A stretch of 64,000 nucleotides of DNA, taken from positions 1,440,001 to 1,504,000 of the forward strand of contig OZ244561.1 of the NCBI GenBank assembly GCA_965217585.1, read 5' to 3'. The number at the start of each line of letters is the position of its first letter. The stretch's first letter is position 1. Of the stretch, positions 1-64,000 are shown in pieces. This DNA comes from Candidatus Latescibacterota bacterium (GTDB lineage: Bacteria > Latescibacterota > UBA2968 > UBA8231). The position numbers and the translations under genes are program-made. The notes beneath the pieces were generated by a model, which was not told the origin of the DNA, made no database searches, and saw nothing but the letters and a program-made list of their open reading frames with translations.

Positions 1-780
1 TTCCACCTCAAACTCGTCGCCGTGCTCGTGGTGCCGCCGGAGGACGCGGCGCACCGCAGTGACGACCCGCTCGACGTCATCCAAATCCTCGACGAAAAGC
101 GTGAGTTCCGAGAAGTGATCCACGCCCCGCAGCCGCTTTTGGGCCGTGGTGTACGGGACCAACACTATATTGCCCTCACTCCTGCCAAAGCGGACGCGCT
201 CGTCGAGCACGCCAATGACCACATAGCGATCGCCGTTGAGCAGGATTTCCTTGCCCAGCGGGTCGGCCTCCTGAAAGAGGTCTTTATGTACATCACCGCC
301 GAGCAGGCAAACCTTGCGGGCGAGGCGCAAGTCTAACGCGCTCAGGGGCCGGCCGCCGAGCACGGGCCAGTTGAAGCCCTCGTTGAACGCAGCGGATGTG
401 CCCTTATAGCTCGCATCCACCGTGGTTTTGCCGCGCTGTAGGGAGGCACTGCCTTGAACCCCGGGCACGAGCGCGTGCAGCCCGTCGATTTCCCGCTGCA
501 TGGCCACCATGTCGGCCTCGGTCAAGTACTCCTGCCAAGGGCGGCGCACCCAGCGGCCATCCTTGCGCACCCACTGACGCGGCGGCTCCACCTTGATCAT
601 GCCCGCCCCGCCGCTGAAGACAAACTGCGAGATCACTTGGCGGCGCAATCCCTCCCCCAGCGACACCACGGCAATAATGGCCGCCACGCCAATGACAATC
701 CCCAACAGCGTCAGCAGCGAGCGCAGCTTGTGCGCCCTAAGCTGACCCAAGCCGGCGAAGAGGGGTTCGAGAAGGGTCAT
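1..780 (-). CDS. MacB/FtsX-family ABC transporter permease (runs off the window edge)
   Basis: Not in the ORF track. Minus-strand translation from ATG at 780 gives MTLLEPLFAGLGQLRAHKLRSLLTLLGIVIGVAAIIAVVSLGEG, the typical MacB N-terminus. Confidence 0.9.
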   Translation of the reverse strand, partial: MTLLEPLFAGLGQLRAHKLRSLLTLLGIVIGVAAIIAVVSLGEGLRRQVISQFVFSGGAGMIKVEPPRQWVRKDGRWVRRPWQEYLTEADMVAMQREIDGLHALVPGVQGSASLQRGKTTVDASYKGTSAAFNEGFNWPVLGGRPLSALDLRLARKVCLLGGDVHKDLFQEADPLGKEILLNGDRYVVIGVLDERVRFGRSEGNIVLVPYTTAQKRLRGVDHFSELTLFVEDLDDVERVVTAVRRVLRRHHEHGDEFEVE

Positions 781-796
781 CAGTGTTTTTCATCCT
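775..796. repeat. Degenerate direct repeat of the MFP-stop/MacB-start junction (copy A; copy B at 2738-2759)
   Basis: ggtcatcagtgtttttcatcct versus ggtcatcagcgttcctcgtcct, 18/22 identical; both read TGATG on the minus strand. Confidence 0.7.
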
Positions 797-822
797 TCGG
801 GTCGAAGATGTTAAAGTGCTAA

Positions 823-957
823 CTGATGTTACGCAGCTTTGTGCAGCGTCTGCCGCTTGCTACCACCGACCCGGTGTCATTCCCGCGCAAGCGGGAATCC
901 AGGGGGCGGTCATTCATCGAGCTACCGCTACCGGCTGTCAGAACTGCGTAACGTCAG
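823..957. mobile_element. MITE-like element with 14-bp terminal inverted repeats, a 7-bp target duplication and an internal REP/dRS3-like palindrome
   Basis: Ends are ctgatgttacgcag and ctgcgtaacgtcag. GTGCTAA flanks both sides (816-822, 958-964). Internal gtcattcccgcgcaagcgggaatccag at 876-902. Confidence 0.85.
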
Positions 958-1038
958 GTGCTAAAGATAAGTTAGATGAATCACAATCCCAAAACGACAC
1001 CGAGAATTCTGCTGCTGCTAATTTGCACTACCAATTTG

Positions 1039-1076
1039 CATTGACTAAATTTATTCATCGTCCATTGACTAAATTT
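1039..1076 (+). promoter_or_regulatory. 14-bp direct repeat (cattgactaaattt x2) in the AT-rich leader of the AAA ATPase; possible operator/promoter
   Basis: Copies at 1039-1052 and 1063-1076, each containing the -35-like TTGACT. Confidence 0.5.
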
Positions 1077-1103
1077 TTACAATAAACGTAACTACATATA
1101 TCA

Positions 1104-2489
1104 ATGAACTTAGAAGAATTCCAAATTCACAATAGCCATCTCGACGGCACCTTTTCCGACCTCGACCCGCACCTCAGACGCCTGCGCGATCAGCCCCTAA
1201 TCTATCGCTTTCCCCTCCTCGACCGCCTGCCGCGCAACCAGCCAGGCATTTACACTGTGGGCGGGGGCCGCCAGATTGGCAAGACGACCCTACTCAAACA
1301 GTGGATGGCCGACCTGCTGGCAACCGGCCTTGACCCAGCCCGTCTGCGCTTTTTCACCGGTGAACTCATCGACGATCACCACGCGCTAGTGCGCTTGGTA
1401 TCGACTCTACTGCGAGAAATGCCCACCGAGGACCGGCGCTATGTCCTGCTCGACGAAGTGACCTATATCGCCGGTTGGGACAAGGGGATCAAGTACCTCG
1501 CCGACGCCGGCTTACTCGAAGGCGTCGTGCTCATTGCGACCGGCTCGGACATGGCGGTCATCCAAGAGGCCCGCATGCGTTTTCCCGGCCGCAGAGGGCA
1601 AGCCGCGGCCGTTGACTTTCACCTCCATCCCCTCAGCTTTGCCGCGGCCGTGGGGCTAAAGCGCTCGCTGAGCAACCAAGAGTTGCTACAATTAGCACAG
1701 CCTAGATCGCCGCTATCCGCAGAAACCGAGCAAGTCCTGCGCGAGGAATTTCTCGCCTATCTAGTCCACGGCGGCTTTCTCACCGCCATTAACGATATGG
1801 CCCGCCACGACCGCATCCTCCCGGCCACATTCGCCACGTACAGCGACTGGATACGCGGCGATATGCTCAAACGCGGCAAGCAGGAACACTATTTGGGCGA
1901 AGTGCTGGCCGCCATTGTCCGCTGCTGCGGCACCCAGACCACTTATAACGCCTTGGCCCGCACACTCAGCATAGACCATCCCGCTACCGTGAGCGACTAT
2001 GTCGCCCTGCTCACCTCTATGGATGTCCTCCGCGTCCAGCCGGCCCTGCGCGAGGACAAGCTGACCGGTGCGCCGAAAAAGGCACGCAAAATCAGCTTTT
2101 GCGATCCCTTCATTTTTCACGCCGTGCAAAGCTGGCTGCACGCGGCGCAGGACCCTTTCGCCGCCCAAGTGCGCCCCCTCCTCGCCGACCCCGAGCGCAC
2201 CGCCCCCTTAGTAGAAGCCTGCGCCGTTGCCCATTATAGCCGTCGCTATCCCACCTACTATATCAAAGGCGAGGGCGAAGTGGATATCGCCTATGTAAAA
2301 GACGGTCGTTTTTGGCCCGTGGAAATCAAGTGGACGGGCCAGTTGCGGCCTAAGACGCTCAAACAGATAGGCAAGTACGCCAACAGCCGCGTCCTCGCCC
2401 GCCGGAGTGCGCCGGCGAGAATAGGAGATATTCCCGTCGAGTTCCTGCCCCAGACCCTGTTGCGCCTAGACCTAGAGGCGCGGCCTTAA
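1104..2489 (+). CDS. AAA_14/DUF4143-type ATP-binding protein with a C-terminal PD-(D/E)xK-like domain
   Basis: Walker A GGRQIGKTT, Walker B VLLDEV, ATGS, GGF, and C-terminal EVDIA...VEIK. Confidence 0.88.
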   Translation: MNLEEFQIHNSHLDGTFSDLDPHLRRLRDQPLIYRFPLLDRLPRNQPGIYTVGGGRQIGKTTLLKQWMADLLATGLDPARLRFFTGELIDDHHALVRLVSTLLREMPTEDRRYVLLDEVTYIAGWDKGIKYLADAGLLEGVVLIATGSDMAVIQEARMRFPGRRGQAAAVDFHLHPLSFAAAVGLKRSLSNQELLQLAQPRSPLSAETEQVLREEFLAYLVHGGFLTAINDMARHDRILPATFATYSDWIRGDMLKRGKQEHYLGEVLAAIVRCCGTQTTYNALARTLSIDHPATVSDYVALLTSMDVLRVQPALREDKLTGAPKKARKISFCDPFIFHAVQSWLHAAQDPFAAQVRPLLADPERTAPLVEACAVAHYSRRYPTYYIKGEGEVDIAYVKDGRFWPVEIKWTGQLRPKTLKQIGKYANSRVLARRSAPARIGDIPVEFLPQTLLRLDLEARP

Positions 2490-2492
2490 TAC

Positions 2493-2713
2493 CTGATGTT
2501 ACGCAGTCGTTATCGTCTGCGGCTTCCTGCCGTCCTCCAATTGTCATTCCCGCGAAAGCGGGAATCCAGCTCCACGCACGATGCGGAATACGGCGCACTC
2601 AATCGAGTCGTCGAGTCGCTCAGCGGTTCGACGGAGCGCACCGAAGCCCGAACCGCCGAGGGGTACTCTGGATGCCTGCTTTCGCAGGCATGACAAAAGC
2701 TGCGTGACATCAG
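2493..2713. mobile_element. Second MITE of the same family, carrying an inverted pair of REP/dRS3-like palindromes
   Basis: Ends are ctgatgttacgcag and ctgcgtgacatcag. TTAATAC is duplicated at 2486-2492 and 2714-2720. REP copies at 2543-2569 and, inverted, 2668-2694. Confidence 0.88.
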
Positions 2714-2737
2714 TTAATACCTAGGACGATCAAGGGC

Positions 2738-2759
2738 GGTCATCAGCGTTCCTCGTCCT
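2738..2759. repeat. Copy B of the junction repeat (current end of the MFP gene)
   Basis: 18/22 identical to 775-796. Confidence 0.7.
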
Positions 2760-4056
2760 CGTCCTGCTCCTCGTCCTGCTCCTCGTCCTTGTCCTTGTCC
2801 TCCAGTTTGCTGCGAATGACGCTTGGGTCTTCGGCGACGCGGTCGCCGCTAGCGAGGCCGGAGAGGATTTCGAGGCGGGTCGAAGTCTCAATGCCGATGG
2901 TCAATTCCACCTCGGCGAAGGCGCTGAGCGGCAGTTGCAGCGCGCTGTCTGGGCGCGTGCTATCCGGGCGCGTGCTGTCCGGAACGGCGGCTAACGAATC
3001 CGGCGACTGGGCGACATACGCGACAAAGCGACCGGGCGTGCCCTCGCCGCGCTCGTCTTCTTCGTCCTCGTCGTCAAAGACCTCCAGCACCCGCTCGACC
3101 GGCAGGTACACCGCGCTGTCGCGGCGCGCAAAGAGAATGTCGATGTCGCAGGACATGCCCTGGCGCAAACGCGGCGCGTGGTCGGTAATCTCGATCTCGG
3201 TGTCAAAGGTGACGATGGTGCTGCCCTGCTTCTGCTGGCCCACCGGCGCGACCCAGCGCACCCGGCCGCTATACGTGGTGTCGGGATACGCATCCACGAC
3301 CATGTTCACGTCTTGGCCGACCTGCACCCGGCCAATGTCGATTTCCGCGATGTCGCCGCGCACGATCATCTGGCTGGGGTCGCCGATTTCAAAGAGTACC
3401 GTTCCGCCGGAATACGACGAGAGTCCAGAGGCCACCACCTCGCCGATTTCTACGTTGCGGCGGATGACAATGCCGTCGATCGGGGCGAGGACGCGCATCT
3501 CGTCGAGCGCGACTTGGTCTTGCCCGAGTTGGTCGCGGTGTAGGTTAGCCTTGGCTTCGAGCATGTCGAGTTCGAGCTGGGCCAAGCGCAGGCTAGTGCG
3601 CACGCGCGTCAGACGCACCTCGGCTTCCTCAAACTGCTTGGCCGGCACCATCTTGCTGTCGAAGAGGGCCTTCTGGCGCGCGAAGTTGCGCTCCTCTTCC
3701 GCCAAGTTGATCTTGCCCTGCTCCACACCTGAGCGCTTCTGATATAATTGCAGCGATTGATTGGGGTCTGGCTCGATGACGACCATCAGCTCACCCGTCT
3801 CCACCCACGCGCCGGCCTCGATGGGCAAATCGCGGATTTCGCCGGCAATCGTCGATTTGACCTCCACGGTCCGCACCAGCTCAATGCGGCCCGTTTCGGC
3901 TAGCTTATCGACGACCGCGCCCCGCTCGACTAGCGCAGTGGCATAGGTCTCTTCGGCCTTTTCTTGCCGCAAGTTGAAATAGACCGCAGCCCCGACCGAG
4001 CCGGCCAAGAGCAAGAAGACGAAGAGCTTCAAAAGGCCGCGCTTCTTGGTCGCCAC
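2743..4056 (-). CDS. Efflux periplasmic adaptor / membrane fusion protein (MacA/YknX-like)
   Basis: Single N-terminal TM helix, lipoyl halves (VKSTIAGEI; LAPIDGIV...VEIGEVV), coiled coil, LRQGMS motif. Probable start is GTG at 4056 (MATKKRG). Acidic tail. Confidence 0.9.
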   Translation of the reverse strand: MATKKRGLLKLFVFLLLAGSVGAAVYFNLRQEKAEETYATALVERGAVVDKLAETGRIELVRTVEVKSTIAGEIRDLPIEAGAWVETGELMVVIEPDPNQSLQLYQKRSGVEQGKINLAEEERNFARQKALFDSKMVPAKQFEEAEVRLTRVRTSLRLAQLELDMLEAKANLHRDQLGQDQVALDEMRVLAPIDGIVIRRNVEIGEVVASGLSSYSGGTVLFEIGDPSQMIVRGDIAEIDIGRVQVGQDVNMVVDAYPDTTYSGRVRWVAPVGQQKQGSTIVTFDTEIEITDHAPRLRQGMSCDIDILFARRDSAVYLPVERVLEVFDDEDEEDERGEGTPGRFVAYVAQSPDSLAAVPDSTRPDSTRPDSALQLPLSAFAEVELTIGIETSTRLEILSGLASGDRVAEDPSVIRSKLEDKDKDEEQDEEQDEDEER

Positions 4057-4057
4057 C

Positions 4058-4747
4058 TCAACCTCCAGGGTTGAGGGTGCTGAAGAATGCACCGATGGCG
4101 AGGAAGAGCAGCGTGATGGCTGCAACGCCCGCATAGGCGCGGCTGCGCTCTACCTGCCCGACGATAGCTAAACCGAGGCCGGCGATGACCACCATCCAGA
4201 CGACAAGGGGATCAATGGAGCTCAATAAAGCTCCCCCGAAACTTTTTCGGGCCTCCTCGGAAAGGAACATCCCCAACCCTATCTGCACATTCATCGTCTC
4301 ATTGGCCAAGACCAGCGGCGTCTTGACAACATGCTGGATAATGGCAATCAGCGACGTGTACGCTACTATGGCCAAGCACTGACCATAGCCGAGCAAGCCG
4401 CCGAGTAATTTGCCTACCAAGAGGTAAATCGCAGCACCAATAAAGAGCATGACAAACGTCATAACCGGCGCGGCAACCAGCCCGCTGATCCGTATGGCGT
4501 CTCCAGTGCCCTCCACACTGGGCTGTTCCGCGGGCGTCTGTTCCCGTATCTGCTCCATCATCTCGGCCACGTAGATAGGCGAGGTTAAATACGTGGAGAT
4601 GAAGATCACCACCGCGACTATAACGGTCGGCAGCAGCCAGTCGGCGGCACTGCGCTGCTCGGCTACGGCCTCAAAGGTCTCGGATGGAGCGTAGAAGACG
4701 CGCAACATGCGGCCGACGACGCTCATTTCTGCTTGGGGAGCTTCCAT
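4058..4747 (-). CDS. Yip1-family (YknW-like) membrane protein
   Basis: VFYAPSETFE motif and about 5 TM helices, directly upstream of the MFP. Probable start MEAPQ at 4747. Confidence 0.8.
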   Translation of the reverse strand: MEAPQAEMSVVGRMLRVFYAPSETFEAVAEQRSAADWLLPTVIVAVVIFISTYLTSPIYVAEMMEQIREQTPAEQPSVEGTGDAIRISGLVAAPVMTFVMLFIGAAIYLLVGKLLGGLLGYGQCLAIVAYTSLIAIIQHVVKTPLVLANETMNVQIGLGMFLSEEARKSFGGALLSSIDPLVVWMVVIAGLGLAIVGQVERSRAYAGVAAITLLFLAIGAFFSTLNPGG

Positions 4748-4859
4748 GGCGGTTCCTTTGTGGGGGTGAAGGTTTTTCGCCTCTAGCGGCGAATGCTCCG
4801 TCCATTGAAGCAAACTAACGATTGCCTATCACAGTTCCAAACAAAGTCCCAGAGGACCG

Positions 4860-5849
4860 CTATAGCCACTGCAACAAGAACCGAGCCAGTGCCTCCTCTA
4901 GGCTCAGCAGACCCTGGACGTACTCGCGGATGCGCTTTAGCATGGCCGCCGGATCGTTGCACGCTCCCTTGAAGAACAAGACGCGCGTCGCTTCCCAACG
5001 CCGGCTTATGTCCCCAAAGGTATCAGCCGCGGCCGACAGGGCACCCAAGCCGGTTGCCGCCGCCAGCCTCCGCAAATTGTCGTCTAGCCGCCGCCGCTGA
5101 GGGCCGAGTAGGGATATCTGGATGAACACCTCCCGCATCCAAGTGCGCAGGCTCTCTTCGTCCTGCTCGGTCTGATGTTCCATCTCCTCGACAAAGCGCT
5201 GCGCAGCCGGTAGGCCCGTCTCTACCCGGCCGACCTTGTTGCCCGCGAGCATCTCCCGCACATCCTCCAAGAGGACCTGCCCCATTTTTTCAACTGGATA
5301 AGGGTCGAGACCCTCGGGCACCGCGTAGTCGTACACCACCAACTCGGACAGCATCTCGGGCAGACAAGAAAGCGGAACCTGTCCCACAAAGCCCTGCGGA
5401 TTGACCAAGATCATCAACGCATCCGCCGCTTGATCGTACCCGTAGATGAGCATGGCTTCGCTCGCGCCGGGGGTGTGATTGTATCGAAAGGCCGCATCGC
5501 TCACCTTGTGAACATCGACCCAAGCGAGCAGCACCCGGTCTGCGGCAATTGACTCCTCAATGGCCTGCCACAGGTCGGCAAAATTGTCGCGGCGCACCTC
5601 GCGGCGCTCAATTCCGTAGAGATAGTACAAATTGCGATGGATAAGCTCGTTGGCGGGCAGGCCGACTGGCATTCTCTCCTCGGAGTCAAAAAAGAACGAC
5701 CAGCTCATCAAGGCCCCGTAGTACGCTCGCTCGTCGGCGAGCTGGGGGCTGTAGTATTGGAGCTCGGCCATAATAGTCTCCCCAGAGGCGAACAACATAG
5801 GATCCCCCTCGACTCGGTATAGATTAACAGGGCGACGTACCTTTTTCAC
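4860..5849 (-). CDS. BtrH-like papain-fold protein, apparently lacking the catalytic residues
   Basis: IEESIAADRVLLAWVD...MLIYGYD pattern and a helical C-terminal domain resemble BtrH_N/DUF4872 proteins. Confidence 0.6.
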   Translation of the reverse strand: MKKVRRPVNLYRVEGDPMLFASGETIMAELQYYSPQLADERAYYGALMSWSFFFDSEERMPVGLPANELIHRNLYYLYGIERREVRRDNFADLWQAIEESIAADRVLLAWVDVHKVSDAAFRYNHTPGASEAMLIYGYDQAADALMILVNPQGFVGQVPLSCLPEMLSELVVYDYAVPEGLDPYPVEKMGQVLLEDVREMLAGNKVGRVETGLPAAQRFVEEMEHQTEQDEESLRTWMREVFIQISLLGPQRRRLDDNLRRLAAATGLGALSAAADTFGDISRRWEATRVLFFKGACNDPAAMLKRIREYVQGLLSLEEALARFLLQWL

Positions 5850-6010
5850 AGTATCCTCAATCGGTTAGAGGGTGAGTTGGCAAAGTCAGGGCAAGGCGCA
5901 CATATAGAGTGGTCTAAAAAGGATTTCTGCTCTAGACAGCGGATGGGATGGTAATGAGCAAGTCGCCTTGGGCCGAGGCGGGCTTTCACCGCGCCTTCAG
6001 GCGTGAACAT
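5846..6010 (-). CDS. Putative 54-aa leader/small ORF (MFTPEGAVKARLGPRRLAHYHPIRCLEQKSFLDHSICAPCPDFANSPSNRLRIL)
   Basis: AAGGAG 7 nt upstream of the ATG; its TGA overlaps the GTG start of the next gene (GTGA). Codon usage is atypical. Confidence 0.3.
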   Translation of the reverse strand: MFTPEGAVKARLGPRRLAHYHPIRCLEQKSFLDHSICAPCPDFANSPSNRLRIL

Positions 6011-6207
6011 GACCCATCTCCTTCGGAGAAGGGGACAGGAGGCCCCCGAAGGGGCCGGGTCGTGTCCAACATTCCCTGCAGAATGCAGCGATGTCTCTAC
6101 CTATTCGCCAAGGCGGAGGGAGCGACCCTTCGCCGGGTTTCGGCTTTTGTATTCAGCAGATAACCCGACTAAGGCGGGATCTGCAAGGAATGCTGGACAG
6201 CCTGAAG
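5961..6207 (-). ncRNA. Candidate structured ncRNA or cis-regulatory leader (unassigned; strand uncertain)
   Basis: 20-bp long-range stem 6063-6082/6180-6199 with two G-U pairs on the minus strand, 8-bp outer stem 5995-6002/6200-6207, and several internal hairpins including a UUCG loop. Confidence 0.55.
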
Positions 6208-6257
6208 ATAGGGGGAGATGGCCGCTGGCGACAAGGCAACCTTGTTGGGTAATGGGC

Positions 6258-6288
6258 AAAAAAAAACCAGCCCCTTTGCGGGGCTGGT
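6258..6288 (-). terminator. Intrinsic terminator after DUF1854
   Basis: accagcccc-gcaaa-ggggctggt followed by a T run on the minus strand. Confidence 0.85.
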
Positions 6289-6314
6289 CGGCATGCTGCA
6301 ACGGCGAGCGCTAG

Positions 6315-6860
6315 TCAGACGACCTGTTCAACCGCTGCCAAACTCTTCTTATCCAATTCGTCGAGGTGCGGAATTTCAAAGCGGTTGCCGTCCACGTCGG
6401 TGATCAGCAGCCGGTGGTCGCCGAGCCAGTGGGCGTTTTCCGAGACGTTCTGGACGACGAACTCGCGCGGGCCGCGGTCGGTCTGCACGTCCCAATAAGA
6501 AGTGCCGTATTCGTTGCGCACCGCATTGACTCGCTGAATCGCCGCGGTCAAATAGCGGCGGTCCAGTTCCTCCTCAATCAAGGCGCGCGCCTCTAAGTCG
6601 AGCTGTTTGAGGTCGTCGATCATACAGATCTCCTCGTCTTTGGCGTCGAGGAGGCAGATATAGCGGGTCGGGTGGGACAGCGGCGCGGCGCGGACGACCT
6701 TGACCTTCAGATACGAGCGGTCGCCGTCGATGGTCAAGCGCAAGATCCAAGCCGGCTCGCGGAAGAGGCGCAGATTGCCAATTTCTACGTGCTCGGGGTG
6801 AGTCACGGAAATCGGAGTGATCGCTAGTTTTTCGTCATTTGTCATTGCGTCGTTCCTCAC
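6315..6860 (-). CDS. DUF1854 family protein
   Basis: RAAPLSHPTRYICLLD, ELDRRY, WDVQTDRG, LLITDVDGNRF motifs; coupled to the ABC genes. Confidence 0.85.
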   Translation of the reverse strand: MRNDAMTNDEKLAITPISVTHPEHVEIGNLRLFREPAWILRLTIDGDRSYLKVKVVRAAPLSHPTRYICLLDAKDEEICMIDDLKQLDLEARALIEEELDRRYLTAAIQRVNAVRNEYGTSYWDVQTDRGPREFVVQNVSENAHWLGDHRLLITDVDGNRFEIPHLDELDKKSLAAVEQVV

Positions 6861-9079
6861 TAGCCGCTGGTGGCCATGACCGCTGACGTCTCGCGTTGGG
6901 TCTTTACCAGATTGTAGAAAATGCCCTCGCGCGCCATCAGTTCCTCGTGCGTACCAACTTCGGCTATTTTGCCCGCGTCGAGGACCACGAGGCGATCCGC
7001 GCTGCGCAAGGTCGAAAGCCGGTGGGCAATGGCGAAGGTGGTGCGGCCTTTGACGAGCCGCTGAATAGCCTCTTGGATCTTCTTCTCGGTCGGCGTGTCG
7101 AGCGACGAGGTCGCCTCGTCTAAGATTAGTATTCTCGGGTCGTGGAGAATGGCCCGCGCAATGGAGATGCGCTGCTTCTCACCGCCGGCCAGCTTGTTGC
7201 CCTGCTCCCCGACGACCATGTCATAGCCGTCCGGCTGTTTGACGATGAACTCGTGGGCATTGGCCGCGCGGGCCGCGCGCAGAATTTCGTCGAACGTAGC
7301 GCCGGGCTTGCCGTAGGCGATGTTTTCGGCAATCGTGCCGTTGAACAAAAACGACTGCTGGGCCACCATGCCGATCTGCGAGCGCAGGTCGCGCAGGCGA
7401 ATGTTGCGGATATCGACCCCGTCGATGGCGAGGCGGCCATACGAGACATCGTAAAAGCGCGTGATTAGGTTGATCAGCGTGCTCTTGCCCGTCCCAGACT
7501 TGCCGACCAGACCGATCATCTCGCCCGGCTGCACCACCAAGTCGATGTCGCGCAGGACGATCTTGCCAGGGTCGTAGCCAAAGGCCGCGTTCTCAAAGGC
7601 GACTTGGCCCTTAATCGCGGGGACGCGCTGAGCGCTGGGATTGTCGAAAGGCTCGGAGGGCGCATCGACAATTTCAAAGATGCGCTCGGCACCGGCAAAG
7701 GCCCGCACCATGAAGCTGTAGAAATCGCCAAACCACTTGAGCGGGTGGTAGAGCATCCACAGATAGGCGATAAAGGCCATCAGCTCCCCCAGCGACAGGT
7801 CGCCACCAACGATCTGACTACCACCGAAATACCACACGAAGAATCCGCCAAAGCTCATAAAGAAATTGGTCACCATAAAGAAGACCAACCAAGCGCGCTC
7901 GGCGCTGACGCTGATTTGGCGCAGGGCGTGATTGCGCTGATCAAAACGCTCGGACTCGCGGTGCTCTTGCGCGAAAGCCTTGACCACGCGGATGCCGGAG
8001 ATCGACTCGTTGAGATGCGTCGTCAGCCGCGACCAGCGCACCGACCAACGGCCCCAGAAGCGTTGCAGGCGATTCCAGATCAGGCTTGAGCCAATGACAA
8101 TCGGCGGCACCGGGGCCAGCACGTAGAGGGTCAGCTCCCAGTTCATGTAAAACAGCAGCCCCAAGATGCCGACGATCATCGCGGCATTGGAGACGATATA
8201 GGGCATGTCAAAGAGCAGATAGTCTTCGACCATCTCCGAGTCGTTGTTCATGCGGGAGATCAAAGCGCCGACCTTGCGCTTGTCGTAAAAGCGCAGGGGT
8301 AGGTACTGGAGTGCCTTGAACAAGTCCGTGCGCAAGTGCTCGATGGCGCGAAAGCCGACCCAGACGTTGAGCCAGCGGCGCACCACGCCGACGCCCCACT
8401 CGACGACTCCAATCACAAAAAGGCCGCCGACCAGCCAGTAGAGTAGGTTGATGTTGGCGGCGGCACCGGGTACGAGTACGTCGTCGATGAGATGCTTAAC
8501 GATATAGGGCGGTGCCAACTCCAGCAGCGAGGAGAACACAGTCAGGCCCAACAACAACGCTAGCTGGAAGCGATAGGGCAGCATGTAGCCGATCAGGCGT
8601 CTAAAGGTATCGAATTTGGCGATGCAGACCGGGCATATTCCGCCTACCTCGGGCAGGCGGCGCTGGCATTGCTCGCAGTGCGTGCGGTCCAGCTCGTGGG
8701 GCAGGTTGAGATCCTGGCCCTCTTTGAGCTGCTCAATGCCCTCGGCCACCTCGGCGAATTTGGCCGCCAGTGAGTTGGAGTAATACAAATGAGCGGGTGC
8801 ACCCGCCTCGCGCTCCAGTTCCAAGCGCCCGCCGCCGACTAGCGCCTCAATGCGGGCGGATTTGACCGCTTGCAGCGCAAACTCCACGTCGCCGCTCGCG
8901 CCGTTGGGCGCGAGAACCATCAGGCGCTCCGACGTCACGACCAACCAGCGTTGCTCGAAGCGGTCCTCGCCGGCCATATCCGTGGCGACCTGGATCAGGA
9001 CTTGCTCTTCGCTGCCCTTGCGCGAGCGAACTTTGGCTTCGACGGTGTGCGGCAGATTTTCCAAAAAGAAGGTGGACAT
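6860..9079 (-). CDS. ABC transporter ATP-binding/permease with an N-terminal PH-like domain and CxxC...CPxC segment
   Basis: TM domain, GKSGTGKS, LAGGEKQR, ILILDEATS, AIAHRLST; N-terminal CEQC...CPVC. Confidence 0.92.
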   Translation of the reverse strand: MSTFFLENLPHTVEAKVRSRKGSEEQVLIQVATDMAGEDRFEQRWLVVTSERLMVLAPNGASGDVEFALQAVKSARIEALVGGGRLELEREAGAPAHLYYSNSLAAKFAEVAEGIEQLKEGQDLNLPHELDRTHCEQCQRRLPEVGGICPVCIAKFDTFRRLIGYMLPYRFQLALLLGLTVFSSLLELAPPYIVKHLIDDVLVPGAAANINLLYWLVGGLFVIGVVEWGVGVVRRWLNVWVGFRAIEHLRTDLFKALQYLPLRFYDKRKVGALISRMNNDSEMVEDYLLFDMPYIVSNAAMIVGILGLLFYMNWELTLYVLAPVPPIVIGSSLIWNRLQRFWGRWSVRWSRLTTHLNESISGIRVVKAFAQEHRESERFDQRNHALRQISVSAERAWLVFFMVTNFFMSFGGFFVWYFGGSQIVGGDLSLGELMAFIAYLWMLYHPLKWFGDFYSFMVRAFAGAERIFEIVDAPSEPFDNPSAQRVPAIKGQVAFENAAFGYDPGKIVLRDIDLVVQPGEMIGLVGKSGTGKSTLINLITRFYDVSYGRLAIDGVDIRNIRLRDLRSQIGMVAQQSFLFNGTIAENIAYGKPGATFDEILRAARAANAHEFIVKQPDGYDMVVGEQGNKLAGGEKQRISIARAILHDPRILILDEATSSLDTPTEKKIQEAIQRLVKGRTTFAIAHRLSTLRSADRLVVLDAGKIAEVGTHEELMAREGIFYNLVKTQRETSAVMATSG

Positions 9080-9088
9080 GGATGATCT

Positions 9089-11323
9089 CTATTCCTTAAT
9101 GGCGATGATCTCAGCCACCTCTTTTTGCAAATTGACCAACTCGTAAAAGGTCCCCTGCTTCGCCATAAGCTCCGCGTGCGTCCCCGACTCGACGATGCGA
9201 CCGTCGTCGAGCACCATCAGCCGGTCGGCGTTGCGCAACGTCGAAAGCCGGTGGGCAATGGCCACGGTGGTGCGGCCCTCGACGAGCCGCTGAATCGCCT
9301 CCTGGATCTGCAACTCGGTCTCCACATCGACCGAGGCAGTGGCTTCGTCGAGGATCAGTACGCGCGGGTTGTGGAGGATGGCGCGGGCAATGGAGACGCG
9401 CTGGCGCTCTCCCCCCGAAAGCCCAGCCCCCTTCTCCCCGACCTGGGTCTCATAGCCATCGGGCTTGGCCATGATGAAGTTGTGGGCGTTGGCCGCGCGG
9501 GCGGCCGCCATGATGTCCGCAAAGGAGGAGCCGGGCCGACCGTAGCCGATGTTCTCGGCAATGGTGCCGGAAAAAAGCACCGGCTCCTGCAGCACGATGC
9601 CGATCTGCGAGCGCAAGTCGCGTAGGGCGATGCGGCGGATATCAATCCCGTCGATCTCAATGGACCCGTAGTCGACGTCGTAGAAGCGGGCGATCAGGTT
9701 GACGGTCGTCGTCTTGCCGACCCCGGACTTGCCCACGAGGCCGATCATCTCGCCCGGCTGGATGTCCAGGTCAAAATCCTTCAGCACGGGCTTGCTCTTG
9801 TCGTAGCCAAAGGTGACGCCCCGGAAGCGAATGCCCCCTTCCATTCGCGGCACCCGCTTCGCAGTCGGGTCCTCGTATGCCTCGGGCTGGGTGTCGATGA
9901 CCTCGAAGATGCGCTCGGCCCCGGCAAAGGCCCGCGACATCCAGGCGTTGACTTGGCCGAACCACTCCAAGGGGCCGTAAAACAGCCACATATACGAGTA
10001 AAAGGCCAACAGCGTGCCCAAAGTCATCTTGCCGCCGAGGACCTGCTGCCCGCCGAGCAGCCAGACGACCAAGACCCCCAAACCCGTCAAGAACGTGATA
10101 GTAGCGAAAAACACGCCGCGATTTATCGCAGTCTTTTCGGCGACCTGGCGCAGCCTGCCGTTGGGTTTGGCAAAGGCCGCTATTTCCCGGTCCTCTTGGG
10201 CAAACGCCTTGACCACGCGGATGCCGGAAAGCGTCTCCACCGTGCGCTCGGTCAGGCCAGACCAGACCTCGCCCCACTTGACGAAAAACCCGCGCAGCCG
10301 CTGCCAAAAGATCACCCCCCACAGCATGATCAGCGGCACGGGCACCAACACGTACAGGCTCAACGACCAACTCATCCAAAACAAAAACCCGAGGATGCCA
10401 AAGACCATCAGGCCGTTGATGACGATATAGGGCAAGCCATCGACGAGGAAGTCCTGCAACATGCCAGCGTCGCGGGTGGCCCGCGAGATGAGGGAGCCGA
10501 CCTTGCGCTTGTCGTAAAACTGCAAGGACAGCATTTCCAAGCGGCGGTAGAGGAGCGAGCGAATATCCGCGGTGAGCTGCGCGCCGAGCCAAGTCGCAAT
10601 CCAGCCGTGGGCCCATTCGGCGACCCACGCCGAGAAGCGGACGCCGACCAAGGCCAAGACGAACAAGCCCAAGAGGTGGATGCGCTCGTCAAACCCCGTG
10701 GCGTAGCCCTCCACCGGGACCAACACCTCATCGACGATGCGCTTGGTAATTAGCGGTGGGGCCAGCTCCGCGGCCGTGGTGGCAATGGAGGCGAAGGCCA
10801 AGATGCCCGCTTTGAGCTTGTACGGGCCGATATAGCTGGCGATGCGCTTGAGGGTCGCCAGTTTCTTGATACACGCTGGACAGATGCCGTTTTTCTCTGG
10901 CAAGAGCCGGTCGCAGCGCTCGCAGCGGGTCCGGTCCAAGTGGCCATTGACGGCAAAGGGCTGGCCCTGGCGCAATTGCTCCAAGCCCCGCGCCACCTCG
11001 GACATTTTGCCGGCCTCCGAGCTCGTGTAGCTCAGCAACAAGGCCGGCGCATCCACGCGCTCGATCTCCAACTGGCCGCCGCCGACGCGCGCGTCGGTGC
11101 GCACCTCGGCCAGCGAGGCGAGTGGGATATCGACGACCTCGCCCTGAGCAGGTACGACGAGAATCCGACGCGGGGTGGCCACCAGCCACTGGTGGCCAAA
11201 GCGCCCGTCGGCATCCAAATCCGTAGCGGCGCGGATTAGCACCTCCTCCTCAGCGGGCAAGGCGGCGGCAATCCGTGCTGCTGCGGGCGCGTCGGCTGAC
11301 TCTAGCAGTTTTTGCACGCTCAT
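9089..11323 (-). CDS. Paralogous ABC transporter ATP-binding/permease with the same N-terminal extension
   Basis: GKSGVGKTT, LSGGERQR, VLILDEAT, AIAHRLST; CERC...CPAC. Confidence 0.92.
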   Translation of the reverse strand: MSVQKLLESADAPAAARIAAALPAEEEVLIRAATDLDADGRFGHQWLVATPRRILVVPAQGEVVDIPLASLAEVRTDARVGGGQLEIERVDAPALLLSYTSSEAGKMSEVARGLEQLRQGQPFAVNGHLDRTRCERCDRLLPEKNGICPACIKKLATLKRIASYIGPYKLKAGILAFASIATTAAELAPPLITKRIVDEVLVPVEGYATGFDERIHLLGLFVLALVGVRFSAWVAEWAHGWIATWLGAQLTADIRSLLYRRLEMLSLQFYDKRKVGSLISRATRDAGMLQDFLVDGLPYIVINGLMVFGILGFLFWMSWSLSLYVLVPVPLIMLWGVIFWQRLRGFFVKWGEVWSGLTERTVETLSGIRVVKAFAQEDREIAAFAKPNGRLRQVAEKTAINRGVFFATITFLTGLGVLVVWLLGGQQVLGGKMTLGTLLAFYSYMWLFYGPLEWFGQVNAWMSRAFAGAERIFEVIDTQPEAYEDPTAKRVPRMEGGIRFRGVTFGYDKSKPVLKDFDLDIQPGEMIGLVGKSGVGKTTTVNLIARFYDVDYGSIEIDGIDIRRIALRDLRSQIGIVLQEPVLFSGTIAENIGYGRPGSSFADIMAAARAANAHNFIMAKPDGYETQVGEKGAGLSGGERQRVSIARAILHNPRVLILDEATASVDVETELQIQEAIQRLVEGRTTVAIAHRLSTLRNADRLMVLDDGRIVESGTHAELMAKQGTFYELVNLQKEVAEIIAIKE

Positions 11324-11481
11324 GTCTTAGAAAAATCCCAGGGGTGGCCCCGCAAAACAGGTTGACCCAACCCTGAAGAAGCTACTCTTGGCGTTTGGAC
11401 AATGGCAAGGGGAAACTGGGCGAGAGCGCTCGGTTGTGGACAATTGCTTTTCCAATCCGCTCTTATCCTTACATTATAGGT

Positions 11482-11509
11482 CTATGACCGCTATGACCGC
11501 TATGACCGC
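11482..11509 (+). repeat. 9-bp tandem repeat (ctatgaccg x3) spanning the cysH start
   Basis: Gives three in-frame ATGs (11484, 11493, 11502), encoding MTAMTAMTA. Confidence 0.85.
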
Positions 11510-12290
11510 AGACCAAAAGACGCTGGTGCCCTCGCCTCGCGAAGAGCGCAACCAGCAGCTAGCGCACTACCTCCGCGACCTCGCTCTAGAGCAGATGCCC
11601 GCCGAGGACCTTTTGCGCTGGGCCAGCGAGACCTTTCCCGGCCGGGCCGTACTCAACACCAGCTTCCAGTACACCGGGGTTGCGATGATCCACATGGCGT
11701 CGTCTATGGGGCTGGATCTGCGCTTTGCCACCATCGACACCCTCCGGCTCCATCCCGAGACGTACGCCTTTATGGAGGAAGTCAAAGCGCACTACGGCTG
11801 CCACTTTGAGATCGTCCGGCCTAAAAGCGGCGATGTCGAGCGGATGGTCGCACGTCACGGCGAGTATTTGTTTTTCGACTCCAAGGAAAAACAGGAGCAC
11901 TGTTGCCAAGTGCGGAAGGAATGGCCCAACAACGCGCTGTTGCAGACGGTCGATTGCTGGATCTCGGGGCAGCGTTGGGACCAGTCCGAGCATCGCCAGC
12001 AAACGGCGAAAAAGGCGACTTTGATTGACGAGTACGGCACCCGACGCAAAGTACTCAAGCTCAATCCGTTGGTGGACTGGAGCGAAGAAGCGCTGATGGA
12101 GTTTACGCGGGCAAACGACCTGCCGGTCCATCCGCTCTACGGCCAAGGCTACCCGAGCTTTGGCTGCATCATCTGCTCCACCCCAATCCAGCCCGACGAA
12201 CACAAGCGCAACGGTCGCTGGCGTTGGTTCAACGAACAAACCGATGTCGCGGACGACCGCAAAGAGTGCGGGCTGCACTACAACATCTGA
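11484..12290 (+). CDS. cysH: APS/PAPS reductase, [4Fe-4S] APS-reductase type
   Basis: TIDTLRLHPETY, HCCQVRK, KLNPLVDW, HPLYGQGYPSFGCIIC, GRW, KECGLH. Confidence 0.93.
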   Translation: MTAMTAMTADQKTLVPSPREERNQQLAHYLRDLALEQMPAEDLLRWASETFPGRAVLNTSFQYTGVAMIHMASSMGLDLRFATIDTLRLHPETYAFMEEVKAHYGCHFEIVRPKSGDVERMVARHGEYLFFDSKEKQEHCCQVRKEWPNNALLQTVDCWISGQRWDQSEHRQQTAKKATLIDEYGTRRKVLKLNPLVDWSEEALMEFTRANDLPVHPLYGQGYPSFGCIICSTPIQPDEHKRNGRWRWFNEQTDVADDRKECGLHYNI

Positions 12291-12303
12291 GAGAAACCGC
12301 GCA

Positions 12304-12654
12304 ATGGCCCACACCTTGGAATGGCGCTACCATCGCCCCGGCTGAACAAGCTGCAAGCGCGCACAAGAGTTTCTTGTGCAGAACGGCATTGCCGACGGCA
12401 TCGTGCAGAGTGCGACCAAAGAACCGGTCGCCGGCACGGAAGCCCTCGCCTTGCTAGAGGGCGCGACCGAGCTTTTCGTCGCCCAAGGGCAGCGCGTCCT
12501 CCGCTTCGACCTAGCGTCGCAACGGCCCGCGGACGAGCAATTGCTCCCGCTTCTGTTGGGGCGTTCCGGCAAGCTCCGGGCACCCGCGTTCCGCTGCGGC
12601 ACGCGCCTAATCGTCGGCTACAACCAAGCGCTGCTGCCGCTGGCGTTGGATTAG
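12304..12654 (+). CDS. ArsC-family thioredoxin-fold selenoprotein (U14-x-x-C17)
   Basis: MAHTLEWRYHRPG-TGA(12343)-TSCKRAQEFL...GRSGKLRAPAFRCGTRLIVGYN. The frame stays open after the TGA and a hairpin follows. Confidence 0.88.
12361..12379 (+). promoter_or_regulatory. Putative bacterial SECIS hairpin
   Basis: GCACAAGA-GTT-TCTTGTGC, a perfect 8-bp stem; the loop starts with G, 23 nt after the UGA. Confidence 0.7.
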
Positions 12655-13788
12655 ATGGAGAAAGGTATGTCAACGGTGGAAAATGATGCCTACCTCGATG
12701 AAGAAGAGATCTGTGTCGAAGAAGAGCGGGAGGATCCGAAAGAAAAAATCACAAATCCATTCAATCCTGAGCAGATCAAAATTCGCACCACCCACATCGT
12801 CGTTGAACAGCTTATATCGCGTATCAAGCACAAGGAAATTGATCTAGCACCAGATTTCCAACGACAGGCCGGCATCTGGAACGACGAGCGCAAGAGCCGC
12901 CTCATCGAATCGCTGTTGCTGCGCATTCCCCTCCCGGTATTCTATGTCGCCGCTGACGAGTCTGAAAAGTGGTCAGTCGTCGACGGCATCCAGCGCATGA
13001 CGACCATATATGACTATGTGACGGGCAAGTTCCCGCTTAAACGACTTGAATATCTAACCAAACTCAACGGATGTACGCACGACGAGCTGCGGAGGCCATT
13101 GCAGCGACGAATCAGTGAAACCCAACTCATCGTCAACATCATAGAGTCGGGTACTTCACCGGACGTGCTGTTCAATGTCTTTCGACGTATCAATACAGGT
13201 GGAATGACGTTGAATGGACAGGAAATACGCCATGCACTGAACCCAGGTCCAGTTCGGGATTATCTGAAGGAACTCGCCGAATCCGACGAGTTCAAAAAAG
13301 CCACGGACGGTAGCATCAATCCAAAACGGATGGCTGATCGGGAATGCGTACTGCGATTCCTCGCTTTCCATATCACTCCGTGGGAAAACTATTCCTCCAG
13401 CGATCTCAATGGCTACCTTGTACGCACTATGCAGGAAATCAACTACATGAGTGAGTGTGAGCGAAACAACTTCGCTGTTGATTTCAGGAGAGCAATGTTA
13501 GCGGCATTCGACATATTCGGTGAGAATGCATTCCGCAAACCACCTAACGACCGCCGACCTCCAATTAATAAGGGCATTTTTGAGGCGTGGAGCGTTCAGT
13601 TGGCGCGTTGTCTGCCAGAGCAGATAAGAGTGCTTGTCGAACGGCGGAATGACATCCAATGTTGTTTCAAAAAACTGATAGCAGAAGACAGCGATTTCCT
13701 AGAGGCCATCTCCTATGCTACTGGATCACCACAAAACGTACAGAAGCGATTTCAAGCAATTGAGCAACTTGTCAAGGAGTTCGTCTGA
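12655..13788 (+). CDS. DUF262/ParB-like protein (Menshen NsnA-like)
   Basis: PDFQR, SRLIESLLLRIPLP, VVDGIQR, FRRINTGG motifs. Confidence 0.88.
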   Translation: MEKGMSTVENDAYLDEEEICVEEEREDPKEKITNPFNPEQIKIRTTHIVVEQLISRIKHKEIDLAPDFQRQAGIWNDERKSRLIESLLLRIPLPVFYVAADESEKWSVVDGIQRMTTIYDYVTGKFPLKRLEYLTKLNGCTHDELRRPLQRRISETQLIVNIIESGTSPDVLFNVFRRINTGGMTLNGQEIRHALNPGPVRDYLKELAESDEFKKATDGSINPKRMADRECVLRFLAFHITPWENYSSSDLNGYLVRTMQEINYMSECERNNFAVDFRRAMLAAFDIFGENAFRKPPNDRRPPINKGIFEAWSVQLARCLPEQIRVLVERRNDIQCCFKKLIAEDSDFLEAISYATGSPQNVQKRFQAIEQLVKEFV

Positions 13789-15080
13789 TGCTTCGCAATA
13801 TCAAGCTAATTCACTTCAAGTGCTTTGAGCAGTTGGAGTTGAATTGCAAACAGCTCAATCTTCTCTGCGGTTTGAACGGGATGGGCAAGAGCAGCGTCAT
13901 TCAAGCATTGCTTATGATCCGGCAATCGTTCGAAACTGGAGAATTACTCGCCGGCAGACTGGTCCTGAACGGCGAGCGGATAGACATAGGTACAGGCGAG
14001 GACGTGCTGTTTGAAGACGCTAAACGCGATGTCTTGGGATTCTCACTTGAGAGCGACAAAATAGAAGAACCATGGGAAGAAGAATTTGACTGTCCTAGGA
14101 CATCTGATCGTCTGAATATTAAAAACAAACTGGACGAAGGAGCTTTGAACAATCTTCTGAGCGATTTTTTTAACGATCGTCTAGATGAGAAAATCTTCGA
14201 CGAGGAGAGCTCCTCGGTACGGGAATTTTTACGGCATTTAGGCCCGATATTGAAGGATGAGGACCCCCCGTTCGACGAAGAGAGCGTCCGGGTAATAGGT
14301 CTGGGATTCCTCTACGTATCTAGCAAATGGCGAAATGTTCCACCGTTTGGAGGCCATCTCGTTTACGTAAATGCAGAACGGGTCGGCCCCCAGAAGTTAT
14401 ACTCTGTCTCTTCCAACGTGCTGACTAGGCGCGGTGATTTCGGTACAAGAGGCGAGTACGCGTGGGATTATCTAAATCGCCATCAGAATGACCTACTACA
14501 GGCGGACGATCCTCGTTGTATTGAGGGAGAGGACCGACCACTGAGGGCCATCGTCGACCAGTGGATGCAGGACGTGTGCCCCGGTGCTCATCTACAACTT
14601 GAAGAGGTGAAAGCTGCTGACGCGGTCATCGCCGGATTTACGTTCGACCGGGAGGACGATGTGGCTTCCCGTCGGTATCGTGCGACCAATGTCGGGTTTG
14701 GTCTATCGTATGCGCTGCCGGTCATCCTCGCCCTGCTTTCAAATCCCGGCACACTATGCCTGATCGAAAATCCAGAAGCTCACCTGCATCCCCGAGGCCA
14801 GACCAAGCTAGCCGAATTGGCAGCCCGTGCATCGAAGGCGGGCGTCCAAGTGATTGCTGAGACCCACAGCGATCACTTCATGGATGGCGTGCGAATCGCG
14901 GTCCGCGACGGCCTTATCGAACCAGAAAACGCCGCATTCCATTACTTTGAGCGCAAAGGCAACCAAACTGTCGTCACTTCGCCGCAAATAGACTCGGACG
15001 GGCGATTGTCGTCGTGGCCTATCGGGTTCTTCGATCAGCACGACGAGAATCTGGCAAGGCTACTTGCACCAAAGGAATGA
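13788..15080 (+). CDS. AAA_21 ATPase with a DUF3696 C-terminus (Menshen NsnB-like)
   Basis: GLNGMGKSS, NVGFGLSY, IENPEAHLHP, ETHSDH, WPIGFFDQ. Confidence 0.88.
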   Translation: MLRNIKLIHFKCFEQLELNCKQLNLLCGLNGMGKSSVIQALLMIRQSFETGELLAGRLVLNGERIDIGTGEDVLFEDAKRDVLGFSLESDKIEEPWEEEFDCPRTSDRLNIKNKLDEGALNNLLSDFFNDRLDEKIFDEESSSVREFLRHLGPILKDEDPPFDEESVRVIGLGFLYVSSKWRNVPPFGGHLVYVNAERVGPQKLYSVSSNVLTRRGDFGTRGEYAWDYLNRHQNDLLQADDPRCIEGEDRPLRAIVDQWMQDVCPGAHLQLEEVKAADAVIAGFTFDREDDVASRRYRATNVGFGLSYALPVILALLSNPGTLCLIENPEAHLHPRGQTKLAELAARASKAGVQVIAETHSDHFMDGVRIAVRDGLIEPENAAFHYFERKGNQTVVTSPQIDSDGRLSSWPIGFFDQHDENLARLLAPKE

Positions 15081-15081
15081 T

Positions 15082-16029
15082 ATGCGCGAGTTAGTACTGA
15101 ACGACGCCAGTATTGATGCCGCCGATCAGCGTACTGCTATGGATTGGCTCGCGGATATCGCTAAGGGGATATCGTCGCTTGTTGTAAAAAAAGTCGTTCA
15201 GAACACATTGCGGACGAGTCGCCCTTTACAGGCGATACATTATCGAGGCAACAACTCGCTTTGGGAGATAATCCTCGCACTGAAGCAACACGGTTTGAGG
15301 GAAGAGTATCTATTTCTCATGAGTAGCAGTGTCAAGACTCCTCTGACAAACGAGCTTGAACAAGGTATCAAAGATCGGTTTCTCTCGTGTGGAGGACGGA
15401 CGTTTCCATCGCCAGCAGGCAATTCCCTCGTCTTATGCGCCATCTCCGATGGAATCGCTGTCAGCTTTCCCTCTGATTCGGTCTGGGATAGAAACCTAAT
15501 TAAAGTTGATTTCTACGAACTGAAAGACGACGGAAGTGGCGAGGTAAGTGAGGAAGAAACGTTTGAAGAGATAGACAATCTCTCACGCTCCGATCACGCT
15601 CCGCCAATATGCGAACGCCATCGACAGAATCTTCGCGGCCAAATCACGAGTGCCGAGGGATTGTGGGATAACAGAAAACAGGCATTTCCTAACCTCCTAT
15701 TCGGGCCGGACATAGAGGATCATCTTACTAAAATAAATACCGGCGACCTAGGGACTATCGTCGGCAAGCTAGCAAGTCTCAATGCTGCTGCAGCCGAGTG
15801 GCCCGATGTTGGAGGCGGTGTACCCCGGTGGAAGACCAAAGTAACCAACGAAAGCGAGTCATTGCAGAACGATGCCAAGGAGCGGGAAAATCGGCGGTTC
15901 AGATCGTACAATGGCATAAGCCAACTATTCCTGTGGCACGCCCGCTTTGGCAATTCTGGCCGAATTCATCTCCGTTTCGATCCAAGTTCGCACGAAGTCG
16001 AAATCGGCTACATTGGGCCGAAATTATGA
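15082..16029 (+). CDS. Third gene of the DUF262/ATPase system with a RelE-like C-terminal nuclease (NsnC-like)
   Basis: C-terminal FLWHARF...GRIHLRF...VEIGYIG pattern and operon position. Confidence 0.6.
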   Translation: MRELVLNDASIDAADQRTAMDWLADIAKGISSLVVKKVVQNTLRTSRPLQAIHYRGNNSLWEIILALKQHGLREEYLFLMSSSVKTPLTNELEQGIKDRFLSCGGRTFPSPAGNSLVLCAISDGIAVSFPSDSVWDRNLIKVDFYELKDDGSGEVSEEETFEEIDNLSRSDHAPPICERHRQNLRGQITSAEGLWDNRKQAFPNLLFGPDIEDHLTKINTGDLGTIVGKLASLNAAAAEWPDVGGGVPRWKTKVTNESESLQNDAKERENRRFRSYNGISQLFLWHARFGNSGRIHLRFDPSSHEVEIGYIGPKL

Positions 16030-16055
16030 ACGCTGTGCATTAGGATGCAAAAAAG

Positions 16056-16117
16056 GCTGTGGAACGAGCCCGATCGTCGGCTATAACCAAGAGCCACTAC
16101 CGATGACTTGGGATTAG
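16056..16117 (+). repeat. Degenerate copy of the last 62 nt of the ArsC selenoprotein gene (12593-12654)
   Basis: 48/62 ungapped identity; translates CGTSPIVGYNQEPLPMTWD* versus CGTRLIVGYNQALLPLALD*. Confidence 0.85.
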
Positions 16118-16259
16118 GATTAGATGAGGAGCATCTTCTATACCGACAACGAGTCCGAAAAGAGGTAGTCGTCGAGGGCATTCAGCGAAGACGGCCATCT
16201 ACAACTAATTCCTTGAGAACATGGCATCAATGAGACTTATTTTATAGAGCGGTAGCTTT

Positions 16260-17363
16260 GTGTCGAACTCCGGTGACCGTTACATATCCGTCGATTTTAC
16301 GGGGACCCTCACTCACGATCCCGAACGGAGAACCCTCCCAAATGGCAAGGCTGTCTGTGAGTTTGAAATTGAGAATGAGGAATGGGAGCACCATCAGTAC
16401 GTGCTACTACATGGGATTACCGGTGAACGGATCATTTGCGAGTGGACTGAAGCCATCCAACGTCTCAAAAACGGTGAGGCCGCTACACTGCATGAGATTA
16501 CCTTTGAAAGGATCATTTGTAAGGCACATGATCAGACAGCTCAAAAGATCACGAACAGTCACCATTGCAAGGGTGGTCACAAAATCAGGATAACTGGCTA
16601 CATCCGACACATCGAAGAGGAGAAGGCGACCTCGTTCTTTACCATAAAATTTGACCAACTAATAGTTTTTGTTGAAGAGATAGAGCTCTATAGTTCTGCA
16701 CAAATACAGCAGATTGCCGACGCACAGAGAATAAGCACACTTTGCCATTTTACCCCAAAAGAACGCCTCAGTAGTATTTTATATCGCGGCTTATTAAGCC
16801 GTCGTTTTCTGGAGGACCTCCCACCATCAAAACGGCCTCCGTTCACTGATCCAGACCGACATGACGGATACAAGGAATCAATCTGTTTGAGCATCGGCTT
16901 CCCAAACTACCGAATGTTATTCCAAAAGACCGGCCATGATGAACAATCCCAATGGGTTATCTTGCTTATTGATACAAAAGTGTTATGGGAATTGGATTGT
17001 GCCTTCTGCCATCAAAACGCTTCTTCTAATCTTGTACGTCGCATTCCATTGGAGGATAGAAAAAAACCCTCAGCATTAAAAAGGATGTTTAGGGATCGGG
17101 ACTACGACAACGAAGGTTTGTACCAGCGTCAATTGCAAATACCCAAAGACTACCCAACGCATCCCCAAGCAGAAGTTCTCGTCTTTAACTCAATTCCAGC
17201 AATGTATATCAAAGCAGTCCTTTTTTACAATGGTACCGCTTTGAAGAAATGGAAGGAAGACAATCCCAAGCCTTATCCTCAAACATTTTCCGCTAACAAG
17301 CAATATTTCAAGCCTAGATGTGATTACGCGGCATGGCAAAGTGATAACCGTAACCTCGCTTAG
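16260..17363 (+). CDS. darT: DarT (DUF4433) ssDNA ADP-ribosyltransferase toxin with an N-terminal SSB-like OB fold
   Basis: C-terminal part has LCHFT...LSSIL.RGLLSR, DPDRHDG, ICLSIGFPNY and QAEVLV. N-terminal VDFTGTLTHDPERRTLPNGKAVCEFEI resembles SSB. Confidence 0.85.
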   Translation: MSNSGDRYISVDFTGTLTHDPERRTLPNGKAVCEFEIENEEWEHHQYVLLHGITGERIICEWTEAIQRLKNGEAATLHEITFERIICKAHDQTAQKITNSHHCKGGHKIRITGYIRHIEEEKATSFFTIKFDQLIVFVEEIELYSSAQIQQIADAQRISTLCHFTPKERLSSILYRGLLSRRFLEDLPPSKRPPFTDPDRHDGYKESICLSIGFPNYRMLFQKTGHDEQSQWVILLIDTKVLWELDCAFCHQNASSNLVRRIPLEDRKKPSALKRMFRDRDYDNEGLYQRQLQIPKDYPTHPQAEVLVFNSIPAMYIKAVLFYNGTALKKWKEDNPKPYPQTFSANKQYFKPRCDYAAWQSDNRNLA

Positions 17364-17375
17364 GAGCGAAGAACA

Positions 17376-18053
17376 ATGGCAAAACGTCCTATTTTTATTC
17401 CAGTCAACGGATTTCCTAACTTCAAAGAGACAGACATAGAGTTTCACTGGTATCCCGGTTTTGCAAAATCACAGATCCAAAAATCCATTGAGTCTTTACA
17501 CAAAGCTGCCAAAAAGAAGGGAATCTCCCCAATTTTGGAAATCTCGGGTAAATCCAAGTCGGACCTAGGCTTTTCGTTGAGTGCTTTTAATCTGCTATTG
17601 AAAACGAATAGCGGACGGACGATGAGTGTGGAATGTGCCTATCAAGGAAGCAAGGTATTTGAAAAAGGCGGTCCGTACCACGAGCTGTATTCGGTGTCAA
17701 GTCGCGCGGCGAAGACCGATAAACGACTGCGAAATTCGGGCGATCTCGTTAAATTCAACTTCTGTGGCGAGGATTTTCCGATTGAACCCAAAACAGCTTT
17801 CTACGATTGGTTATATATGACTGCACTATGCCAGAAGCAACCAAATCCAGTGCAAAAGCTCAAAGAGTTTCAAGGTTTTTCAGACATCGTCTTTAATCCG
17901 AATCGTTCGCTCAATTGCCAGGCTCGGGCTGCTGCGATTTTTGTGTCGTTATCCCCCCAAAGCGAACAGGAGGTACGAGATTATTACGACCGGCTTCAAG
18001 CTAGTGATAAACCTCTTTTATCTCAGCTTTCTCTCTTCAACGGCTCTCTGTAG
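17376..18053 (+). CDS. darG: DarT1-associated NADAR antitoxin
   Basis: MAKRPIFIP, W.PGFAKSQ, LEISGKS, LSAFNL, SVECAYQGSKVF, TAFYDWLY, FNP..SLNCQARAAA; immediately downstream of darT. Confidence 0.82.
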   Translation: MAKRPIFIPVNGFPNFKETDIEFHWYPGFAKSQIQKSIESLHKAAKKKGISPILEISGKSKSDLGFSLSAFNLLLKTNSGRTMSVECAYQGSKVFEKGGPYHELYSVSSRAAKTDKRLRNSGDLVKFNFCGEDFPIEPKTAFYDWLYMTALCQKQPNPVQKLKEFQGFSDIVFNPNRSLNCQARAAAIFVSLSPQSEQEVRDYYDRLQASDKPLLSQLSLFNGSL

Positions 18054-18080
18054 AAGTGATCTCATAAATTGCGACGGCCT

Positions 18081-19550
18081 TCACTGATCCAAGGGCTGCG
18101 GATAGCCCCGCTCCCACCCCGCCGCGCCGAACGCCTTGTCGGCCCACAGGGAGACGTTTTCGGAAGAGTAAACCACGTTGTAGGCGTGCGAGGCCTGTAC
18201 GGAGCGCATGATCTCGCGCCACAGCGCGGCGTCCAAATGCCGGTATTCGGCTGCGTGCGAGGCGGATTCGGCGAGATTGTGCTGTTCTTGGGAATCTTCC
18301 TGTAAATCGAAAAGCCCGGTCGCGCCGTTGCCGTACTTCACCAGCTTATGCCGCCCGTCGTAGGCCATCCAGCCGGACTGCAAGCCGCCGACGAGCATGT
18401 CGCGCGGAGAATCGCCGGCCAAGCCCAAGCCGGGCAGCGGTCTAGCATCCATGTACTCCGGCACGCCGTGGCCAGACGCGGCCAGCAGGGTGGCGGTGAC
18501 GTCCGTGAGGCAAACCAGATCGTCGCGCACTGTGCCAGCGGCTCCGCCCGGCTGGCGCACCAGCATGGGCACGTGGCAGCTACCCTCGTAGAAATTGCCT
18601 TTGGCGTTTACTCCGTGATCACCAACTAGATCGCCGTGATCCGAGGCAAAGATGACGAGGGTATTGTCGAGGCGACCGCTTTCCTCCAGCGCGGCGAGGA
18701 TGCGGCCCACCTCGTGATCTATCTGCAAGATGAGGGCCGAATAGTGGGCGCGCACCTTGCACTTCTGCTCCTCGGTGTAGGGGCCTTCAGTCTCTGGGGT
18801 CCATATCGGCACGCCCGGCCGACGCCGGGGATGGATGCCCTCGCGGACATCGCGGTGGATGGGGTCACCGGGTGCGGGAGCGGGAATTTTATCGACATCG
18901 ACTTTGGCCAGAAACTCCGGCGTGGGGTCGTAGGGGTCGTGCGGGCCGGGAAAGCCCACCATGCAGGCAAAGGGCTCCTCGCGGTCGTACTCGCGGATGA
19001 AGCGCGTCGCCTCCTCGCCGACGAAGTAATCCCAGTAGCAGTCCCAAGGCAAAAGCGAGACGCAAGCGCCGCGATTCTCGTCGTAGCCTGTGTGTTCTTT
19101 GCCCATGTACTTGCGGTGGCCGCGCTGTTGCAAATAGTGCCAGTAGTCGTCTTGGATATTGACCCACACCTTGTCCTCGCAGGCGATGCGATGTTGGAAG
19201 CCAAAAGAGGCGTCCCAAGGATAGAAGTGCATCTTGCCGATGGCCGAGGTGAGGTAGCCGTAGTCGGTCAACATCTCCGCCCAAGTGCGGATGCCACACG
19301 CAGCATGGTCCGGGCGCAGGTAATTGCCGTTAGTCAGCACATGGGTGCGCCAAGCGTTGAGGCCGGTGAGCAGCGAACAACGCGCCGGTACGCAGACCGG
19401 GTGCAAGCTGTACGCGCGGTCGTAGCGGATGCCCTCAGCGGCGATGCGGTCGATGTTGGGCGTGGAAATGTGGGGAGCGCCGTAGCAGCCGAGAAAGTCG
19501 TGGCGCATTTGATCTGGCATAATGAACAACAGGTTGGGTCGATCGCTCAT
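18081..19550 (-). CDS. Sulfatase (formylglycine-dependent, choline-sulfatase-like)
   Basis: PNLLFIMPDQ, TPNID, CVPARCSLLTG, GKMH, SDHG. Confidence 0.92.
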   Translation of the reverse strand: MSDRPNLLFIMPDQMRHDFLGCYGAPHISTPNIDRIAAEGIRYDRAYSLHPVCVPARCSLLTGLNAWRTHVLTNGNYLRPDHAACGIRTWAEMLTDYGYLTSAIGKMHFYPWDASFGFQHRIACEDKVWVNIQDDYWHYLQQRGHRKYMGKEHTGYDENRGACVSLLPWDCYWDYFVGEEATRFIREYDREEPFACMVGFPGPHDPYDPTPEFLAKVDVDKIPAPAPGDPIHRDVREGIHPRRRPGVPIWTPETEGPYTEEQKCKVRAHYSALILQIDHEVGRILAALEESGRLDNTLVIFASDHGDLVGDHGVNAKGNFYEGSCHVPMLVRQPGGAAGTVRDDLVCLTDVTATLLAASGHGVPEYMDARPLPGLGLAGDSPRDMLVGGLQSGWMAYDGRHKLVKYGNGATGLFDLQEDSQEQHNLAESASHAAEYRHLDAALWREIMRSVQASHAYNVVYSSENVSLWADKAFGAAGWERGYPQPLDQ

Positions 19551-19566
19551 GGTTCTACTCCATTTC

Positions 19567-20496
19567 TTAGGGTGTTTTCGCGCCCGCGCCCGCCCGCGCT
19601 TCGGCCCAAGCGCGTAGCGGCACATCGGCGGTGTCCTTGGTCAGCCAATACTGGGACGACGGCGCGACGCTTGGATCGGCCCCCAGCGGATTACCGCCGC
19701 TGGGCAGGGCACCCAAAAGCTGCTGGCGAATCGGCGAGCAGCGCGCGAGTAGCGCCGGATCCTGTTGGATGTAGTCGGTCGGGCGCAGCCAGCGGTAGTG
19801 GTAGCCCACGTGCATGATCTTGCGCGTCCGCTGCGACTGATTGGGGCCAACGCAATGCCACGTTGCCGTGCGCCACAGCACCGCCGAGCCGGCCGGGAGC
19901 CGCAGTTCCAGTGTCTGTTCCGCCGGCACCTGGTACTCCATGTCGCGCAGTTTTTGGGGACATCGCTTGTGGCTGCCCGGCACCAGCCAGAGGTTGCCGC
20001 AATTGGATTCGGTCATGTCGAAGAGGACATAGAAGACCTTGATCTCCATAAAGGGCAAGCGCCCATCGAGCGAAGGCCCTGCAAAAAGCTCGGGACTAGC
20101 CAAGTCGGGATGCCAAACTACATTGCGGTAGCCGGCCTCCTGATCGGCCCCCCGTCCGCTCCCCACAACCCCGGGCTGCACGTCGCGCGGATACGGTGGG
20201 CGATAGTCGAGATGCGTCGTGCGGATCTGGATATTCCAGCCGATTGCATCGACCACCAGCGGCAGCATCCGCGGATGATCCACTAAGTCGAGAAAAGCGT
20301 CGTGCTGCGCTAGGGCATTGCGCACCTGGAAATGCGTCTCCGCCCCCAAGTCCTGTTCCTTCTGAATGCGGGCGACCACTTCATCGGCGGCCATTGAGAG
20401 CCGGGCCAGTTCCTCAGACGTTAGGAAGTGTTCGAGGACGATAAAGCCCTGCTCGGCAAAGTCGCGTTCTTGCTCGCGGGTCATTGCTATGGACAT
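19567..20496 (-). CDS. Phytanoyl-CoA dioxygenase (PhyH)-family Fe/2OG dioxygenase
   Basis: F.EQGFIVLE, WHPD, GNLWLVPGSH, TWH...N...R. Confidence 0.88.
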   Translation of the reverse strand: MSIAMTREQERDFAEQGFIVLEHFLTSEELARLSMAADEVVARIQKEQDLGAETHFQVRNALAQHDAFLDLVDHPRMLPLVVDAIGWNIQIRTTHLDYRPPYPRDVQPGVVGSGRGADQEAGYRNVVWHPDLASPELFAGPSLDGRLPFMEIKVFYVLFDMTESNCGNLWLVPGSHKRCPQKLRDMEYQVPAEQTLELRLPAGSAVLWRTATWHCVGPNQSQRTRKIMHVGYHYRWLRPTDYIQQDPALLARCSPIRQQLLGALPSGGNPLGADPSVAPSSQYWLTKDTADVPLRAWAEARAGAGAKTP

Positions 20497-20571
20497 TTTC
20501 GTCTCTTGGTGAGTCAGGTGAGAGGGCTTGCTGATGGCTATGTACAAACAAAGTAAAAAAGATCGGGCGGC

Positions 20572-21966
20572 TCATACAACGCTGGGGGCGCAGACCAGCC
20601 GTTTGAACAGGTCGCCCCGTGCGGCGTAGTTGGGAAACTGATCGAAACTGGCGCAGGCCGGCGAAAGCAGCACCACGTCGCCAGTTTGCGCCAAGTGGCG
20701 GGCGGTGTCCAGGGCTTGGGGTAGATCGCGGCAGCAGTGGGCGATCTCGCCCGCGCCCACCCGCTGTACGGCGGCGGCAATGCGCGGGGCCTCTTGGCCG
20801 ATGAGCAACACGGCGCGCACATGGCCAGCGGCAATAGTGGTGCCCAAGGCGCTGAAATCGGCCCCTTTTTCAGCACCGCCAGCGATCAGCAGCAGGGGCG
20901 CGTCAAAGGCGCGGAGGGCAGCGCAGGTAGCATCGACTGTCGTGGCCAGTGAGTCGTTGTAATAGCTAACGCCGTCGCGCTCAGCAACGTATTCGAGACG
21001 GTGGGGAAGACCCTCAAAGGCGCGGAGGGCCTCGGCGAAATGGGTTGCTGGCGCACCAAAGGCCAAAGCACCGGCTACGGCAGCGGCGACGTTGCTCCAA
21101 TTGTGTTGGCCTCGGAGGGGCAGGTCGGCCATCGGACAAATGGCGATTGGGCGCTCCTCGGGGCGGCAGGCCCACAACTGGCCGTCGGCGATCCACGCGC
21201 CCAGAGCACTCGGAGCGGTTGTGCTGAAGGACCAAAGGGCGGCTGGACTCTCTGCGGCAAAGGCCCGAGCCGTAGGACAGTCCCGATTGACAATGAGGAT
21301 ATCGCCGGGAGTCTGGTGACGGCACACGGGTTTTTTGGCGGCGACGTATTCGGCGCGGTCGGCGTGGTAGTCGAGGTGGTCCTCGGTGACGGAAAGAACC
21401 ACGGCGATGTGGGGACTTTGGTCGAGGTCTTGCAATTGGAAGCTGGACAGCTCTAGGACGACCCGATCGGTCGGCTGCAACTCGTCAATGAATTCGAGCG
21501 GCGGTCGGCCGATGTTGCCGCCGCTAAACACCCGGGCTGCGGAGTCGGTAGCCAAGAGCGCGTGTAGCAGCGCGGTCGTAGTGCCTTTGCCCTTGGTACC
21601 GGTGACGCCGAGCACCGGCGCGGGGCATAGTTGCAAAAAGAGGCGCGTCTGGCTCGATACTTCGACGCCGCAACGGCGCGCCGCGCACAGACGCGGGTCC
21701 AGCGTCGGCAGGCCCGGCGTGCGGAACAGCAGATCGAAGTCGGTCAGGTCGTCGAGGTAGCGGTCGCCGATGCGCCACTGTTGCACGCCCTCCACCGGCG
21801 TGGCCGGGGCGCGGGCGTCGCATGCGGAGAAGGGAATCTGGCGCGCATGGAGAAAGCAGGCCAGCGCGCGGTTTTCCACGCCGAGGCCGAGGAGGGCAAT
21901 GCGCCGCTGGTGCAAGTGTTGGGTCGCGCTTGACTCTTTGGGGGCGGAGGATTTTTTTAGCGCCAT
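20572..21966 (-). CDS. murD: UDP-N-acetylmuramoyl-L-alanine--D-glutamate ligase
   Basis: GVTGTKGKGTT, GGNIG, LELSSFQL, DHLDYH, HRLE, NDSLAT, LLSPACASFDQF. Confidence 0.95.
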   Translation of the reverse strand: MALKKSSAPKESSATQHLHQRRIALLGLGVENRALACFLHARQIPFSACDARAPATPVEGVQQWRIGDRYLDDLTDFDLLFRTPGLPTLDPRLCAARRCGVEVSSQTRLFLQLCPAPVLGVTGTKGKGTTTALLHALLATDSAARVFSGGNIGRPPLEFIDELQPTDRVVLELSSFQLQDLDQSPHIAVVLSVTEDHLDYHADRAEYVAAKKPVCRHQTPGDILIVNRDCPTARAFAAESPAALWSFSTTAPSALGAWIADGQLWACRPEERPIAICPMADLPLRGQHNWSNVAAAVAGALAFGAPATHFAEALRAFEGLPHRLEYVAERDGVSYYNDSLATTVDATCAALRAFDAPLLLIAGGAEKGADFSALGTTIAAGHVRAVLLIGQEAPRIAAAVQRVGAGEIAHCCRDLPQALDTARHLAQTGDVVLLSPACASFDQFPNYAARGDLFKRLVCAPSVV

Positions 21967-22015
21967 TGGAATCGCAATACGCGCTCTAAGTTAAATTGGA
22001 TAGGAGAACGATCCT

Positions 22016-22393
22016 GTGGCTGTAACAATTATGCGTACGGTGCGGCCTAGTCCGCAATGGCAAGACAGCTTGATCCGGCTAGAGAACGGCCAGCGGGTCG
22101 TCATCGACGCCGAGGAAACTTGGTCGCCGGACATGCGCAACCAAATCGCTTGGTGCGGTGCTGATGGCTTGTACAACCTGCCCGCAGAATCGGGGTACCT
22201 AATGCCGGGGGCTAACGTCGGCGCGCTCGTGGCCCGCATTGGCGACGACGGGCCGACCTTTGCCGTGGGCAGCCGCTACGACTTTATCGCCGACCGCGCG
22301 GGCATCCTGCATTTGGCCATGAACGAAAACCCGAGCTTCAACAACCAAGCTGGCAAAATCGTCGCCCAGATCATCGTCTTTGACTCGCGATGA
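22016..22393 (+). CDS. Small LecA/PA-IL-like beta-sandwich protein
   Basis: WQDS, GALVARIG, G.LHLAMN and NNQAG pattern. Confidence 0.55.
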   Translation: MAVTIMRTVRPSPQWQDSLIRLENGQRVVIDAEETWSPDMRNQIAWCGADGLYNLPAESGYLMPGANVGALVARIGDDGPTFAVGSRYDFIADRAGILHLAMNENPSFNNQAGKIVAQIIVFDSR

Positions 22394-23424
22394 GCTTGAC
22401 GGGCAAAGCGTATCTGCGCGCCCAAGTGCCGCTGATGCTCGCCGACCATCCGGCCGTCCGCGCGATCGCGCCGCTTGCGGATCAGGTTTGGCGCGTCGAA
22501 ACCGACGACGGCCGCAAGGTCGTGGTCAAGCATCAGCTCTTTGGGTGGCTAACGCAGGGTATGGCTTACGACCTGTTGGAGGTCGAGCGCGATGTGCTCG
22601 GCCTCTTGCACAGAGCGGGTTGCCCGGTGCCGGCCGTGCTGGGCATCGATCAGGAGGCGCACTGCATTTTTTTGCAATGGGTCGGTGATCGCACCCTCGA
22701 CGACGCCATTCAGGACGGAGATCAAGCGACGACGACGCAGGCCATACGCGGGCTGTGCGCCATTGAGCGAGCGTGCGCCCAACGCGCCGACCAGCTAGCG
22801 CCGAGGGTGGTGCCGAGCGCCAACCTCGCAGCCCTAGCCACCGCCTGGGACGAGGCGGGGACGCGGGCGCACGCTGGCATCAAGCAGCTATGCAGCCGTC
22901 TCCAGCGGCCTTTGGATGCTGGGATGCGACCGCTGCTCGAAGCTATGCACGGTTGGCTGGCGGCGCGACCGCCCGCGCTGGGCAGCGTAGATTACAACGC
23001 GCGCAACGCAGTTGTCGAACCGGGGGGAACGCGCGTTTACTTCCTCGAATTTGCCAAAATTGGTTGGGACTGGACGGAACGGCGCTTGACGCAGTATACT
23101 TCTAGTATGGGTAGTGGCCGGCAGGATGGGCGCATGCGCTCGCTGCTGGACGCGCCCGCAGCGCGTTTATACGCCGAGGTGTCCGGGCACAAAGACGGCG
23201 CTCGCGCGCTCGATTATCACCGAATCTTTTTTCTTTTAAACAGCGCGGCCCTGTTGTGCGCGGCCCTCGACAGCGAGCCGCACGCATTGGCCCTGCGCCA
23301 ACGCTGGAAAAGGCCCCATGCGCGGCTGCGGCAATGCGCGGCCATGCTGGCCCAGGATCTGAGCACAGACCCGGTCGCGGTCGCATTCAGGTCTTGTTTA
23401 CCATCAGATGGAGGTCCCCTATGA
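22390..23424 (+). CDS. APH/choline-kinase-like phosphotransferase
   Basis: VVVK, E..VL..L, PVPAVL, DYNARN (DxxxxN) and FLEF in place of DFG. Confidence 0.65.
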   Translation: MSLTGKAYLRAQVPLMLADHPAVRAIAPLADQVWRVETDDGRKVVVKHQLFGWLTQGMAYDLLEVERDVLGLLHRAGCPVPAVLGIDQEAHCIFLQWVGDRTLDDAIQDGDQATTTQAIRGLCAIERACAQRADQLAPRVVPSANLAALATAWDEAGTRAHAGIKQLCSRLQRPLDAGMRPLLEAMHGWLAARPPALGSVDYNARNAVVEPGGTRVYFLEFAKIGWDWTERRLTQYTSSMGSGRQDGRMRSLLDAPAARLYAEVSGHKDGARALDYHRIFFLLNSAALLCAALDSEPHALALRQRWKRPHARLRQCAAMLAQDLSTDPVAVAFRSCLPSDGGPL

Positions 23425-23687
23425 GCGAGTGGAACACGCTCGACTTCAAGCCCCGGGCTCGGGGTATGATCATCGGCGATATTCCCTGGCTGGCGCGCAT
23501 AGCCGACAAGGCGCGAGCGCACCAGCAGCAACGCATCGGCGACTACGTATTTCCCTGACCGGCCGACAAGCACTTCCTGGAGGAAGTGGAGCTGACAGCC
23601 GCAGCATTCGAGGAGATGGTAGCCACGTCCGCAGACGACGATGCACTGATCGAAAAGATGAAAGCGCATTTGGCCAGAAAGCATTAG
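23421..23687 (+). CDS. DUF5069-like small selenoprotein (Sec46)
   Basis: SD GGAGG; MSEWNTLDFKPR...WLARIADKARA...IGDYVFP-TGA(23556)-PADKHFLEEVEL...KH-TAG. It exactly fills the gap between two coupled genes. Confidence 0.85.
23571..23588 (+). promoter_or_regulatory. Putative bacterial SECIS hairpin
   Basis: CACTTCC-TGGA-GGAAGTG, a 7-bp stem; the loop begins 19 nt after the UGA with G at loop position 2. Confidence 0.72.
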
Positions 23688-23688
23688 C

Positions 23689-24576
23689 ATGAGTACCTCA
23701 GCGCAAACAACGCGCACGCCAAGGCGGAGAGTCCGGGAGTTGGAAGTGGAGGTCGTCCAAGCGCGCCGCGACACCCCAGACACCACTACGCTCTTTATGT
23801 CCGCTGGCGACGAGCCGCTCCAATACGAGGCCGGCCACTTCTGCACCATTGATCCCCATCAATTCGGCGAGTTGGAGCACTTCACCGCCTATTTAGAAGA
23901 TCAAAAGGGGCAGCGGGAAAAGCCGCGGGCCTATTCCATGGCCTCTGCACCGCACGAACAACACCTCGCCATCACGATCAAAGAGGAGCGCTACGAGAGC
24001 GGCGAGACGCCGTACCCGCCGCTGCTGTCGCCGCTGTTGACGTACTACATCCAAGAGGGCCGGCGGCTGGTCATCAGCGGTTTTACCGGGGCTTATACCT
24101 TTCCCGCCGATGTCTACGAGCGCACCGATCACATTGTCCACGTGTGCGCTGGCAGCGGCATCGTGCCCAACAGGAGCCTCATCAAGGAGAGCCTGCACCA
24201 CGGCGACCCGCTTCGGCACACCTTACTGTTTAGCAACAAGACGCGCGGCGACGTCATTTACTTTGAGGAATTCGAGGTGCTGCGGGCGCAGTATCCCGAC
24301 CAGCTCGACGTGATCCACTGCATCACCCGCGAAGACCCAGCCGGCATCCGCGGAGCCCGCAACGGACGCATCTCTGGGGAGCTTTTGCGCGAAATCGCGC
24401 CCGACCCCTCCAAGGTGATGGCCTATAGCTGCGGCCCGGGCATCACGCCCTACGAGCGCCGGGCGGCCCGGGCCAAGGGTGAGACCCCGGAGCCGCGCTT
24501 CGTCGAAAACATGGTCGCGCTCTTGCAGGAGCACGGGCTGGACAAGAAGCAGATCCGGCAGGAGAGCTGGGGTTGA
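23689..24576 (+). CDS. FNR-like FAD/NAD(P)-binding oxidoreductase
   Basis: YEAGHF, RAYSMAS, AGSGIVP, CGP, terminal ESWG. Confidence 0.85.
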   Translation: MSTSAQTTRTPRRRVRELEVEVVQARRDTPDTTTLFMSAGDEPLQYEAGHFCTIDPHQFGELEHFTAYLEDQKGQREKPRAYSMASAPHEQHLAITIKEERYESGETPYPPLLSPLLTYYIQEGRRLVISGFTGAYTFPADVYERTDHIVHVCAGSGIVPNRSLIKESLHHGDPLRHTLLFSNKTRGDVIYFEEFEVLRAQYPDQLDVIHCITREDPAGIRGARNGRISGELLREIAPDPSKVMAYSCGPGITPYERRAARAKGETPEPRFVENMVALLQEHGLDKKQIRQESWG

Positions 24577-25533
24577 ATGAAGTTGATCGTGCAGATTCCC
24601 TGCTTTGACGAAGAGCAAACCCTGCCCGCTGTAATCCGCGACATCCCGCGCCAAGTGCCCGGCATTGACCAGGTCGAAATTTTGGTCATCGACGACGGCT
24701 CCAGCGACCTCACCAGCGAGGTGGCGCGTGAATGCGGCGCGGATCACGTAATTCGCTTCCCGCACAACCGGGGGCTGGGCCAAGCCTTTAAGGCCGGTTT
24801 TGACGCTTGTCTGCGGCTGGGGGCCGACATTATCGTCAACACCGACGGCGACAACCAGTACTACGGTGGCGATATCGGCAAGCTAGTCGCGCCCATCCTC
24901 GGCGGTCGGGCCGACATGGTCATCGGCGACCGGCAGACGCAGGCCATTGCCCACTTCTCCGCCCTCAAGCGCTACCTACAGAGCTTGGGCAGCCGGGTAA
25001 TTAGCCGCCTCGCCGGCTTACAGGTGCCGGATGTGGCCAGCGGCTTTCGCGCCTTTAGCCGCGAGTGCGCGCTTCAGCTTTCGACCTTTACCAACTTCGA
25101 CCACACGGCCGAGCACGTGATCGAGGCCGGATACAGGAATTTGGCCGTGACCTCTGTCGCGGTCCGCACCAACCCCAAGACGCGCGAGTCGCGCCTCTTT
25201 TCCAACATCGGCAAATTCGTCTTCAAATCCGGGGAAATCAGTTTGCGCACCTATGCGCGCTACGCCGCGCTCAAGATATTTGCCCTATGCGGCATTTTGA
25301 CCTTTGTCGCGGGCTTTTGCCTAGGCGTGCGCTTTCTCTACTTCTTCTTTTTTACCGCCGAAGGAGGGCTGCATGTGCAGTCGCTTATTTTAGCGGCGAT
25401 TCTGCTGTTGGCCGGGTTTCAGATGTTTCTCACCGGCGTCATAGCCGATTTGATCGCCACCAATAGGGACTTGCTTGAAGACGCGTTGCAGCGGGTCAAG
25501 AAGTTGGAATTGCGCGATACGGACATAAAATAA
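24577..25533 (+). CDS. Glycosyltransferase family 2 (DPM1-like, two C-terminal TM helices)
   Basis: IPCFDEE, IDDGSSD, NRGLG, TDGDNQY, SGFRAF. Confidence 0.9.
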   Translation: MKLIVQIPCFDEEQTLPAVIRDIPRQVPGIDQVEILVIDDGSSDLTSEVARECGADHVIRFPHNRGLGQAFKAGFDACLRLGADIIVNTDGDNQYYGGDIGKLVAPILGGRADMVIGDRQTQAIAHFSALKRYLQSLGSRVISRLAGLQVPDVASGFRAFSRECALQLSTFTNFDHTAEHVIEAGYRNLAVTSVAVRTNPKTRESRLFSNIGKFVFKSGEISLRTYARYAALKIFALCGILTFVAGFCLGVRFLYFFFFTAEGGLHVQSLILAAILLLAGFQMFLTGVIADLIATNRDLLEDALQRVKKLELRDTDIK

Positions 25534-25540
25534 TTCTCCC

Positions 25541-26488
25541 ATGAAAAAACCTGCGGTTTACATAGACGGCCAAGAGGGGACGACTGGGCTGCGCATTCGC
25601 CAGATGCTAGCCGGGCGCGAGGATGTGGAGGTGTTGCTCATTCCACCGAAGCATCGCCGGGATCGGCGCGTTCGGGCCGAGTTTCTCAACCGCGCGGACT
25701 TGTGCGTGCTCTGCCTGCCCGACGACGCGGCAGCCGAGGCCCTCGCCCTGCTCGAAAACCCGCAGACCAAGGTCATCGACACCAGCACGACGCGGCGGGT
25801 CCACTCCGAATGGATCTATGGACTGCCCGAGATTTCACCCGCGCACAAAGAGCGGATTCGCCGCGCACAAAGAGTCGCCAATTGCGGTTGTTATCCCGTC
25901 GGCTTCATCCTCGCCGTGCGGCCCCTTATCTCGCAGGGATTGCTCCTGCCCACCGCGCCGCTGGCCATCAACGCGGTGTCCGGCTACTCCGGCGGGGGAC
26001 GCCAGATGATCGCCGAATACGAAGGAGAGGACGACCACAAGCCTTTCTGCCTGTACGGCCTCGACGGCGACCACAAGCACCTGCCCGAGATATGGAAATT
26101 CAGCGGGTGCGAAAAACAGCCGCTCTTTGTACCGTCCGTCGATCATTCGTTCTGCGGCATGGTCGTCAGCACGCCGGTGCCCACGGAATTTTTCGCCCGT
26201 CCCCACGTCAATCGCGAAGCAGTGTACGAGGCCTGGCGCGAGTACTACGAGGACTGTCCCTTTGTGAAGTTGGTCGCGCCGCAAGCCGCTGTCCTGCGCG
26301 ACGACAAGTTCCTCGACCTAACGGGGTTGAGCCATACCAACTTCGTCGAGCTATCGGTCTGGGGCGCCCCAGAGCGGGGGCTGGTTTTGGTCGGGCGGCT
26401 CGACAATCTCGGCAAAGGGGCGTCGGGCAATGCCGTGCAGTGCCTCAACTTGATGCTCGGCTGCGACGAAACCGCAGGGCTGCGCTAG
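25541..26488 (+). CDS. argC: N-acetyl-gamma-glutamyl-phosphate reductase (type 2)
   Basis: IDGQEGTTGL, ANCGCYP, SGYSGGG, LDNLGKGASGNAVQ. Confidence 0.95.
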   Translation: MKKPAVYIDGQEGTTGLRIRQMLAGREDVEVLLIPPKHRRDRRVRAEFLNRADLCVLCLPDDAAAEALALLENPQTKVIDTSTTRRVHSEWIYGLPEISPAHKERIRRAQRVANCGCYPVGFILAVRPLISQGLLLPTAPLAINAVSGYSGGGRQMIAEYEGEDDHKPFCLYGLDGDHKHLPEIWKFSGCEKQPLFVPSVDHSFCGMVVSTPVPTEFFARPHVNREAVYEAWREYYEDCPFVKLVAPQAAVLRDDKFLDLTGLSHTNFVELSVWGAPERGLVLVGRLDNLGKGASGNAVQCLNLMLGCDETAGLR

Positions 26489-27238
26489 ATGCTCGTCGAT
26501 AGCCACTGTCATCTCGACCAATTCGCCGATGCCGACGCCGTACTTGCGGCGGCCACACAGGCCGGGGTGGGGCAGGTCGTCGCCGTCAGCGAAAGTGCCA
26601 GTTCCATGCGCACGGTGCTCGCGCTCAAGCAGCGGCACCCGGACCAAGTGCTGGCCGGGCTGGGCTTGCATCCAGCATGGGTCACCCAAGCTACAAGCGC
26701 AGAGCTCGCGGACGCGCTCGCCTATCTGGCGGCCCATCTGCCCGAGGCCGATGTCCTCGGCGAAGTCGGCCTCGACTACAAATGGGCAGCCAGCCCGGAG
26801 CAGCAGGTCCAGCAGCAAGACGTCCTCGCGCAGCAGCTCGACCTAGCGGCTCAATGCGGCAAGCCGATCAACCTGCACTCGCGCCGCGCCCAGCGACAGA
26901 CCTTGGAGCGGGCCGTGGAATTTCGCCGCCGCACCCAGCTCAATGCCCAGCTACACTGGTTCACCCAATCCAAAAAACTCGTGAAGATATGCCGTGCAGA
27001 GCGGATTTACGTATCCGTCGGTCCGTCCGTCCTGTGCGACCCGCAGACCCAAGCCGTGGTCGCGGAGATCGACCGCGAGTTGCTGCTGTTGGAGACGGAC
27101 GCGCCCGTGCCCATCGACGGGGTCCCAGGCCATCCAGTGCGGGTGGCAGCAGTTGCCGCAAAACTAGCCGAACTAACCGGGTTCACCGAGGAGGAGGCCG
27201 CGGCCAATTGGGCGCGCTATTTGGGCAAACTGCCGTGA
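26489..27238 (+). CDS. tatD: TatD-family hydrolase
   Basis: DSHCH, GLHP, GEVGLD, HSR, HWF, LLETDAP. Confidence 0.9.
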   Translation: MLVDSHCHLDQFADADAVLAAATQAGVGQVVAVSESASSMRTVLALKQRHPDQVLAGLGLHPAWVTQATSAELADALAYLAAHLPEADVLGEVGLDYKWAASPEQQVQQQDVLAQQLDLAAQCGKPINLHSRRAQRQTLERAVEFRRRTQLNAQLHWFTQSKKLVKICRAERIYVSVGPSVLCDPQTQAVVAEIDRELLLLETDAPVPIDGVPGHPVRVAAVAAKLAELTGFTEEEAAANWARYLGKLP

Positions 27239-27321
27239 AAACACGGGTAGACACTAGGGGTTGCGATTTTTCGGCATTACGGGAAATACTATAAAGCGCA
27301 ATTAGGTAAACAGGAGGAACC

Positions 27322-29073
27322 ATGCCAACGAGTATTTTTGTCCTTGCTTGCGCCCTCGTCTTTTGCGGGCTAGCAGGGCCAGCGAGCGCCCAACGAGGCC
27401 TAGGCAGCTTGGAAAGTCTGATCCGGGGCGAAGAAGAAGTCAGACTACAGGCCCTTTCCGCGTCCGACCTACCGGACCTAAATCAGGATTTCATCTCCGA
27501 TAAGGCGCGCCTGCCCGGCAGCTTAGGCGCGGATAAGACGCGCATCGGTCAGGATCGCGATATAGACCCAGACGCGTACATCGTCGGCCCTAACGACGTA
27601 CTTCAGCTTTACATCTGGGGCGAATTTGACCAGCCCTACACCTTGCAGGTCGATCCAGAGGGCTACGTTCTCATCCCCACCGTCGGCTCGTTTCACATTT
27701 CGGGCCTGTCGCTAACCGCAGCCAAAGAGCGTCTCTCAACCGCAGTCCAAAACAAGTATCCTAACGTGGACATCAGTATTTCCCTCGTGAGTATGCGCTT
27801 CTTCACCGCGTACGTCACCGGTGCGGTGCTGAACGAGGGCAGCTTCACCATCCATCCGACCACGCGGGTTTTAGATATAATCAAACAGGCTGGCGGCTTT
27901 AGGGACCGGTTGCAACGGATCGCGTTGCCGGGTCAGGATGCCGGTGGAACCACTAACCGCAACACAGGCCGACGCTCCATCCAACTGATCCACCGCGACG
28001 GCACCAGCGAGCGCGTGGATCTCGATATGTTCCTCGCCACCGGCGACCTCGCGCACAATCCCTACGTGCGCATGGGCGACGTGGTCCACGTCTCGTTCCG
28101 CAAGCATTCGGTGTCCATCTTCGGCGCGGTCAACGAAGAGGGCGAATACGAGTTCCTACCCGGGGACACCCTCGGCGACCTCGTGACATTGGCCAAGGGC
28201 TTAAACCGCTCCAAACCGCTGATCAGCGCCGAGCTCTGGCGCTTTCAGGAGGGAACCGAGCAGGCCGAAGTCATTGAGCTAGGCGGTGCCAAAGAGACGC
28301 TGGAGGAACTGAACTACGAGACCATCCGCCACATTGAGCTGCGCCCCAACGACGCGATCTTTATCCGCGCGCAATCGCTGTGGCAGTCCACGCACACGGT
28401 CGTGATCTCTGGCGAGGTCAGGTTCCAAGGCCGCTACCGCATCGAACCCGGCGTTACCCGCATCAAGGACGTGGTGGCCGCGGCCGGCGGCCTAACCGAT
28501 GAGGCGTCTCTCATCGGTGCCCGAGTAATCCGCACCAAGGTACGGGTCGAGAAAGACCCGCAGCTAGAGCAGCTAAAGAGACAGAGCGAGGTGGCGGGCC
28601 TCACCTACATGAACATCGAGGATCGGGCTTATCTCAAGACCAAAACCCGCGAAGAAAAGGGGCGGATCGCAGTCGATTTCGAGCGGTTGTTTGTGGATGG
28701 CGACGAGGGGCAAAACATCTTGCTCGCCAGCGGCGATGTGATCTTTTTCCCCATGCAGCGGCACACCATCAACGTCAGTGGTCAAGTGCAGCGAGCCGGG
28801 CTGATCGACTACGAGCCAGGCCGCAAAGTGCGCTACTACATAACCAAGGCCGGCGGGTACTTGTACGACGCCGACAAACGCAATGCCCGCCTAGTCCGAG
28901 CGCGCACGGGCGTCCGCGAGAAACTCAAAGACAACCTGCTAGTCGAGGTCGGCGACGAAATATGGGTGCCCCAGAAGGAGCGCATCGATTACTGGGCATT
29001 CACCCAAGAGACTATTCCCACCGTCTTCAATATCCTGACCCTCGCGGCCTTGTTGAAGGGGGCTTTTTTCTAG
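27322..29073 (+). CDS. Polysaccharide export protein with SLBB repeats (Wza/KpsD-like)
   Basis: Signal peptide, YIVGPNDVL, VDPEG...IPTVG and repeated G.V..G / AGG SLBB units. Confidence 0.88.
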   Translation: MPTSIFVLACALVFCGLAGPASAQRGLGSLESLIRGEEEVRLQALSASDLPDLNQDFISDKARLPGSLGADKTRIGQDRDIDPDAYIVGPNDVLQLYIWGEFDQPYTLQVDPEGYVLIPTVGSFHISGLSLTAAKERLSTAVQNKYPNVDISISLVSMRFFTAYVTGAVLNEGSFTIHPTTRVLDIIKQAGGFRDRLQRIALPGQDAGGTTNRNTGRRSIQLIHRDGTSERVDLDMFLATGDLAHNPYVRMGDVVHVSFRKHSVSIFGAVNEEGEYEFLPGDTLGDLVTLAKGLNRSKPLISAELWRFQEGTEQAEVIELGGAKETLEELNYETIRHIELRPNDAIFIRAQSLWQSTHTVVISGEVRFQGRYRIEPGVTRIKDVVAAAGGLTDEASLIGARVIRTKVRVEKDPQLEQLKRQSEVAGLTYMNIEDRAYLKTKTREEKGRIAVDFERLFVDGDEGQNILLASGDVIFFPMQRHTINVSGQVQRAGLIDYEPGRKVRYYITKAGGYLYDADKRNARLVRARTGVREKLKDNLLVEVGDEIWVPQKERIDYWAFTQETIPTVFNILTLAALLKGAFF

Positions 29074-29099
29074 AATAAGAATCCCAAGGAGCACTATTA

Positions 29100-30302
29100 A
29101 TGAATACCCCAAAAAAAGAAATCGACATCATCGATCTGCTAACGGCACTGCACGCGGGCCGATGGCTGATCATCGGCGGCACCTTGGCCATCTGCGTCTT
29201 GGCCGGTGGCCTCAGCTTCCTCTTGCCAAAGGAATACGAGGCCACCGTGCAAATTCTGCCCCCCCGCGAGAAGAAGCAGAGTTTTGGTTTTTCCAGCCTG
29301 CTCTCGTCCTTACCCATACCCGCCTTGCGCCTCGGGGAGAGGGGCACGCCATCTGACATTTCTCTCGCCGCCATCAAGAGCACGACGACGCGGCGGCGGA
29401 TGGTCGAGAAATTTGGCTTGATGCAGCGCTACGAGGCTCGCACCCTGACCGACGCGATTGAGGTCCTCGCCGACAACACCACGGCCGACATGACCGAAGA
29501 GGGCATGCTTAGAGTCTCAGTTCTAGACAAAGACCCGCAAATGGCCGCCGACATGGCCAATTACTACATCGCCCTGCTCGATAGTACCAACAAGCGATTC
29601 TCGCATAAGACTGCCTCCGAGCGCTTGGACTTTATCCGCGGGCTTTTGCAAGAAGAAGATAAAAAGCTAGAGGACAAGATGAAGCGGCTGGAACAGTTCC
29701 AGTCCGAGCACAATGCCATCTCGATCGCGGACCAAGCCCGCGCGGCGATTCTGACTGCCGCCTCAATGCAGACCGCCGCGATAGAGCTCGGAATTGAGCG
29801 TCAAGGGCTTCTTCAATCCGGGCTAGGTCCCAACCACGACAAGATCAAAAAGCTCGAGCGCGAAATTCTACTGCGGCAGGGGACCCTGGCTTTCTTGCGC
29901 GACGGCCCCAACCCCGCCGACAACAGCGTGCTGCAAAACAAATCGCTGCAACTAGAGCTAGACGAAAACCTCTTCCTGCCGCTGAAGCAGATCCCGAGCG
30001 TGGCCCAAGAGTACGCAAACCTCGAAAAGGATGTACTCGTGCAGACGTCCCTTTTGCTGGTCCTGCTGCAACAGGAGGCTCAATCCCTGATTGAGGCCAA
30101 AGACGCCACTTCGACCGTGCAGATACTCGACCCGGCCACTCCGCCCGAAGTCAAGGCCAAGCCCCAGCGCGTGCTGATCGTATTTATCGCCGGCTTACTC
30201 AGCCTCATCGCCTCATTCTCCTATGTGCTGGGGGCGGTGTACATGCGGGACCTTCAACAGCGCTGGCGCGAGCGGCGCGAGACGACGCCTGAAGTTCTAT
30301 GA
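29100..30302 (+). CDS. Wzz/GumC-type polysaccharide chain-length determinant
   Basis: N- and C-terminal TM helices, coiled coil, VQILDPATPPE.K.KP motif. Confidence 0.85.
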   Translation: MNTPKKEIDIIDLLTALHAGRWLIIGGTLAICVLAGGLSFLLPKEYEATVQILPPREKKQSFGFSSLLSSLPIPALRLGERGTPSDISLAAIKSTTTRRRMVEKFGLMQRYEARTLTDAIEVLADNTTADMTEEGMLRVSVLDKDPQMAADMANYYIALLDSTNKRFSHKTASERLDFIRGLLQEEDKKLEDKMKRLEQFQSEHNAISIADQARAAILTAASMQTAAIELGIERQGLLQSGLGPNHDKIKKLEREILLRQGTLAFLRDGPNPADNSVLQNKSLQLELDENLFLPLKQIPSVAQEYANLEKDVLVQTSLLLVLLQQEAQSLIEAKDATSTVQILDPATPPEVKAKPQRVLIVFIAGLLSLIASFSYVLGAVYMRDLQQRWRERRETTPEVL

Positions 30303-30739
30303 CTATTCAAGTAAAGGTGATCAACAAGGGGGGCCAACCACTGCCCACCTATGAGACAGCACACAGTGCGGGCCTCGACTTGCGCGCCGCTTTATCAGCA
30401 GCAGTGGTCTTAGCGCCCGGCGAGCGCGGCCTCATTCCTACGGGCCTGTTTCTCGAAATTCCCCCAGGCTACGAGGCACAGATCAGGCCGCGCAGTGGCT
30501 TGGCCCTCAAGCGCGGTCTGACGCTGCTCAACGCCCCGGGCACAATCGATGCCGACTACCGAGGCGAAGTCGGCGTCATCATGATCAACCTTTCGGCCGA
30601 AGAGCAGCACATCGGCCCAGGCGACCGCATCGCCCAACTCATTTTCGCGCCGGTGACGCGCGGCGAATGGATCGAGGTCGAGACGCTCGCCGAAACGGAG
30701 CGCGGCAGCGGCGGCTTTGGCTCGACAGGGGCGCACTGA
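30299..30739 (+). CDS. dut: dUTP diphosphatase
   Basis: SAGLDL, RPRSGLA, GTIDADYRGE, GDRIAQ, RGSGGFGSTG. Confidence 0.97.
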   Translation: MTIQVKVINKGGQPLPTYETAHSAGLDLRAALSAAVVLAPGERGLIPTGLFLEIPPGYEAQIRPRSGLALKRGLTLLNAPGTIDADYRGEVGVIMINLSAEEQHIGPGDRIAQLIFAPVTRGEWIEVETLAETERGSGGFGSTGAH

Positions 30740-30757
30740 AATTATTCAGAAGTGGGT

Positions 30758-30808
30758 AAAAAAAAGAAAGGGGCCGGTACTCCTGTTGGAGTACCGGCCC
30801 TTTCTGTT
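30758..30808. terminator. Probable bidirectional terminator between convergent dut and the moaD-like gene
   Basis: ggccggtactcc-tgtt-ggagtaccggcc stem with A-rich left and T-rich right flanks. Confidence 0.85.
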
Positions 30809-30825
30809 GTATCCGTTACGGCTGC

Positions 30826-31095
30826 TTAACTCGCGCCCCCCGATATGGCGGGCAAGAAGTGAACCTCGCTTTGCGGCCCCACCTTGGCCCTCAGCCCGGC
30901 GGCGACCACTTCGCCATCAACGGCGACGGCGATCTCGGTCTTGATGCGGTCGCCATCGATAATCCGCTCCTTAAAGCCAGGGTAGCGGGCGTCGAGTGCG
31001 GCAACGACCTCGCGCACAGTCGCACCCTCTACCTCTACTTGCTGCTGGCCAGCGGTCAGCTTCTGCATCAGCGAGGGAATCCAAGCTACGGGCAC
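30826..31095 (-). CDS. MoaD/ThiS-family ubiquitin-like protein
   Basis: VEGATVREV, VAVDGE, C-terminal LPAISGG-AS. Confidence 0.85.
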   Translation of the reverse strand: MPVAWIPSLMQKLTAGQQQVEVEGATVREVVAALDARYPGFKERIIDGDRIKTEIAVAVDGEVVAAGLRAKVGPQSEVHFLPAISGGAS

Positions 31096-31100
31096 GGCTT

Positions 31101-33356
31101 TTAGCTACTCCCTGTCAACGCGGCGACAATGCGGTCGGGCTTCATGGGCAATTCCTGCGGACGCACGCCAACGGCATCCCCAATGGCGGCGGCGATGGCG
31201 GCGGGCGGCGGGGCGATGTTGGCCTCGCCAACGCCGCGCACTCCGTAGGGATGGCCCGGATTGGGGACCTCGACGATGATGGTCTCAATCATCGGCAGGT
31301 CGAGGCTGGTCGGGATCCGGTAGTCGAGATAGCTGGAGTTGTCGAGGTGGCCGTCTGGATTGTAGAAGTACTCCTCGTTGAGCGCCCAACCAATGCCTTG
31401 GGCCGAGCCGCCCTGCATCTGGCCCTCGACGTACGCCGGGTGAATGGCCCGCCCGGCGTCTTGGACGACCGTAAAGCGCACAATCTCGACCTTACCGGTA
31501 TCGGGGTCCACTTCGACATCGGCGATATTGGCCGCAAAGGAGCCGCCGACGCCCGAGTCTGGATCCACGGAGGCGCGGCCAATGACGGGGCCGCCGGTCT
31601 CTTCGAGCCGGCCAGCCAATTCCTTAAAGGTCAGCGCGTTATCGCCGGAACGGAAGACGCCATCGTCAAACTCGACTTGGCTTACTTCGACCTCCCAAAG
31701 CTGGGCCGCGCGCTCGCAGAGCTGATCCCGCACGTCGAGGGCGGCCTTGTACGCGGCCCAACCGGTGGCGTACGTCACGCGGCTGCCGCCGGTTACGTCC
31801 GTGTGGCCAATCGAGTCCGTGTCGGCCACCTGCGGTTTGACGTCTTCGGCCCGCAGGCCCAAGGTCTCGGCAAACTGCATGGCGATCGACGTGCGCGTGC
31901 CACCGATGTCGGTCGAACCCTCGACTAAGTTGACCGTGCCGTCTGCATTGACGCTGGCCGTGCAGGAGGACTTAAGCCCGACGTTGAACCAATAGCCGAC
32001 CGAAATGCCGCGCCCGCCGTTGGGGCCAGCGGGTGCTGGACTCTGGTAGTGCTCCGAGTTGGCGATGGCCTCCAACACCTCCTTGCAGCCCATCTTCGGA
32101 TATACCACGCCGTCAATGCGGCGAGTGCCGGTCGTCGCGCTGTTTTTGAGCCGGATCGCTAGCGGCTCCATCCCCAATTCGGCGGCCAGCAAATCGACCA
32201 CGTGCTCAGTGGCGAAGGCCACCTGCGTCGAACCCGGGGCGCGATACGCAAAACTCCGCGGCTTGTTGACCACTACGTCATAGCAGTCGATCCGGCCATC
32301 GGGGATGTCGTAGCACGAAAACACGCACATCGCGGCCGCGCCGACCAAGCCGCCGGGATACGCCCCGGACTCAAAGGCGATATAGGCGTCGGCGGCCACG
32401 ATCTTGCCGCTCTTGTCAGCACCCATCTTGATCTTGATGTACGACCCAGGCGTCGGGCCGGTGCTCTCGAAGACGGCTGGCCGGGTCATAATCATTTTGA
32501 CGGGCTGGCCGCTCGCCTTGGAGAGCAGCGCGGCGACTGGCTCCAAGTAAACCGGGATTTTGCCGCCAAAGCCGCCGCCGATTTCTTGAGGCACGACCTT
32601 GATCTTGGAAATGGGCATGTCCAAGACCGCGCCAACTTGGGCGCGCGCGGTGAACGAACCCTGGGTGCTGGTCCAGACCGTCAACTGGCCATCGGCGTTC
32701 CAACTCGCCGTGGCGTTGTGCGGTTCGATGTACCCTTGATGCACGGTGGCAGTCTGAAACTCGCGCTCCACGATCACGTCGGCCTCGGCAAAGGCCTTGT
32801 CCGGATCGCCGAGCTGGTGCTCGAAGTGGGTGGCGAGGTTGCTCTTGCGACCGGTGTCTTCCCCAAACTCTTGGGTGGTCATGTCGTCGTGGAGCTGGGG
32901 GGCACCCTCCTGCATGGCCTCGCGCACATCGAGTACTGGCTCTAGTACCTCGTACTCGACTTCGATCAGGTCGAGTGCCTCTTCGGCAATGTGGACACTG
33001 GTGGCGGCGACGGCGGCGACTGGATGCCCGCTGTACAGGGTCTTATCCGTGGCCAGCACATTGTCGCGCAGGTATTTGAGCCGGGCCGGACCTTCGCCGA
33101 GATCGACGATTTGGTCTCCGGCATCGGGCAGATCAATGCCCGTGAGGACGGCCTTGACCCCGGGCAGGGCCGCGGCTTTAGAAGTGTCTATGGACTTGAT
33201 GCGCGCATGGGCGTGGGGCGAGCGCAGGACCTGTCCGTAGAGCAAGCCGGCCAACCGGGTGTCAGCGCCGTAAATGGCGCGCCCAGTTACTTTGTCAACG
33301 CCGTCGTGGCGGATGGGGCGGGTGCCGATGACTTTGTAGCCGTTGGTGGCAGGCAT
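31101..33356 (-). CDS. Xanthine dehydrogenase/aldehyde oxidase family molybdopterin-binding subunit
   Basis: KVTGRAIY, RSPHAHA, IGGGFGGK, AYRAPG, TGGSR, EGQMQGG, RGVGE. Confidence 0.93.
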   Translation of the reverse strand: MPATNGYKVIGTRPIRHDGVDKVTGRAIYGADTRLAGLLYGQVLRSPHAHARIKSIDTSKAAALPGVKAVLTGIDLPDAGDQIVDLGEGPARLKYLRDNVLATDKTLYSGHPVAAVAATSVHIAEEALDLIEVEYEVLEPVLDVREAMQEGAPQLHDDMTTQEFGEDTGRKSNLATHFEHQLGDPDKAFAEADVIVEREFQTATVHQGYIEPHNATASWNADGQLTVWTSTQGSFTARAQVGAVLDMPISKIKVVPQEIGGGFGGKIPVYLEPVAALLSKASGQPVKMIMTRPAVFESTGPTPGSYIKIKMGADKSGKIVAADAYIAFESGAYPGGLVGAAAMCVFSCYDIPDGRIDCYDVVVNKPRSFAYRAPGSTQVAFATEHVVDLLAAELGMEPLAIRLKNSATTGTRRIDGVVYPKMGCKEVLEAIANSEHYQSPAPAGPNGGRGISVGYWFNVGLKSSCTASVNADGTVNLVEGSTDIGGTRTSIAMQFAETLGLRAEDVKPQVADTDSIGHTDVTGGSRVTYATGWAAYKAALDVRDQLCERAAQLWEVEVSQVEFDDGVFRSGDNALTFKELAGRLEETGGPVIGRASVDPDSGVGGSFAANIADVEVDPDTGKVEIVRFTVVQDAGRAIHPAYVEGQMQGGSAQGIGWALNEEYFYNPDGHLDNSSYLDYRIPTSLDLPMIETIIVEVPNPGHPYGVRGVGEANIAPPPAAIAAAIGDAVGVRPQELPMKPDRIVAALTGSS

Positions 33357-33376
33357 GGCGTTCCTCCTCGTTGGGT

Positions 33377-33856
33377 TTAGGCGCTTTGGCGCACTTCCTC
33401 AGCGGCGTCGAGGACAGCGCGGACGATCTTGTCGTAGCCCGTGCAGCGGCACAAGTTGCCAGCCAGCCAGTGCCGCACTTCGTGCTCGGAAGGGTTGGGG
33501 TTGTGGTCGAGCAGGGCCTTGGAGGCCACCAAAAAGCCCGGGGTGCAGATACCGCATTGGAGCGCGGCGTGTTCAAGGAACTTCTGCTGCACCGGGTGTA
33601 GGCTATCCGGGCTGGCAAGGCCCTCGACCGTGCCGATCTGCTTGCCATCGGCCTCGACGGCCAGCATCAGGCAAGAATCTACGAGGACGTCATCGACGAC
33701 GATGGAGCACGCGCCGCAGTTGCCGTCGTTGCAGCCCTCTTTGGTGCCGGTGAAGCCGAGCGTCTCGCGCAATACTTCGAGTAGGCTTTGGCGCGACTCG
33801 CAGAGAAATTCGGTCGGTTCCCCGTTAATCGTGGTTTGGACGTGTATTTTGCTCAT
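33377..33856 (-). CDS. (2Fe-2S)-binding small subunit (CoxS-like)
   Basis: GCNDGNCGAC, QCGICTPG, GNLCRCTGY. Confidence 0.95.
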   Translation of the reverse strand: MSKIHVQTTINGEPTEFLCESRQSLLEVLRETLGFTGTKEGCNDGNCGACSIVVDDVLVDSCLMLAVEADGKQIGTVEGLASPDSLHPVQQKFLEHAALQCGICTPGFLVASKALLDHNPNPSEHEVRHWLAGNLCRCTGYDKIVRAVLDAAEEVRQSA

Positions 33857-33945
33857 GTACCTTAACTCCGAATTTGAGCCGCCTATCGCGGCGAGTGAAG
33901 AGTTGTTCCCGCCGACCCAATGGTCGGTGCAGTTTCTAAAGCCTT

Positions 33946-34854
33946 CTAGCCAGCCGCTTCCTGCACGGCGTTGGCGACGAACTGGCCGCGGGCTCGGGCG
34001 ACAGCACCCGCGAGGGTGCGCTTGACCAGCACCCCGACGAGATGGGTGCGGAAATCGGCCGGGCCGCGCATGTCGGAAATCGGCCGGGCCGCGCTCTGGG
34101 CGACGGCTGCGGCCGCGGCGATGGCCTCGTCTGAAACGGCTTGGCTCGCTAAGCTGTCGCCGGCCTCGCGCGCGAAAATCGGCGTGGGGCCGACCGCGGC
34201 GAGTGCAATGCGCGCGGCCTTAAACTCCTTGCCGCGATTGGCCAAGGTGACATGGGAGGACACCCCGACGACGGCGATGTCCATCTCGTTGCGCGGAATA
34301 AAGCGCTGGTAGTGAGAGCCCGTGTTCTTCCTGGCAATCGGGATCTGGAGAGAAACCAAGACCTCGCCGGGCGCGAGCACGCTGCGGCCCGGAGCGGTGC
34401 AAAAATCCTCTACCGCGACTTGGCGCTTGCCGTCCGGCCCGGCGATGTGGCACACGGCCGAGTGGGTAATTAGGCTGGGGGTGGTGTCCGCGCTGGGAGA
34501 GGCGTTGCACAAATTGCCGCCAAAGGTGGCGCGGCCCTGTATTTGGATGCCGCCGATAATAGCGGCCGAATCGACGAGCCCAGGGTATCGCGCGACGATT
34601 TCGGGGTCATTGTAGATGCTCCAGCAGGACACGCCCGCGCCAATGACCAAACCCCGGCGGGGACCGTAGGAAAGCTCGTTGGCCTCGGGGACGTTCTTGA
34701 TGTCGATGATGCAGTCGGGCTCAAAACGCTTCCCGCGCAACTGGACGATCAAGTCGGTGCCACCAGCGAGGATGCGGGCGGCCTCGCCCTTTTCGGCCTT
34801 GAGGGCCACGGCCTCGCGCAACGTGCTGGGGGCGCAATATGCAAAATCTTTCAA
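33946..34854 (-). CDS. FAD-binding medium subunit (CoxM-like)
   Basis: LAGGTDL, ATFGGNLCNASPSAD, RPISDMRG. Confidence 0.93.
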   Translation of the reverse strand: MKDFAYCAPSTLREAVALKAEKGEAARILAGGTDLIVQLRGKRFEPDCIIDIKNVPEANELSYGPRRGLVIGAGVSCWSIYNDPEIVARYPGLVDSAAIIGGIQIQGRATFGGNLCNASPSADTTPSLITHSAVCHIAGPDGKRQVAVEDFCTAPGRSVLAPGEVLVSLQIPIARKNTGSHYQRFIPRNEMDIAVVGVSSHVTLANRGKEFKAARIALAAVGPTPIFAREAGDSLASQAVSDEAIAAAAAVAQSAARPISDMRGPADFRTHLVGVLVKRTLAGAVARARGQFVANAVQEAAG

Positions 34855-34907
34855 GGAAAACCCTCCTCGCTTGTAATTGTAAGTAGTGATCGCTGCTTTC
34901 GCGCCTA

Positions 34908-34936
34908 ATTATGGAATGCTCCATCCCCGCTGTCAA
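34908..34936 (-). promoter_or_regulatory. Sigma70-like promoter for the molybdo-hydroxylase operon
   Basis: TTGACA-N17-CATAAT on the minus strand. Confidence 0.6.
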
Positions 34937-35022
34937 GAGCGGTAAAAGGCGCGGCGCAATGGGACGGATAGCTAACTTTTTTTGTTGAGACCCTCGGCGT
35001 GGAGCGCATCAACAGCTTCTCA

Positions 35023-35898
35023 TCAATCGCTCCCTACCCCCGCTTCCAAGCTCCAATAGACCGTTTCGATCCAGCGCTGCGTTGGCACGAAAGACCACTC
35101 CCACGACGCCCATTGAGAGTCGAGTCCCTCTGCGCTGATCTGGTCGAGAGACATGCCCGCGCTCCGACGCGTGCGCACGCTGGCCGTAGTTTCCACCAAC
35201 ATGCGGTGGTAGATCTTCAGATCGTCGAGGGTGGCGACCGGGCCGTGGCCGGGGATGATTTTCGCGTCCGCGGGAAGCTGGTCAATGAGCGTGGCGATGT
35301 GTTGCGTTAGGGTCTCGACGTCGCCGCCGTACTCTAGATCGACAAAGGGGAAGAGGCCGTTGAAGAACAGGTCGCCGAGATGGGCGATCTGGGCGTTGAC
35401 AAAGAATACGGCGATGTCCCCGTCGGTATGGGCGCGGGGGAAGTGAACGGCGCGGATTTCCTCGTCGTTGAAGAACACGGATGCCGACTGCTCAAACGCA
35501 ACCTCTGGCAAGGCAACCGCCGGCGCAGGCTCAATGAACCGCTTGCCAAATTCACCGCCCGTCGCCAGGCGTTTGCGGACATTGGCATGGGCCAAAATCG
35601 TCGCGTGCTGACCAAAGGCGTGGTTGCCGCCAGTGTGGTCGCCGTGGAAATGCGTGTTGAAGATGTACTGGGGCTGGCCGTCAAAACGGGCTAGCGCAGC
35701 GTGCAGCGCATCGGCCTGCGACGCCAATTTGGCATCTACCAAAAGAAGGCCATCGCCGCCGACGCAAACCCCAACATTGCCGCCACCGCCTTGCAATACA
35801 TACACCGCGTCGCTGAGCTGGGAAAGCGACAGCTCGGCGGTCGCTGGGCCAGCAGTCAACAATGCCGCGAATAATGGGCGAATATTTAATAAGCGCAT
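35023..35898 (-). CDS. Exported MBL-fold metallo-hydrolase (cyclase-like)
   Basis: Signal peptide, NTHFHGDHTGGN, AHTDGD, HLGD, IIPGHG. Confidence 0.88.
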   Translation of the reverse strand: MRLLNIRPLFAALLTAGPATAELSLSQLSDAVYVLQGGGGNVGVCVGGDGLLLVDAKLASQADALHAALARFDGQPQYIFNTHFHGDHTGGNHAFGQHATILAHANVRKRLATGGEFGKRFIEPAPAVALPEVAFEQSASVFFNDEEIRAVHFPRAHTDGDIAVFFVNAQIAHLGDLFFNGLFPFVDLEYGGDVETLTQHIATLIDQLPADAKIIPGHGPVATLDDLKIYHRMLVETTASVRTRRSAGMSLDQISAEGLDSQWASWEWSFVPTQRWIETVYWSLEAGVGSD

Positions 35899-35942
35899 AT
35901 TTCTTTACCCCTGTAATTAGGCTCTGTGTGAATGAGAGCGGA

Positions 35943-37568
35943 TCACGGATCGCTACTTCTCTCTTCTATCGTTAAGTACCGATTGACCGGCAGGTCCGTA
36001 AAAATTTCTCGGTGTTGATCGGGCCAGCGCACTTCGAGCGTATCGATCCACTTGACGCGCCCCAGCCCGAAGTGGAGGCGGCGGTCCTCGCTGGAGAGGA
36101 AACTGCTGCCGCAGATGAGGTCGCGGATCTGCGTCCGCTTGCCAGCGACGAGTCGCGCTCGAGCTCCAATGCCATCGCGGTTGCCGCGCGTACCGACCAA
36201 GCGCAGGCCCAGCCAATTCCGCTGGTTGCCCACATCGTTCCGCAACAGCGAGGGCCGATCGTCGAGATTGGCAACGAAAACATCCAAGTCGCCGTCGTTG
36301 TCAAAGTCGAACATGTTGGCCCCTCGGCTGACGCGGGGCTCCCCGGAGCCGAGCGCGACCTGAGTAAACGTTCCGTCGCCAACATTGGCAAAAAGATGAT
36401 TGGATTGGGCATACGTACTGCCGCTGCCGGCGCGGTCGATCTGCGGATACACATGGCCGTTGGCCACCAACAGATCGAGATCGCCGTCGTGGTCAAAGTC
36501 GCAGAACCCCGCGCCAAAGCCCACGTGCGCCCACCCCGCAGGTGTCAAGGCAGCTTCCGCGCTGACATCCGCAAAGATGCCGTCGCCCTCGTTGCGATAG
36601 AGGGTATTGTACTCGTCTGCAAAATGCGTGGCGAGCAAATCGGGGCGGCCGTCGTTGTCGTAGTCGCCCCAAGCCACGCCCATGCTCGCTTGGATTTGTC
36701 CGCTGCGGCCATAGGCCAAGTGGGCCGGGAGGGAACGGTCGCTAAAGCGGCCATCGCCGCGATTGCGATAAAAAAAGTTTGGGCTGGAGTCGTTGGCCAC
36801 GAACAGGTCGGGCCAGCCATCGTCGTCCGCGTCTGCAAACAGTACGCCCAAGCCGTAGCCTGGGGAGGGGTGATTGAGGCGCGCCCAAGCGGTGATGTCG
36901 GCAAACTCGTCGCCGTCGTTGCGATAAAACACATCCGCAGCCCCTATCAATCCCCTCGGGCCGACGAAGACCTCCACCCCCTTCCATTGCGCCCCTAAGC
37001 GCTCGACCTTAGCGGAATCGAATACCGCATAGCTCGCCACATACAAGTCGAGGTCGCCGTCGCGGTCGTAGTCGGCCCACGCTGCGCCTGTGCTCCAACG
37101 GGGCGTAGCCACGCCAGCCGCTGCGGCCACATCGACAAAGCGGTTGCCGTCGTTGCGGTAGAGCAGATTCCCCCGCAATTGGGTCGCGTACAGGTCTTGA
37201 TCGCCATCGTTGTCAAAGTCCGCGCTGGTCGCACCCATGCCCCAGCCGCGGCCCGCGGTCCCGAGCGCCTCGCCCACATCGACAAAGCCGGTCAGGCCAT
37301 CGTTGCGAAAGAGCGCATGGCCACCGCCTTGGCCATTGACCCAGTACAGGTCTTGGTCGCCATCGCGATCAAAGTCGAGCGCGGCTGTGCCGCCGCCTTT
37401 GGCCTCGGGGATATAGCCCTTTTCCAAGCTGCCGCTCGTGTGGACTCGGGTCAGGCCGAGTTCGGCGGCCACATCGACGAAAGGCGCAAGCGGCTCGGCT
37501 GCGACGCAGCACGTCCACAGGATGACTGCGCAGAAGCCGCCGACTATGTTTGGGGAAAACGCGGGCAA
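35943..37568 (-). CDS. CRTAC1-family protein (FG-GAP/VCBS repeats plus ASPIC/UnbV)
   Basis: Repeated DxDxDGxxDL motifs; C-terminal NRDGIGA...LHFGLG...VRWP. Confidence 0.92.
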   Translation of the reverse strand: MPAFSPNIVGGFCAVILWTCCVAAEPLAPFVDVAAELGLTRVHTSGSLEKGYIPEAKGGGTAALDFDRDGDQDLYWVNGQGGGHALFRNDGLTGFVDVGEALGTAGRGWGMGATSADFDNDGDQDLYATQLRGNLLYRNDGNRFVDVAAAAGVATPRWSTGAAWADYDRDGDLDLYVASYAVFDSAKVERLGAQWKGVEVFVGPRGLIGAADVFYRNDGDEFADITAWARLNHPSPGYGLGVLFADADDDGWPDLFVANDSSPNFFYRNRGDGRFSDRSLPAHLAYGRSGQIQASMGVAWGDYDNDGRPDLLATHFADEYNTLYRNEGDGIFADVSAEAALTPAGWAHVGFGAGFCDFDHDGDLDLLVANGHVYPQIDRAGSGSTYAQSNHLFANVGDGTFTQVALGSGEPRVSRGANMFDFDNDGDLDVFVANLDDRPSLLRNDVGNQRNWLGLRLVGTRGNRDGIGARARLVAGKRTQIRDLICGSSFLSSEDRRLHFGLGRVKWIDTLEVRWPDQHREIFTDLPVNRYLTIEERSSDP

Positions 37569-37573
37569 TAGGT

Positions 37574-40078
37574 CTAGTACACGCTGGCGACGAGTTTGGT
37601 GATTGTCGTTTGCTCGCCTTCGGCGTCAACTTCCACGCCGACGCGACACATATACAGTCCCGGCGGCAACAGCCGGCCCTGTCGGTCCCGCCCATCCCAA
37701 GTCAGCCGCTGGACCCCCACGGCGGGCGCGGCCGCCTGCTCTATGCGCTGCACCGACTGGCCGTCTAGACCATAGACCTCCAGAATCAACGCCTTGGCTC
37801 CCTGCACTTGGAATACCGAAAAGACCAACTCCACCACATCGTTGATTCCGTCTCCATTGGGCGTAAACGGATTTGACGACGCGACCACCTCACCCAAAAC
37901 CGCCTTGGTAAAAGGCGTGAACACGGTCAGACCGCGGCCCGCGTTGACTCTACCGGCCGCGTCGTTATCCACCCGCTGCCACACTTGGTCGGCTCCTTGG
38001 CCGTGGCCGACCTGCACCTCAAAGGCATTGCTCACCAAGTAGAGTGCGCCGGAAAAGCGCAGCGACACGAGGTCCTGCCCCTGCACGACTGGCGCAGGCA
38101 GCCGCACCCACAGCGAATCCGGGCCGGTCGGCAGCCGCTCTAGCTGATCGCGTCCATACTGCTCCACACCCACAGCCCCGTCAATCAGGTCCATCTCCGT
38201 GCCCGGCGGCAGCTCTACCAGCACTTGGTCAAACCCGCTGTTGCCATCTTGGAACGCGGGCCGCAAGACCAAGGTAAAGGTCTGCGGCTGCCCGCGCTGG
38301 AGCGTTTTGTTGGGGGCGATCTCGCCGAGAATTTGGCTGGCGAGGGGCACGTCTAGCGCGAGGCGCAGGGAGCGCAGCAGCACGGCCGCGTCTGGATCGT
38401 CCGAGCGCAGGGTAGCCTCGATCATCACGTAGCGGCGCGGACTCGGCGAAGTGACGGGCGCACCCGTGGCCGAATAGGGCAGACTCCAAGAGCTCCAATC
38501 CGGACCGGGGATGATGGTAACAGTCGAATCGCCGCGCTGAAAGCTGAGCAGTTTGCGGTACTTGGCCTCGTTCACTTCTTGGCCCGTGCTCGTGAAGTAG
38601 CGGATGTGCTGGTCGAGTTGGTTCCCACTGCGGGTGCGGACGCGCACTTGGGTGCCGAGCGGCGCGTTGGCCGTCCAGTGCATGGCCGACAGGATGCGGG
38701 CCGCGCGCCCCAATTCGATCGGCTCAGATGTAAGCGACACCTCGGGGAGAAAGCCGCGTCCGTATAGCTGGAGCTCGCGGATGGCCGGGCGGGCCGACCC
38801 TTGAACCAAGGTGTAATCCATCCTGAAGTAACGCGCCTTGGTCAGCGGAAACACATTGTCCTGAAAGAGAATGCTGCGATGCGCGGTCCCCTCGCCACCT
38901 TCCTGGCCACGCGCCGTCAAGGCGACGTAGCTCAAGCTGCCGTCCGGTGCGCGGCTGCCGTCGGAAAGCGCAATCCCATAATTGGGAAACGCTTGGCTAT
39001 ACCTATCGCCAAAGACGATGGCAGCGCGGTTGACCCAGTACCAGGTTCCCAAGTCGAAATAGATATTGCGATGCGGATCCTGAAATACAACCGCCGGGTC
39101 GTTGAGGCTAAAGCCCACTTCCACGCTCCAGAAGGACCCCCACTCGCCGTCCACGGTTAGCTTTTCCGCGCCCAAGTTGCCGTAGCCGACAATCTCCCCG
39201 CCGCGAGCTATAGCGCCAAGGCTAATGTTGTCGCCCATGGTCCACACCTCGACTTCGGTCAGCCGCGGCCTCTCCCGGCGGTAGTATTCGACCGGGCCTT
39301 GCCATTCCGCCGCAATGGCCTCGTATGTCGCTTGATCTACTTGCCGCAAAACGCCGGAAGACTCGCGGCGGAAGTAGAGCACATCGCCGCGCTCTTCCTC
39401 CGGCAGACTGTTCCAGCGCGCGGCACTGATTTGCTCGGCTTGGCCCAAGTCGCTGGCCGTCGCCACCACTTGGAGAAACTGAATCAGACGACCACTAAGT
39501 CCCGGGTCCACTTTTCGGGTAGGCTGCAACTCGAACTCATAGACGCGCTGCAATTTGTTTAACCCCTCGCTGTGGCCGGCTGGCAGGTAGTTGAAGGACT
39601 TGCTTTGTAGGAAGGCGGGATCGCCGTTGGCGGTGAGCACCTTGAACTGGAGGAATGGATCGCCCTGGCCTTCAACCGCGAACTTCACCACCACCTTCTG
39701 CGCCCACACCAGCCGGCCCAAATCGATTTCGACCCACCACTTGTCGAGCGCGTCCGCTAAGTCCGGTTCCCAGAAGGTATCCTCCCGGCCATCTAGGATG
39801 TTCGCGGCTCCTGCTAGGTCGGTTCCAGCGTTGCGGATACCGCCCTGCATCCCATCTCCATAAGTAAACGAGCTCGCATCCAAGGCGGCGTTGACCTGCT
39901 CGCGGACAAAGATGGGCCGGACGCCTTCGTCGCTGAAGTCCAAGCTGCCCGGCGGAAAGTTCCACGCCGGCCAGTGCTCCGGAGCGACGTTCAACCCGTT
40001 GTCGTCGAGTTGGTACGCTTGGCACCACGCTGGGGAAGCCATCAGCAGAGCCGTGCCCACAATCGCAACGCTTTTCAT
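37574..40078 (-). CDS. Secreted discoidin-like repeat protein with a C-terminal FlgD-Ig/TPNGDG domain
   Basis: Signal peptide, ILDG..DTFW / IDLG units, SPSPRRY, NPFTPNGDGIND, WDGRD..G..LPPGLY. Confidence 0.8.
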   Translation of the reverse strand: MKSVAIVGTALLMASPAWCQAYQLDDNGLNVAPEHWPAWNFPPGSLDFSDEGVRPIFVREQVNAALDASSFTYGDGMQGGIRNAGTDLAGAANILDGREDTFWEPDLADALDKWWVEIDLGRLVWAQKVVVKFAVEGQGDPFLQFKVLTANGDPAFLQSKSFNYLPAGHSEGLNKLQRVYEFELQPTRKVDPGLSGRLIQFLQVVATASDLGQAEQISAARWNSLPEEERGDVLYFRRESSGVLRQVDQATYEAIAAEWQGPVEYYRRERPRLTEVEVWTMGDNISLGAIARGGEIVGYGNLGAEKLTVDGEWGSFWSVEVGFSLNDPAVVFQDPHRNIYFDLGTWYWVNRAAIVFGDRYSQAFPNYGIALSDGSRAPDGSLSYVALTARGQEGGEGTAHRSILFQDNVFPLTKARYFRMDYTLVQGSARPAIRELQLYGRGFLPEVSLTSEPIELGRAARILSAMHWTANAPLGTQVRVRTRSGNQLDQHIRYFTSTGQEVNEAKYRKLLSFQRGDSTVTIIPGPDWSSWSLPYSATGAPVTSPSPRRYVMIEATLRSDDPDAAVLLRSLRLALDVPLASQILGEIAPNKTLQRGQPQTFTLVLRPAFQDGNSGFDQVLVELPPGTEMDLIDGAVGVEQYGRDQLERLPTGPDSLWVRLPAPVVQGQDLVSLRFSGALYLVSNAFEVQVGHGQGADQVWQRVDNDAAGRVNAGRGLTVFTPFTKAVLGEVVASSNPFTPNGDGINDVVELVFSVFQVQGAKALILEVYGLDGQSVQRIEQAAAPAVGVQRLTWDGRDRQGRLLPPGLYMCRVGVEVDAEGEQTTITKLVASVY

Positions 40079-40085
40079 GGCAGCA

Positions 40086-41207
40086 TCAGTGTGGATCGCC
40101 CACTCGCCAGCGGTGTTTTTCTACCCCATCCATGTCCAACTCAATCCCAAAACCCGGCCCTTCCGGCAACACGATGCAACTGTCCTCCACCCGCAGCGGC
40201 TCGGTGATGATCTCGTCTCGCCACGCAATGCCGGTTACGAACTCCATGGGGGCCACATTCGGTATGGAGGCCATCAAGTGCGCGGCCGCTATGATGCCGA
40301 CCGGGCCTTTGGTGTTGTGCGGCGATATGGGGACGTGAAAGGTGTCGGCAATGGCCGCAATTTTGCGCACCTCGGTAATCCCGCCGGCGTACATCAGGTC
40401 TGGCTGCGCCACGTCGATGCCGTCTAGCTCCAACAATTGGCGGTAGTGGCTCTTGGTATTCAGCCGCTCGCTGCCCATGACCGGAATGGAGATTTCCCGT
40501 CGCACTTTTGGGTAGGCGTGCAGGTCTTCCGGCGGCACGGGATCTTCAAACACGTAGAGGTCGTACGACTCTATGGCGCGGGCCAAGCGGATGCACTGGG
40601 CCACTGTGAAGCGACCGTGGCAATCGATCAACAGCTTGACATCCGGCCCCACTGCTTCCCGCACCGCGGCGAAGTGCTCTGCCGTCTCTTTCGGATGGCC
40701 GTCGTCCGCGTACTGACCGAAGTCGGCCCCACTCCGCGAACGCGCGCCGCCCTTGAGCGCGGTGTACCCCTCGTCCGCCTTTTCCCGCGCCATTTTCGCC
40801 GAATCCTCGGGCGTGGCACCGCCAAAGTGCGTATAGACCTCAACCCGGTCGCGGAACTTGCCGCCCAACAGTTCGACCACCGGCAGGTTCGCCACCTTGC
40901 CCTTGATGTCCCACAGAGCTTGGTCAATGCCGCTCATGGCACTCATCCACACGGGACCCGCCATGCGCCAGATACCGCTCAGCGAGGAGCGCAGATAGAG
41001 CTTGTGCCACAAGTACTCGATGCGCGCCGGGTCTTCGCCGATTAGCTCCTGTTTGAAATGCTCAACCGCGGCGACTACCACCGGCTCCTTTTGGGAATAC
41101 GTGGCCTCGCCCAAGCCCACTAAGCCTTCGTCTGTAAAGACCCGCACAATCGTCCATTTGCGGCCCGGCGAGTCGATCAGAATGGTATCAATATCGCGTA
41201 TCTTCAT
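40086..41207 (-). CDS. Mandelate racemase/muconate-lactonizing family enzyme (galactonate dehydratase-like)
   Basis: GLGEA, SGIDQALWDIKGK, IDCHGR, FEDP, GSER, QPD, PHN. Confidence 0.9.
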   Translation of the reverse strand: MKIRDIDTILIDSPGRKWTIVRVFTDEGLVGLGEATYSQKEPVVVAAVEHFKQELIGEDPARIEYLWHKLYLRSSLSGIWRMAGPVWMSAMSGIDQALWDIKGKVANLPVVELLGGKFRDRVEVYTHFGGATPEDSAKMAREKADEGYTALKGGARSRSGADFGQYADDGHPKETAEHFAAVREAVGPDVKLLIDCHGRFTVAQCIRLARAIESYDLYVFEDPVPPEDLHAYPKVRREISIPVMGSERLNTKSHYRQLLELDGIDVAQPDLMYAGGITEVRKIAAIADTFHVPISPHNTKGPVGIIAAAHLMASIPNVAPMEFVTGIAWRDEIITEPLRVEDSCIVLPEGPGFGIELDMDGVEKHRWRVGDPH

Positions 41208-41238
41208 CGCACTAATCCTCCCTTTGCAGTGTGAATTG

Positions 41239-43227
41239 TCAAATCTGCGTCAGAAAGCTGCCCATGTGCCCGGTGATGTAATCGGCCACCAGCCAGACGC
41301 CGGCCGCGACCACTTCCCCGAGGATCAGCCCCAGAAAAAACGGACGCAGGTTCCTGTATAGTCGCGGCCCCCCATACTTGAGAATCACCAGCTTGAGCAG
41401 CCAAGCTATGAGCGCACTGGCAAAGATGTGGCCGGTCTTCCAGTTCGCGCTAATAGCGTAGCCGAGCGGGTTGAAGGGCCACCACAGCAAATGGTGCCGC
41501 ATCCACATCAGCGCAGCCATCACCCCACCGCCGACCCCCATGAACAGCCAAGTGTCGAGACGCGGGCCGGTCAATTCCGCCGCAATGCGCGGAGCCATGT
41601 CCTTGGGGCCGTATGTGGCGGCCCCCCAGCCAAAAAACAGGCCGTTGAGGTTGATGCCGCCGTATTTGTACGCCAACGCCATGGTAACGTATGAAGAGCC
41701 AACCAAGCTGACCACAATGGCGATGATCACCGCCCAAAACAGCCGCCGCTTCCCACCCTTGATTACCTCGCTCATCTTCAGGCCATTGGCGACCGACGAC
41801 ATTACAAACGAGCGGATCTCCGAGTGCCAGCCATACGAAAACCCCAAGGCCACCAAGCCCGAGGCCCCCACGCTGGAAGCCCCGGCACCGGAAATCACAA
41901 AGGTCGAGGTCATAATGGGGGGACGCATCGCCGGAATGCCTCCTTCGGCGACCACCCGCGTCAGGCCCAAAAACAGCACCATGGCCCCAAAGATAAACAT
42001 CGCCACGCCCAATGGCGGCAGCCCCGCCATCCACAGACCCAACCCCACCAAGCCGAGCGACCCCAACAGCCCAAAGGTAGCCTGCCGGTAAGACATGATT
42101 TCGTCGGCATCCTCCTCGTCTGGGTCGCCGTGCCATGCTTTTCGCCACACGGCGCGCAAGTGCCCGCGCGACACCCACAGCCCGACCAGCACGAAGACGA
42201 TCATCGCCCCCATGCCCTGATGGGCTAGGTACGGCTCCCGCGAGTACAGATCCATCCGCTCGGTGCTTTGCATGCCGAGGACGTTGAAAATGCCCCGTTG
42301 CACCGTGGTCAGGACATAGAACACCCAGATGGACGCGGAAATATCCAAGTTGACAAAGTAGAAGAAGCCGATCCAAGGCGGGCTGAACCACAAATCCAAG
42401 CGCACGCTATCGCGAAACAGGGGAAGCGACGTACTCCGCGCAATCCCGGGCACCTCCGGGTAATAGGCGTGTAATCCATTGACGCTGAGCAAGACGAACG
42501 CGAAGGCAAACCCCAGCCACATCGGCTTATTGATAAAAAACGCCCGCCCAATAGCCCGCCCTTGCTCGCGCTGGATCATCTCCATCGGCACCTGCACCAA
42601 CGGATACGCCAGCTTCTCCCGATCGACCCATTGCTTGCGCAGGATGACCATCGTGCAAATCATCGCTGCGCTGAGCGCCAAGAAGAAGCCGTACCAATAG
42701 GTCAGCGGCAGCACCCACGCGCTCCAAGGGATGGCGGCCCCTTCCGGCAGCCCTTCAAAGAAGTAGCGCGCCACGTTTTCGCCGCGCGGGATCATCCACG
42801 TGGGGATGTACTGGTTGTATAAAAAGTCCCAGTTATTCTCCGGCGTCGCGTAGTACGTAGAGCCGACCAGACAGGGGATGATAAATTGAGTAAACCCCAT
42901 CCCGGGAATGCAGCAGGCGACCACCAACATGATGTAGATGGTAATCAGCTCGGATTGGGTCAGGGCCAAGGAGCGGCGCAGGCAGTACACGATGCCGCTG
43001 GCGGGCACCAAAAAAAAGAAGAAGAACAGAGCGGCCGGCGTACTAAAATTTAAGGTCAGGTACGAGCCGCGAATGATGGTCGTTGCGTACGCGTCTAAAC
43101 CATTGAGCAGCAAGGCGAGCACCGCGCCGATCAGGATGCCCCGCGCGGGGATGCCGACGAGACCCTGCTGCCTTTCCTCCGCCGAGTGCACCCATTCGAG
43201 GTATGCTGGAGGAATCTGCTTTTTCAA
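41239..43227 (-). CDS. Polytopic DUF6785/DUF6784-like (OPT-related) membrane transporter
   Basis: Many TM helices; RKQWVDREKLAYP, HQGMGA, RVVAEGG, WWPFNPLGY, PFFLGLILG. Confidence 0.8.
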   Translation of the reverse strand: MKKQIPPAYLEWVHSAEERQQGLVGIPARGILIGAVLALLLNGLDAYATTIIRGSYLTLNFSTPAALFFFFFLVPASGIVYCLRRSLALTQSELITIYIMLVVACCIPGMGFTQFIIPCLVGSTYYATPENNWDFLYNQYIPTWMIPRGENVARYFFEGLPEGAAIPWSAWVLPLTYWYGFFLALSAAMICTMVILRKQWVDREKLAYPLVQVPMEMIQREQGRAIGRAFFINKPMWLGFAFAFVLLSVNGLHAYYPEVPGIARSTSLPLFRDSVRLDLWFSPPWIGFFYFVNLDISASIWVFYVLTTVQRGIFNVLGMQSTERMDLYSREPYLAHQGMGAMIVFVLVGLWVSRGHLRAVWRKAWHGDPDEEDADEIMSYRQATFGLLGSLGLVGLGLWMAGLPPLGVAMFIFGAMVLFLGLTRVVAEGGIPAMRPPIMTSTFVISGAGASSVGASGLVALGFSYGWHSEIRSFVMSSVANGLKMSEVIKGGKRRLFWAVIIAIVVSLVGSSYVTMALAYKYGGINLNGLFFGWGAATYGPKDMAPRIAAELTGPRLDTWLFMGVGGGVMAALMWMRHHLLWWPFNPLGYAISANWKTGHIFASALIAWLLKLVILKYGGPRLYRNLRPFFLGLILGEVVAAGVWLVADYITGHMGSFLTQI

Positions 43228-43254
43228 TTCCGTTTGCCTCGATCATGGTTCAAA

Positions 43255-45774
43255 TCAGTACGCACTAGCGACGAGTTTGGTAATCATCGTTTGCTCGCCT
43301 TCGGCATCTACCTTCACGCCGACCCGACACAGATACAGGCCCGGCGGCGTCAGGCGACCCTGATCGTCCCGCCCGTCCCAAGTCACACGCTGCACTCCGG
43401 CGGCGTGTGCCACCACCGGGGCCATCTGCCGCACGCGTTGGCCGTCTAAGCCATACACCTCTAGCACCAACGCCTTGGTGCCCTGCACCGCGAACACCGG
43501 AAACACCAATTCCACCACGTCGTTGATCCCGTCCCCATTCGGCGTAAACGGATTCGACGACGCGATCACCTCGCCCAACAACCCGCCGCTAAGTGGGGTC
43601 AACACCTGCAAGCTGCGGCCGGCGCCGGCATCTACCCGCTGCCACACCCGCTCGTCACCTTCACCCAACCCTACCTGCACGGCAAAAGCATTGCTCGCAA
43701 GGTAGAGCACACCCGAAAATTGCAGCGCGACGAACCCCTCTTCCTCCGTCACGGGCACAGGTAGCCGCACCCACAGCGAATCGGTGCCGGTCTCTATCCT
43801 CGTCACTTCTTCCGGCCCGTAGCGTTCGCGTTCCGCGCCTACAACCACTTCCTCCAGATCGACCGCCGCCCCCGGCGGCAGCACCATTAGTACCTGATCG
43901 AAGCCGCGATTGTCAGCTTGGAACTGCGGCTGCAAAGACAACGTGAAGGTCGTGCGCTCCCCCCGCTGTTGAGTCTGCCGCGGCTGTACCTCGCCTAGGA
44001 CTTGGCTGGCCAAGGGCCAATCCAACGCGATGTGCAGCCGGCGCAACAACACCGCTTGGCCGGGGTCGTCCGAGCGCAGCGTGGCCTCCACTATGGTGTA
44101 GCGCCGCGGGCTTGGCGAGGTAATCGGCGCGGCCGTGGCCGAGTAGAACGGACTCCAAGCGCTCCAGTCGGTGCCGGGAACCACCGAGACGGTCGAATCG
44201 CCCCGCTGAAAGCTGAGCAGCTTGCGATATTTGGCCTCGGTCACCTCTTTCCCGGCCGTAGTGAAGTAGTGGATTTCCTCGTTGAGCTGGTTGCCGGTGC
44301 GCGTGCGAAATTGCACTTGGGTACCCGGCGGGGCGTCGGCTGCCCAGTGAATGGAAGATAGGATGCGCGGGTCGCTGCCCAGCTCCATCGGTGCCGATTG
44401 GAGCGTCACCTGCGGGAGAAAGCCGTGGCCGTAGAGCTGGAGCTCGCGGATGCCCGAGTTGGCCCAACTCGGGACCATGAGCACGCGGTAATCCATCTTG
44501 AAGTAGCGCGCCTTGGTCAGCGGAAAGGCATTGTCCTGATAAAAAATGTGGGGAAACAGCCCGCTGAAGCGGCCCGGCTCTTGGTCGGCGGTTTCCCGCG
44601 CGGACAGCCCAACATAGGCCAAGCTGCCGTCCGGGTTGCGCTGCCCATTCGAGAGGTTGATGACGTAGTTGGGGAACGCGCCGGTAAAGCCGTGGGCGAT
44701 GTTTTCGCGGTCAAAGCTGATGACCGCTCGGCTGATCCAGAACCAAGTTCCCAAGTCGAAGAGGAGTTCGCGGTCGAACTCCACGTCGATGTGCTCGCCG
44801 CCGCTGACGCCCACTTGCTCGGTCCACACGGTCTTGTAGTCGCCGTCAACGGCCAAGCGCTCCGTCCCGGTATTGCTCGTGCCCCCGATCAACCCACCCC
44901 GGCTCAGCGCGCCCAAGCTGATGTTGTCGCCTTCGGTCCACACCTCCACCTCGGCCAGCCGCGGTCGCTCCCGTCGATAGTACTGAATCGGGCCAGTGCG
45001 CGACTCGCTCAGTTCTGCGTGTTGGGCCTGATCAATTTGTCGCAAAACGCCCGAGGACTCGCGCAAGAAGTAGAGCACATCGCCGCGCTCTTCCTCCGGC
45101 AAGCTATTCCAGCGGGCTTCGCTGACTTCGTGCCCTTGGCCTCGCGCACTGGCCGTGGCCACGATCTGGACGAACTGGAACATGTCGCCGACAAAGTCCG
45201 CGTCCGCTTCCTGCGAGGGCTTCAGATCAAACTCAAAGACGCGCTGGGTTTTGTTCAAACCTTCGCTACGGCCAGCCTGCGCGAAGCGGATCGCCTTGCT
45301 CTGAGAAAACGCCGGGAGGCCGTTGGAAGTAAGCACCTTGAACTGTAGGAAAGGATCGCCCATACCTTCCGGGGCGAATTTCACTACGATCTTGCGCGCC
45401 CACACCAAGCGGCCCAAGTCGATCTCGACCCACCAATCGCGCAGGGGCGCGTCCAAGTCCGGCTCCCAGAAGGTATCCTCTTGGCCGTCTATGACATTCA
45501 CGGCCGCGGCCAAGTGAACGCCCGCCGCCCGGATCCCGCCCTGCACATCTTCGCCGTAAACAAAGTTCGGGGCGTCTAGCACGGCGTTGATTTGCGCGCG
45601 GATCAAGTGCGGCCGCACCCCTTCCGGGCCGAATTGCACCGTGCCCGCGGCCACCTCCCATTCCGCCCAGTCGCTCTCGTCAATGGCGACCCGGTCCGCT
45701 TCGAGGCGAAATCCCTGGGGCCACGCCGCAGCGGCGACCAGCAGGGCACAAACAACGAGCCACAACCGATTCAC
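43255..45774 (-). CDS. Secreted discoidin-like/FlgD-Ig protein, close paralog of 37574-40078
   Basis: Same architecture and shared blocks. Probable start is GTG at 45774, overlapping the upstream stop. Confidence 0.8.
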   Translation of the reverse strand: MNRLWLVVCALLVAAAAWPQGFRLEADRVAIDESDWAEWEVAAGTVQFGPEGVRPHLIRAQINAVLDAPNFVYGEDVQGGIRAAGVHLAAAVNVIDGQEDTFWEPDLDAPLRDWWVEIDLGRLVWARKIVVKFAPEGMGDPFLQFKVLTSNGLPAFSQSKAIRFAQAGRSEGLNKTQRVFEFDLKPSQEADADFVGDMFQFVQIVATASARGQGHEVSEARWNSLPEEERGDVLYFLRESSGVLRQIDQAQHAELSESRTGPIQYYRRERPRLAEVEVWTEGDNISLGALSRGGLIGGTSNTGTERLAVDGDYKTVWTEQVGVSGGEHIDVEFDRELLFDLGTWFWISRAVISFDRENIAHGFTGAFPNYVINLSNGQRNPDGSLAYVGLSARETADQEPGRFSGLFPHIFYQDNAFPLTKARYFKMDYRVLMVPSWANSGIRELQLYGHGFLPQVTLQSAPMELGSDPRILSSIHWAADAPPGTQVQFRTRTGNQLNEEIHYFTTAGKEVTEAKYRKLLSFQRGDSTVSVVPGTDWSAWSPFYSATAAPITSPSPRRYTIVEATLRSDDPGQAVLLRRLHIALDWPLASQVLGEVQPRQTQQRGERTTFTLSLQPQFQADNRGFDQVLMVLPPGAAVDLEEVVVGAERERYGPEEVTRIETGTDSLWVRLPVPVTEEEGFVALQFSGVLYLASNAFAVQVGLGEGDERVWQRVDAGAGRSLQVLTPLSGGLLGEVIASSNPFTPNGDGINDVVELVFPVFAVQGTKALVLEVYGLDGQRVRQMAPVVAHAAGVQRVTWDGRDDQGRLTPPGLYLCRVGVKVDAEGEQTMITKLVASAY

Positions 45775-46481
45775 GCGAGCCTTCCCTCCCCTACCTGCTG
45801 GCACGCCGCGATGAATTCCTCGGCCGTGGTGGTATAACCGATCAGATGTTCAAAGTTGCGCAGCGTGATCCGGTTGATCCAACCTCCTTCTGGCAGGCTG
45901 TCGTCTAGCGTGTCTGGCATTTCGATCGTACCAGGAGCATTTGAACAATCGCGCAAGAGAATGACGCGGTAATTCCTCCCTACCGCTTCGGCGCAGGTGT
46001 AGTGCAAGCAGGCCCGCCGGCTGTAGCCGACGACGAACAGCGTCCTAATGCCGTAGCTGCGCAAGTGCTGGTCCAAGAAGGTGTCGTGGAAGCCGCTCCA
46101 GATCCACTTGGGGAAATTGCGCTCGCCCTCGCGGGGGGCCACGCAGTCGAGGTATTCGGGTTTGTATTCTTGCCGCGCCCAGCTTGCAATGCCGTTGCCG
46201 CCGCCGCCCTTGGTCTTGCCCCAGATCTCGCCCACGATGTTGCCGGGGTCGGCCACTAGGCGCAGGTCGTTGTGGACGTAATTGACCCGCATCCCACTGT
46301 CGCGGGCGACTTGTAACGCCGGCGCGATGAAGTTCTCGGTCGTTGGATTGGGCGAGCGCCCATCGATATCCACCAAGAGAAAGGCGCACTCGACGAACTC
46401 TAGGGTCAGGGTCTCGTACCCGTAGTCGTACCCGCCGGGATAATCCTTGTAATAGCGAATGGGAATTTGAATGTTAGCCAT
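45771..46481 (-). CDS. Isochorismatase-family cysteine hydrolase
   Basis: LLVDID, K.IWSGF..T.LD..LR..GI, G....ACL..T, VILLRDC. Confidence 0.8.
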   Translation of the reverse strand: MANIQIPIRYYKDYPGGYDYGYETLTLEFVECAFLLVDIDGRSPNPTTENFIAPALQVARDSGMRVNYVHNDLRLVADPGNIVGEIWGKTKGGGGNGIASWARQEYKPEYLDCVAPREGERNFPKWIWSGFHDTFLDQHLRSYGIRTLFVVGYSRRACLHYTCAEAVGRNYRVILLRDCSNAPGTIEMPDTLDDSLPEGGWINRITLRNFEHLIGYTTTAEEFIAACQQVGEGRLA

Positions 46482-46494
46482 AGGGCCTCCTTTT

Positions 46495-48396
46495 TTAGTA
46501 CACCACCGCGACGGTCCCCGCTAGCTGATCGCCGCCTTTTTCCGACTCCACCGATATGCGATAAACGTACAGGCCCGGGGGCACCCGCTCGCCGCTCTCG
46601 TCCCGGCCATCCCAAGAAAAGCGCAGATCGCCGCTGTGCTGTTGCCCGTCGTGGATTACCCGTAGCGAGCGGCCAGACAGATCAAAGACCGCGAGGCGCA
46701 AGGGCACTTCTTGGGTTACCTGCAACAGCTTGAAAGAGAAGTGGATCTGCTCGTTTATCCCGTCGCCATTGGGGGTGGCAATCTTCGGCTGCACCACTAT
46801 ATCGTCCAGCAGGCGACGGGAAATTGAGGTGCGCACCGTGAGCACCTCGCTCGCTATCTCACTGGCCGCATTGCCGTGATTGATGGGTTGCGCTAGCTCT
46901 AAGGGGCGCTGAGAGTCCCGCACCCAGCCGCGGAAGGTCGTGCCGTAGCGCAGCACTGGAGCGCGGAAGAATACCTCGATCACCCCACCGGAATCCCCGG
47001 ATGTGCGCGGGGGAAACAGGGAGACAGAAAAGCGCAGCGAATCCGGCTCGATGTGCACGGCGAAGCTGTCCAAGCCGGTGGCTTGGACCGAATCCACGCC
47101 GGTCACGCCAAAGGGCGCGGCGATTTCCACCCCGTCAAAACCAGAGTGTTGCGCACGGATGATGGGCTGAATGGCATACCTGAACGACGCGATCTCGCCC
47201 AGGGTGACTTCGGGGGGATATATTTCGCCCAGCACTTGCTCGGCGAGAGGCGGCTTGGTCGCCGAGAATTCGATGAACTCTACCTCGCCGCCCTCGCTGC
47301 CTACGGGCAAAAAATCGACCCGCAGTTGAAAGACCGAATTGGGACCGGGCGAGGTTATGTGGGTGCCGCTGCTGTCGGCGAACGCATAGGGCGAAGACCA
47401 GAAGCTCCAGTTGTCAATGTCGTAGGTGATTTCGCCGGCCTCGCCTGGCTTGAGAAAGAGATAGTCCGCCGCGTCGAGAGGCTGGCCTGCTTCGTCGAGC
47501 GACGTTACCTCATTGCCCCGGCCGGTGAATCGCCAGTATACGTTTGGATCGAGATCCTTCCCGGCCCGCGATTGGATCCAGACGCGGGCGCGGGGATCCT
47601 GGCGACCGCGCCAGCGGATGTTGCCCCACACGGCCGGCTCGCCGAGATCGATAAACGGGCCGACGTACGATGCTTGGTCGGAGTAGCCTACGCCATAGAC
47701 TTCCACTTCGCCGATCCGCAGAGCCTTGGGCGACGCTCGGTAGAGCAACAGGCCCACGCTGCGAGCGAGGGCCGGGGGGAAGCGCACGTCTATGGTGTCC
47801 TGCACGTTTTCGGGTAGCTCGAAGACGAGCTGGCCGCCGACACGGGCGGCACCATACCCCGAGACGTTGTCTTTCTTCTGCACGCCTAGGTCGGCGTTCA
47901 CGTCCAACTTGTCGGGATACAGGCCGCTCTCGGCGGTGACGATCCGCACCCTGTTGACAAAGAACAGGCCGCCGAGGTCCATGGTGACGCGCCGCGACTC
48001 CAAGTAGCGCTGGCCCGTGAACCGGCTCTGAATGCCCTCCACCCATTCCCAGAACGTTGCGGGATCGGCGTCAATCATCTTCTTGGAGAGATCGGTTATG
48101 GAATAGCTCGCTACCCCGCTGACCCGCACGTAAGGCCCCCCGCGCCGATCAGCGCTGGTGAGGGCGATATTGGTCTCCGGCGTCAAAAAGATCGGCCGCA
48201 GTGTTCCGGCGGCGAGGGCCTCGGCGGCGAGGCTTTGCTCCTCCTCGAAGTCGCTCCAAGACAATTGATGGAAGTTCACCCCGGCCTCGCTCGGACGGGG
48301 CACGTCCTCGCCGCCGATGCGGTAAATCTCCACAGTCCCACCCCTTCCCGGCGCGAGCGCCGCGAGCACGAGGGCCAGTAACATCCTTTTTTTCAT
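46495..48396 (-). CDS. Secreted discoidin-like/FlgD-Ig protein
   Basis: Signal peptide, MIDADPATFW, MDLGG, ITSPGP, ATPNGDGINE, WDGRDESG..VPPGLY. Confidence 0.8.
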   Translation of the reverse strand: MKKRMLLALVLAALAPGRGGTVEIYRIGGEDVPRPSEAGVNFHQLSWSDFEEEQSLAAEALAAGTLRPIFLTPETNIALTSADRRGGPYVRVSGVASYSITDLSKKMIDADPATFWEWVEGIQSRFTGQRYLESRRVTMDLGGLFFVNRVRIVTAESGLYPDKLDVNADLGVQKKDNVSGYGAARVGGQLVFELPENVQDTIDVRFPPALARSVGLLLYRASPKALRIGEVEVYGVGYSDQASYVGPFIDLGEPAVWGNIRWRGRQDPRARVWIQSRAGKDLDPNVYWRFTGRGNEVTSLDEAGQPLDAADYLFLKPGEAGEITYDIDNWSFWSSPYAFADSSGTHITSPGPNSVFQLRVDFLPVGSEGGEVEFIEFSATKPPLAEQVLGEIYPPEVTLGEIASFRYAIQPIIRAQHSGFDGVEIAAPFGVTGVDSVQATGLDSFAVHIEPDSLRFSVSLFPPRTSGDSGGVIEVFFRAPVLRYGTTFRGWVRDSQRPLELAQPINHGNAASEIASEVLTVRTSISRRLLDDIVVQPKIATPNGDGINEQIHFSFKLLQVTQEVPLRLAVFDLSGRSLRVIHDGQQHSGDLRFSWDGRDESGERVPPGLYVYRISVESEKGGDQLAGTVAVVY

Positions 48397-48408
48397 GGCG
48401 TCTGCACC

Positions 48409-51114
48409 TTAGTCGAGCCCGGCATAGACCGTCACAAACTGGGATGCGCCGGTAAAAGCGTCCTCTCCCTTGCGGTCAATGCGGCTGACCCGCAGGCCCA
48501 TCTGGGTGGTCAAACTGTATCCGAGATACGCGCCTGTATTGGAGTACTGGATGGCGAGAACTGTCTCTCGGTAGTCTGGCGACAAACCCAAAGCCCGCAC
48601 TTTTTCCGCGTCTTCAAGCTGGCTGAATATGGTGTACTCCAACCCGGCCCTCAGCTCGGAACGGGTCAGGATTGCAACCTCGCCGATCAAGAACAAGAGC
48701 AGGGCGTTTTCCTTGCGCACGGGATCGTTGCTCAGCAGCGGCGCTTCGCGGCGGTGTTCGTTCTTGATCTTGGGGGCCAGCACCACGCGGCCGATCGTTC
48801 GCCGGTACTCGGCCTTGTTGATCAGGCCGAAGAACTGGAAGTTTTCGCGCACGTCCGGCTGCGCGTCGTTTTGGTGCCAGATGTCGTATTTCAGCTTGTT
48901 GGTGAAGGTCAGGCCGGGGATGCTGATGTAATCGAAACGGACAAATGCCGAATTGATATAGGTATTGAGCGCGGCCACGGGATCTTCTATCCGCTGCAAC
49001 GCGCCTGGGGCACCGGTCGGCTGCACCCACTGGACGACGTTGTCGGCGATCTCGTCCTCGACCCGCTTGAACATGTCGAAGACGCGGAACCGGCCCACGC
49101 CGGCGATGTCCTTGTCCCAAGTAACAATTCCGTATGCGGTTTGTTCGCGCTTCTTGGCCGAGAGCATGCGTTCCTGTTTGTAGCCTGCGGTCAGCCGCAT
49201 CTCGGGCGCGAGGTGCATCCCGACATACGCATTGTAGCCGCGGCGATTGCGGTCGTATGGATAATCCGGGTCTTCGTCGTTTTCAAAGCGGTCGATCCAG
49301 AAATTGTTGTTCATGTCCATGCCAAACAAAAACTCCGGGCGATCTACGTGGTAGCGCAGGAAAGGCTCCTCGTAGTCGGGGACGAAGTTCGGCCGAAACT
49401 CGTTGTCGTTCTGGTTGAAATCTGAGATGAAGTCGAGGTTTTCATCCCACCCAGGGAAAATCCGCAAATCCGGCCCGAATTGGTTGAGGCGCAGCCAATC
49501 GGGGATGCGGTCTTGGTCGTCGTTGTCGTCAACCCATTCGTAAAAATTAGTCGTTGGGTCGGTGTAGTCGATATCGCCCGAAGGCGAGGCAATCAGGCTG
49601 GTGGTGCCGTAGTTGTAATCCATGCTATAGGTCTCGGCAAAGAGGAAATAGGGATAGCTCTTCTTCGACAGATTGACCATATAGGCATTGGCTTGATCCG
49701 CCGCCGTGTGGTGGGTCGCAAAAGCGCGGTTCGGGTATTTGCGATAGTGCCGACTGCGGTCGAATTCCGCGTACAGATCAAAACCCAGCACGCCCCGCGC
49801 CTCCAAGGTAAAGCCGTAAATGTCGTTCCCCGTCGGTAGGCCGTAGTCGAGGCGCAACAGCCCCAAGTTGGAGCCGTCCTGGACGTTGCCAGCCGCTCGC
49901 TTCGTCGTCAGAAAAACGGGCTGGCCTTCGGGTATGTTGAGCTGGCGATCCGAGCTCATCTCGATGTGGTAGTCGTTGGCCACCACCAACTCGATCTGCG
50001 CACGGCGAATGGTGGAAAGCTCGGGGCCAGTGTACGACGGGGAGCGGAAGTCGTAGGTCATTTCGATTCGCTCGTCGCCATCGGCCGCGAGGAATCCGAG
50101 GCGCTGTAAGCCGCCATCGATGATCGGCTCAAAGCCGATTTGGCTGCCCCGCACCGTCTCTTTCTCGACCTCGACGACGCGCTCGCCTGCTTCTGTTTCG
50201 CGCGCCACCTCGGTCTCGGATTCAATGATGATGTCCCACGAGAAGAGGGCTGCCCCGCCCTCGCGATCTTCGGGCGAATCATCGCTCAGGCGGATGAAGA
50301 TCTGCCCGACGTGCTCTAGATTTTGCCCAACCGTCAGCGAACCGGTCCACGGGTTGCCCTCGAAGCTCTCCAACAGGGTTTGGGAATTGTGGGCGTTGAT
50401 ATAGAGGCCGCCTACCTCGACAAAGTCGCCGATCTGCGTCGTACCGTAGAAGCCCAACAGGTTGGTGCTATTAGTGGTTTCAACAGACACTCTCCGCGCC
50501 AGTCCCGGAGAGCTAATCCGCGACATCAAGACGGTCAGGCTGTATTTGTCGGACTGAAAATCGGCCTGTATGCCGTCAAAGGTCGGCTTGGAAAAAGTCA
50601 TCGGCGTCAGCGTGGTGCGGATCTTGCTACCGATCGTCAGGGCCAAGTTGTTTTGCCCCTTTTGGTCGGAAGCAATGACCAGCTCGTTGAACCACGCGCT
50701 GAACCTAGAGGTCTTGAAGACCGTGCTGCCAAACTGCTGGGGCTGATTCTGGCTCCAGTCGTAGACGAGCCAGCCGCGGTTGATAAAAGACCCATAGAGG
50801 TCGTAAAAATAATCGCCTTCTATGTCGCTGGAGACGTAGCGCTGGTACAGGTCGCGGGCGTAGTTGGTGTATTCCCATTGCTTCCAGCCGTAGAGTTGGT
50901 ATAGCTCCTGGGGCGCGTACCAACGCCGCACGGCCGGATCTAAGGCGTCGAACAGCACCCCCGGCCCCACGGGTTCATACGAGACCTCACCGCCTCGCTG
51001 CACCCCCAACCTACTGCCGTAATCTTCCCTTCTCTGCGCTCCAATATCGCCGCTCGTCGCCGCGACAATCAGGGCTGTCAGTAAAAGCAAATTCCGTCTG
51101 GCCACTGTACGCAT
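48409..51114 (-). CDS. Large secreted protein, probable outer-membrane beta-barrel with Asp-rich Ca-binding loops
   Basis: Signal peptide, amphipathic aromatic-rich strands, DDNDDQDRIPD / DENLDFISD / DMNNN motifs, terminal FVTVYAGLD. Confidence 0.6.
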   Translation of the reverse strand: MRTVARRNLLLLTALIVAATSGDIGAQRREDYGSRLGVQRGGEVSYEPVGPGVLFDALDPAVRRWYAPQELYQLYGWKQWEYTNYARDLYQRYVSSDIEGDYFYDLYGSFINRGWLVYDWSQNQPQQFGSTVFKTSRFSAWFNELVIASDQKGQNNLALTIGSKIRTTLTPMTFSKPTFDGIQADFQSDKYSLTVLMSRISSPGLARRVSVETTNSTNLLGFYGTTQIGDFVEVGGLYINAHNSQTLLESFEGNPWTGSLTVGQNLEHVGQIFIRLSDDSPEDREGGAALFSWDIIIESETEVARETEAGERVVEVEKETVRGSQIGFEPIIDGGLQRLGFLAADGDERIEMTYDFRSPSYTGPELSTIRRAQIELVVANDYHIEMSSDRQLNIPEGQPVFLTTKRAAGNVQDGSNLGLLRLDYGLPTGNDIYGFTLEARGVLGFDLYAEFDRSRHYRKYPNRAFATHHTAADQANAYMVNLSKKSYPYFLFAETYSMDYNYGTTSLIASPSGDIDYTDPTTNFYEWVDDNDDQDRIPDWLRLNQFGPDLRIFPGWDENLDFISDFNQNDNEFRPNFVPDYEEPFLRYHVDRPEFLFGMDMNNNFWIDRFENDEDPDYPYDRNRRGYNAYVGMHLAPEMRLTAGYKQERMLSAKKREQTAYGIVTWDKDIAGVGRFRVFDMFKRVEDEIADNVVQWVQPTGAPGALQRIEDPVAALNTYINSAFVRFDYISIPGLTFTNKLKYDIWHQNDAQPDVRENFQFFGLINKAEYRRTIGRVVLAPKIKNEHRREAPLLSNDPVRKENALLLFLIGEVAILTRSELRAGLEYTIFSQLEDAEKVRALGLSPDYRETVLAIQYSNTGAYLGYSLTTQMGLRVSRIDRKGEDAFTGASQFVTVYAGLD

Positions 51115-51132
51115 CCTTTGTTTATTCCCGCG

Positions 51133-52857
51133 TCAATAGGCGATGGCTACCGCGCTACTGCTGCGCTCGGTGCCGCTGTCGGTCTCCACTTCGACTTGCA
51201 GGATGTAAAGCCCTGGCAGCAGTAGCTCGCCCCGTGCATCTCGGCCATCCCAAGGGCGCTGGAACCGCCCGCTCTTGCTGCCAGCGACCGGCAGTTCTGC
51301 AACCTGATTGCGCGCCAAGTCGTAGATCCGCAGCGCAACCGGCGCCCGGCCCGTCAGATAGAGCAGATCGTAGCTGATCGTCGTGTAATCGTTGATCCCG
51401 TCGCCGTTAGGCGTGAACATGGGCGGCGTTGCGGACACCCGATGCACCAAGCGCTGGCCCTTCAAGGGCACCCGCACGCTCAGGTCGTCTCCCGCAAAGA
51501 GGGGGGCGGCGTTGCCGCGCTCGATCGCTTGGGGCAGCGCACCCTCTCGCGTGGTGTCGAGCAGCCGTCCGGTAAACACGGTCTCATAGCGCAGCACAGC
51601 CGTGTCGAAAACCACTTGCAGGGCGCGATTGCCGGTCTGGCGCACAAAGCTGGCCTGCAGGCCGTTGGCCCCTAGTTCCTCGCTGAACTCGATCGCTTGG
51701 CCATCTACGAGCAACTCGCGCAGGGCGCGGACTGGGGCCGGGGTGTCGATTTCCAAGCGGTCGAATCCCCGGGCGTCCGTCACTTCGATGGTATAGACGA
51801 AACTCGTATCCACGCCGACGGGGACCTCCTGTGGCCATATCTCGCCGACGATCGACTGCGCCAAGGCCGGGCGAAAGACCTCAAAAGCGAGTGAATCCAC
51901 GGCAATGCCATCTTCGAGTCCATCGCTCTCAAACGCCATGCTGAACTGGAAATAGCGGCGCGGTGCCGGCGAGAGAATCGGATCGCCGCTGTTCCGATAG
52001 GGCGTGGACCAAGGGCTCCAGCTAGCGGGCTCGTCGTCTGGCGAGGGGCTGCTGCCGCTGCGGGTGCGAACCACGAGCCGCGATCGCTGCGGCAAGCCCA
52101 CTTGCTCGGTGGCCCATTGCAGCCGGCCCCACAGCGCATCCTGCTCCATGTCGAAGACCTCGGACAGGTAATCCGCCTCGGGCACGAACCCGCTGCCAAA
52201 AATTTCTAATTCGTCGATTTCCCAGTTGAACCGCTGCGTGGATTCCAAGCGGAGATAGCGCACGTATTGCAGGGGGAATCGCACATCGATGGTGTCGCGG
52301 CTATTGCTGCCGTCTTGAGCCATGAGCGTTAGCAAGGTCTTGTCCGGCAGCTTTTCGACCGAGGCGGCTATGATGTCTGCGCCGAATGCGCCGTCGTTGA
52401 TAGAGAGCACGTAGCCTTTCATAAAGTCGCTCTTGAAGGCTTGGCGGGGGAAGAAGCGAATGTGATTGACGCCAAACCGAGCGCCTAAATCGACGACTAG
52501 GAGGATTCCGGTGGCCACCACGTTCTTGGCCTCAAAAGCCGTGCCTGGATCGCCATCCACCATGCTGTGCAAGCGCTCTTTGAGCACGGCTGAGGTCATG
52601 CGCAAAACGGCCTGGGCGTTGGGCGAAGTCACCCGACCGCCGCGCTCGAGGATCCCCGCGGCAATATTGGTGTTTGCCGCCACGCTGCGCGGCTGGATCC
52701 ATCCCGCGCGGGCGCTGAAGTCGATGACCGGCGCAGATGTGGCCGCCTCCTGCCAAGTCGCGCCGCTTCCGGCACCCCCGACTACGATGTTTTCCGTCGC
52801 TAGGGCCGCCGCAGCGAGTAACCCCACTAAAGCCAAGGCATTGCGCTGTCTGCTCAT
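51133..52857 (-). CDS. Secreted discoidin-like/FlgD-Ig protein
   Basis: Probable start MSRQRNALAL (52857, downstream of the terminator); MVDGDPGTAF, VDLG, SPAPRRYFQ, FTPNGDGIND, WDGRD. Confidence 0.8.
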   Translation of the reverse strand: MSRQRNALALVGLLAAAALATENIVVGGAGSGATWQEAATSAPVIDFSARAGWIQPRSVAANTNIAAGILERGGRVTSPNAQAVLRMTSAVLKERLHSMVDGDPGTAFEAKNVVATGILLVVDLGARFGVNHIRFFPRQAFKSDFMKGYVLSINDGAFGADIIAASVEKLPDKTLLTLMAQDGSNSRDTIDVRFPLQYVRYLRLESTQRFNWEIDELEIFGSGFVPEADYLSEVFDMEQDALWGRLQWATEQVGLPQRSRLVVRTRSGSSPSPDDEPASWSPWSTPYRNSGDPILSPAPRRYFQFSMAFESDGLEDGIAVDSLAFEVFRPALAQSIVGEIWPQEVPVGVDTSFVYTIEVTDARGFDRLEIDTPAPVRALRELLVDGQAIEFSEELGANGLQASFVRQTGNRALQVVFDTAVLRYETVFTGRLLDTTREGALPQAIERGNAAPLFAGDDLSVRVPLKGQRLVHRVSATPPMFTPNGDGINDYTTISYDLLYLTGRAPVALRIYDLARNQVAELPVAGSKSGRFQRPWDGRDARGELLLPGLYILQVEVETDSGTERSSSAVAIAY

Positions 52858-52876
52858 ATCGCCTCTTGGGAGGTAT

Positions 52877-52916
52877 AAAAAAACCGCCATGCCAGGTCGG
52901 AAGCCCGGCATGGCGG
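52877..52916 (-). terminator. Intrinsic terminator after the first gene of the surface-protein operon
   Basis: ccgccatgcc/ggcatggcgg stem followed by T7 on the minus strand. Confidence 0.8.
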
Positions 52917-52941
52917 CACTCAGTCTGCGCGCCTGAAACAA

Positions 52942-53829
52942 CTACTCAGCAAACGTAGATTTGAGCCGACCCCAGCCAATTTCCTCTACGGCCGTTTCCT
53001 CTCCAGCCATGGCTTGGGAAGCCCAATCGATATCCGGGTCGATGGGGGCCAACAGAAAGTCGGAGAGCAAATCGCCCTGGAAGTAGCTATCCGTGGCCCC
53101 ACTCAGGGTCCAGTAGCCCTCATAGCCGCCGCTCTCCAGGTCGTCGTCGTCGATGATCGTGAAGTGGAAGCCCGCGATATTGCCCTCGACCAAGGAGCCG
53201 ATGGTGCTCTGGTCGATCCCGTTCCAGTTCAGGTTGTCGAAGGGGGTCAGCATATACTCGGCCCGGAAGAAGCCCTCCCCGCCTTCATCAGCAGTCTGGG
53301 TGGAGGCGAACTCCCCGTAGGGCGGCTCGGTGATCCACTGGGCTTTGCCCCAATGGTTGAGGCCCGGGCCGCCTTGGTTGAAACCATAGTTCTGGGCATG
53401 GGCGCCGTGCAGTAGATCCTTCTGATCTTGGTCTTCCACGTCGGGCCACACGTTGAACATGCCGCCGCTGTGGTCCGCGTCGAAAACCATCTCCATAGGC
53501 TCCCAGCCGGTGGTGACCCAGATGGCGTCGTCGAACCGATCCTCCATGACGTAGAGCTTGTTGGTGTTGGGATTCCAGCCGACGATGGCCCGCAGCGCTA
53601 AGTCGGTGGCGTCCCACGCGGTACCCACGCCTCTCACGGTCTCGGTCAATTGCTCGTGGTTGATCCAGTAGCCATCGGGAATGACGTCCCACTCGATGAG
53701 ATTGCCGTCGATGGTGGGAATGTTGGCATCTGGAAATTGCACTGCCGGGAACACCACATCTGCAGGCAGGTGTGCCCAGCAGGGGATGGCCGCGAGCGCA
53801 ACGGCGAAAATCAGGGCGAGCTTTTTCAT
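52942..53829 (-). CDS. Secreted acidic DOMON/CBM9-like protein with a C-terminal TAVE..WG..K tail
   Basis: Signal peptide, PTIDGNL.EW, DADHSGG, IIDDD; ends TAVEEIGWGRLKSTFAE. Confidence 0.7.
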   Translation of the reverse strand: MKKLALIFAVALAAIPCWAHLPADVVFPAVQFPDANIPTIDGNLIEWDVIPDGYWINHEQLTETVRGVGTAWDATDLALRAIVGWNPNTNKLYVMEDRFDDAIWVTTGWEPMEMVFDADHSGGMFNVWPDVEDQDQKDLLHGAHAQNYGFNQGGPGLNHWGKAQWITEPPYGEFASTQTADEGGEGFFRAEYMLTPFDNLNWNGIDQSTIGSLVEGNIAGFHFTIIDDDDLESGGYEGYWTLSGATDSYFQGDLLSDFLLAPIDPDIDWASQAMAGEETAVEEIGWGRLKSTFAE

Positions 53830-53889
53830 TGCTTTACTCCAGTTGGAAAGAGGTTGGAAAACCTATAACTTCTCTGCACATATTTGTAA

Positions 53890-53919
53890 ATTGTACGGAA
53901 TTTGTTTCTCACTTGTCAA
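53890..53919 (-). promoter_or_regulatory. Near-consensus sigma70 promoter for the leftward operon
   Basis: TTGACA-N18-TACAAT in an AT-rich divergent intergenic region. Confidence 0.65.
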
Positions 53920-53949
53920 AAAAATAAAAACCTTGTCCCTTAAATAAAT

Positions 53950-55866
53950 ATGCAAAAATTTATGCGGTTTTTGGGCCATCGCGCTCGCGTTTCGCCGGCT
54001 GCGTCTTTGTCATTTTTGCGCTGGCTGCTCTGCCCTCTCCTCGCTCTTGCCTGTGAAACGCGAGAGCCAGATGACAGGCCGCTGGCCCAAGTGGGCACTG
54101 AGTTGATTACCGAGCGGGATTATCGCAGTTTTGTCGCCGGCCTGCCCGAGTGGACCAAGAGCGCGGTCGAGGGCAGCGACCAAGTGCGCGACTACCTGCA
54201 ATCCCTCGTCGATCGCGCCCTCATCTTGCGCGCCGCGCGGGCGCAAAAGGTGGAGCAGAGCGCGGCCGTACAAAAAAACATGGCAACGGCCCTGCGGCTA
54301 AAAGTGGGGCAGGCGATGGAGCAGCGCTACATCCGGCCCGCCGTCTCGGTCAGCGAAGAAGAACTGCGGCGCGAATTCGCCGCGCAGCGGTGGGAGCGGC
54401 AGCTCAAGATCGCCCACATTTTCGTGCGGACCCAGGCGCGGGCCGAAGCGGCCCTAGCCGCCCTGCGAGCGGGCCACTCCTTTGCGGAAGTGGCACACGA
54501 GTTTTCGCAAAATCTCACCACCGCGGCGCACGGTGGGGAAAAGCCTTACTATTACAGCCGCATCAATGCCATTCCAGCCGTGCGCGATTCCTTGTTCAGC
54601 TTGCCCAAAGGCGCAATATCCAGCATCCTCCCCGTTCCCAAGGGGTACGAGATTTTCAAGATCCTCGACGAGCGCATAGCTCCCTATGAGCAAATGCGGC
54701 CACAGGTCCTCAAGGCCGTTATGAGGGAACGGTTGCAGGCACGGCGGTGGGCGTACATCGACTCGCTAGCCAAGCGGTTCCAATGGCAGGAGGCTGCGGA
54801 GGGCATGGAGCGGCTCACGCGCATCTTGCACAGCGGCGAGCAAGAGGGCGATAAGCAGGTATTCTACCTCTCGGATGCAGACGCCGCGGCCGCGCTGTAC
54901 ACCTACCGGGGCGGTGCAATCAGCTTGGGAGAAGCAGTGAGCCGCTCGCAGTTCATCCGCCAAGGGCGGTACGTGGACGACAGCCTGAAGGTGGCGCACT
55001 ACTTGGAGCGCGACGTGAAGGTGCCGCAGCTTCTCCTGCTGCAGGGCCGCGCCTTGGGAATCGACCAGGAGCCTGCGATCGCCGACTGGCTTACGCGCAA
55101 AAAGGAAGAAATCCTCATCCGCGAAATGCGGCGTCTCGCCACGACTCACCAGAGGCCGGTGCCCGAACAAGAGATGCGCGCTCACTACGAGGCCCACCCG
55201 AGAAGTTACCAGACTTCGTCCATGGTAGAAGTTGTGGAAATACAAGTCGAGGAAGAGGCCCAAGCGCGGGAATTGCTATCCCAGATACGCGCCGACCGGC
55301 AGCGGGCCGCACCACTAATCGCCCTCCTCGCTATCATAAAAAAGGATGGGCGCGAGGTGAGCGCGTTGCAGAACCTTGGCGATGAACTCGCGGTATATGG
55401 CTGGCTCAAGCGGCGTCTAAGCGACCCCTTGGGCACGGCGCAAGTCGCCGCAGAAGTTGCAAAAGCGACCGGGCCGGCAGACCTCGCCGAGACCTACATC
55501 GCACGCCAGCTCGCAGCCGTCCACAGCGTGCGCCACGGCAGCCGCGAGGCCGAGGGCCTCTACCAGCTCTATTGGCACGAGACGCCGCGCTTTGGGCCGC
55601 TGGTCAAAGCGACTATGGAGGCCGAGGTCGGCGCGCTCGTCGGCCCGGTAGAACACCACGGCCTGTACTCGATCGCCAAAATCGTCGGGCGCACCGAATC
55701 GGGGCGGCGGCCCTTTGCGGAAGTACAGCAGCGCATCGAACACACCTTGCGGCGCGGACGAGAGAACGAATTGTTCGGGGAGTGGCTGCAAGCGTTGCGC
55801 GCCGCGGAGGACGAGGTGGTCTTCTTCGACGACAACATCAGAGCACTGGGGCAGGACGCGCCGTGA
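53950..55866 (+). CDS. Parvulin/SurA-like peptidyl-prolyl isomerase with two rotamase-like domains (probable lipoprotein)
   Basis: LLALAC lipobox-like, IAHIFV...SFAEVAHEFS...GG, second unit VEVVEI...VGPV...GLYSI. Exact start uncertain. Confidence 0.75.
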   Translation: MQKFMRFLGHRARVSPAASLSFLRWLLCPLLALACETREPDDRPLAQVGTELITERDYRSFVAGLPEWTKSAVEGSDQVRDYLQSLVDRALILRAARAQKVEQSAAVQKNMATALRLKVGQAMEQRYIRPAVSVSEEELRREFAAQRWERQLKIAHIFVRTQARAEAALAALRAGHSFAEVAHEFSQNLTTAAHGGEKPYYYSRINAIPAVRDSLFSLPKGAISSILPVPKGYEIFKILDERIAPYEQMRPQVLKAVMRERLQARRWAYIDSLAKRFQWQEAAEGMERLTRILHSGEQEGDKQVFYLSDADAAAALYTYRGGAISLGEAVSRSQFIRQGRYVDDSLKVAHYLERDVKVPQLLLLQGRALGIDQEPAIADWLTRKKEEILIREMRRLATTHQRPVPEQEMRAHYEAHPRSYQTSSMVEVVEIQVEEEAQARELLSQIRADRQRAAPLIALLAIIKKDGREVSALQNLGDELAVYGWLKRRLSDPLGTAQVAAEVAKATGPADLAETYIARQLAAVHSVRHGSREAEGLYQLYWHETPRFGPLVKATMEAEVGALVGPVEHHGLYSIAKIVGRTESGRRPFAEVQQRIEHTLRRGRENELFGEWLQALRAAEDEVVFFDDNIRALGQDAP

Positions 55867-56741
55867 TCCAACGCGAACTCCGCAAGCTGATCGTGCCCCT
55901 GCTCGGGCCGGCGCTCGTGCTGCACATCGCGTTCTTTGTGCTGCCGGTATGCAGCGCCTTCTACTATTCGCTGACTTCTTGGTCGGGCGTATCGCCGGAA
56001 AAAGAGTACATCGGCTTCGCTAATTTTGCGCGCGCCTTTGCCGATCACACTTTTCTCACGGCCCTAGAAAACGTCTTTTTGTTCGGCGTCCTCGGATTCT
56101 TAGTCGTCTTTCCGCTGAGCCTGCTATTCGCGGTAATTCTCTCCAAAAAGCCGCCCTTTGCGGGCTTTCTAAAATTCGTCGTCTTTGCCCCCACCCTGCT
56201 CTCGGTCGTGGTCACTGCCGTGCTGTGGGGTAGCATCTACAACCCGGTCATCGGCCTGCTCAACGAAACCCTGCGCAGCGTCGGGCTAGACGCACTCACC
56301 CGGCCCTGGCTAGGCAGCCGCCACAACGCCCTGCCGGCCATTGCCGTCGCCATGATCTGGCAGGGGCTGGGCACTTATGTGATCCTATTTTTGGCGGGCT
56401 TGCAAAAGATCCCGCTCAGTTTTTACGAGTCCGCCGAGTTAGATGGGGCCAATGCCTGGCAGCAATTTTGGCACGTGACCCTGCCGCTGCTGTGGGACGT
56501 CGTGCAGATTTTGGTGATTTTCTGGATCATCGGCGCCTTTCAGGCTTTTGCCCTCATCTTCGTCATCACGCGCGGCTATCCCAACGTCATTGAGGTGCTG
56601 GGAACCTATATCTATTGGGCCGGCTTTCAGGGGCAGAGCATCGGCTATGCCTCGGCCATGGGGGTCGTCATGTTCTTCTTCGTACTGGCGTTTAGCCTCG
56701 TGGTCAATCGCCTGATGCGCCGCGAGAGCGTGGAATACTGA
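55863..56741 (+). CDS. Carbohydrate ABC transporter permease (MalF-like)
   Basis: IGFANF, FLAGLQKIP..FYESAELDGA EAA loop; start GTG at 55863. Confidence 0.92.
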   Translation: MIQRELRKLIVPLLGPALVLHIAFFVLPVCSAFYYSLTSWSGVSPEKEYIGFANFARAFADHTFLTALENVFLFGVLGFLVVFPLSLLFAVILSKKPPFAGFLKFVVFAPTLLSVVVTAVLWGSIYNPVIGLLNETLRSVGLDALTRPWLGSRHNALPAIAVAMIWQGLGTYVILFLAGLQKIPLSFYESAELDGANAWQQFWHVTLPLLWDVVQILVIFWIIGAFQAFALIFVITRGYPNVIEVLGTYIYWAGFQGQSIGYASAMGVVMFFFVLAFSLVVNRLMRRESVEY

Positions 56742-56742
56742 G

Positions 56743-57570
56743 ATGCGCCGCTTGCCCAAACTGCTGGCCATTCTGCTCATGGGGGGCTACTGCCTGAGTT
56801 CCCTAATCGCCCTCTTCTGGGTGACCTATACCTCCTTTAAGGCCAATCCCGAGTTTTTCGCCAGCACTTGGGCCTTGCCAGCCGAATTGCGCTGGAGCAA
56901 TTACGCGTACGCTTGGGACAACGCCGAAATTGGCCGCTACTTTTTTAACACAGCCTATATCACCGCGCTCGCCACGAGTGGTACCTTATTGGCGTCGGCC
57001 ATGGCGGCGTATGTCCTATCGCGGGTGACCTTCGCGTTTAGGCGATTTACCTTCTATCTCTTCCTGTCGGCCATGATGGTGCCACCCATGCTGTACCTCT
57101 TCCCGCTCTTTGTGCAGATGCGGCATTTGCACCTGACCAACAGCCACTTTGGTTTGATCGTGCTCTACATCGCCACTGGGCTACCTTTTTCGATCTTTGT
57201 CCTGACGGGTTTTTTTCGCACCCTGCCGACCGAAATGGAAGAGGCCGCACTGATCGACGGGGCCTCGCCGTGGCGGACCTTCTGGACGATTGCGCTGCCC
57301 CTCGCCAAGCCCGGGCTAATCGCGGTTTCCATCTTCAACTTTATCAACTACTGGAACGAGTTTTTCTGGTCGCTCATCCTCCTCCGCACCGGCAAGCTCT
57401 ACACGCTGGCCCGCGGCCTGCAAACCCTGTTCTGGAACATGTCAACCGAATCGCGCTGGACCGAGTTATTTGCCGGTCTGGTGATCGTCATGCTGCCTCT
57501 GATTGTGGTGTTCATCCTGTTGCAAAACCGCATAACAGAGGGCCTGACCGTCGGCGCATTAAAGGGCTAA
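56743..57570 (+). CDS. Carbohydrate ABC transporter permease (MalG-like)
   Basis: FFRTLPTEMEEAALIDGAS, WNEFF, terminal GALKG. Confidence 0.93.
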   Translation: MRRLPKLLAILLMGGYCLSSLIALFWVTYTSFKANPEFFASTWALPAELRWSNYAYAWDNAEIGRYFFNTAYITALATSGTLLASAMAAYVLSRVTFAFRRFTFYLFLSAMMVPPMLYLFPLFVQMRHLHLTNSHFGLIVLYIATGLPFSIFVLTGFFRTLPTEMEEAALIDGASPWRTFWTIALPLAKPGLIAVSIFNFINYWNEFFWSLILLRTGKLYTLARGLQTLFWNMSTESRWTELFAGLVIVMLPLIVVFILLQNRITEGLTVGALKG

Positions 57571-57572
57571 TC

Positions 57573-58880
57573 GTGGAGCGCAGGGACTTTCTTAAATACG
57601 TGGCCGCTTCGGCCGTCGCCGGCGGGTGCGGCCGGTATCTGCCCGGGGAAAACGTGCTGGAGATCGCCAACCTCCAGCCGCCCGCCGCTCAAGTGCCGAT
57701 CAACCAAGTCATGTGGCGGGCCGTGGAGCGCTTCCGCGAAACGCACCCGGAAGTCCAAGTCGAGCCAGCCAGCGGCGGCGGCGGCGGCTACCAAGAACTG
57801 ATGATTCGCGTCATGGAGGGACACCCGCCGGATATCATGTCTTTTGCCACGGCCGAGACCGGCCTCACCTACGCTTACGTAGAACAGGGGCACGTCCTCG
57901 ATATGACGGAGTACCTCCAGCGGCCTTCTTGGGATATTCCGGGCAAAACTTGGCTGGAGACCATCGACCCGCTCTACCGAGAGCCGCTGACGTACAAAGG
58001 CCGCTTTTACGCCATCCCCCAAAACGTGATTTCCCTCCAGGTGTATTGCAACGCCGAGCTGTACCAACGCGCCGGTGCCGATCTCAATCCGCAGACCTGG
58101 GATCAGTTTATCGACAACTGCGAACGCCTCAAACGCGCCGGTATAGTCCCCATTACCCAAGACGGCATCCACTGGTACACGAGCTGGTGGTTCGACCACC
58201 TAGCCCAGCGCATCCTCGGCGCCGACAAGGTGCGCCAGGCCTTCAGCGACCCCCAGCGCCGGACCCCATGGACCGAACCCGGCTTTCTCCAAGCCGCCCG
58301 CATGGTCGAACAGATGCTGGATCGGGAGTATTTTGCGGAAGGGTTTGCCGGCCTCAATCACATCGAGTCCGAGCTTTTGTTCTGGCAGGGACGAGCGGCG
58401 ACCGTCTTTGTCGGCAGTTGGTTTACCAGTGGTCGGACCGAAGTAATCGGGAAGAATTTTCCCTTGTACGCCTTTCGTTTTCCCGCAGTCCAAGGCGGGC
58501 GCGGGAACCCGCACGACCTAATCGGCACGGTCAACACCCAGAGCATCCCCGCTCTGGCCCGCCATCCCGAGCGAGCGGCGGAATTCCTGCGCTTGGTGAA
58601 CAGCCGCTGGTTCCAAGAGCAGATGGTGCAACAGGCCCAGATGATTAGTCCGCTTACAGGCATGCCACTGCCCGGTATCCAACAAGGATTAGATCAGATC
58701 CTCGTCCAGACCGATCAGTTCTACTCATTTTCCTTTGGGCTAGAAGGAGCGCACCCGTTCTTGTATCGCCAATACTGGAACGAGTGGAACCAGTTCATGG
58801 TGGCGCGCGAACTATCGGCCCCCCAGCTCGTGGAAAACCTCGAAAACATCTTTACTCGTTATTATGGGCACTTGGGGTAG
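57573..58880 (+). CDS. Sugar ABC substrate-binding lipoprotein with a Tat signal
   Basis: RRDFLK followed by AGGC; PPDI, YKGRFYAIP, PQTWDQF. Confidence 0.88.
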   Translation: MERRDFLKYVAASAVAGGCGRYLPGENVLEIANLQPPAAQVPINQVMWRAVERFRETHPEVQVEPASGGGGGYQELMIRVMEGHPPDIMSFATAETGLTYAYVEQGHVLDMTEYLQRPSWDIPGKTWLETIDPLYREPLTYKGRFYAIPQNVISLQVYCNAELYQRAGADLNPQTWDQFIDNCERLKRAGIVPITQDGIHWYTSWWFDHLAQRILGADKVRQAFSDPQRRTPWTEPGFLQAARMVEQMLDREYFAEGFAGLNHIESELLFWQGRAATVFVGSWFTSGRTEVIGKNFPLYAFRFPAVQGGRGNPHDLIGTVNTQSIPALARHPERAAEFLRLVNSRWFQEQMVQQAQMISPLTGMPLPGIQQGLDQILVQTDQFYSFSFGLEGAHPFLYRQYWNEWNQFMVARELSAPQLVENLENIFTRYYGHLG

Positions 58881-58942
58881 CTTTGATAGCAGGACGCGAA
58901 TAACGCATCCTCATATACCGCTAGAGCCAAAGGTAGGCAATC

Positions 58943-59266
58943 ATGCTGAATCATAAAGGCTATACGGGCCACGTCGAGTTCGACGACGAGGCGGGTCTCT
59001 TTCACGGCGAGGTGCTCGATCTCAAAGACGTCGTCACGTTTCAAGGGCGGACGGTTGAGGAACTGGAGCGAGCCTTCCGAGAATCGGTAGAAGACTACTT
59101 GGCCTTCTGCCAAGAGCGCGGCGAAGCACCGGATAAACCCTTTTCTGGCCGCTTGATGCTTCGCTTGCCACCAGCCTTGCACCGTGAGATCTACGTGCGA
59201 GCGCAGCGCGAAGGTAAGAGTCTGAACCAGTGGATTGCAGACCAACTGTCAACGGCTTGGCGATAA
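58943..59266 (+). CDS. hicB: HicB-family antitoxin with an RHH domain (no adjacent hicA)
   Basis: HKGYTG.VEFD, DVVTFQG, SVEDYL.FC, KPFSG.LMLRL, SLNQW. Confidence 0.9.
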   Translation: MLNHKGYTGHVEFDDEAGLFHGEVLDLKDVVTFQGRTVEELERAFRESVEDYLAFCQERGEAPDKPFSGRLMLRLPPALHREIYVRAQREGKSLNQWIADQLSTAWR

Positions 59267-59446
59267 CGCACGAATCCCAGAAGCTACCTGCTCGCCCCGA
59301 CATTCCGCAAGATTATCGACTACCACAAGGATTTGCTGTAAAACAAGCTCGATTTTGGGCTGTATTTATCGATCCAAACTGTGTCAGGTTTTACGCCCTA
59401 GCCTACCCCTACTTTGCATGAAGAGGAATGTCTAAGCAAGCCTACT

Positions 59447-59689
59447 CTAAGCTCCTTTACGCTGAAATTTCTTAATAGCGAGATTCACAAGGATAGCTAG
59501 GTTCGCGCTGGCTAATAGGGCTACGCCCCAAATCCAAACATGGGTTTGGGGCGTAGCTAAAACCATCGCGTAGAAATTGGGGGCCTCTGCGGCGGGTGCC
59601 GACGTTCGAAGTAAGGCCCCAATGATACCCATGACCACGACCATTACGGTCGACAGAAGAGCGACTACCCCCCATAGATGCGTGCTCAT
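59447..59689 (-). CDS. Small two-TM hypothetical protein
   Basis: Strong SD (GGAGGTGA), two hydrophobic helices, basic C-terminus. Confidence 0.6.
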   Translation of the reverse strand: MSTHLWGVVALLSTVMVVVMGIIGALLRTSAPAAEAPNFYAMVLATPQTHVWIWGVALLASANLAILVNLAIKKFQRKGA

Positions 59690-59749
59690 AGCTCACCTCC
59701 TGCAATTTTGAACCCGGCCAATACCTTTACCAAAAACCACCGGGTACTG

Positions 59750-60580
59750 CTATGCGTCAGCGCGGTCGATCCACTTATAGGCGGCTTTGGCGTTGCGCCA
59801 AAAGTACTTTTCCGTCGCCTCTTCGCCCCGCGCGATAAAATACGTCATCACCAAGCGCTGTATTTCTGCGTACTCGCGGCCACTGCGGTCGGATACCGGC
59901 CAGTCGCTGCCGTAAATCAGCCGGTCCTCTCCGAACAAATCCCATAGCGCATCGAGCACCGGAGCGTAAAAGTCCACATCCGTCGGTGCTGGCTTGACTT
60001 GACTGCGCAAATCCATCAGCCCCGACACCTTGCAATAAACCTGCGGATGGGCAGCGGCTTGGCGCATCAATTCCAGCCGCGCCGGATCGGGTGGGCGGCC
60101 GTCGATGGGGATACCGCCGATGTGGTTTATGACGATGCGCAACTCGGGGAAGCGCGCCGCCAGCGCGGGCACGCCCTCGTGTAAGCCCGTGTCCAGCTCC
60201 AGATCGTTGGCTATTAGCATTTCAGCAGCAGCCAAGCCGTGACTTTCCGTTGCATCTACGCGGGCGCGGATGCCGAGGAAAACCGGGTCGGCGGCAAAGC
60301 GCTCCAAGTGAGCGGCAAAGTCCGGGTCGTCAGGTTCAAGATGCCCGACCAATCCCACGATGAAGGGATCTTCGGCGGCCAAGTCGAGAACCCATTGGTT
60401 GTCTTCGACCCAAGGGCTGCACTCGACCATGACCGTGCCCGTTACGCCCTCGGGCACGGCTAGGGCCTTGTAGTCTTCGGGCAGCGCGCGCCGGTAGAGA
60501 ATTTCGTCGTCTTTTTCCGGCCAAGGCACGCCTTGGGGTCTGAACGGATCGTAGAAATGGGTGTGGGTATCGATAATCAT
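59750..60580 (-). CDS. Amidohydrolase_2 family (sugar-lactonase-like)
   Basis: IIDTHTHF, VINHIG, CKVSGL, YGSDWP; start MIID at 60580. Confidence 0.88.
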   Translation of the reverse strand: MIIDTHTHFYDPFRPQGVPWPEKDDEILYRRALPEDYKALAVPEGVTGTVMVECSPWVEDNQWVLDLAAEDPFIVGLVGHLEPDDPDFAAHLERFAADPVFLGIRARVDATESHGLAAAEMLIANDLELDTGLHEGVPALAARFPELRIVINHIGGIPIDGRPPDPARLELMRQAAAHPQVYCKVSGLMDLRSQVKPAPTDVDFYAPVLDALWDLFGEDRLIYGSDWPVSDRSGREYAEIQRLVMTYFIARGEEATEKYFWRNAKAAYKWIDRADA

Positions 60581-60617
60581 CGCCAAATCGCTCCTTTTTT
60601 GGTTATGGCCGCGCAGC

Positions 60618-61562
60618 TTATTTGCCGTCTGCGGAGGGCGGTGGCTCCGCGTCCTGCTCCACAGGCATACGCCAGTTTTGCGCCTCATCTAAAGTAATGG
60701 TGCGAAAATCGGGCATCCGGTCGGCGTCTCGGTCCTGATGCTGATGGCCGCCTAGAATGTACATCGAGTGCTTGCGCCCCGACCCCGGCCGGTCGGCGTC
60801 GAGCAGCCGGAATCCTATGTGCAGTATCTGCCCCGGCGCGAAAACGTGTCGTTTGCTCTCCTCGGGACTCGGCCCCAGCACATCCCACAAGGCCGCTTTC
60901 CACTCGAAGGTATATTCGACGTGCAAAGTGCCGTTGGTCGCGTCGGGCGGGCGCATCGTCCAAGCGATGTCGAAGTGGGGTTTGTCCATCGCCCACAGGA
61001 ACTCCTCCAAGAAGGGGTCGTGGTGCTGATCGAGAAAGCCAGCTTGGCCGTGGGGCAGACGCGGGTGCCGCAACGGCAGCACTCGGGCGTAGTAGCGTTG
61101 GCCGTTGACCAGTTCCTCGCGGGTGAACCCGTAGATACTGCCGCCAGAGTGGTCGGAATCCACGGTAATCGACAGCGTATCGTCCTGCCACCACTTGAGG
61201 GGGTCTTCGTTTTCGATCTTGAGGGTATCGTCGATGATCCGGGCGAAGCAGTACCAGCTATTGTCGGGGGGCGGACTCCAAGCGGTGTAGATGGTAAAGT
61301 CGAAGTCGGCCGCATCGACCTGGTCCGATTCGCGGTCGAAGAATCCCTCCCGCTCCAGCGCTAGACGAGGGTCGAAAAAGGCCCAATCCTCGTCGTCGCC
61401 ATCTATAGTTATCGAGGCGGGATCGGGCACTTCGACGAAGGGGACCGTGACGCCCACATGGGCAGACGCGATACTGGTTATGGGAACGGTCAGGACTAGG
61501 CTTAAGAGGAATGCCCTGAACAGGCCACAGCAATGCGCGTACATGTAGCTAGCCATTGTCAT
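60618..61562 (-). CDS. Secreted DOMON/CBM9-like protein, paralog of 52942-53829
   Basis: ITIDGDDEDW, VDSDHSGG, NGQRY, LLDAD; lacks the WGxxK tail. Confidence 0.65.
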   Translation of the reverse strand: MTMASYMYAHCCGLFRAFLLSLVLTVPITSIASAHVGVTVPFVEVPDPASITIDGDDEDWAFFDPRLALEREGFFDRESDQVDAADFDFTIYTAWSPPPDNSWYCFARIIDDTLKIENEDPLKWWQDDTLSITVDSDHSGGSIYGFTREELVNGQRYYARVLPLRHPRLPHGQAGFLDQHHDPFLEEFLWAMDKPHFDIAWTMRPPDATNGTLHVEYTFEWKAALWDVLGPSPEESKRHVFAPGQILHIGFRLLDADRPGSGRKHSMYILGGHQHQDRDADRMPDFRTITLDEAQNWRMPVEQDAEPPPSADGK

Positions 61563-61724
61563 ATCTTTCCTCGCATCGGTTTGCCGACTAGGATAAAACT
61601 GAAGGTTGTATATTAGCGGTATAATATATAATCGCAATGCTTCTACTTGGAAGAATACATGAGAGCTATAATACTTTTACTTTGCGTGCAAAAGGTTCTC
61701 GCCGCGAGCACAGGAGCTAACGCT

Positions 61725-63518
61725 ATGACCCAACCGGTGACACTGCAAACGGGTGAGATGATTATCATCGACAACGGGCTGGTGCGTCTGGGGATCCGCG
61801 AAGACGGCATCCTGCAGGAGCTTTCCCTGCGCGGCGGTCCCAACTTGGCCAGCAGCGGCTACTGGAACTGCAACGGCAATGGATACGACGCGGCGGAAGC
61901 ACCGCTGCGCCAGAAATTCTCGGTACTGGCCGGCCAAGCCAACGTGCTGCGCCAATCCGCCGAACTAGTGGAGGTGGCCTTCGTCCGCGAGCCAGCGGAG
62001 CCTCTTTTTTTTCGCACCGCGCTCCACTACGTGCTGCGACGGGGCGAGTCGGGATTTTACCTCTACATGACCGCGGCTCACGACGCACAAATGCCCGCCG
62101 GCTCTATCACGCAATATGCCTACAACCTCCGTCTCTCCCCGCAGCACTTCGATTATATCGCCGTTGACGAGACCCGCCGGCACATAAGCCACACTTGCGA
62201 GGAAGAAGGTGCGGCCAAACAGATCATGGATGCCACGTTTGTCCTTGCCGACGAGCGCGTGGTCAGCAAATACGATTACTGTCACGCAATCGAAGACGGC
62301 GACTTCAATATATACGGCTGGGCCGGGCCGCAAGCCGGCGTGTGGTGGATCCAAGCCAGTGGGGAATACTATGGCTCGGCACCGTTCCGCGTCTTGCTGA
62401 CGAGCCACCAGACGGCGAAGACGCCTGTCATCGTCTGGCAGGCGCACTGTGTGCATCGAGGCGGATACGAGATCGAGTTTCCGCCCGGGGATGGGACAAA
62501 CTGGCAAAAGATATACGGTCCCGCGTTCGTCTATCTCAACAGCGGCGGCGATTACAACAATCTGTGGAGCGACGCCAAAGCGCATGTGGCGACCGTCGTG
62601 CAAGAGTGGCCGTTTGCGTGGATGGCGCACGAGTTGTTTCCGCTTGAGCGCGGCAGAGCGGTCGGCCAGCTCGTTTTCGACGATGGCACCCCGGTCGTCG
62701 ATGCGTGGGTAATCTTCGCGCCGGAAGGGATACACTGGTCGCAGGAGAACAAAGGGTATCACTTCTGGACTCGCACCGATGCACACGGGCGCTTTCGTCT
62801 GCAACAAGTGCGGCCGGGCCGCTATTCGCTCTTCGCGCTGGGTGCCGATCAGTTTTACGAGTTTCAACAGGACGGAATCGTGGTCACGGCCGGCGAGGAG
62901 ACGGCTGTAGGTCGTCTGACTTGGCAACGGGTCGCGCGCGGCCAACGCGTTTGGCAGATCGGCACGGCCGATCGGTCGCCGGGGGAATTCGCCAATGGCC
63001 GCGACTTTCACCATTGGGGGCTATGGCGTCGTTATCCGATTGACTTTCCGCAGGACGTCACCTTTGTAATCGGCAAGAGCAAGGAGCGCGAGGACTGGAA
63101 CTTCGCGCATTGGAACTGGTATAGCCAAAACAACGCTTGGAATATCATCTTCGACTTGGACGAAAAGCCCACGGGCAAGGCAGTGCTGACCTTCGGTATC
63201 GCCATCGCTAGGGGGCACAATGCACGGGGGTCCGGGGACAACGCGGCGGCCGAGTTGCGAGTATGGGCCAACGACGAGGAAGTGGGCGTCGTCAGCGTGG
63301 CGAGCACGGGTGGGGACAGTTACCGCAGCGCTAGACAATCGACGCGCTACAGCGTGGAGGAGATCGCCTTCGACGCCGGACTACTCAGCAGCGGCGAGAA
63401 TGTGATCTCTCTGCGGCATACTTTGGGCAATCGCTACGTGCAGGGTGAGGAAAAGGGCGAAAGCGGTTCTGGACCCGGCTGTATCATGTACGACGCCATA
63501 CGACTGGAAATCGAGTAG
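61725..63518 (+). CDS. Polysaccharide lyase family 4 (rhamnogalacturonan lyase-like)
   Basis: YVLRRGESGFY, DAT...SKYD, WQKIYGP, GYHFWTRTD..G.F...VRPGRY, WQIG.ADR, IMYDAIRLE. SD AGGAG precedes 61725; an upstream start at 61659 is possible. Confidence 0.88.
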   Translation: MTQPVTLQTGEMIIIDNGLVRLGIREDGILQELSLRGGPNLASSGYWNCNGNGYDAAEAPLRQKFSVLAGQANVLRQSAELVEVAFVREPAEPLFFRTALHYVLRRGESGFYLYMTAAHDAQMPAGSITQYAYNLRLSPQHFDYIAVDETRRHISHTCEEEGAAKQIMDATFVLADERVVSKYDYCHAIEDGDFNIYGWAGPQAGVWWIQASGEYYGSAPFRVLLTSHQTAKTPVIVWQAHCVHRGGYEIEFPPGDGTNWQKIYGPAFVYLNSGGDYNNLWSDAKAHVATVVQEWPFAWMAHELFPLERGRAVGQLVFDDGTPVVDAWVIFAPEGIHWSQENKGYHFWTRTDAHGRFRLQQVRPGRYSLFALGADQFYEFQQDGIVVTAGEETAVGRLTWQRVARGQRVWQIGTADRSPGEFANGRDFHHWGLWRRYPIDFPQDVTFVIGKSKEREDWNFAHWNWYSQNNAWNIIFDLDEKPTGKAVLTFGIAIARGHNARGSGDNAAAELRVWANDEEVGVVSVASTGGDSYRSARQSTRYSVEEIAFDAGLLSSGENVISLRHTLGNRYVQGEEKGESGSGPGCIMYDAIRLEIE

Positions 63519-63536
63519 CATAGGGCACATCGCGGC

Positions 63537-64000
63537 CTAGTAAGCCACGCTGATGATGCGATGCTGGCTCGCGGCCCCGGCTTGGGCCTCCACCTCCACC
63601 CGGCACAGGTACGAACCGGGGGGGACTACGCGCTCGTTCTGGTCTTGGCCAGTCCAAGTGTAGAGATAGGACTGGTCTGGCTGGCGCTGCCCCTCAAGGG
63701 CGCGGACGAGTCGGCCGTCGAGGGCGTAGATCTGCACTTGGGCGGGCGCGTCCGTCTTCAGGACGTGGAAGCGAATTTCTGCGGCGTCGCTGATCCCGTC
63801 CCCGTTGGGGCTGATGAACGACTGCACCGAGAGATTGGCGATCAGCCGGTCAGTGCCCGGGACGCTGGGCAAATAGACGGTCGTGGCGGCGCGGCTCGCC
63901 GGATCGACCGGCTGCCAGACCTCTAGCTGCTGCTCGTGTCCCACGAAGGCCCGGAAGAGGGTGGCGTTGCGCTTTACAACCGCGCTGAACGCCAGCGCGA
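63537..64000 (-). CDS. C-terminal part of another FlgD-Ig/SPNGDG protein (begins outside the window)
   Basis: ISPNGDGISD, WTGQDQ...VPPGSY, terminal ISVAY. Confidence 0.8.
   Translation of the reverse strand, partial: ALAFSAVVKRNATLFRAFVGHEQQLEVWQPVDPASRAATTVYLPSVPGTDRLIANLSVQSFISPNGDGISDAAEIRFHVLKTDAPAQVQIYALDGRLVRALEGQRQPDQSYLYTWTGQDQNERVVPPGSYLCRVEVEAQAGAASQHRIISVAY

Follow-up and report, generated by a model that had tools for sequence, protein, structure and literature searches.

An SSB-type OB fold fused to a DarT1 toxin in sponge-associated bacteria: a candidate module for directing the enzyme to single-stranded DNA

DarTG systems stop phages by marking single-stranded DNA (ssDNA). How the toxin finds this substrate under its coat of single-strand binding protein (SSB) is not settled, nor is the way in which it is released from the control of an enzymatic antitoxin. 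Both questions are raised by a locus in a 64,000-nucleotide stretch of a Candidatus Latescibacterota genome (contig OZ244561.1, positions 1,440,001 to 1,504,000), called here the window, where a DarT1-type toxin carries an additional N-terminal domain resembling SSB. What could such a domain do for the toxin? An initial, sequence-only reading of the locus had suggested that it might load the enzyme onto phage ssDNA, oligomerise it, or mimic SSB so as to sense replication proteins of phages, and regarded the architecture as uncharacterized. Our literature search agrees with the latter point, since it found no paper on an SSB-OB/DarT1 fusion or on a DarT1 with an SSB tip. The features of the locus are collected in Table 1.

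Table 1. Features of the toxin-antitoxin locus and its defence neighbours (window coordinates)
Feature	Position	Strand	Evidence and remarks
NsnA-NsnB-NsnC defence genes	12655..16029	+	PADLOC; neighbours only, outside the DarTG module
Toxin gene: SSB-like OB fold + DarT1 ADP-ribosyltransferase	16260..17363	+	GTG start, 367 aa; Pfam and profile matches
OB-fold domain, residues ~8-145	16281..16694	+	AF2 model, Foldseek, SSB profile matches
81-nt (27-aa) internal tandem duplication, loop before OB strand 3	16407..16487	+	Direct-repeat search
DarT1 domain	16695..17363	+	Functional residues H163, R200, D202, M219, N253, E305 conserved
NADAR (DarG1-type) antitoxin gene	17376..18053	+	ATG start, 225 aa; begins 12 nt past the toxin stop

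Both open reading frames lie where the sequence-only reading had placed them, and all the peptides that it quoted (VDFTGTLTHDPERRTLPNGKAVCEFEI, IICKAHDQTAQKI, KGGHKIRITGYIR, IVFVEEIEL, HFT and QAEVLV) occur in the translation. A TAG precedes the toxin frame, which begins at 16248. Within this one frame the Pfam DarT model (DUF4433, PF14487) matches residues 162-331 (E 1.8e-17, 64.2 bits, cut-off 22.5), so that the SSB-like region is indeed in frame with an intact toxin domain, and the family profile matches E. coli C7 DarT1 (8baq) with E 2.6e-39. The protein encoded downstream is a NADAR antitoxin, as had been proposed, with matches to NADAR-DarT1 (PF22397, E 3.1e-81) and to the Geobacter lovleyi NADAR 8bat (E 1.4e-57). 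From sequence and structural model, the arrangement is almost certainly an SSB-type OB fold joined in frame to an intact DarT1 and followed by NADAR, that is, a DarTG1-type pair.

The functional residues of E. coli C7 DarT1 are given, in the accessible text of PMC11543638, as R52, D54, M71, N104 and E152, the guanine-specific ones being R52/D54, which form a proton relay, and N104, which coordinates the base; the same text describes the substrate as ssDNA and not dsDNA. Equivalent residues were counted along the 8baq alignment, with an assumed one-residue chain offset. The equivalents of the NAD-binding His (H163, within the HFT motif) and of the catalytic glutamate (E305, which lines up with the site of the E152A exchange in the crystal chain) are invariant in 18/18 sequences. 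In alignment A1, R200 and N253 are invariant, D202 is conserved at ≥90%, and the functional-residue columns as a whole are invariant or nearly so. With the equivalents of R52, D54, M71, N104 and E152 kept, the toxin is predicted to be an active enzyme. By homology, it would ADP-ribosylate guanine in ssDNA using NAD+, and the NADAR protein would strip the ADP-ribose mark from the DNA.

The pair thus shares with E. coli C7 DarTG1 (8baq/8bar/8bas; NADAR 8bat from G. lovleyi) the toxin fold, these residues and the two-gene order with a NADAR-type antitoxin directly downstream. It differs in its source, sponge-associated bacteria rather than enterobacteria, and in its N-terminus: the E. coli chain, of 208 aa, matches only residues ~146-350 of the window toxin and has no counterpart to the 145-aa SSB-type OB fold. 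DarTG2 (DarT2 with the macrodomain protein DarG; Thermus, Mycobacterium) belongs to the same enzyme superfamily and also ADP-ribosylates ssDNA bases reversibly, according to the accessible text of PMC11543638, but its antitoxin is a macrodomain and not a NADAR protein, and the DarT1-type guanine-coordinating Asn present in the window toxin sets the latter apart.

The identity of the N-terminal domain was approached from profiles and from a structural model. The window toxin itself matches the SSB family PF00436 at 26.9 bits (cut-off 26) over residues 14-43 only, while 17/18 aligned family members match it (best E 8.7e-13). The family profile matches ~30 solved SSB chains over ~90 residues (E 3e-7 to 1e-3) and also touches PriB chains (E 0.02-0.2). 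A profile of the N-terminal domain only retrieves 414 proteins of 71-273 aa; of the 120 listed, a single one is without PF00436. A single-sequence phmmer search with residues 1-156 against 1.84 billion representatives gives just 6 matches, of which P0121, a repetitive protein, is regarded as spurious.

The AF2 model of residues 1-156 has a mean pLDDT of 72.7 and a core at 80-92. It was built from alignment A5, which replaced a 130-row mixed alignment (A4) where SSB tails were smeared across the DarT region. Strands at 9-17, 22-25, 31-39 and 85-90, a helix at 91-99 and strands at 108-123 and 128-143 follow the strand-strand-strand-helix-strand-strand order of the SSB OB fold. In the PDB, the top Foldseek matches are without exception SSBs of bacteria (prob 1.00, E 5e-7, target-normalised TM 0.58-0.74), and the BFVD matches are phage SSBs. 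The assignment of the first ~145 residues to the SSB pattern therefore holds. Across the family P21, C33, F35, G52, I80, E83, C87 and A94 are invariant. In the model the last residue of strand 5 is 143, and the N-terminal helix of DarT1 begins at 146; in most relatives this junction is shorter by 3 residues, leaving a linker of only 0-3 residues, a geometry which suggests that OB and DarT1 are rigidly coupled. The full-length model, from an 18-sequence alignment, is poor (mean pLDDT 51), so nothing is drawn from it on domain packing or on the position of the OB face relative to the DarT1 groove.

The sequence-only reading had noted that its proposal would fall if translation started downstream of the OB fold or if the fusion were a singleton. 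Neither is borne out. Upstream of the DarT domain the frame has just two common start codons, GTG 16260 and GTG 16401 (codon 48); from codon 48 on to the domain there is no further one, and therefore no DarT would be made without OB sequence. A DNA contig from a public run shows 0 differences from the window over 15967-17650. Misassembly of the window alone therefore does not account for the junction, although this run may be the window's own source. The fusion recurs in sponge-associated bacteria as a conserved family: at least 24 clusters at 90% identity carry it, down to ~48% identity to the window, as do 4 Poribacteria loci, and NADAR lies downstream in 4/4 full-length genome loci. On the DarT tree the OB fusions form a single clade (24 rows, support 99). 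Within the close clade, identity to the window is 94-78% for the OB and 93-81% over the full length. An upstream ORF of 163-169 aa, conserved in loci L002-L004, was considered as a third component and set aside, since neither the window nor L001 has it.

The OB fold was also considered as a derivative of the host's own SSB. This was rejected on the ranking obtained with the A3 profile, where each of the 117 database SSBs stands above the SSBs of Poribacteria and of the window genome. The five from Poribacteria take places 118-122 of 124, and the window genome has one SSB that scores 30.6 bits and another that is not among the matches listed. A subgroup of SSBs that stand alone (P0128-P0130) does have the motif GxLTRDPxLRxLPxGxAVCEF in common with the fused OB.

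The distance from housekeeping SSBs bears on one possible role, in which the main task of the OB would be to bring two or four copies of the toxin together, as the fold does in SSB or PriB, or to join the SSB of the cell in a common assembly; either way the enzyme would be multivalent. SSB-family OB folds of known structure form dimers or tetramers, and the weak contact of the family profile with PriB fits such a scaffold. However, with the fused OB so far from the housekeeping SSBs, mixed tetramers seem unlikely, and there is a 2-residue insertion in the H55-equivalent region. We consider oligomerisation a very unlikely explanation for the domain.

The window's OB has a further peculiarity. 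Residues 50-76 (LHGITGERIICEW..) are repeated as residues 77-103 (LHEITFERIICKA..), and at the DNA level 16406-16438 and 16487-16519 are 85% identical at 81-nt spacing, a duplication that Tandem Repeats Finder missed and a direct-repeat search picked up. It is specific to the window's subclade (7 clusters, including P0001-P0006), other fusions being without it, and it sets this subclade further apart from bacterial SSBs. The loop in which the duplicated stretch lies makes contact with DNA in SSBs, and the model is poor there (pLDDT 44-58). Such a duplication, together with substitutions at two aromatic positions in the same subclade, might be expected of a decaying passenger domain with no present function. 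Yet the OB is conserved over 24 clusters with invariant residues, its divergence is similar to that of the DarT domain, a stand-alone DarT start is not possible, and the duplication itself has been retained in the subclade. Decay is hardly credible as an account of the family.

The surface of the domain was compared with that of bacterial SSB (PF00436; e.g. E. coli 1eyg/1sru, Mycobacterium 1ue1/1x3e, B. subtilis SsbA 6bhw), with which the fused OB has in common the OB topology and the ~90-residue profile match. Bacterial SSBs are basic and the fused OB is acidic: mean pI is 5.75 for the fusions (4.43-7.73, n=24) against 8.98 for SSB cores (6.53-10.43, n=111), and the window OB domain has a pI of 5.65 and a net charge of -8. 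Only 3 of the 17 columns that are basic in ≥50% of SSBs are still basic in ≥70% of the fusions; several now hold an acidic residue (D or E), and at the K62 equivalent 23/24 have Q. The basic ssDNA-binding surface typical of the SSB family is thus not found in the fused OB. Bacterial SSBs also have a disordered linker and a DDDIPF tip, whereas in the fusions DarT1 follows directly after strand 5, and the strand 4-5 loop is shorter than in SSB.

Most of the aromatic positions of SSB, on the other hand, appear to be kept. At the columns that are aromatic among the 111 SSBs, the fusions have W at position 42 (22/24), F or Y at 82 (17/24), Y or H at 90 (24/24) and W at 116 (20/24); the window has W42, F82, H90 and R116. 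The base-stacking aromatics of E. coli SSB we take to be W40, W54, F60 and W88, a numbering checked against the 1sru alignment; in the window the W88 equivalent is R and the F60 equivalent is H, and two of the four correspondences to E. coli SSB move by 2-4 residues between the HMM and MAFFT alignments. The fused OB, as judged from these columns, appears to keep most SSB aromatic positions and yet is not a classical tight ssDNA clamp. Being acidic and having lost most of the conserved basic residues, it is not simply an SSB bolted onto a toxin, and the proposal that it loads the enzyme onto phage ssDNA needs to be qualified to that extent. The fusion illustrates how an SSB fold can move, in evolution, away from clamping DNA by charge.

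The reading we prefer, to which we give close to an even chance, is that the OB fold acts in cis, engaging ssDNA and targeting DarT1 to replication intermediates. The retained aromatic platform would keep the toxin on their exposed ssDNA, that of phages first, while charge and catalysis would come from the basic DarT1 domain. DarT1 domains of the window clade are basic (pI 9.1-9.6, net +7 to +14), and those of the other 17 fusions are near neutral (net -4 to +6). The acidity of the OB, the loss of its basic columns and the duplication in the DNA-contacting loop speak against the reading. Binding of ssDNA by the OB, targeting to the replication fork and a role of the pair in defence are inferred.

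Support for an SSB theme comes, unexpectedly, from relatives that lack the OB fold. The neighbouring clade on the DarT tree comprises DarT1s of Poribacteria from the same habitat, with DarT1 domains 44-60% identical and NADAR downstream (e.g. L025). Instead of an OB fold, these carry an acidic tail with a tip-like end (..DDDIPF), which, among the matches listed, is present in 62/102 OB-less proteins and in 0/24 OB fusions; the window toxin itself has no SSB tip. The tails of 52 strict tip-bearing relatives are acidic, with a mean net charge of -6.6 over a mean of 22 residues, and the SSBs of Poribacteria themselves end in (E/D)DDIPF, matching the tip of the sister toxins. N-terminally, the sister DarT1s have WD40, ankyrin or no domain. 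Other nucleic-acid modules also occur: RNase HII in one relative (3.5e-29) and, as weak matches, cold-shock domains in two. The sister clade may arrive at the same site by means of its tail, and OB fold and SSB tip would then be SSB-derived modules placing DarT1 at replication-type ssDNA.

The same observations can be read in terms of protein binding. The OB would then no longer bind DNA but serve as an SSB decoy or sensor, whose target could be, for example, a recombinase or helicase loader of the phage or a partner of SSB, and infection would be noticed through the replication machinery. OB folds elsewhere have been reused as protein-binding modules, most SSB basic residues are gone, and the sister DarT1s bear WD40/ankyrin protein-binding repeats and the SSB tip, itself a protein-binding motif. 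Several defence systems respond to the SSB of a phage or to its core replication proteins, according to the accessible text of 10.1101/2022.08.27.505566; DARNA, Retron-Eco8 and DRT4 are reported as cases of this kind. The fused OB, however, is without the tip that is the usual handle for SSB partners, it seems to retain surface aromatics typical of base stacking, and the operon encodes no candidate partner, so that a decoy or sensor seems distinctly unlikely.

Charge suggests a further possibility, autoinhibition gated by ssDNA: the acidic OB, or in the sister clade the DDDIPF tail, would cover the basic DNA groove of DarT1 until abundant ssDNA or an SSB-interacting protein from phage replication released it. 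The SSB tail docks on its own OB fold, which provides a pattern for such an arrangement. The acidity of the window OB and of the sister tails, the basic DarT1 of the window clade and the very short linker between the two domains are in keeping with it. How DarTG1 is activated is an open point, and the accessible text of PMC11257639 shows no toxin-antitoxin contact for DarT1 and no NADAR-DarT1 binding. But the near-neutral DarT1 of the other 17 fusions means that charge complementarity is not general, a linker of 0-3 residues gives little freedom for an on/off swing, a pure plug has no need of retained SSB aromatics, and the full-length model is too poor for any interface. Autoinhibition is, in our opinion, unlikely.

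The targeting reading and the sister-clade tip can be combined into a broader and much bolder proposal, which we regard as a long shot. The DarT1 clade of sponge symbionts would be tied to the SSB network through either of two SSB-derived parts that can stand in for each other, the charge-inverted OB at the N-terminus and a copy of the host SSB tip at the C-terminus. These would constitute the activation switch of DarTG1: the toxin would stay idle until phage replication brought a flood of ssDNA or SSB partners, and then be delivered to the fork. If this were true, the toxin would read the replication state through SSB mimicry and not through loss of the antitoxin. The conserved fusion and the sister-clade tip provide concrete handles on both targeting and release and hint at how DarT-type toxins find their target. 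They also fit with what the accessible part of the literature suggests, namely that phage defence is increasingly being linked to the sensing of SSB or ssDNA.

Some observations concern the immediate surroundings of the pair. A promoter and terminator scan at the locus gave no signal exceeding shuffled sequences, and a tRNA search of window positions 1-30000 found none. The range 16049-18013 is spanned by contigs of an RNA library (X14) whose source is a relative ~95% alike, a faint hint of expression given that DNA may be present in the library and that contigs do not demonstrate a transcript; coverage gaps in X21 and X7 carry no meaning. Upstream, the NsnABC genes score 4.8e-143 (NsnA), 6.6e-106 (NsnB) and 2.3e-55 (NsnC) in PADLOC, and they share with the DarTG1 pair a low-GC island of 42-54% across ~12500-18050, with flanks at ~62%.

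The locus is firmly identified as a DarTG1-type pair whose toxin is fused to an OB fold of the SSB family (proteins that bind single-stranded DNA). In Pfam, the DarT domain covers toxin residues 162-331 (E 1.8e-17), residues 14-43 give a marginal SSB match (26.9 bits, where the cut-off is 26), and the product of the following gene is a NADAR-DarT1 antitoxin (E 3.1e-81), which also matches the solved Geobacter lovleyi NADAR (1.4e-57).

Coordinates of the gene pair and associated features (window positions unless a locus is named)
Feature	Coordinates	Strand	Remarks
Toxin ORF	16260..17363	+	GTG start, 367 aa
Antitoxin ORF	17376..18053	+	ATG start, 225 aa; same direction as toxin ORF
NsnA-NsnB-NsnC set	12655-16029		complete; directly 5′ of toxin gene, same low-GC island
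PAPS-reductase-domain gene	11388-12290		just ahead of NsnABC set
MVFIDTD ORF	L002:4420-4911		overlaps fusion-gene start
MVFIDTD ORF	L003:4450-4959		overlaps fusion-gene start
MVFIDTD ORF	L004:4406-4915		overlaps fusion-gene start

The toxin N-terminus is an SSB-type OB fold. PF00436 is matched by 17 of the 18 aligned members of the fusion family (best E 8.7e-13), and the profile of this alignment finds E. coli C7 DarT1 (8baq) at 2.6e-39; over about 90 residues it also finds some 30 solved SSB chains (3e-7 to 1e-3), and PriB follows lower down. When only the N-terminal domain is profiled (5 sequences), the search retrieves 414 proteins (71-273 aa, E <= 0.001); all but one of the best 120 of these carry PF00436. 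The model of residues 1-156, folded from a 139-row alignment, has a mean pLDDT of 72.7 (80-92 in the OB core) and a predicted OB order of strands 9-17, 22-25, 31-39 and 85-90, helix 91-99 and strands 108-123 and 128-143. Its top Foldseek matches in the PDB are bacterial SSBs only (prob 1.00, E 5e-7, target-normalised TM 0.58-0.74), PriB being found at rank 42, and in BFVD it matches phage SSBs. The sequence-only reading of an SSB-like OB fold in frame with DarT1 and followed by NADAR is confirmed. One further protein, P0121 (1074 aa), is highly repetitive, with units of about 70 residues, and 12 of its stretches are matched by the OB query; we regard it as a compositional artefact.

Both domains appear to belong to one protein. 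The reading frame is open from 16248, following a TAG, and ahead of the DarT domain it contains just two ATG, GTG or TTG codons, GTG 16260 and GTG 16401 (codon 48); no common start codon lies between codon 48 and the DarT domain, where the earlier note envisaged a start beyond the OB fold. Two database relatives (P0004 and P0127) were annotated with the same MSNSG start, and a relative about 95% alike lacks one base at 16256, just 5′ of GTG 16260, which fits translation from 16260. In a public run, possibly the window's own source, a DNA contig reproduces 15967-17650 without difference, and an RNA-library contig of the ~95% alike relative covers 16354-18013, a weak hint that the region is expressed. 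The functional DarT1 residues R52, D54, M71, N104 and E152, as given in the available text of PMC11543638, correspond to R200, D202, M219, N253 and E305 when counted along the 8baq alignment with an assumed one-residue chain offset. Across the 18 aligned sequences all five vary little or not at all, and from this conservation the enzyme looks active.

The fusion is not a singleton. Among the matches listed, 18 clusters cover 94-98% of the whole protein, together with one fragment, and an OB-profile search for longer proteins gave 24 clusters, each one a PF14487 protein; within the limits of that search, no other effector was seen fused to this OB subfamily. With one genome per species, full-length fusions occupy four of the 58 DarT1 loci, all in Candidatus Poribacteria and all with a NADAR-DarT1 gene directly downstream. 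On a FastTree phylogeny of the DarT domain alone (a quick method; 117 rows, unrooted, ten fragmentary rows left out: P0007, P0096, P0102, P0104, P0107, P0111, P0113, P0114, P0115, P0120), the fusions group together in a single clade of 24 rows (support 99).

The fusion is absent from the 24 same-genus and 16 same-class genomes searched, eight of which have OB-less DarT matches. GC content is 42-54% over ~12500-18050 and ~62% on either side, where the genes are ordinary (ABC transporters, a PAPS-reductase-domain protein, a sulfatase, a PhyH dioxygenase). Absence from relatives and low GC together point to horizontal acquisition of the island. PADLOC identifies NsnA, NsnB and NsnC upstream of the toxin gene (E 4.8e-143, 6.6e-106 and 2.3e-55). 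Sponge metagenomes are among the runs containing the stretch. In three Poribacteria loci (L002-L004) there is also a conserved ORF of 163-169 aa (72-74% identical) beginning MVFIDTD. It has no Pfam match at E <= 0.01, occurs neither in the window nor in L001, and looks PIN-like.

The fused OB fold departs from a standard SSB. Fusion cores (the window and 23 relatives) have a mean pI of 5.75 (4.43-7.73) and a mean net charge of -3.25, against 8.98 (6.53-10.43) and +3.2 for 111 free-standing SSB cores; the values for the window's OB are 5.65 and -8. Only three of the 17 columns that are K/R in at least half of SSBs are basic in at least 70% of fusions, the K62-equivalent column is Q in 23/24, and the position following the W40 equivalent is D/E in 23/24. 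Aromatic columns are largely retained (W42 22/24; 82 F/Y 17/24; 90 Y/H 24/24; 116 W 20/24, R in the window). K62 and W40 are numbered as in E. coli SSB, and for two of the four aromatic positions the E. coli counterpart differs between the HMM and MAFFT alignments. The OB fold has no linker or tip (the SSB C-terminal acidic motif, ..DDDIPF): in the model, strand 5 ends at 143 and the first DarT1 helix starts at 146, a junction three residues shorter in most relatives. An 81-nt tandem duplication (16406-16438 and 16487-16519, 85% identical) confined to the window's subclade (with P0001-P0006 and the fragment P0127) adds 27 residues in a loop before strand 3, modelled with low confidence. Judged by N-terminal profile ranks, the domain is not close to housekeeping SSBs: five from Poribacteria take ranks 118-122 of 124, and those of the window's genome fall lower still; an AVCEFGLA motif is common to the fused OB and the nearest free SSBs. 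The window genome has three further SSB-family genes (L060-L062): two canonical SSBs ending in DDLPF and one of 133 aa with no tip.

The earlier interpretation is partly supported: the DarTG1-type pair with an SSB-OB-fused toxin stands. The acidic surface speaks genuinely against a clamp of the classical SSB kind, and it keeps alive three other roles for the OB fold: an autoinhibitory plug gated by ssDNA, a decoy or sensor binding proteins, and an oligomerisation scaffold. We favour OB-on-ssDNA targeting, in which the fold would engage ssDNA through an aromatic platform and hold the rigidly attached DarT1 on replication-type ssDNA, and the SSB tip would localise the neighbouring OB-less clade in a related way.

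Among the matches listed, 62 of 102 OB-less DarT1 relatives (P0019-P0120) have a tip-like C-terminus, the other 40 including some with ankyrin repeats or NADAR at the C-terminus or possibly truncated at contig ends. In 52 of the 62 the tip is strict (D[DEV]IPF or DD[IL]PF), with acidic tails averaging 22 residues and a net charge of -6.6; no such ending occurs in the 24 fusion clusters. On the unrooted FastTree phylogeny, 78 rows make up a tip-rich clade (support 96) that adjoins the OB clade within a 105-row group (support 97). At genome loci the tip is found in Poribacteria (L009-L013, L016, L017, L020, L024, L025, L029) as well as in two further MAGs or strains, and is absent from the more distant DarT1s of L042-L058. 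The loci with tip-ending DarT1s include L014 and L041, and several OB-less DarT1s carry two tandem tips. The SSBs of the five Poribacteria genomes checked (L064-L068) end (E/D)DDIPF, matching the tip of the sister DarT1s. Together, fusion and tip give a way to test how DarT1 is targeted and activated.

We came across no account, in the literature as available, of a DarT fused to an SSB or OB domain or bearing an SSB tip, in agreement with the earlier view that the architecture is uncharacterised; supplementary domain-architecture tables could mention it. Looked up as terms in the accessible text of PMC11543638, PMC11125620 and PMC11257639, SSB, OB-fold and WD40 do not occur. The PF14487+PF00436 pair is present in precomputed annotations, and the fusion is thus already in databases even if, in the sources available, not discussed.

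Among other DarT1 relatives there are proteins with WD40 or ankyrin repeats, RNase HII, sub-threshold cold-shock-domain matches or a same-chain NADAR. P0092 combines RNase HII (E 3.5e-29) with a C-terminal tip, and the N-terminal cold-shock matches of P0094 and P0098 reach 18-19 bits against a cut-off of 27. Toxin and antitoxin form a single chain in P0075 (618 aa), P0076 and P0105 and at loci L019, L022 and L031; one of these also has a macrodomain. At window position 17360, contigs of two public runs (X21 and X1) match the NADAR start and diverge upstream, the diverging reading ending ..EDDIPF, which suggests that these samples hold a tip-bearing DarT1 ahead of a closely similar NADAR.
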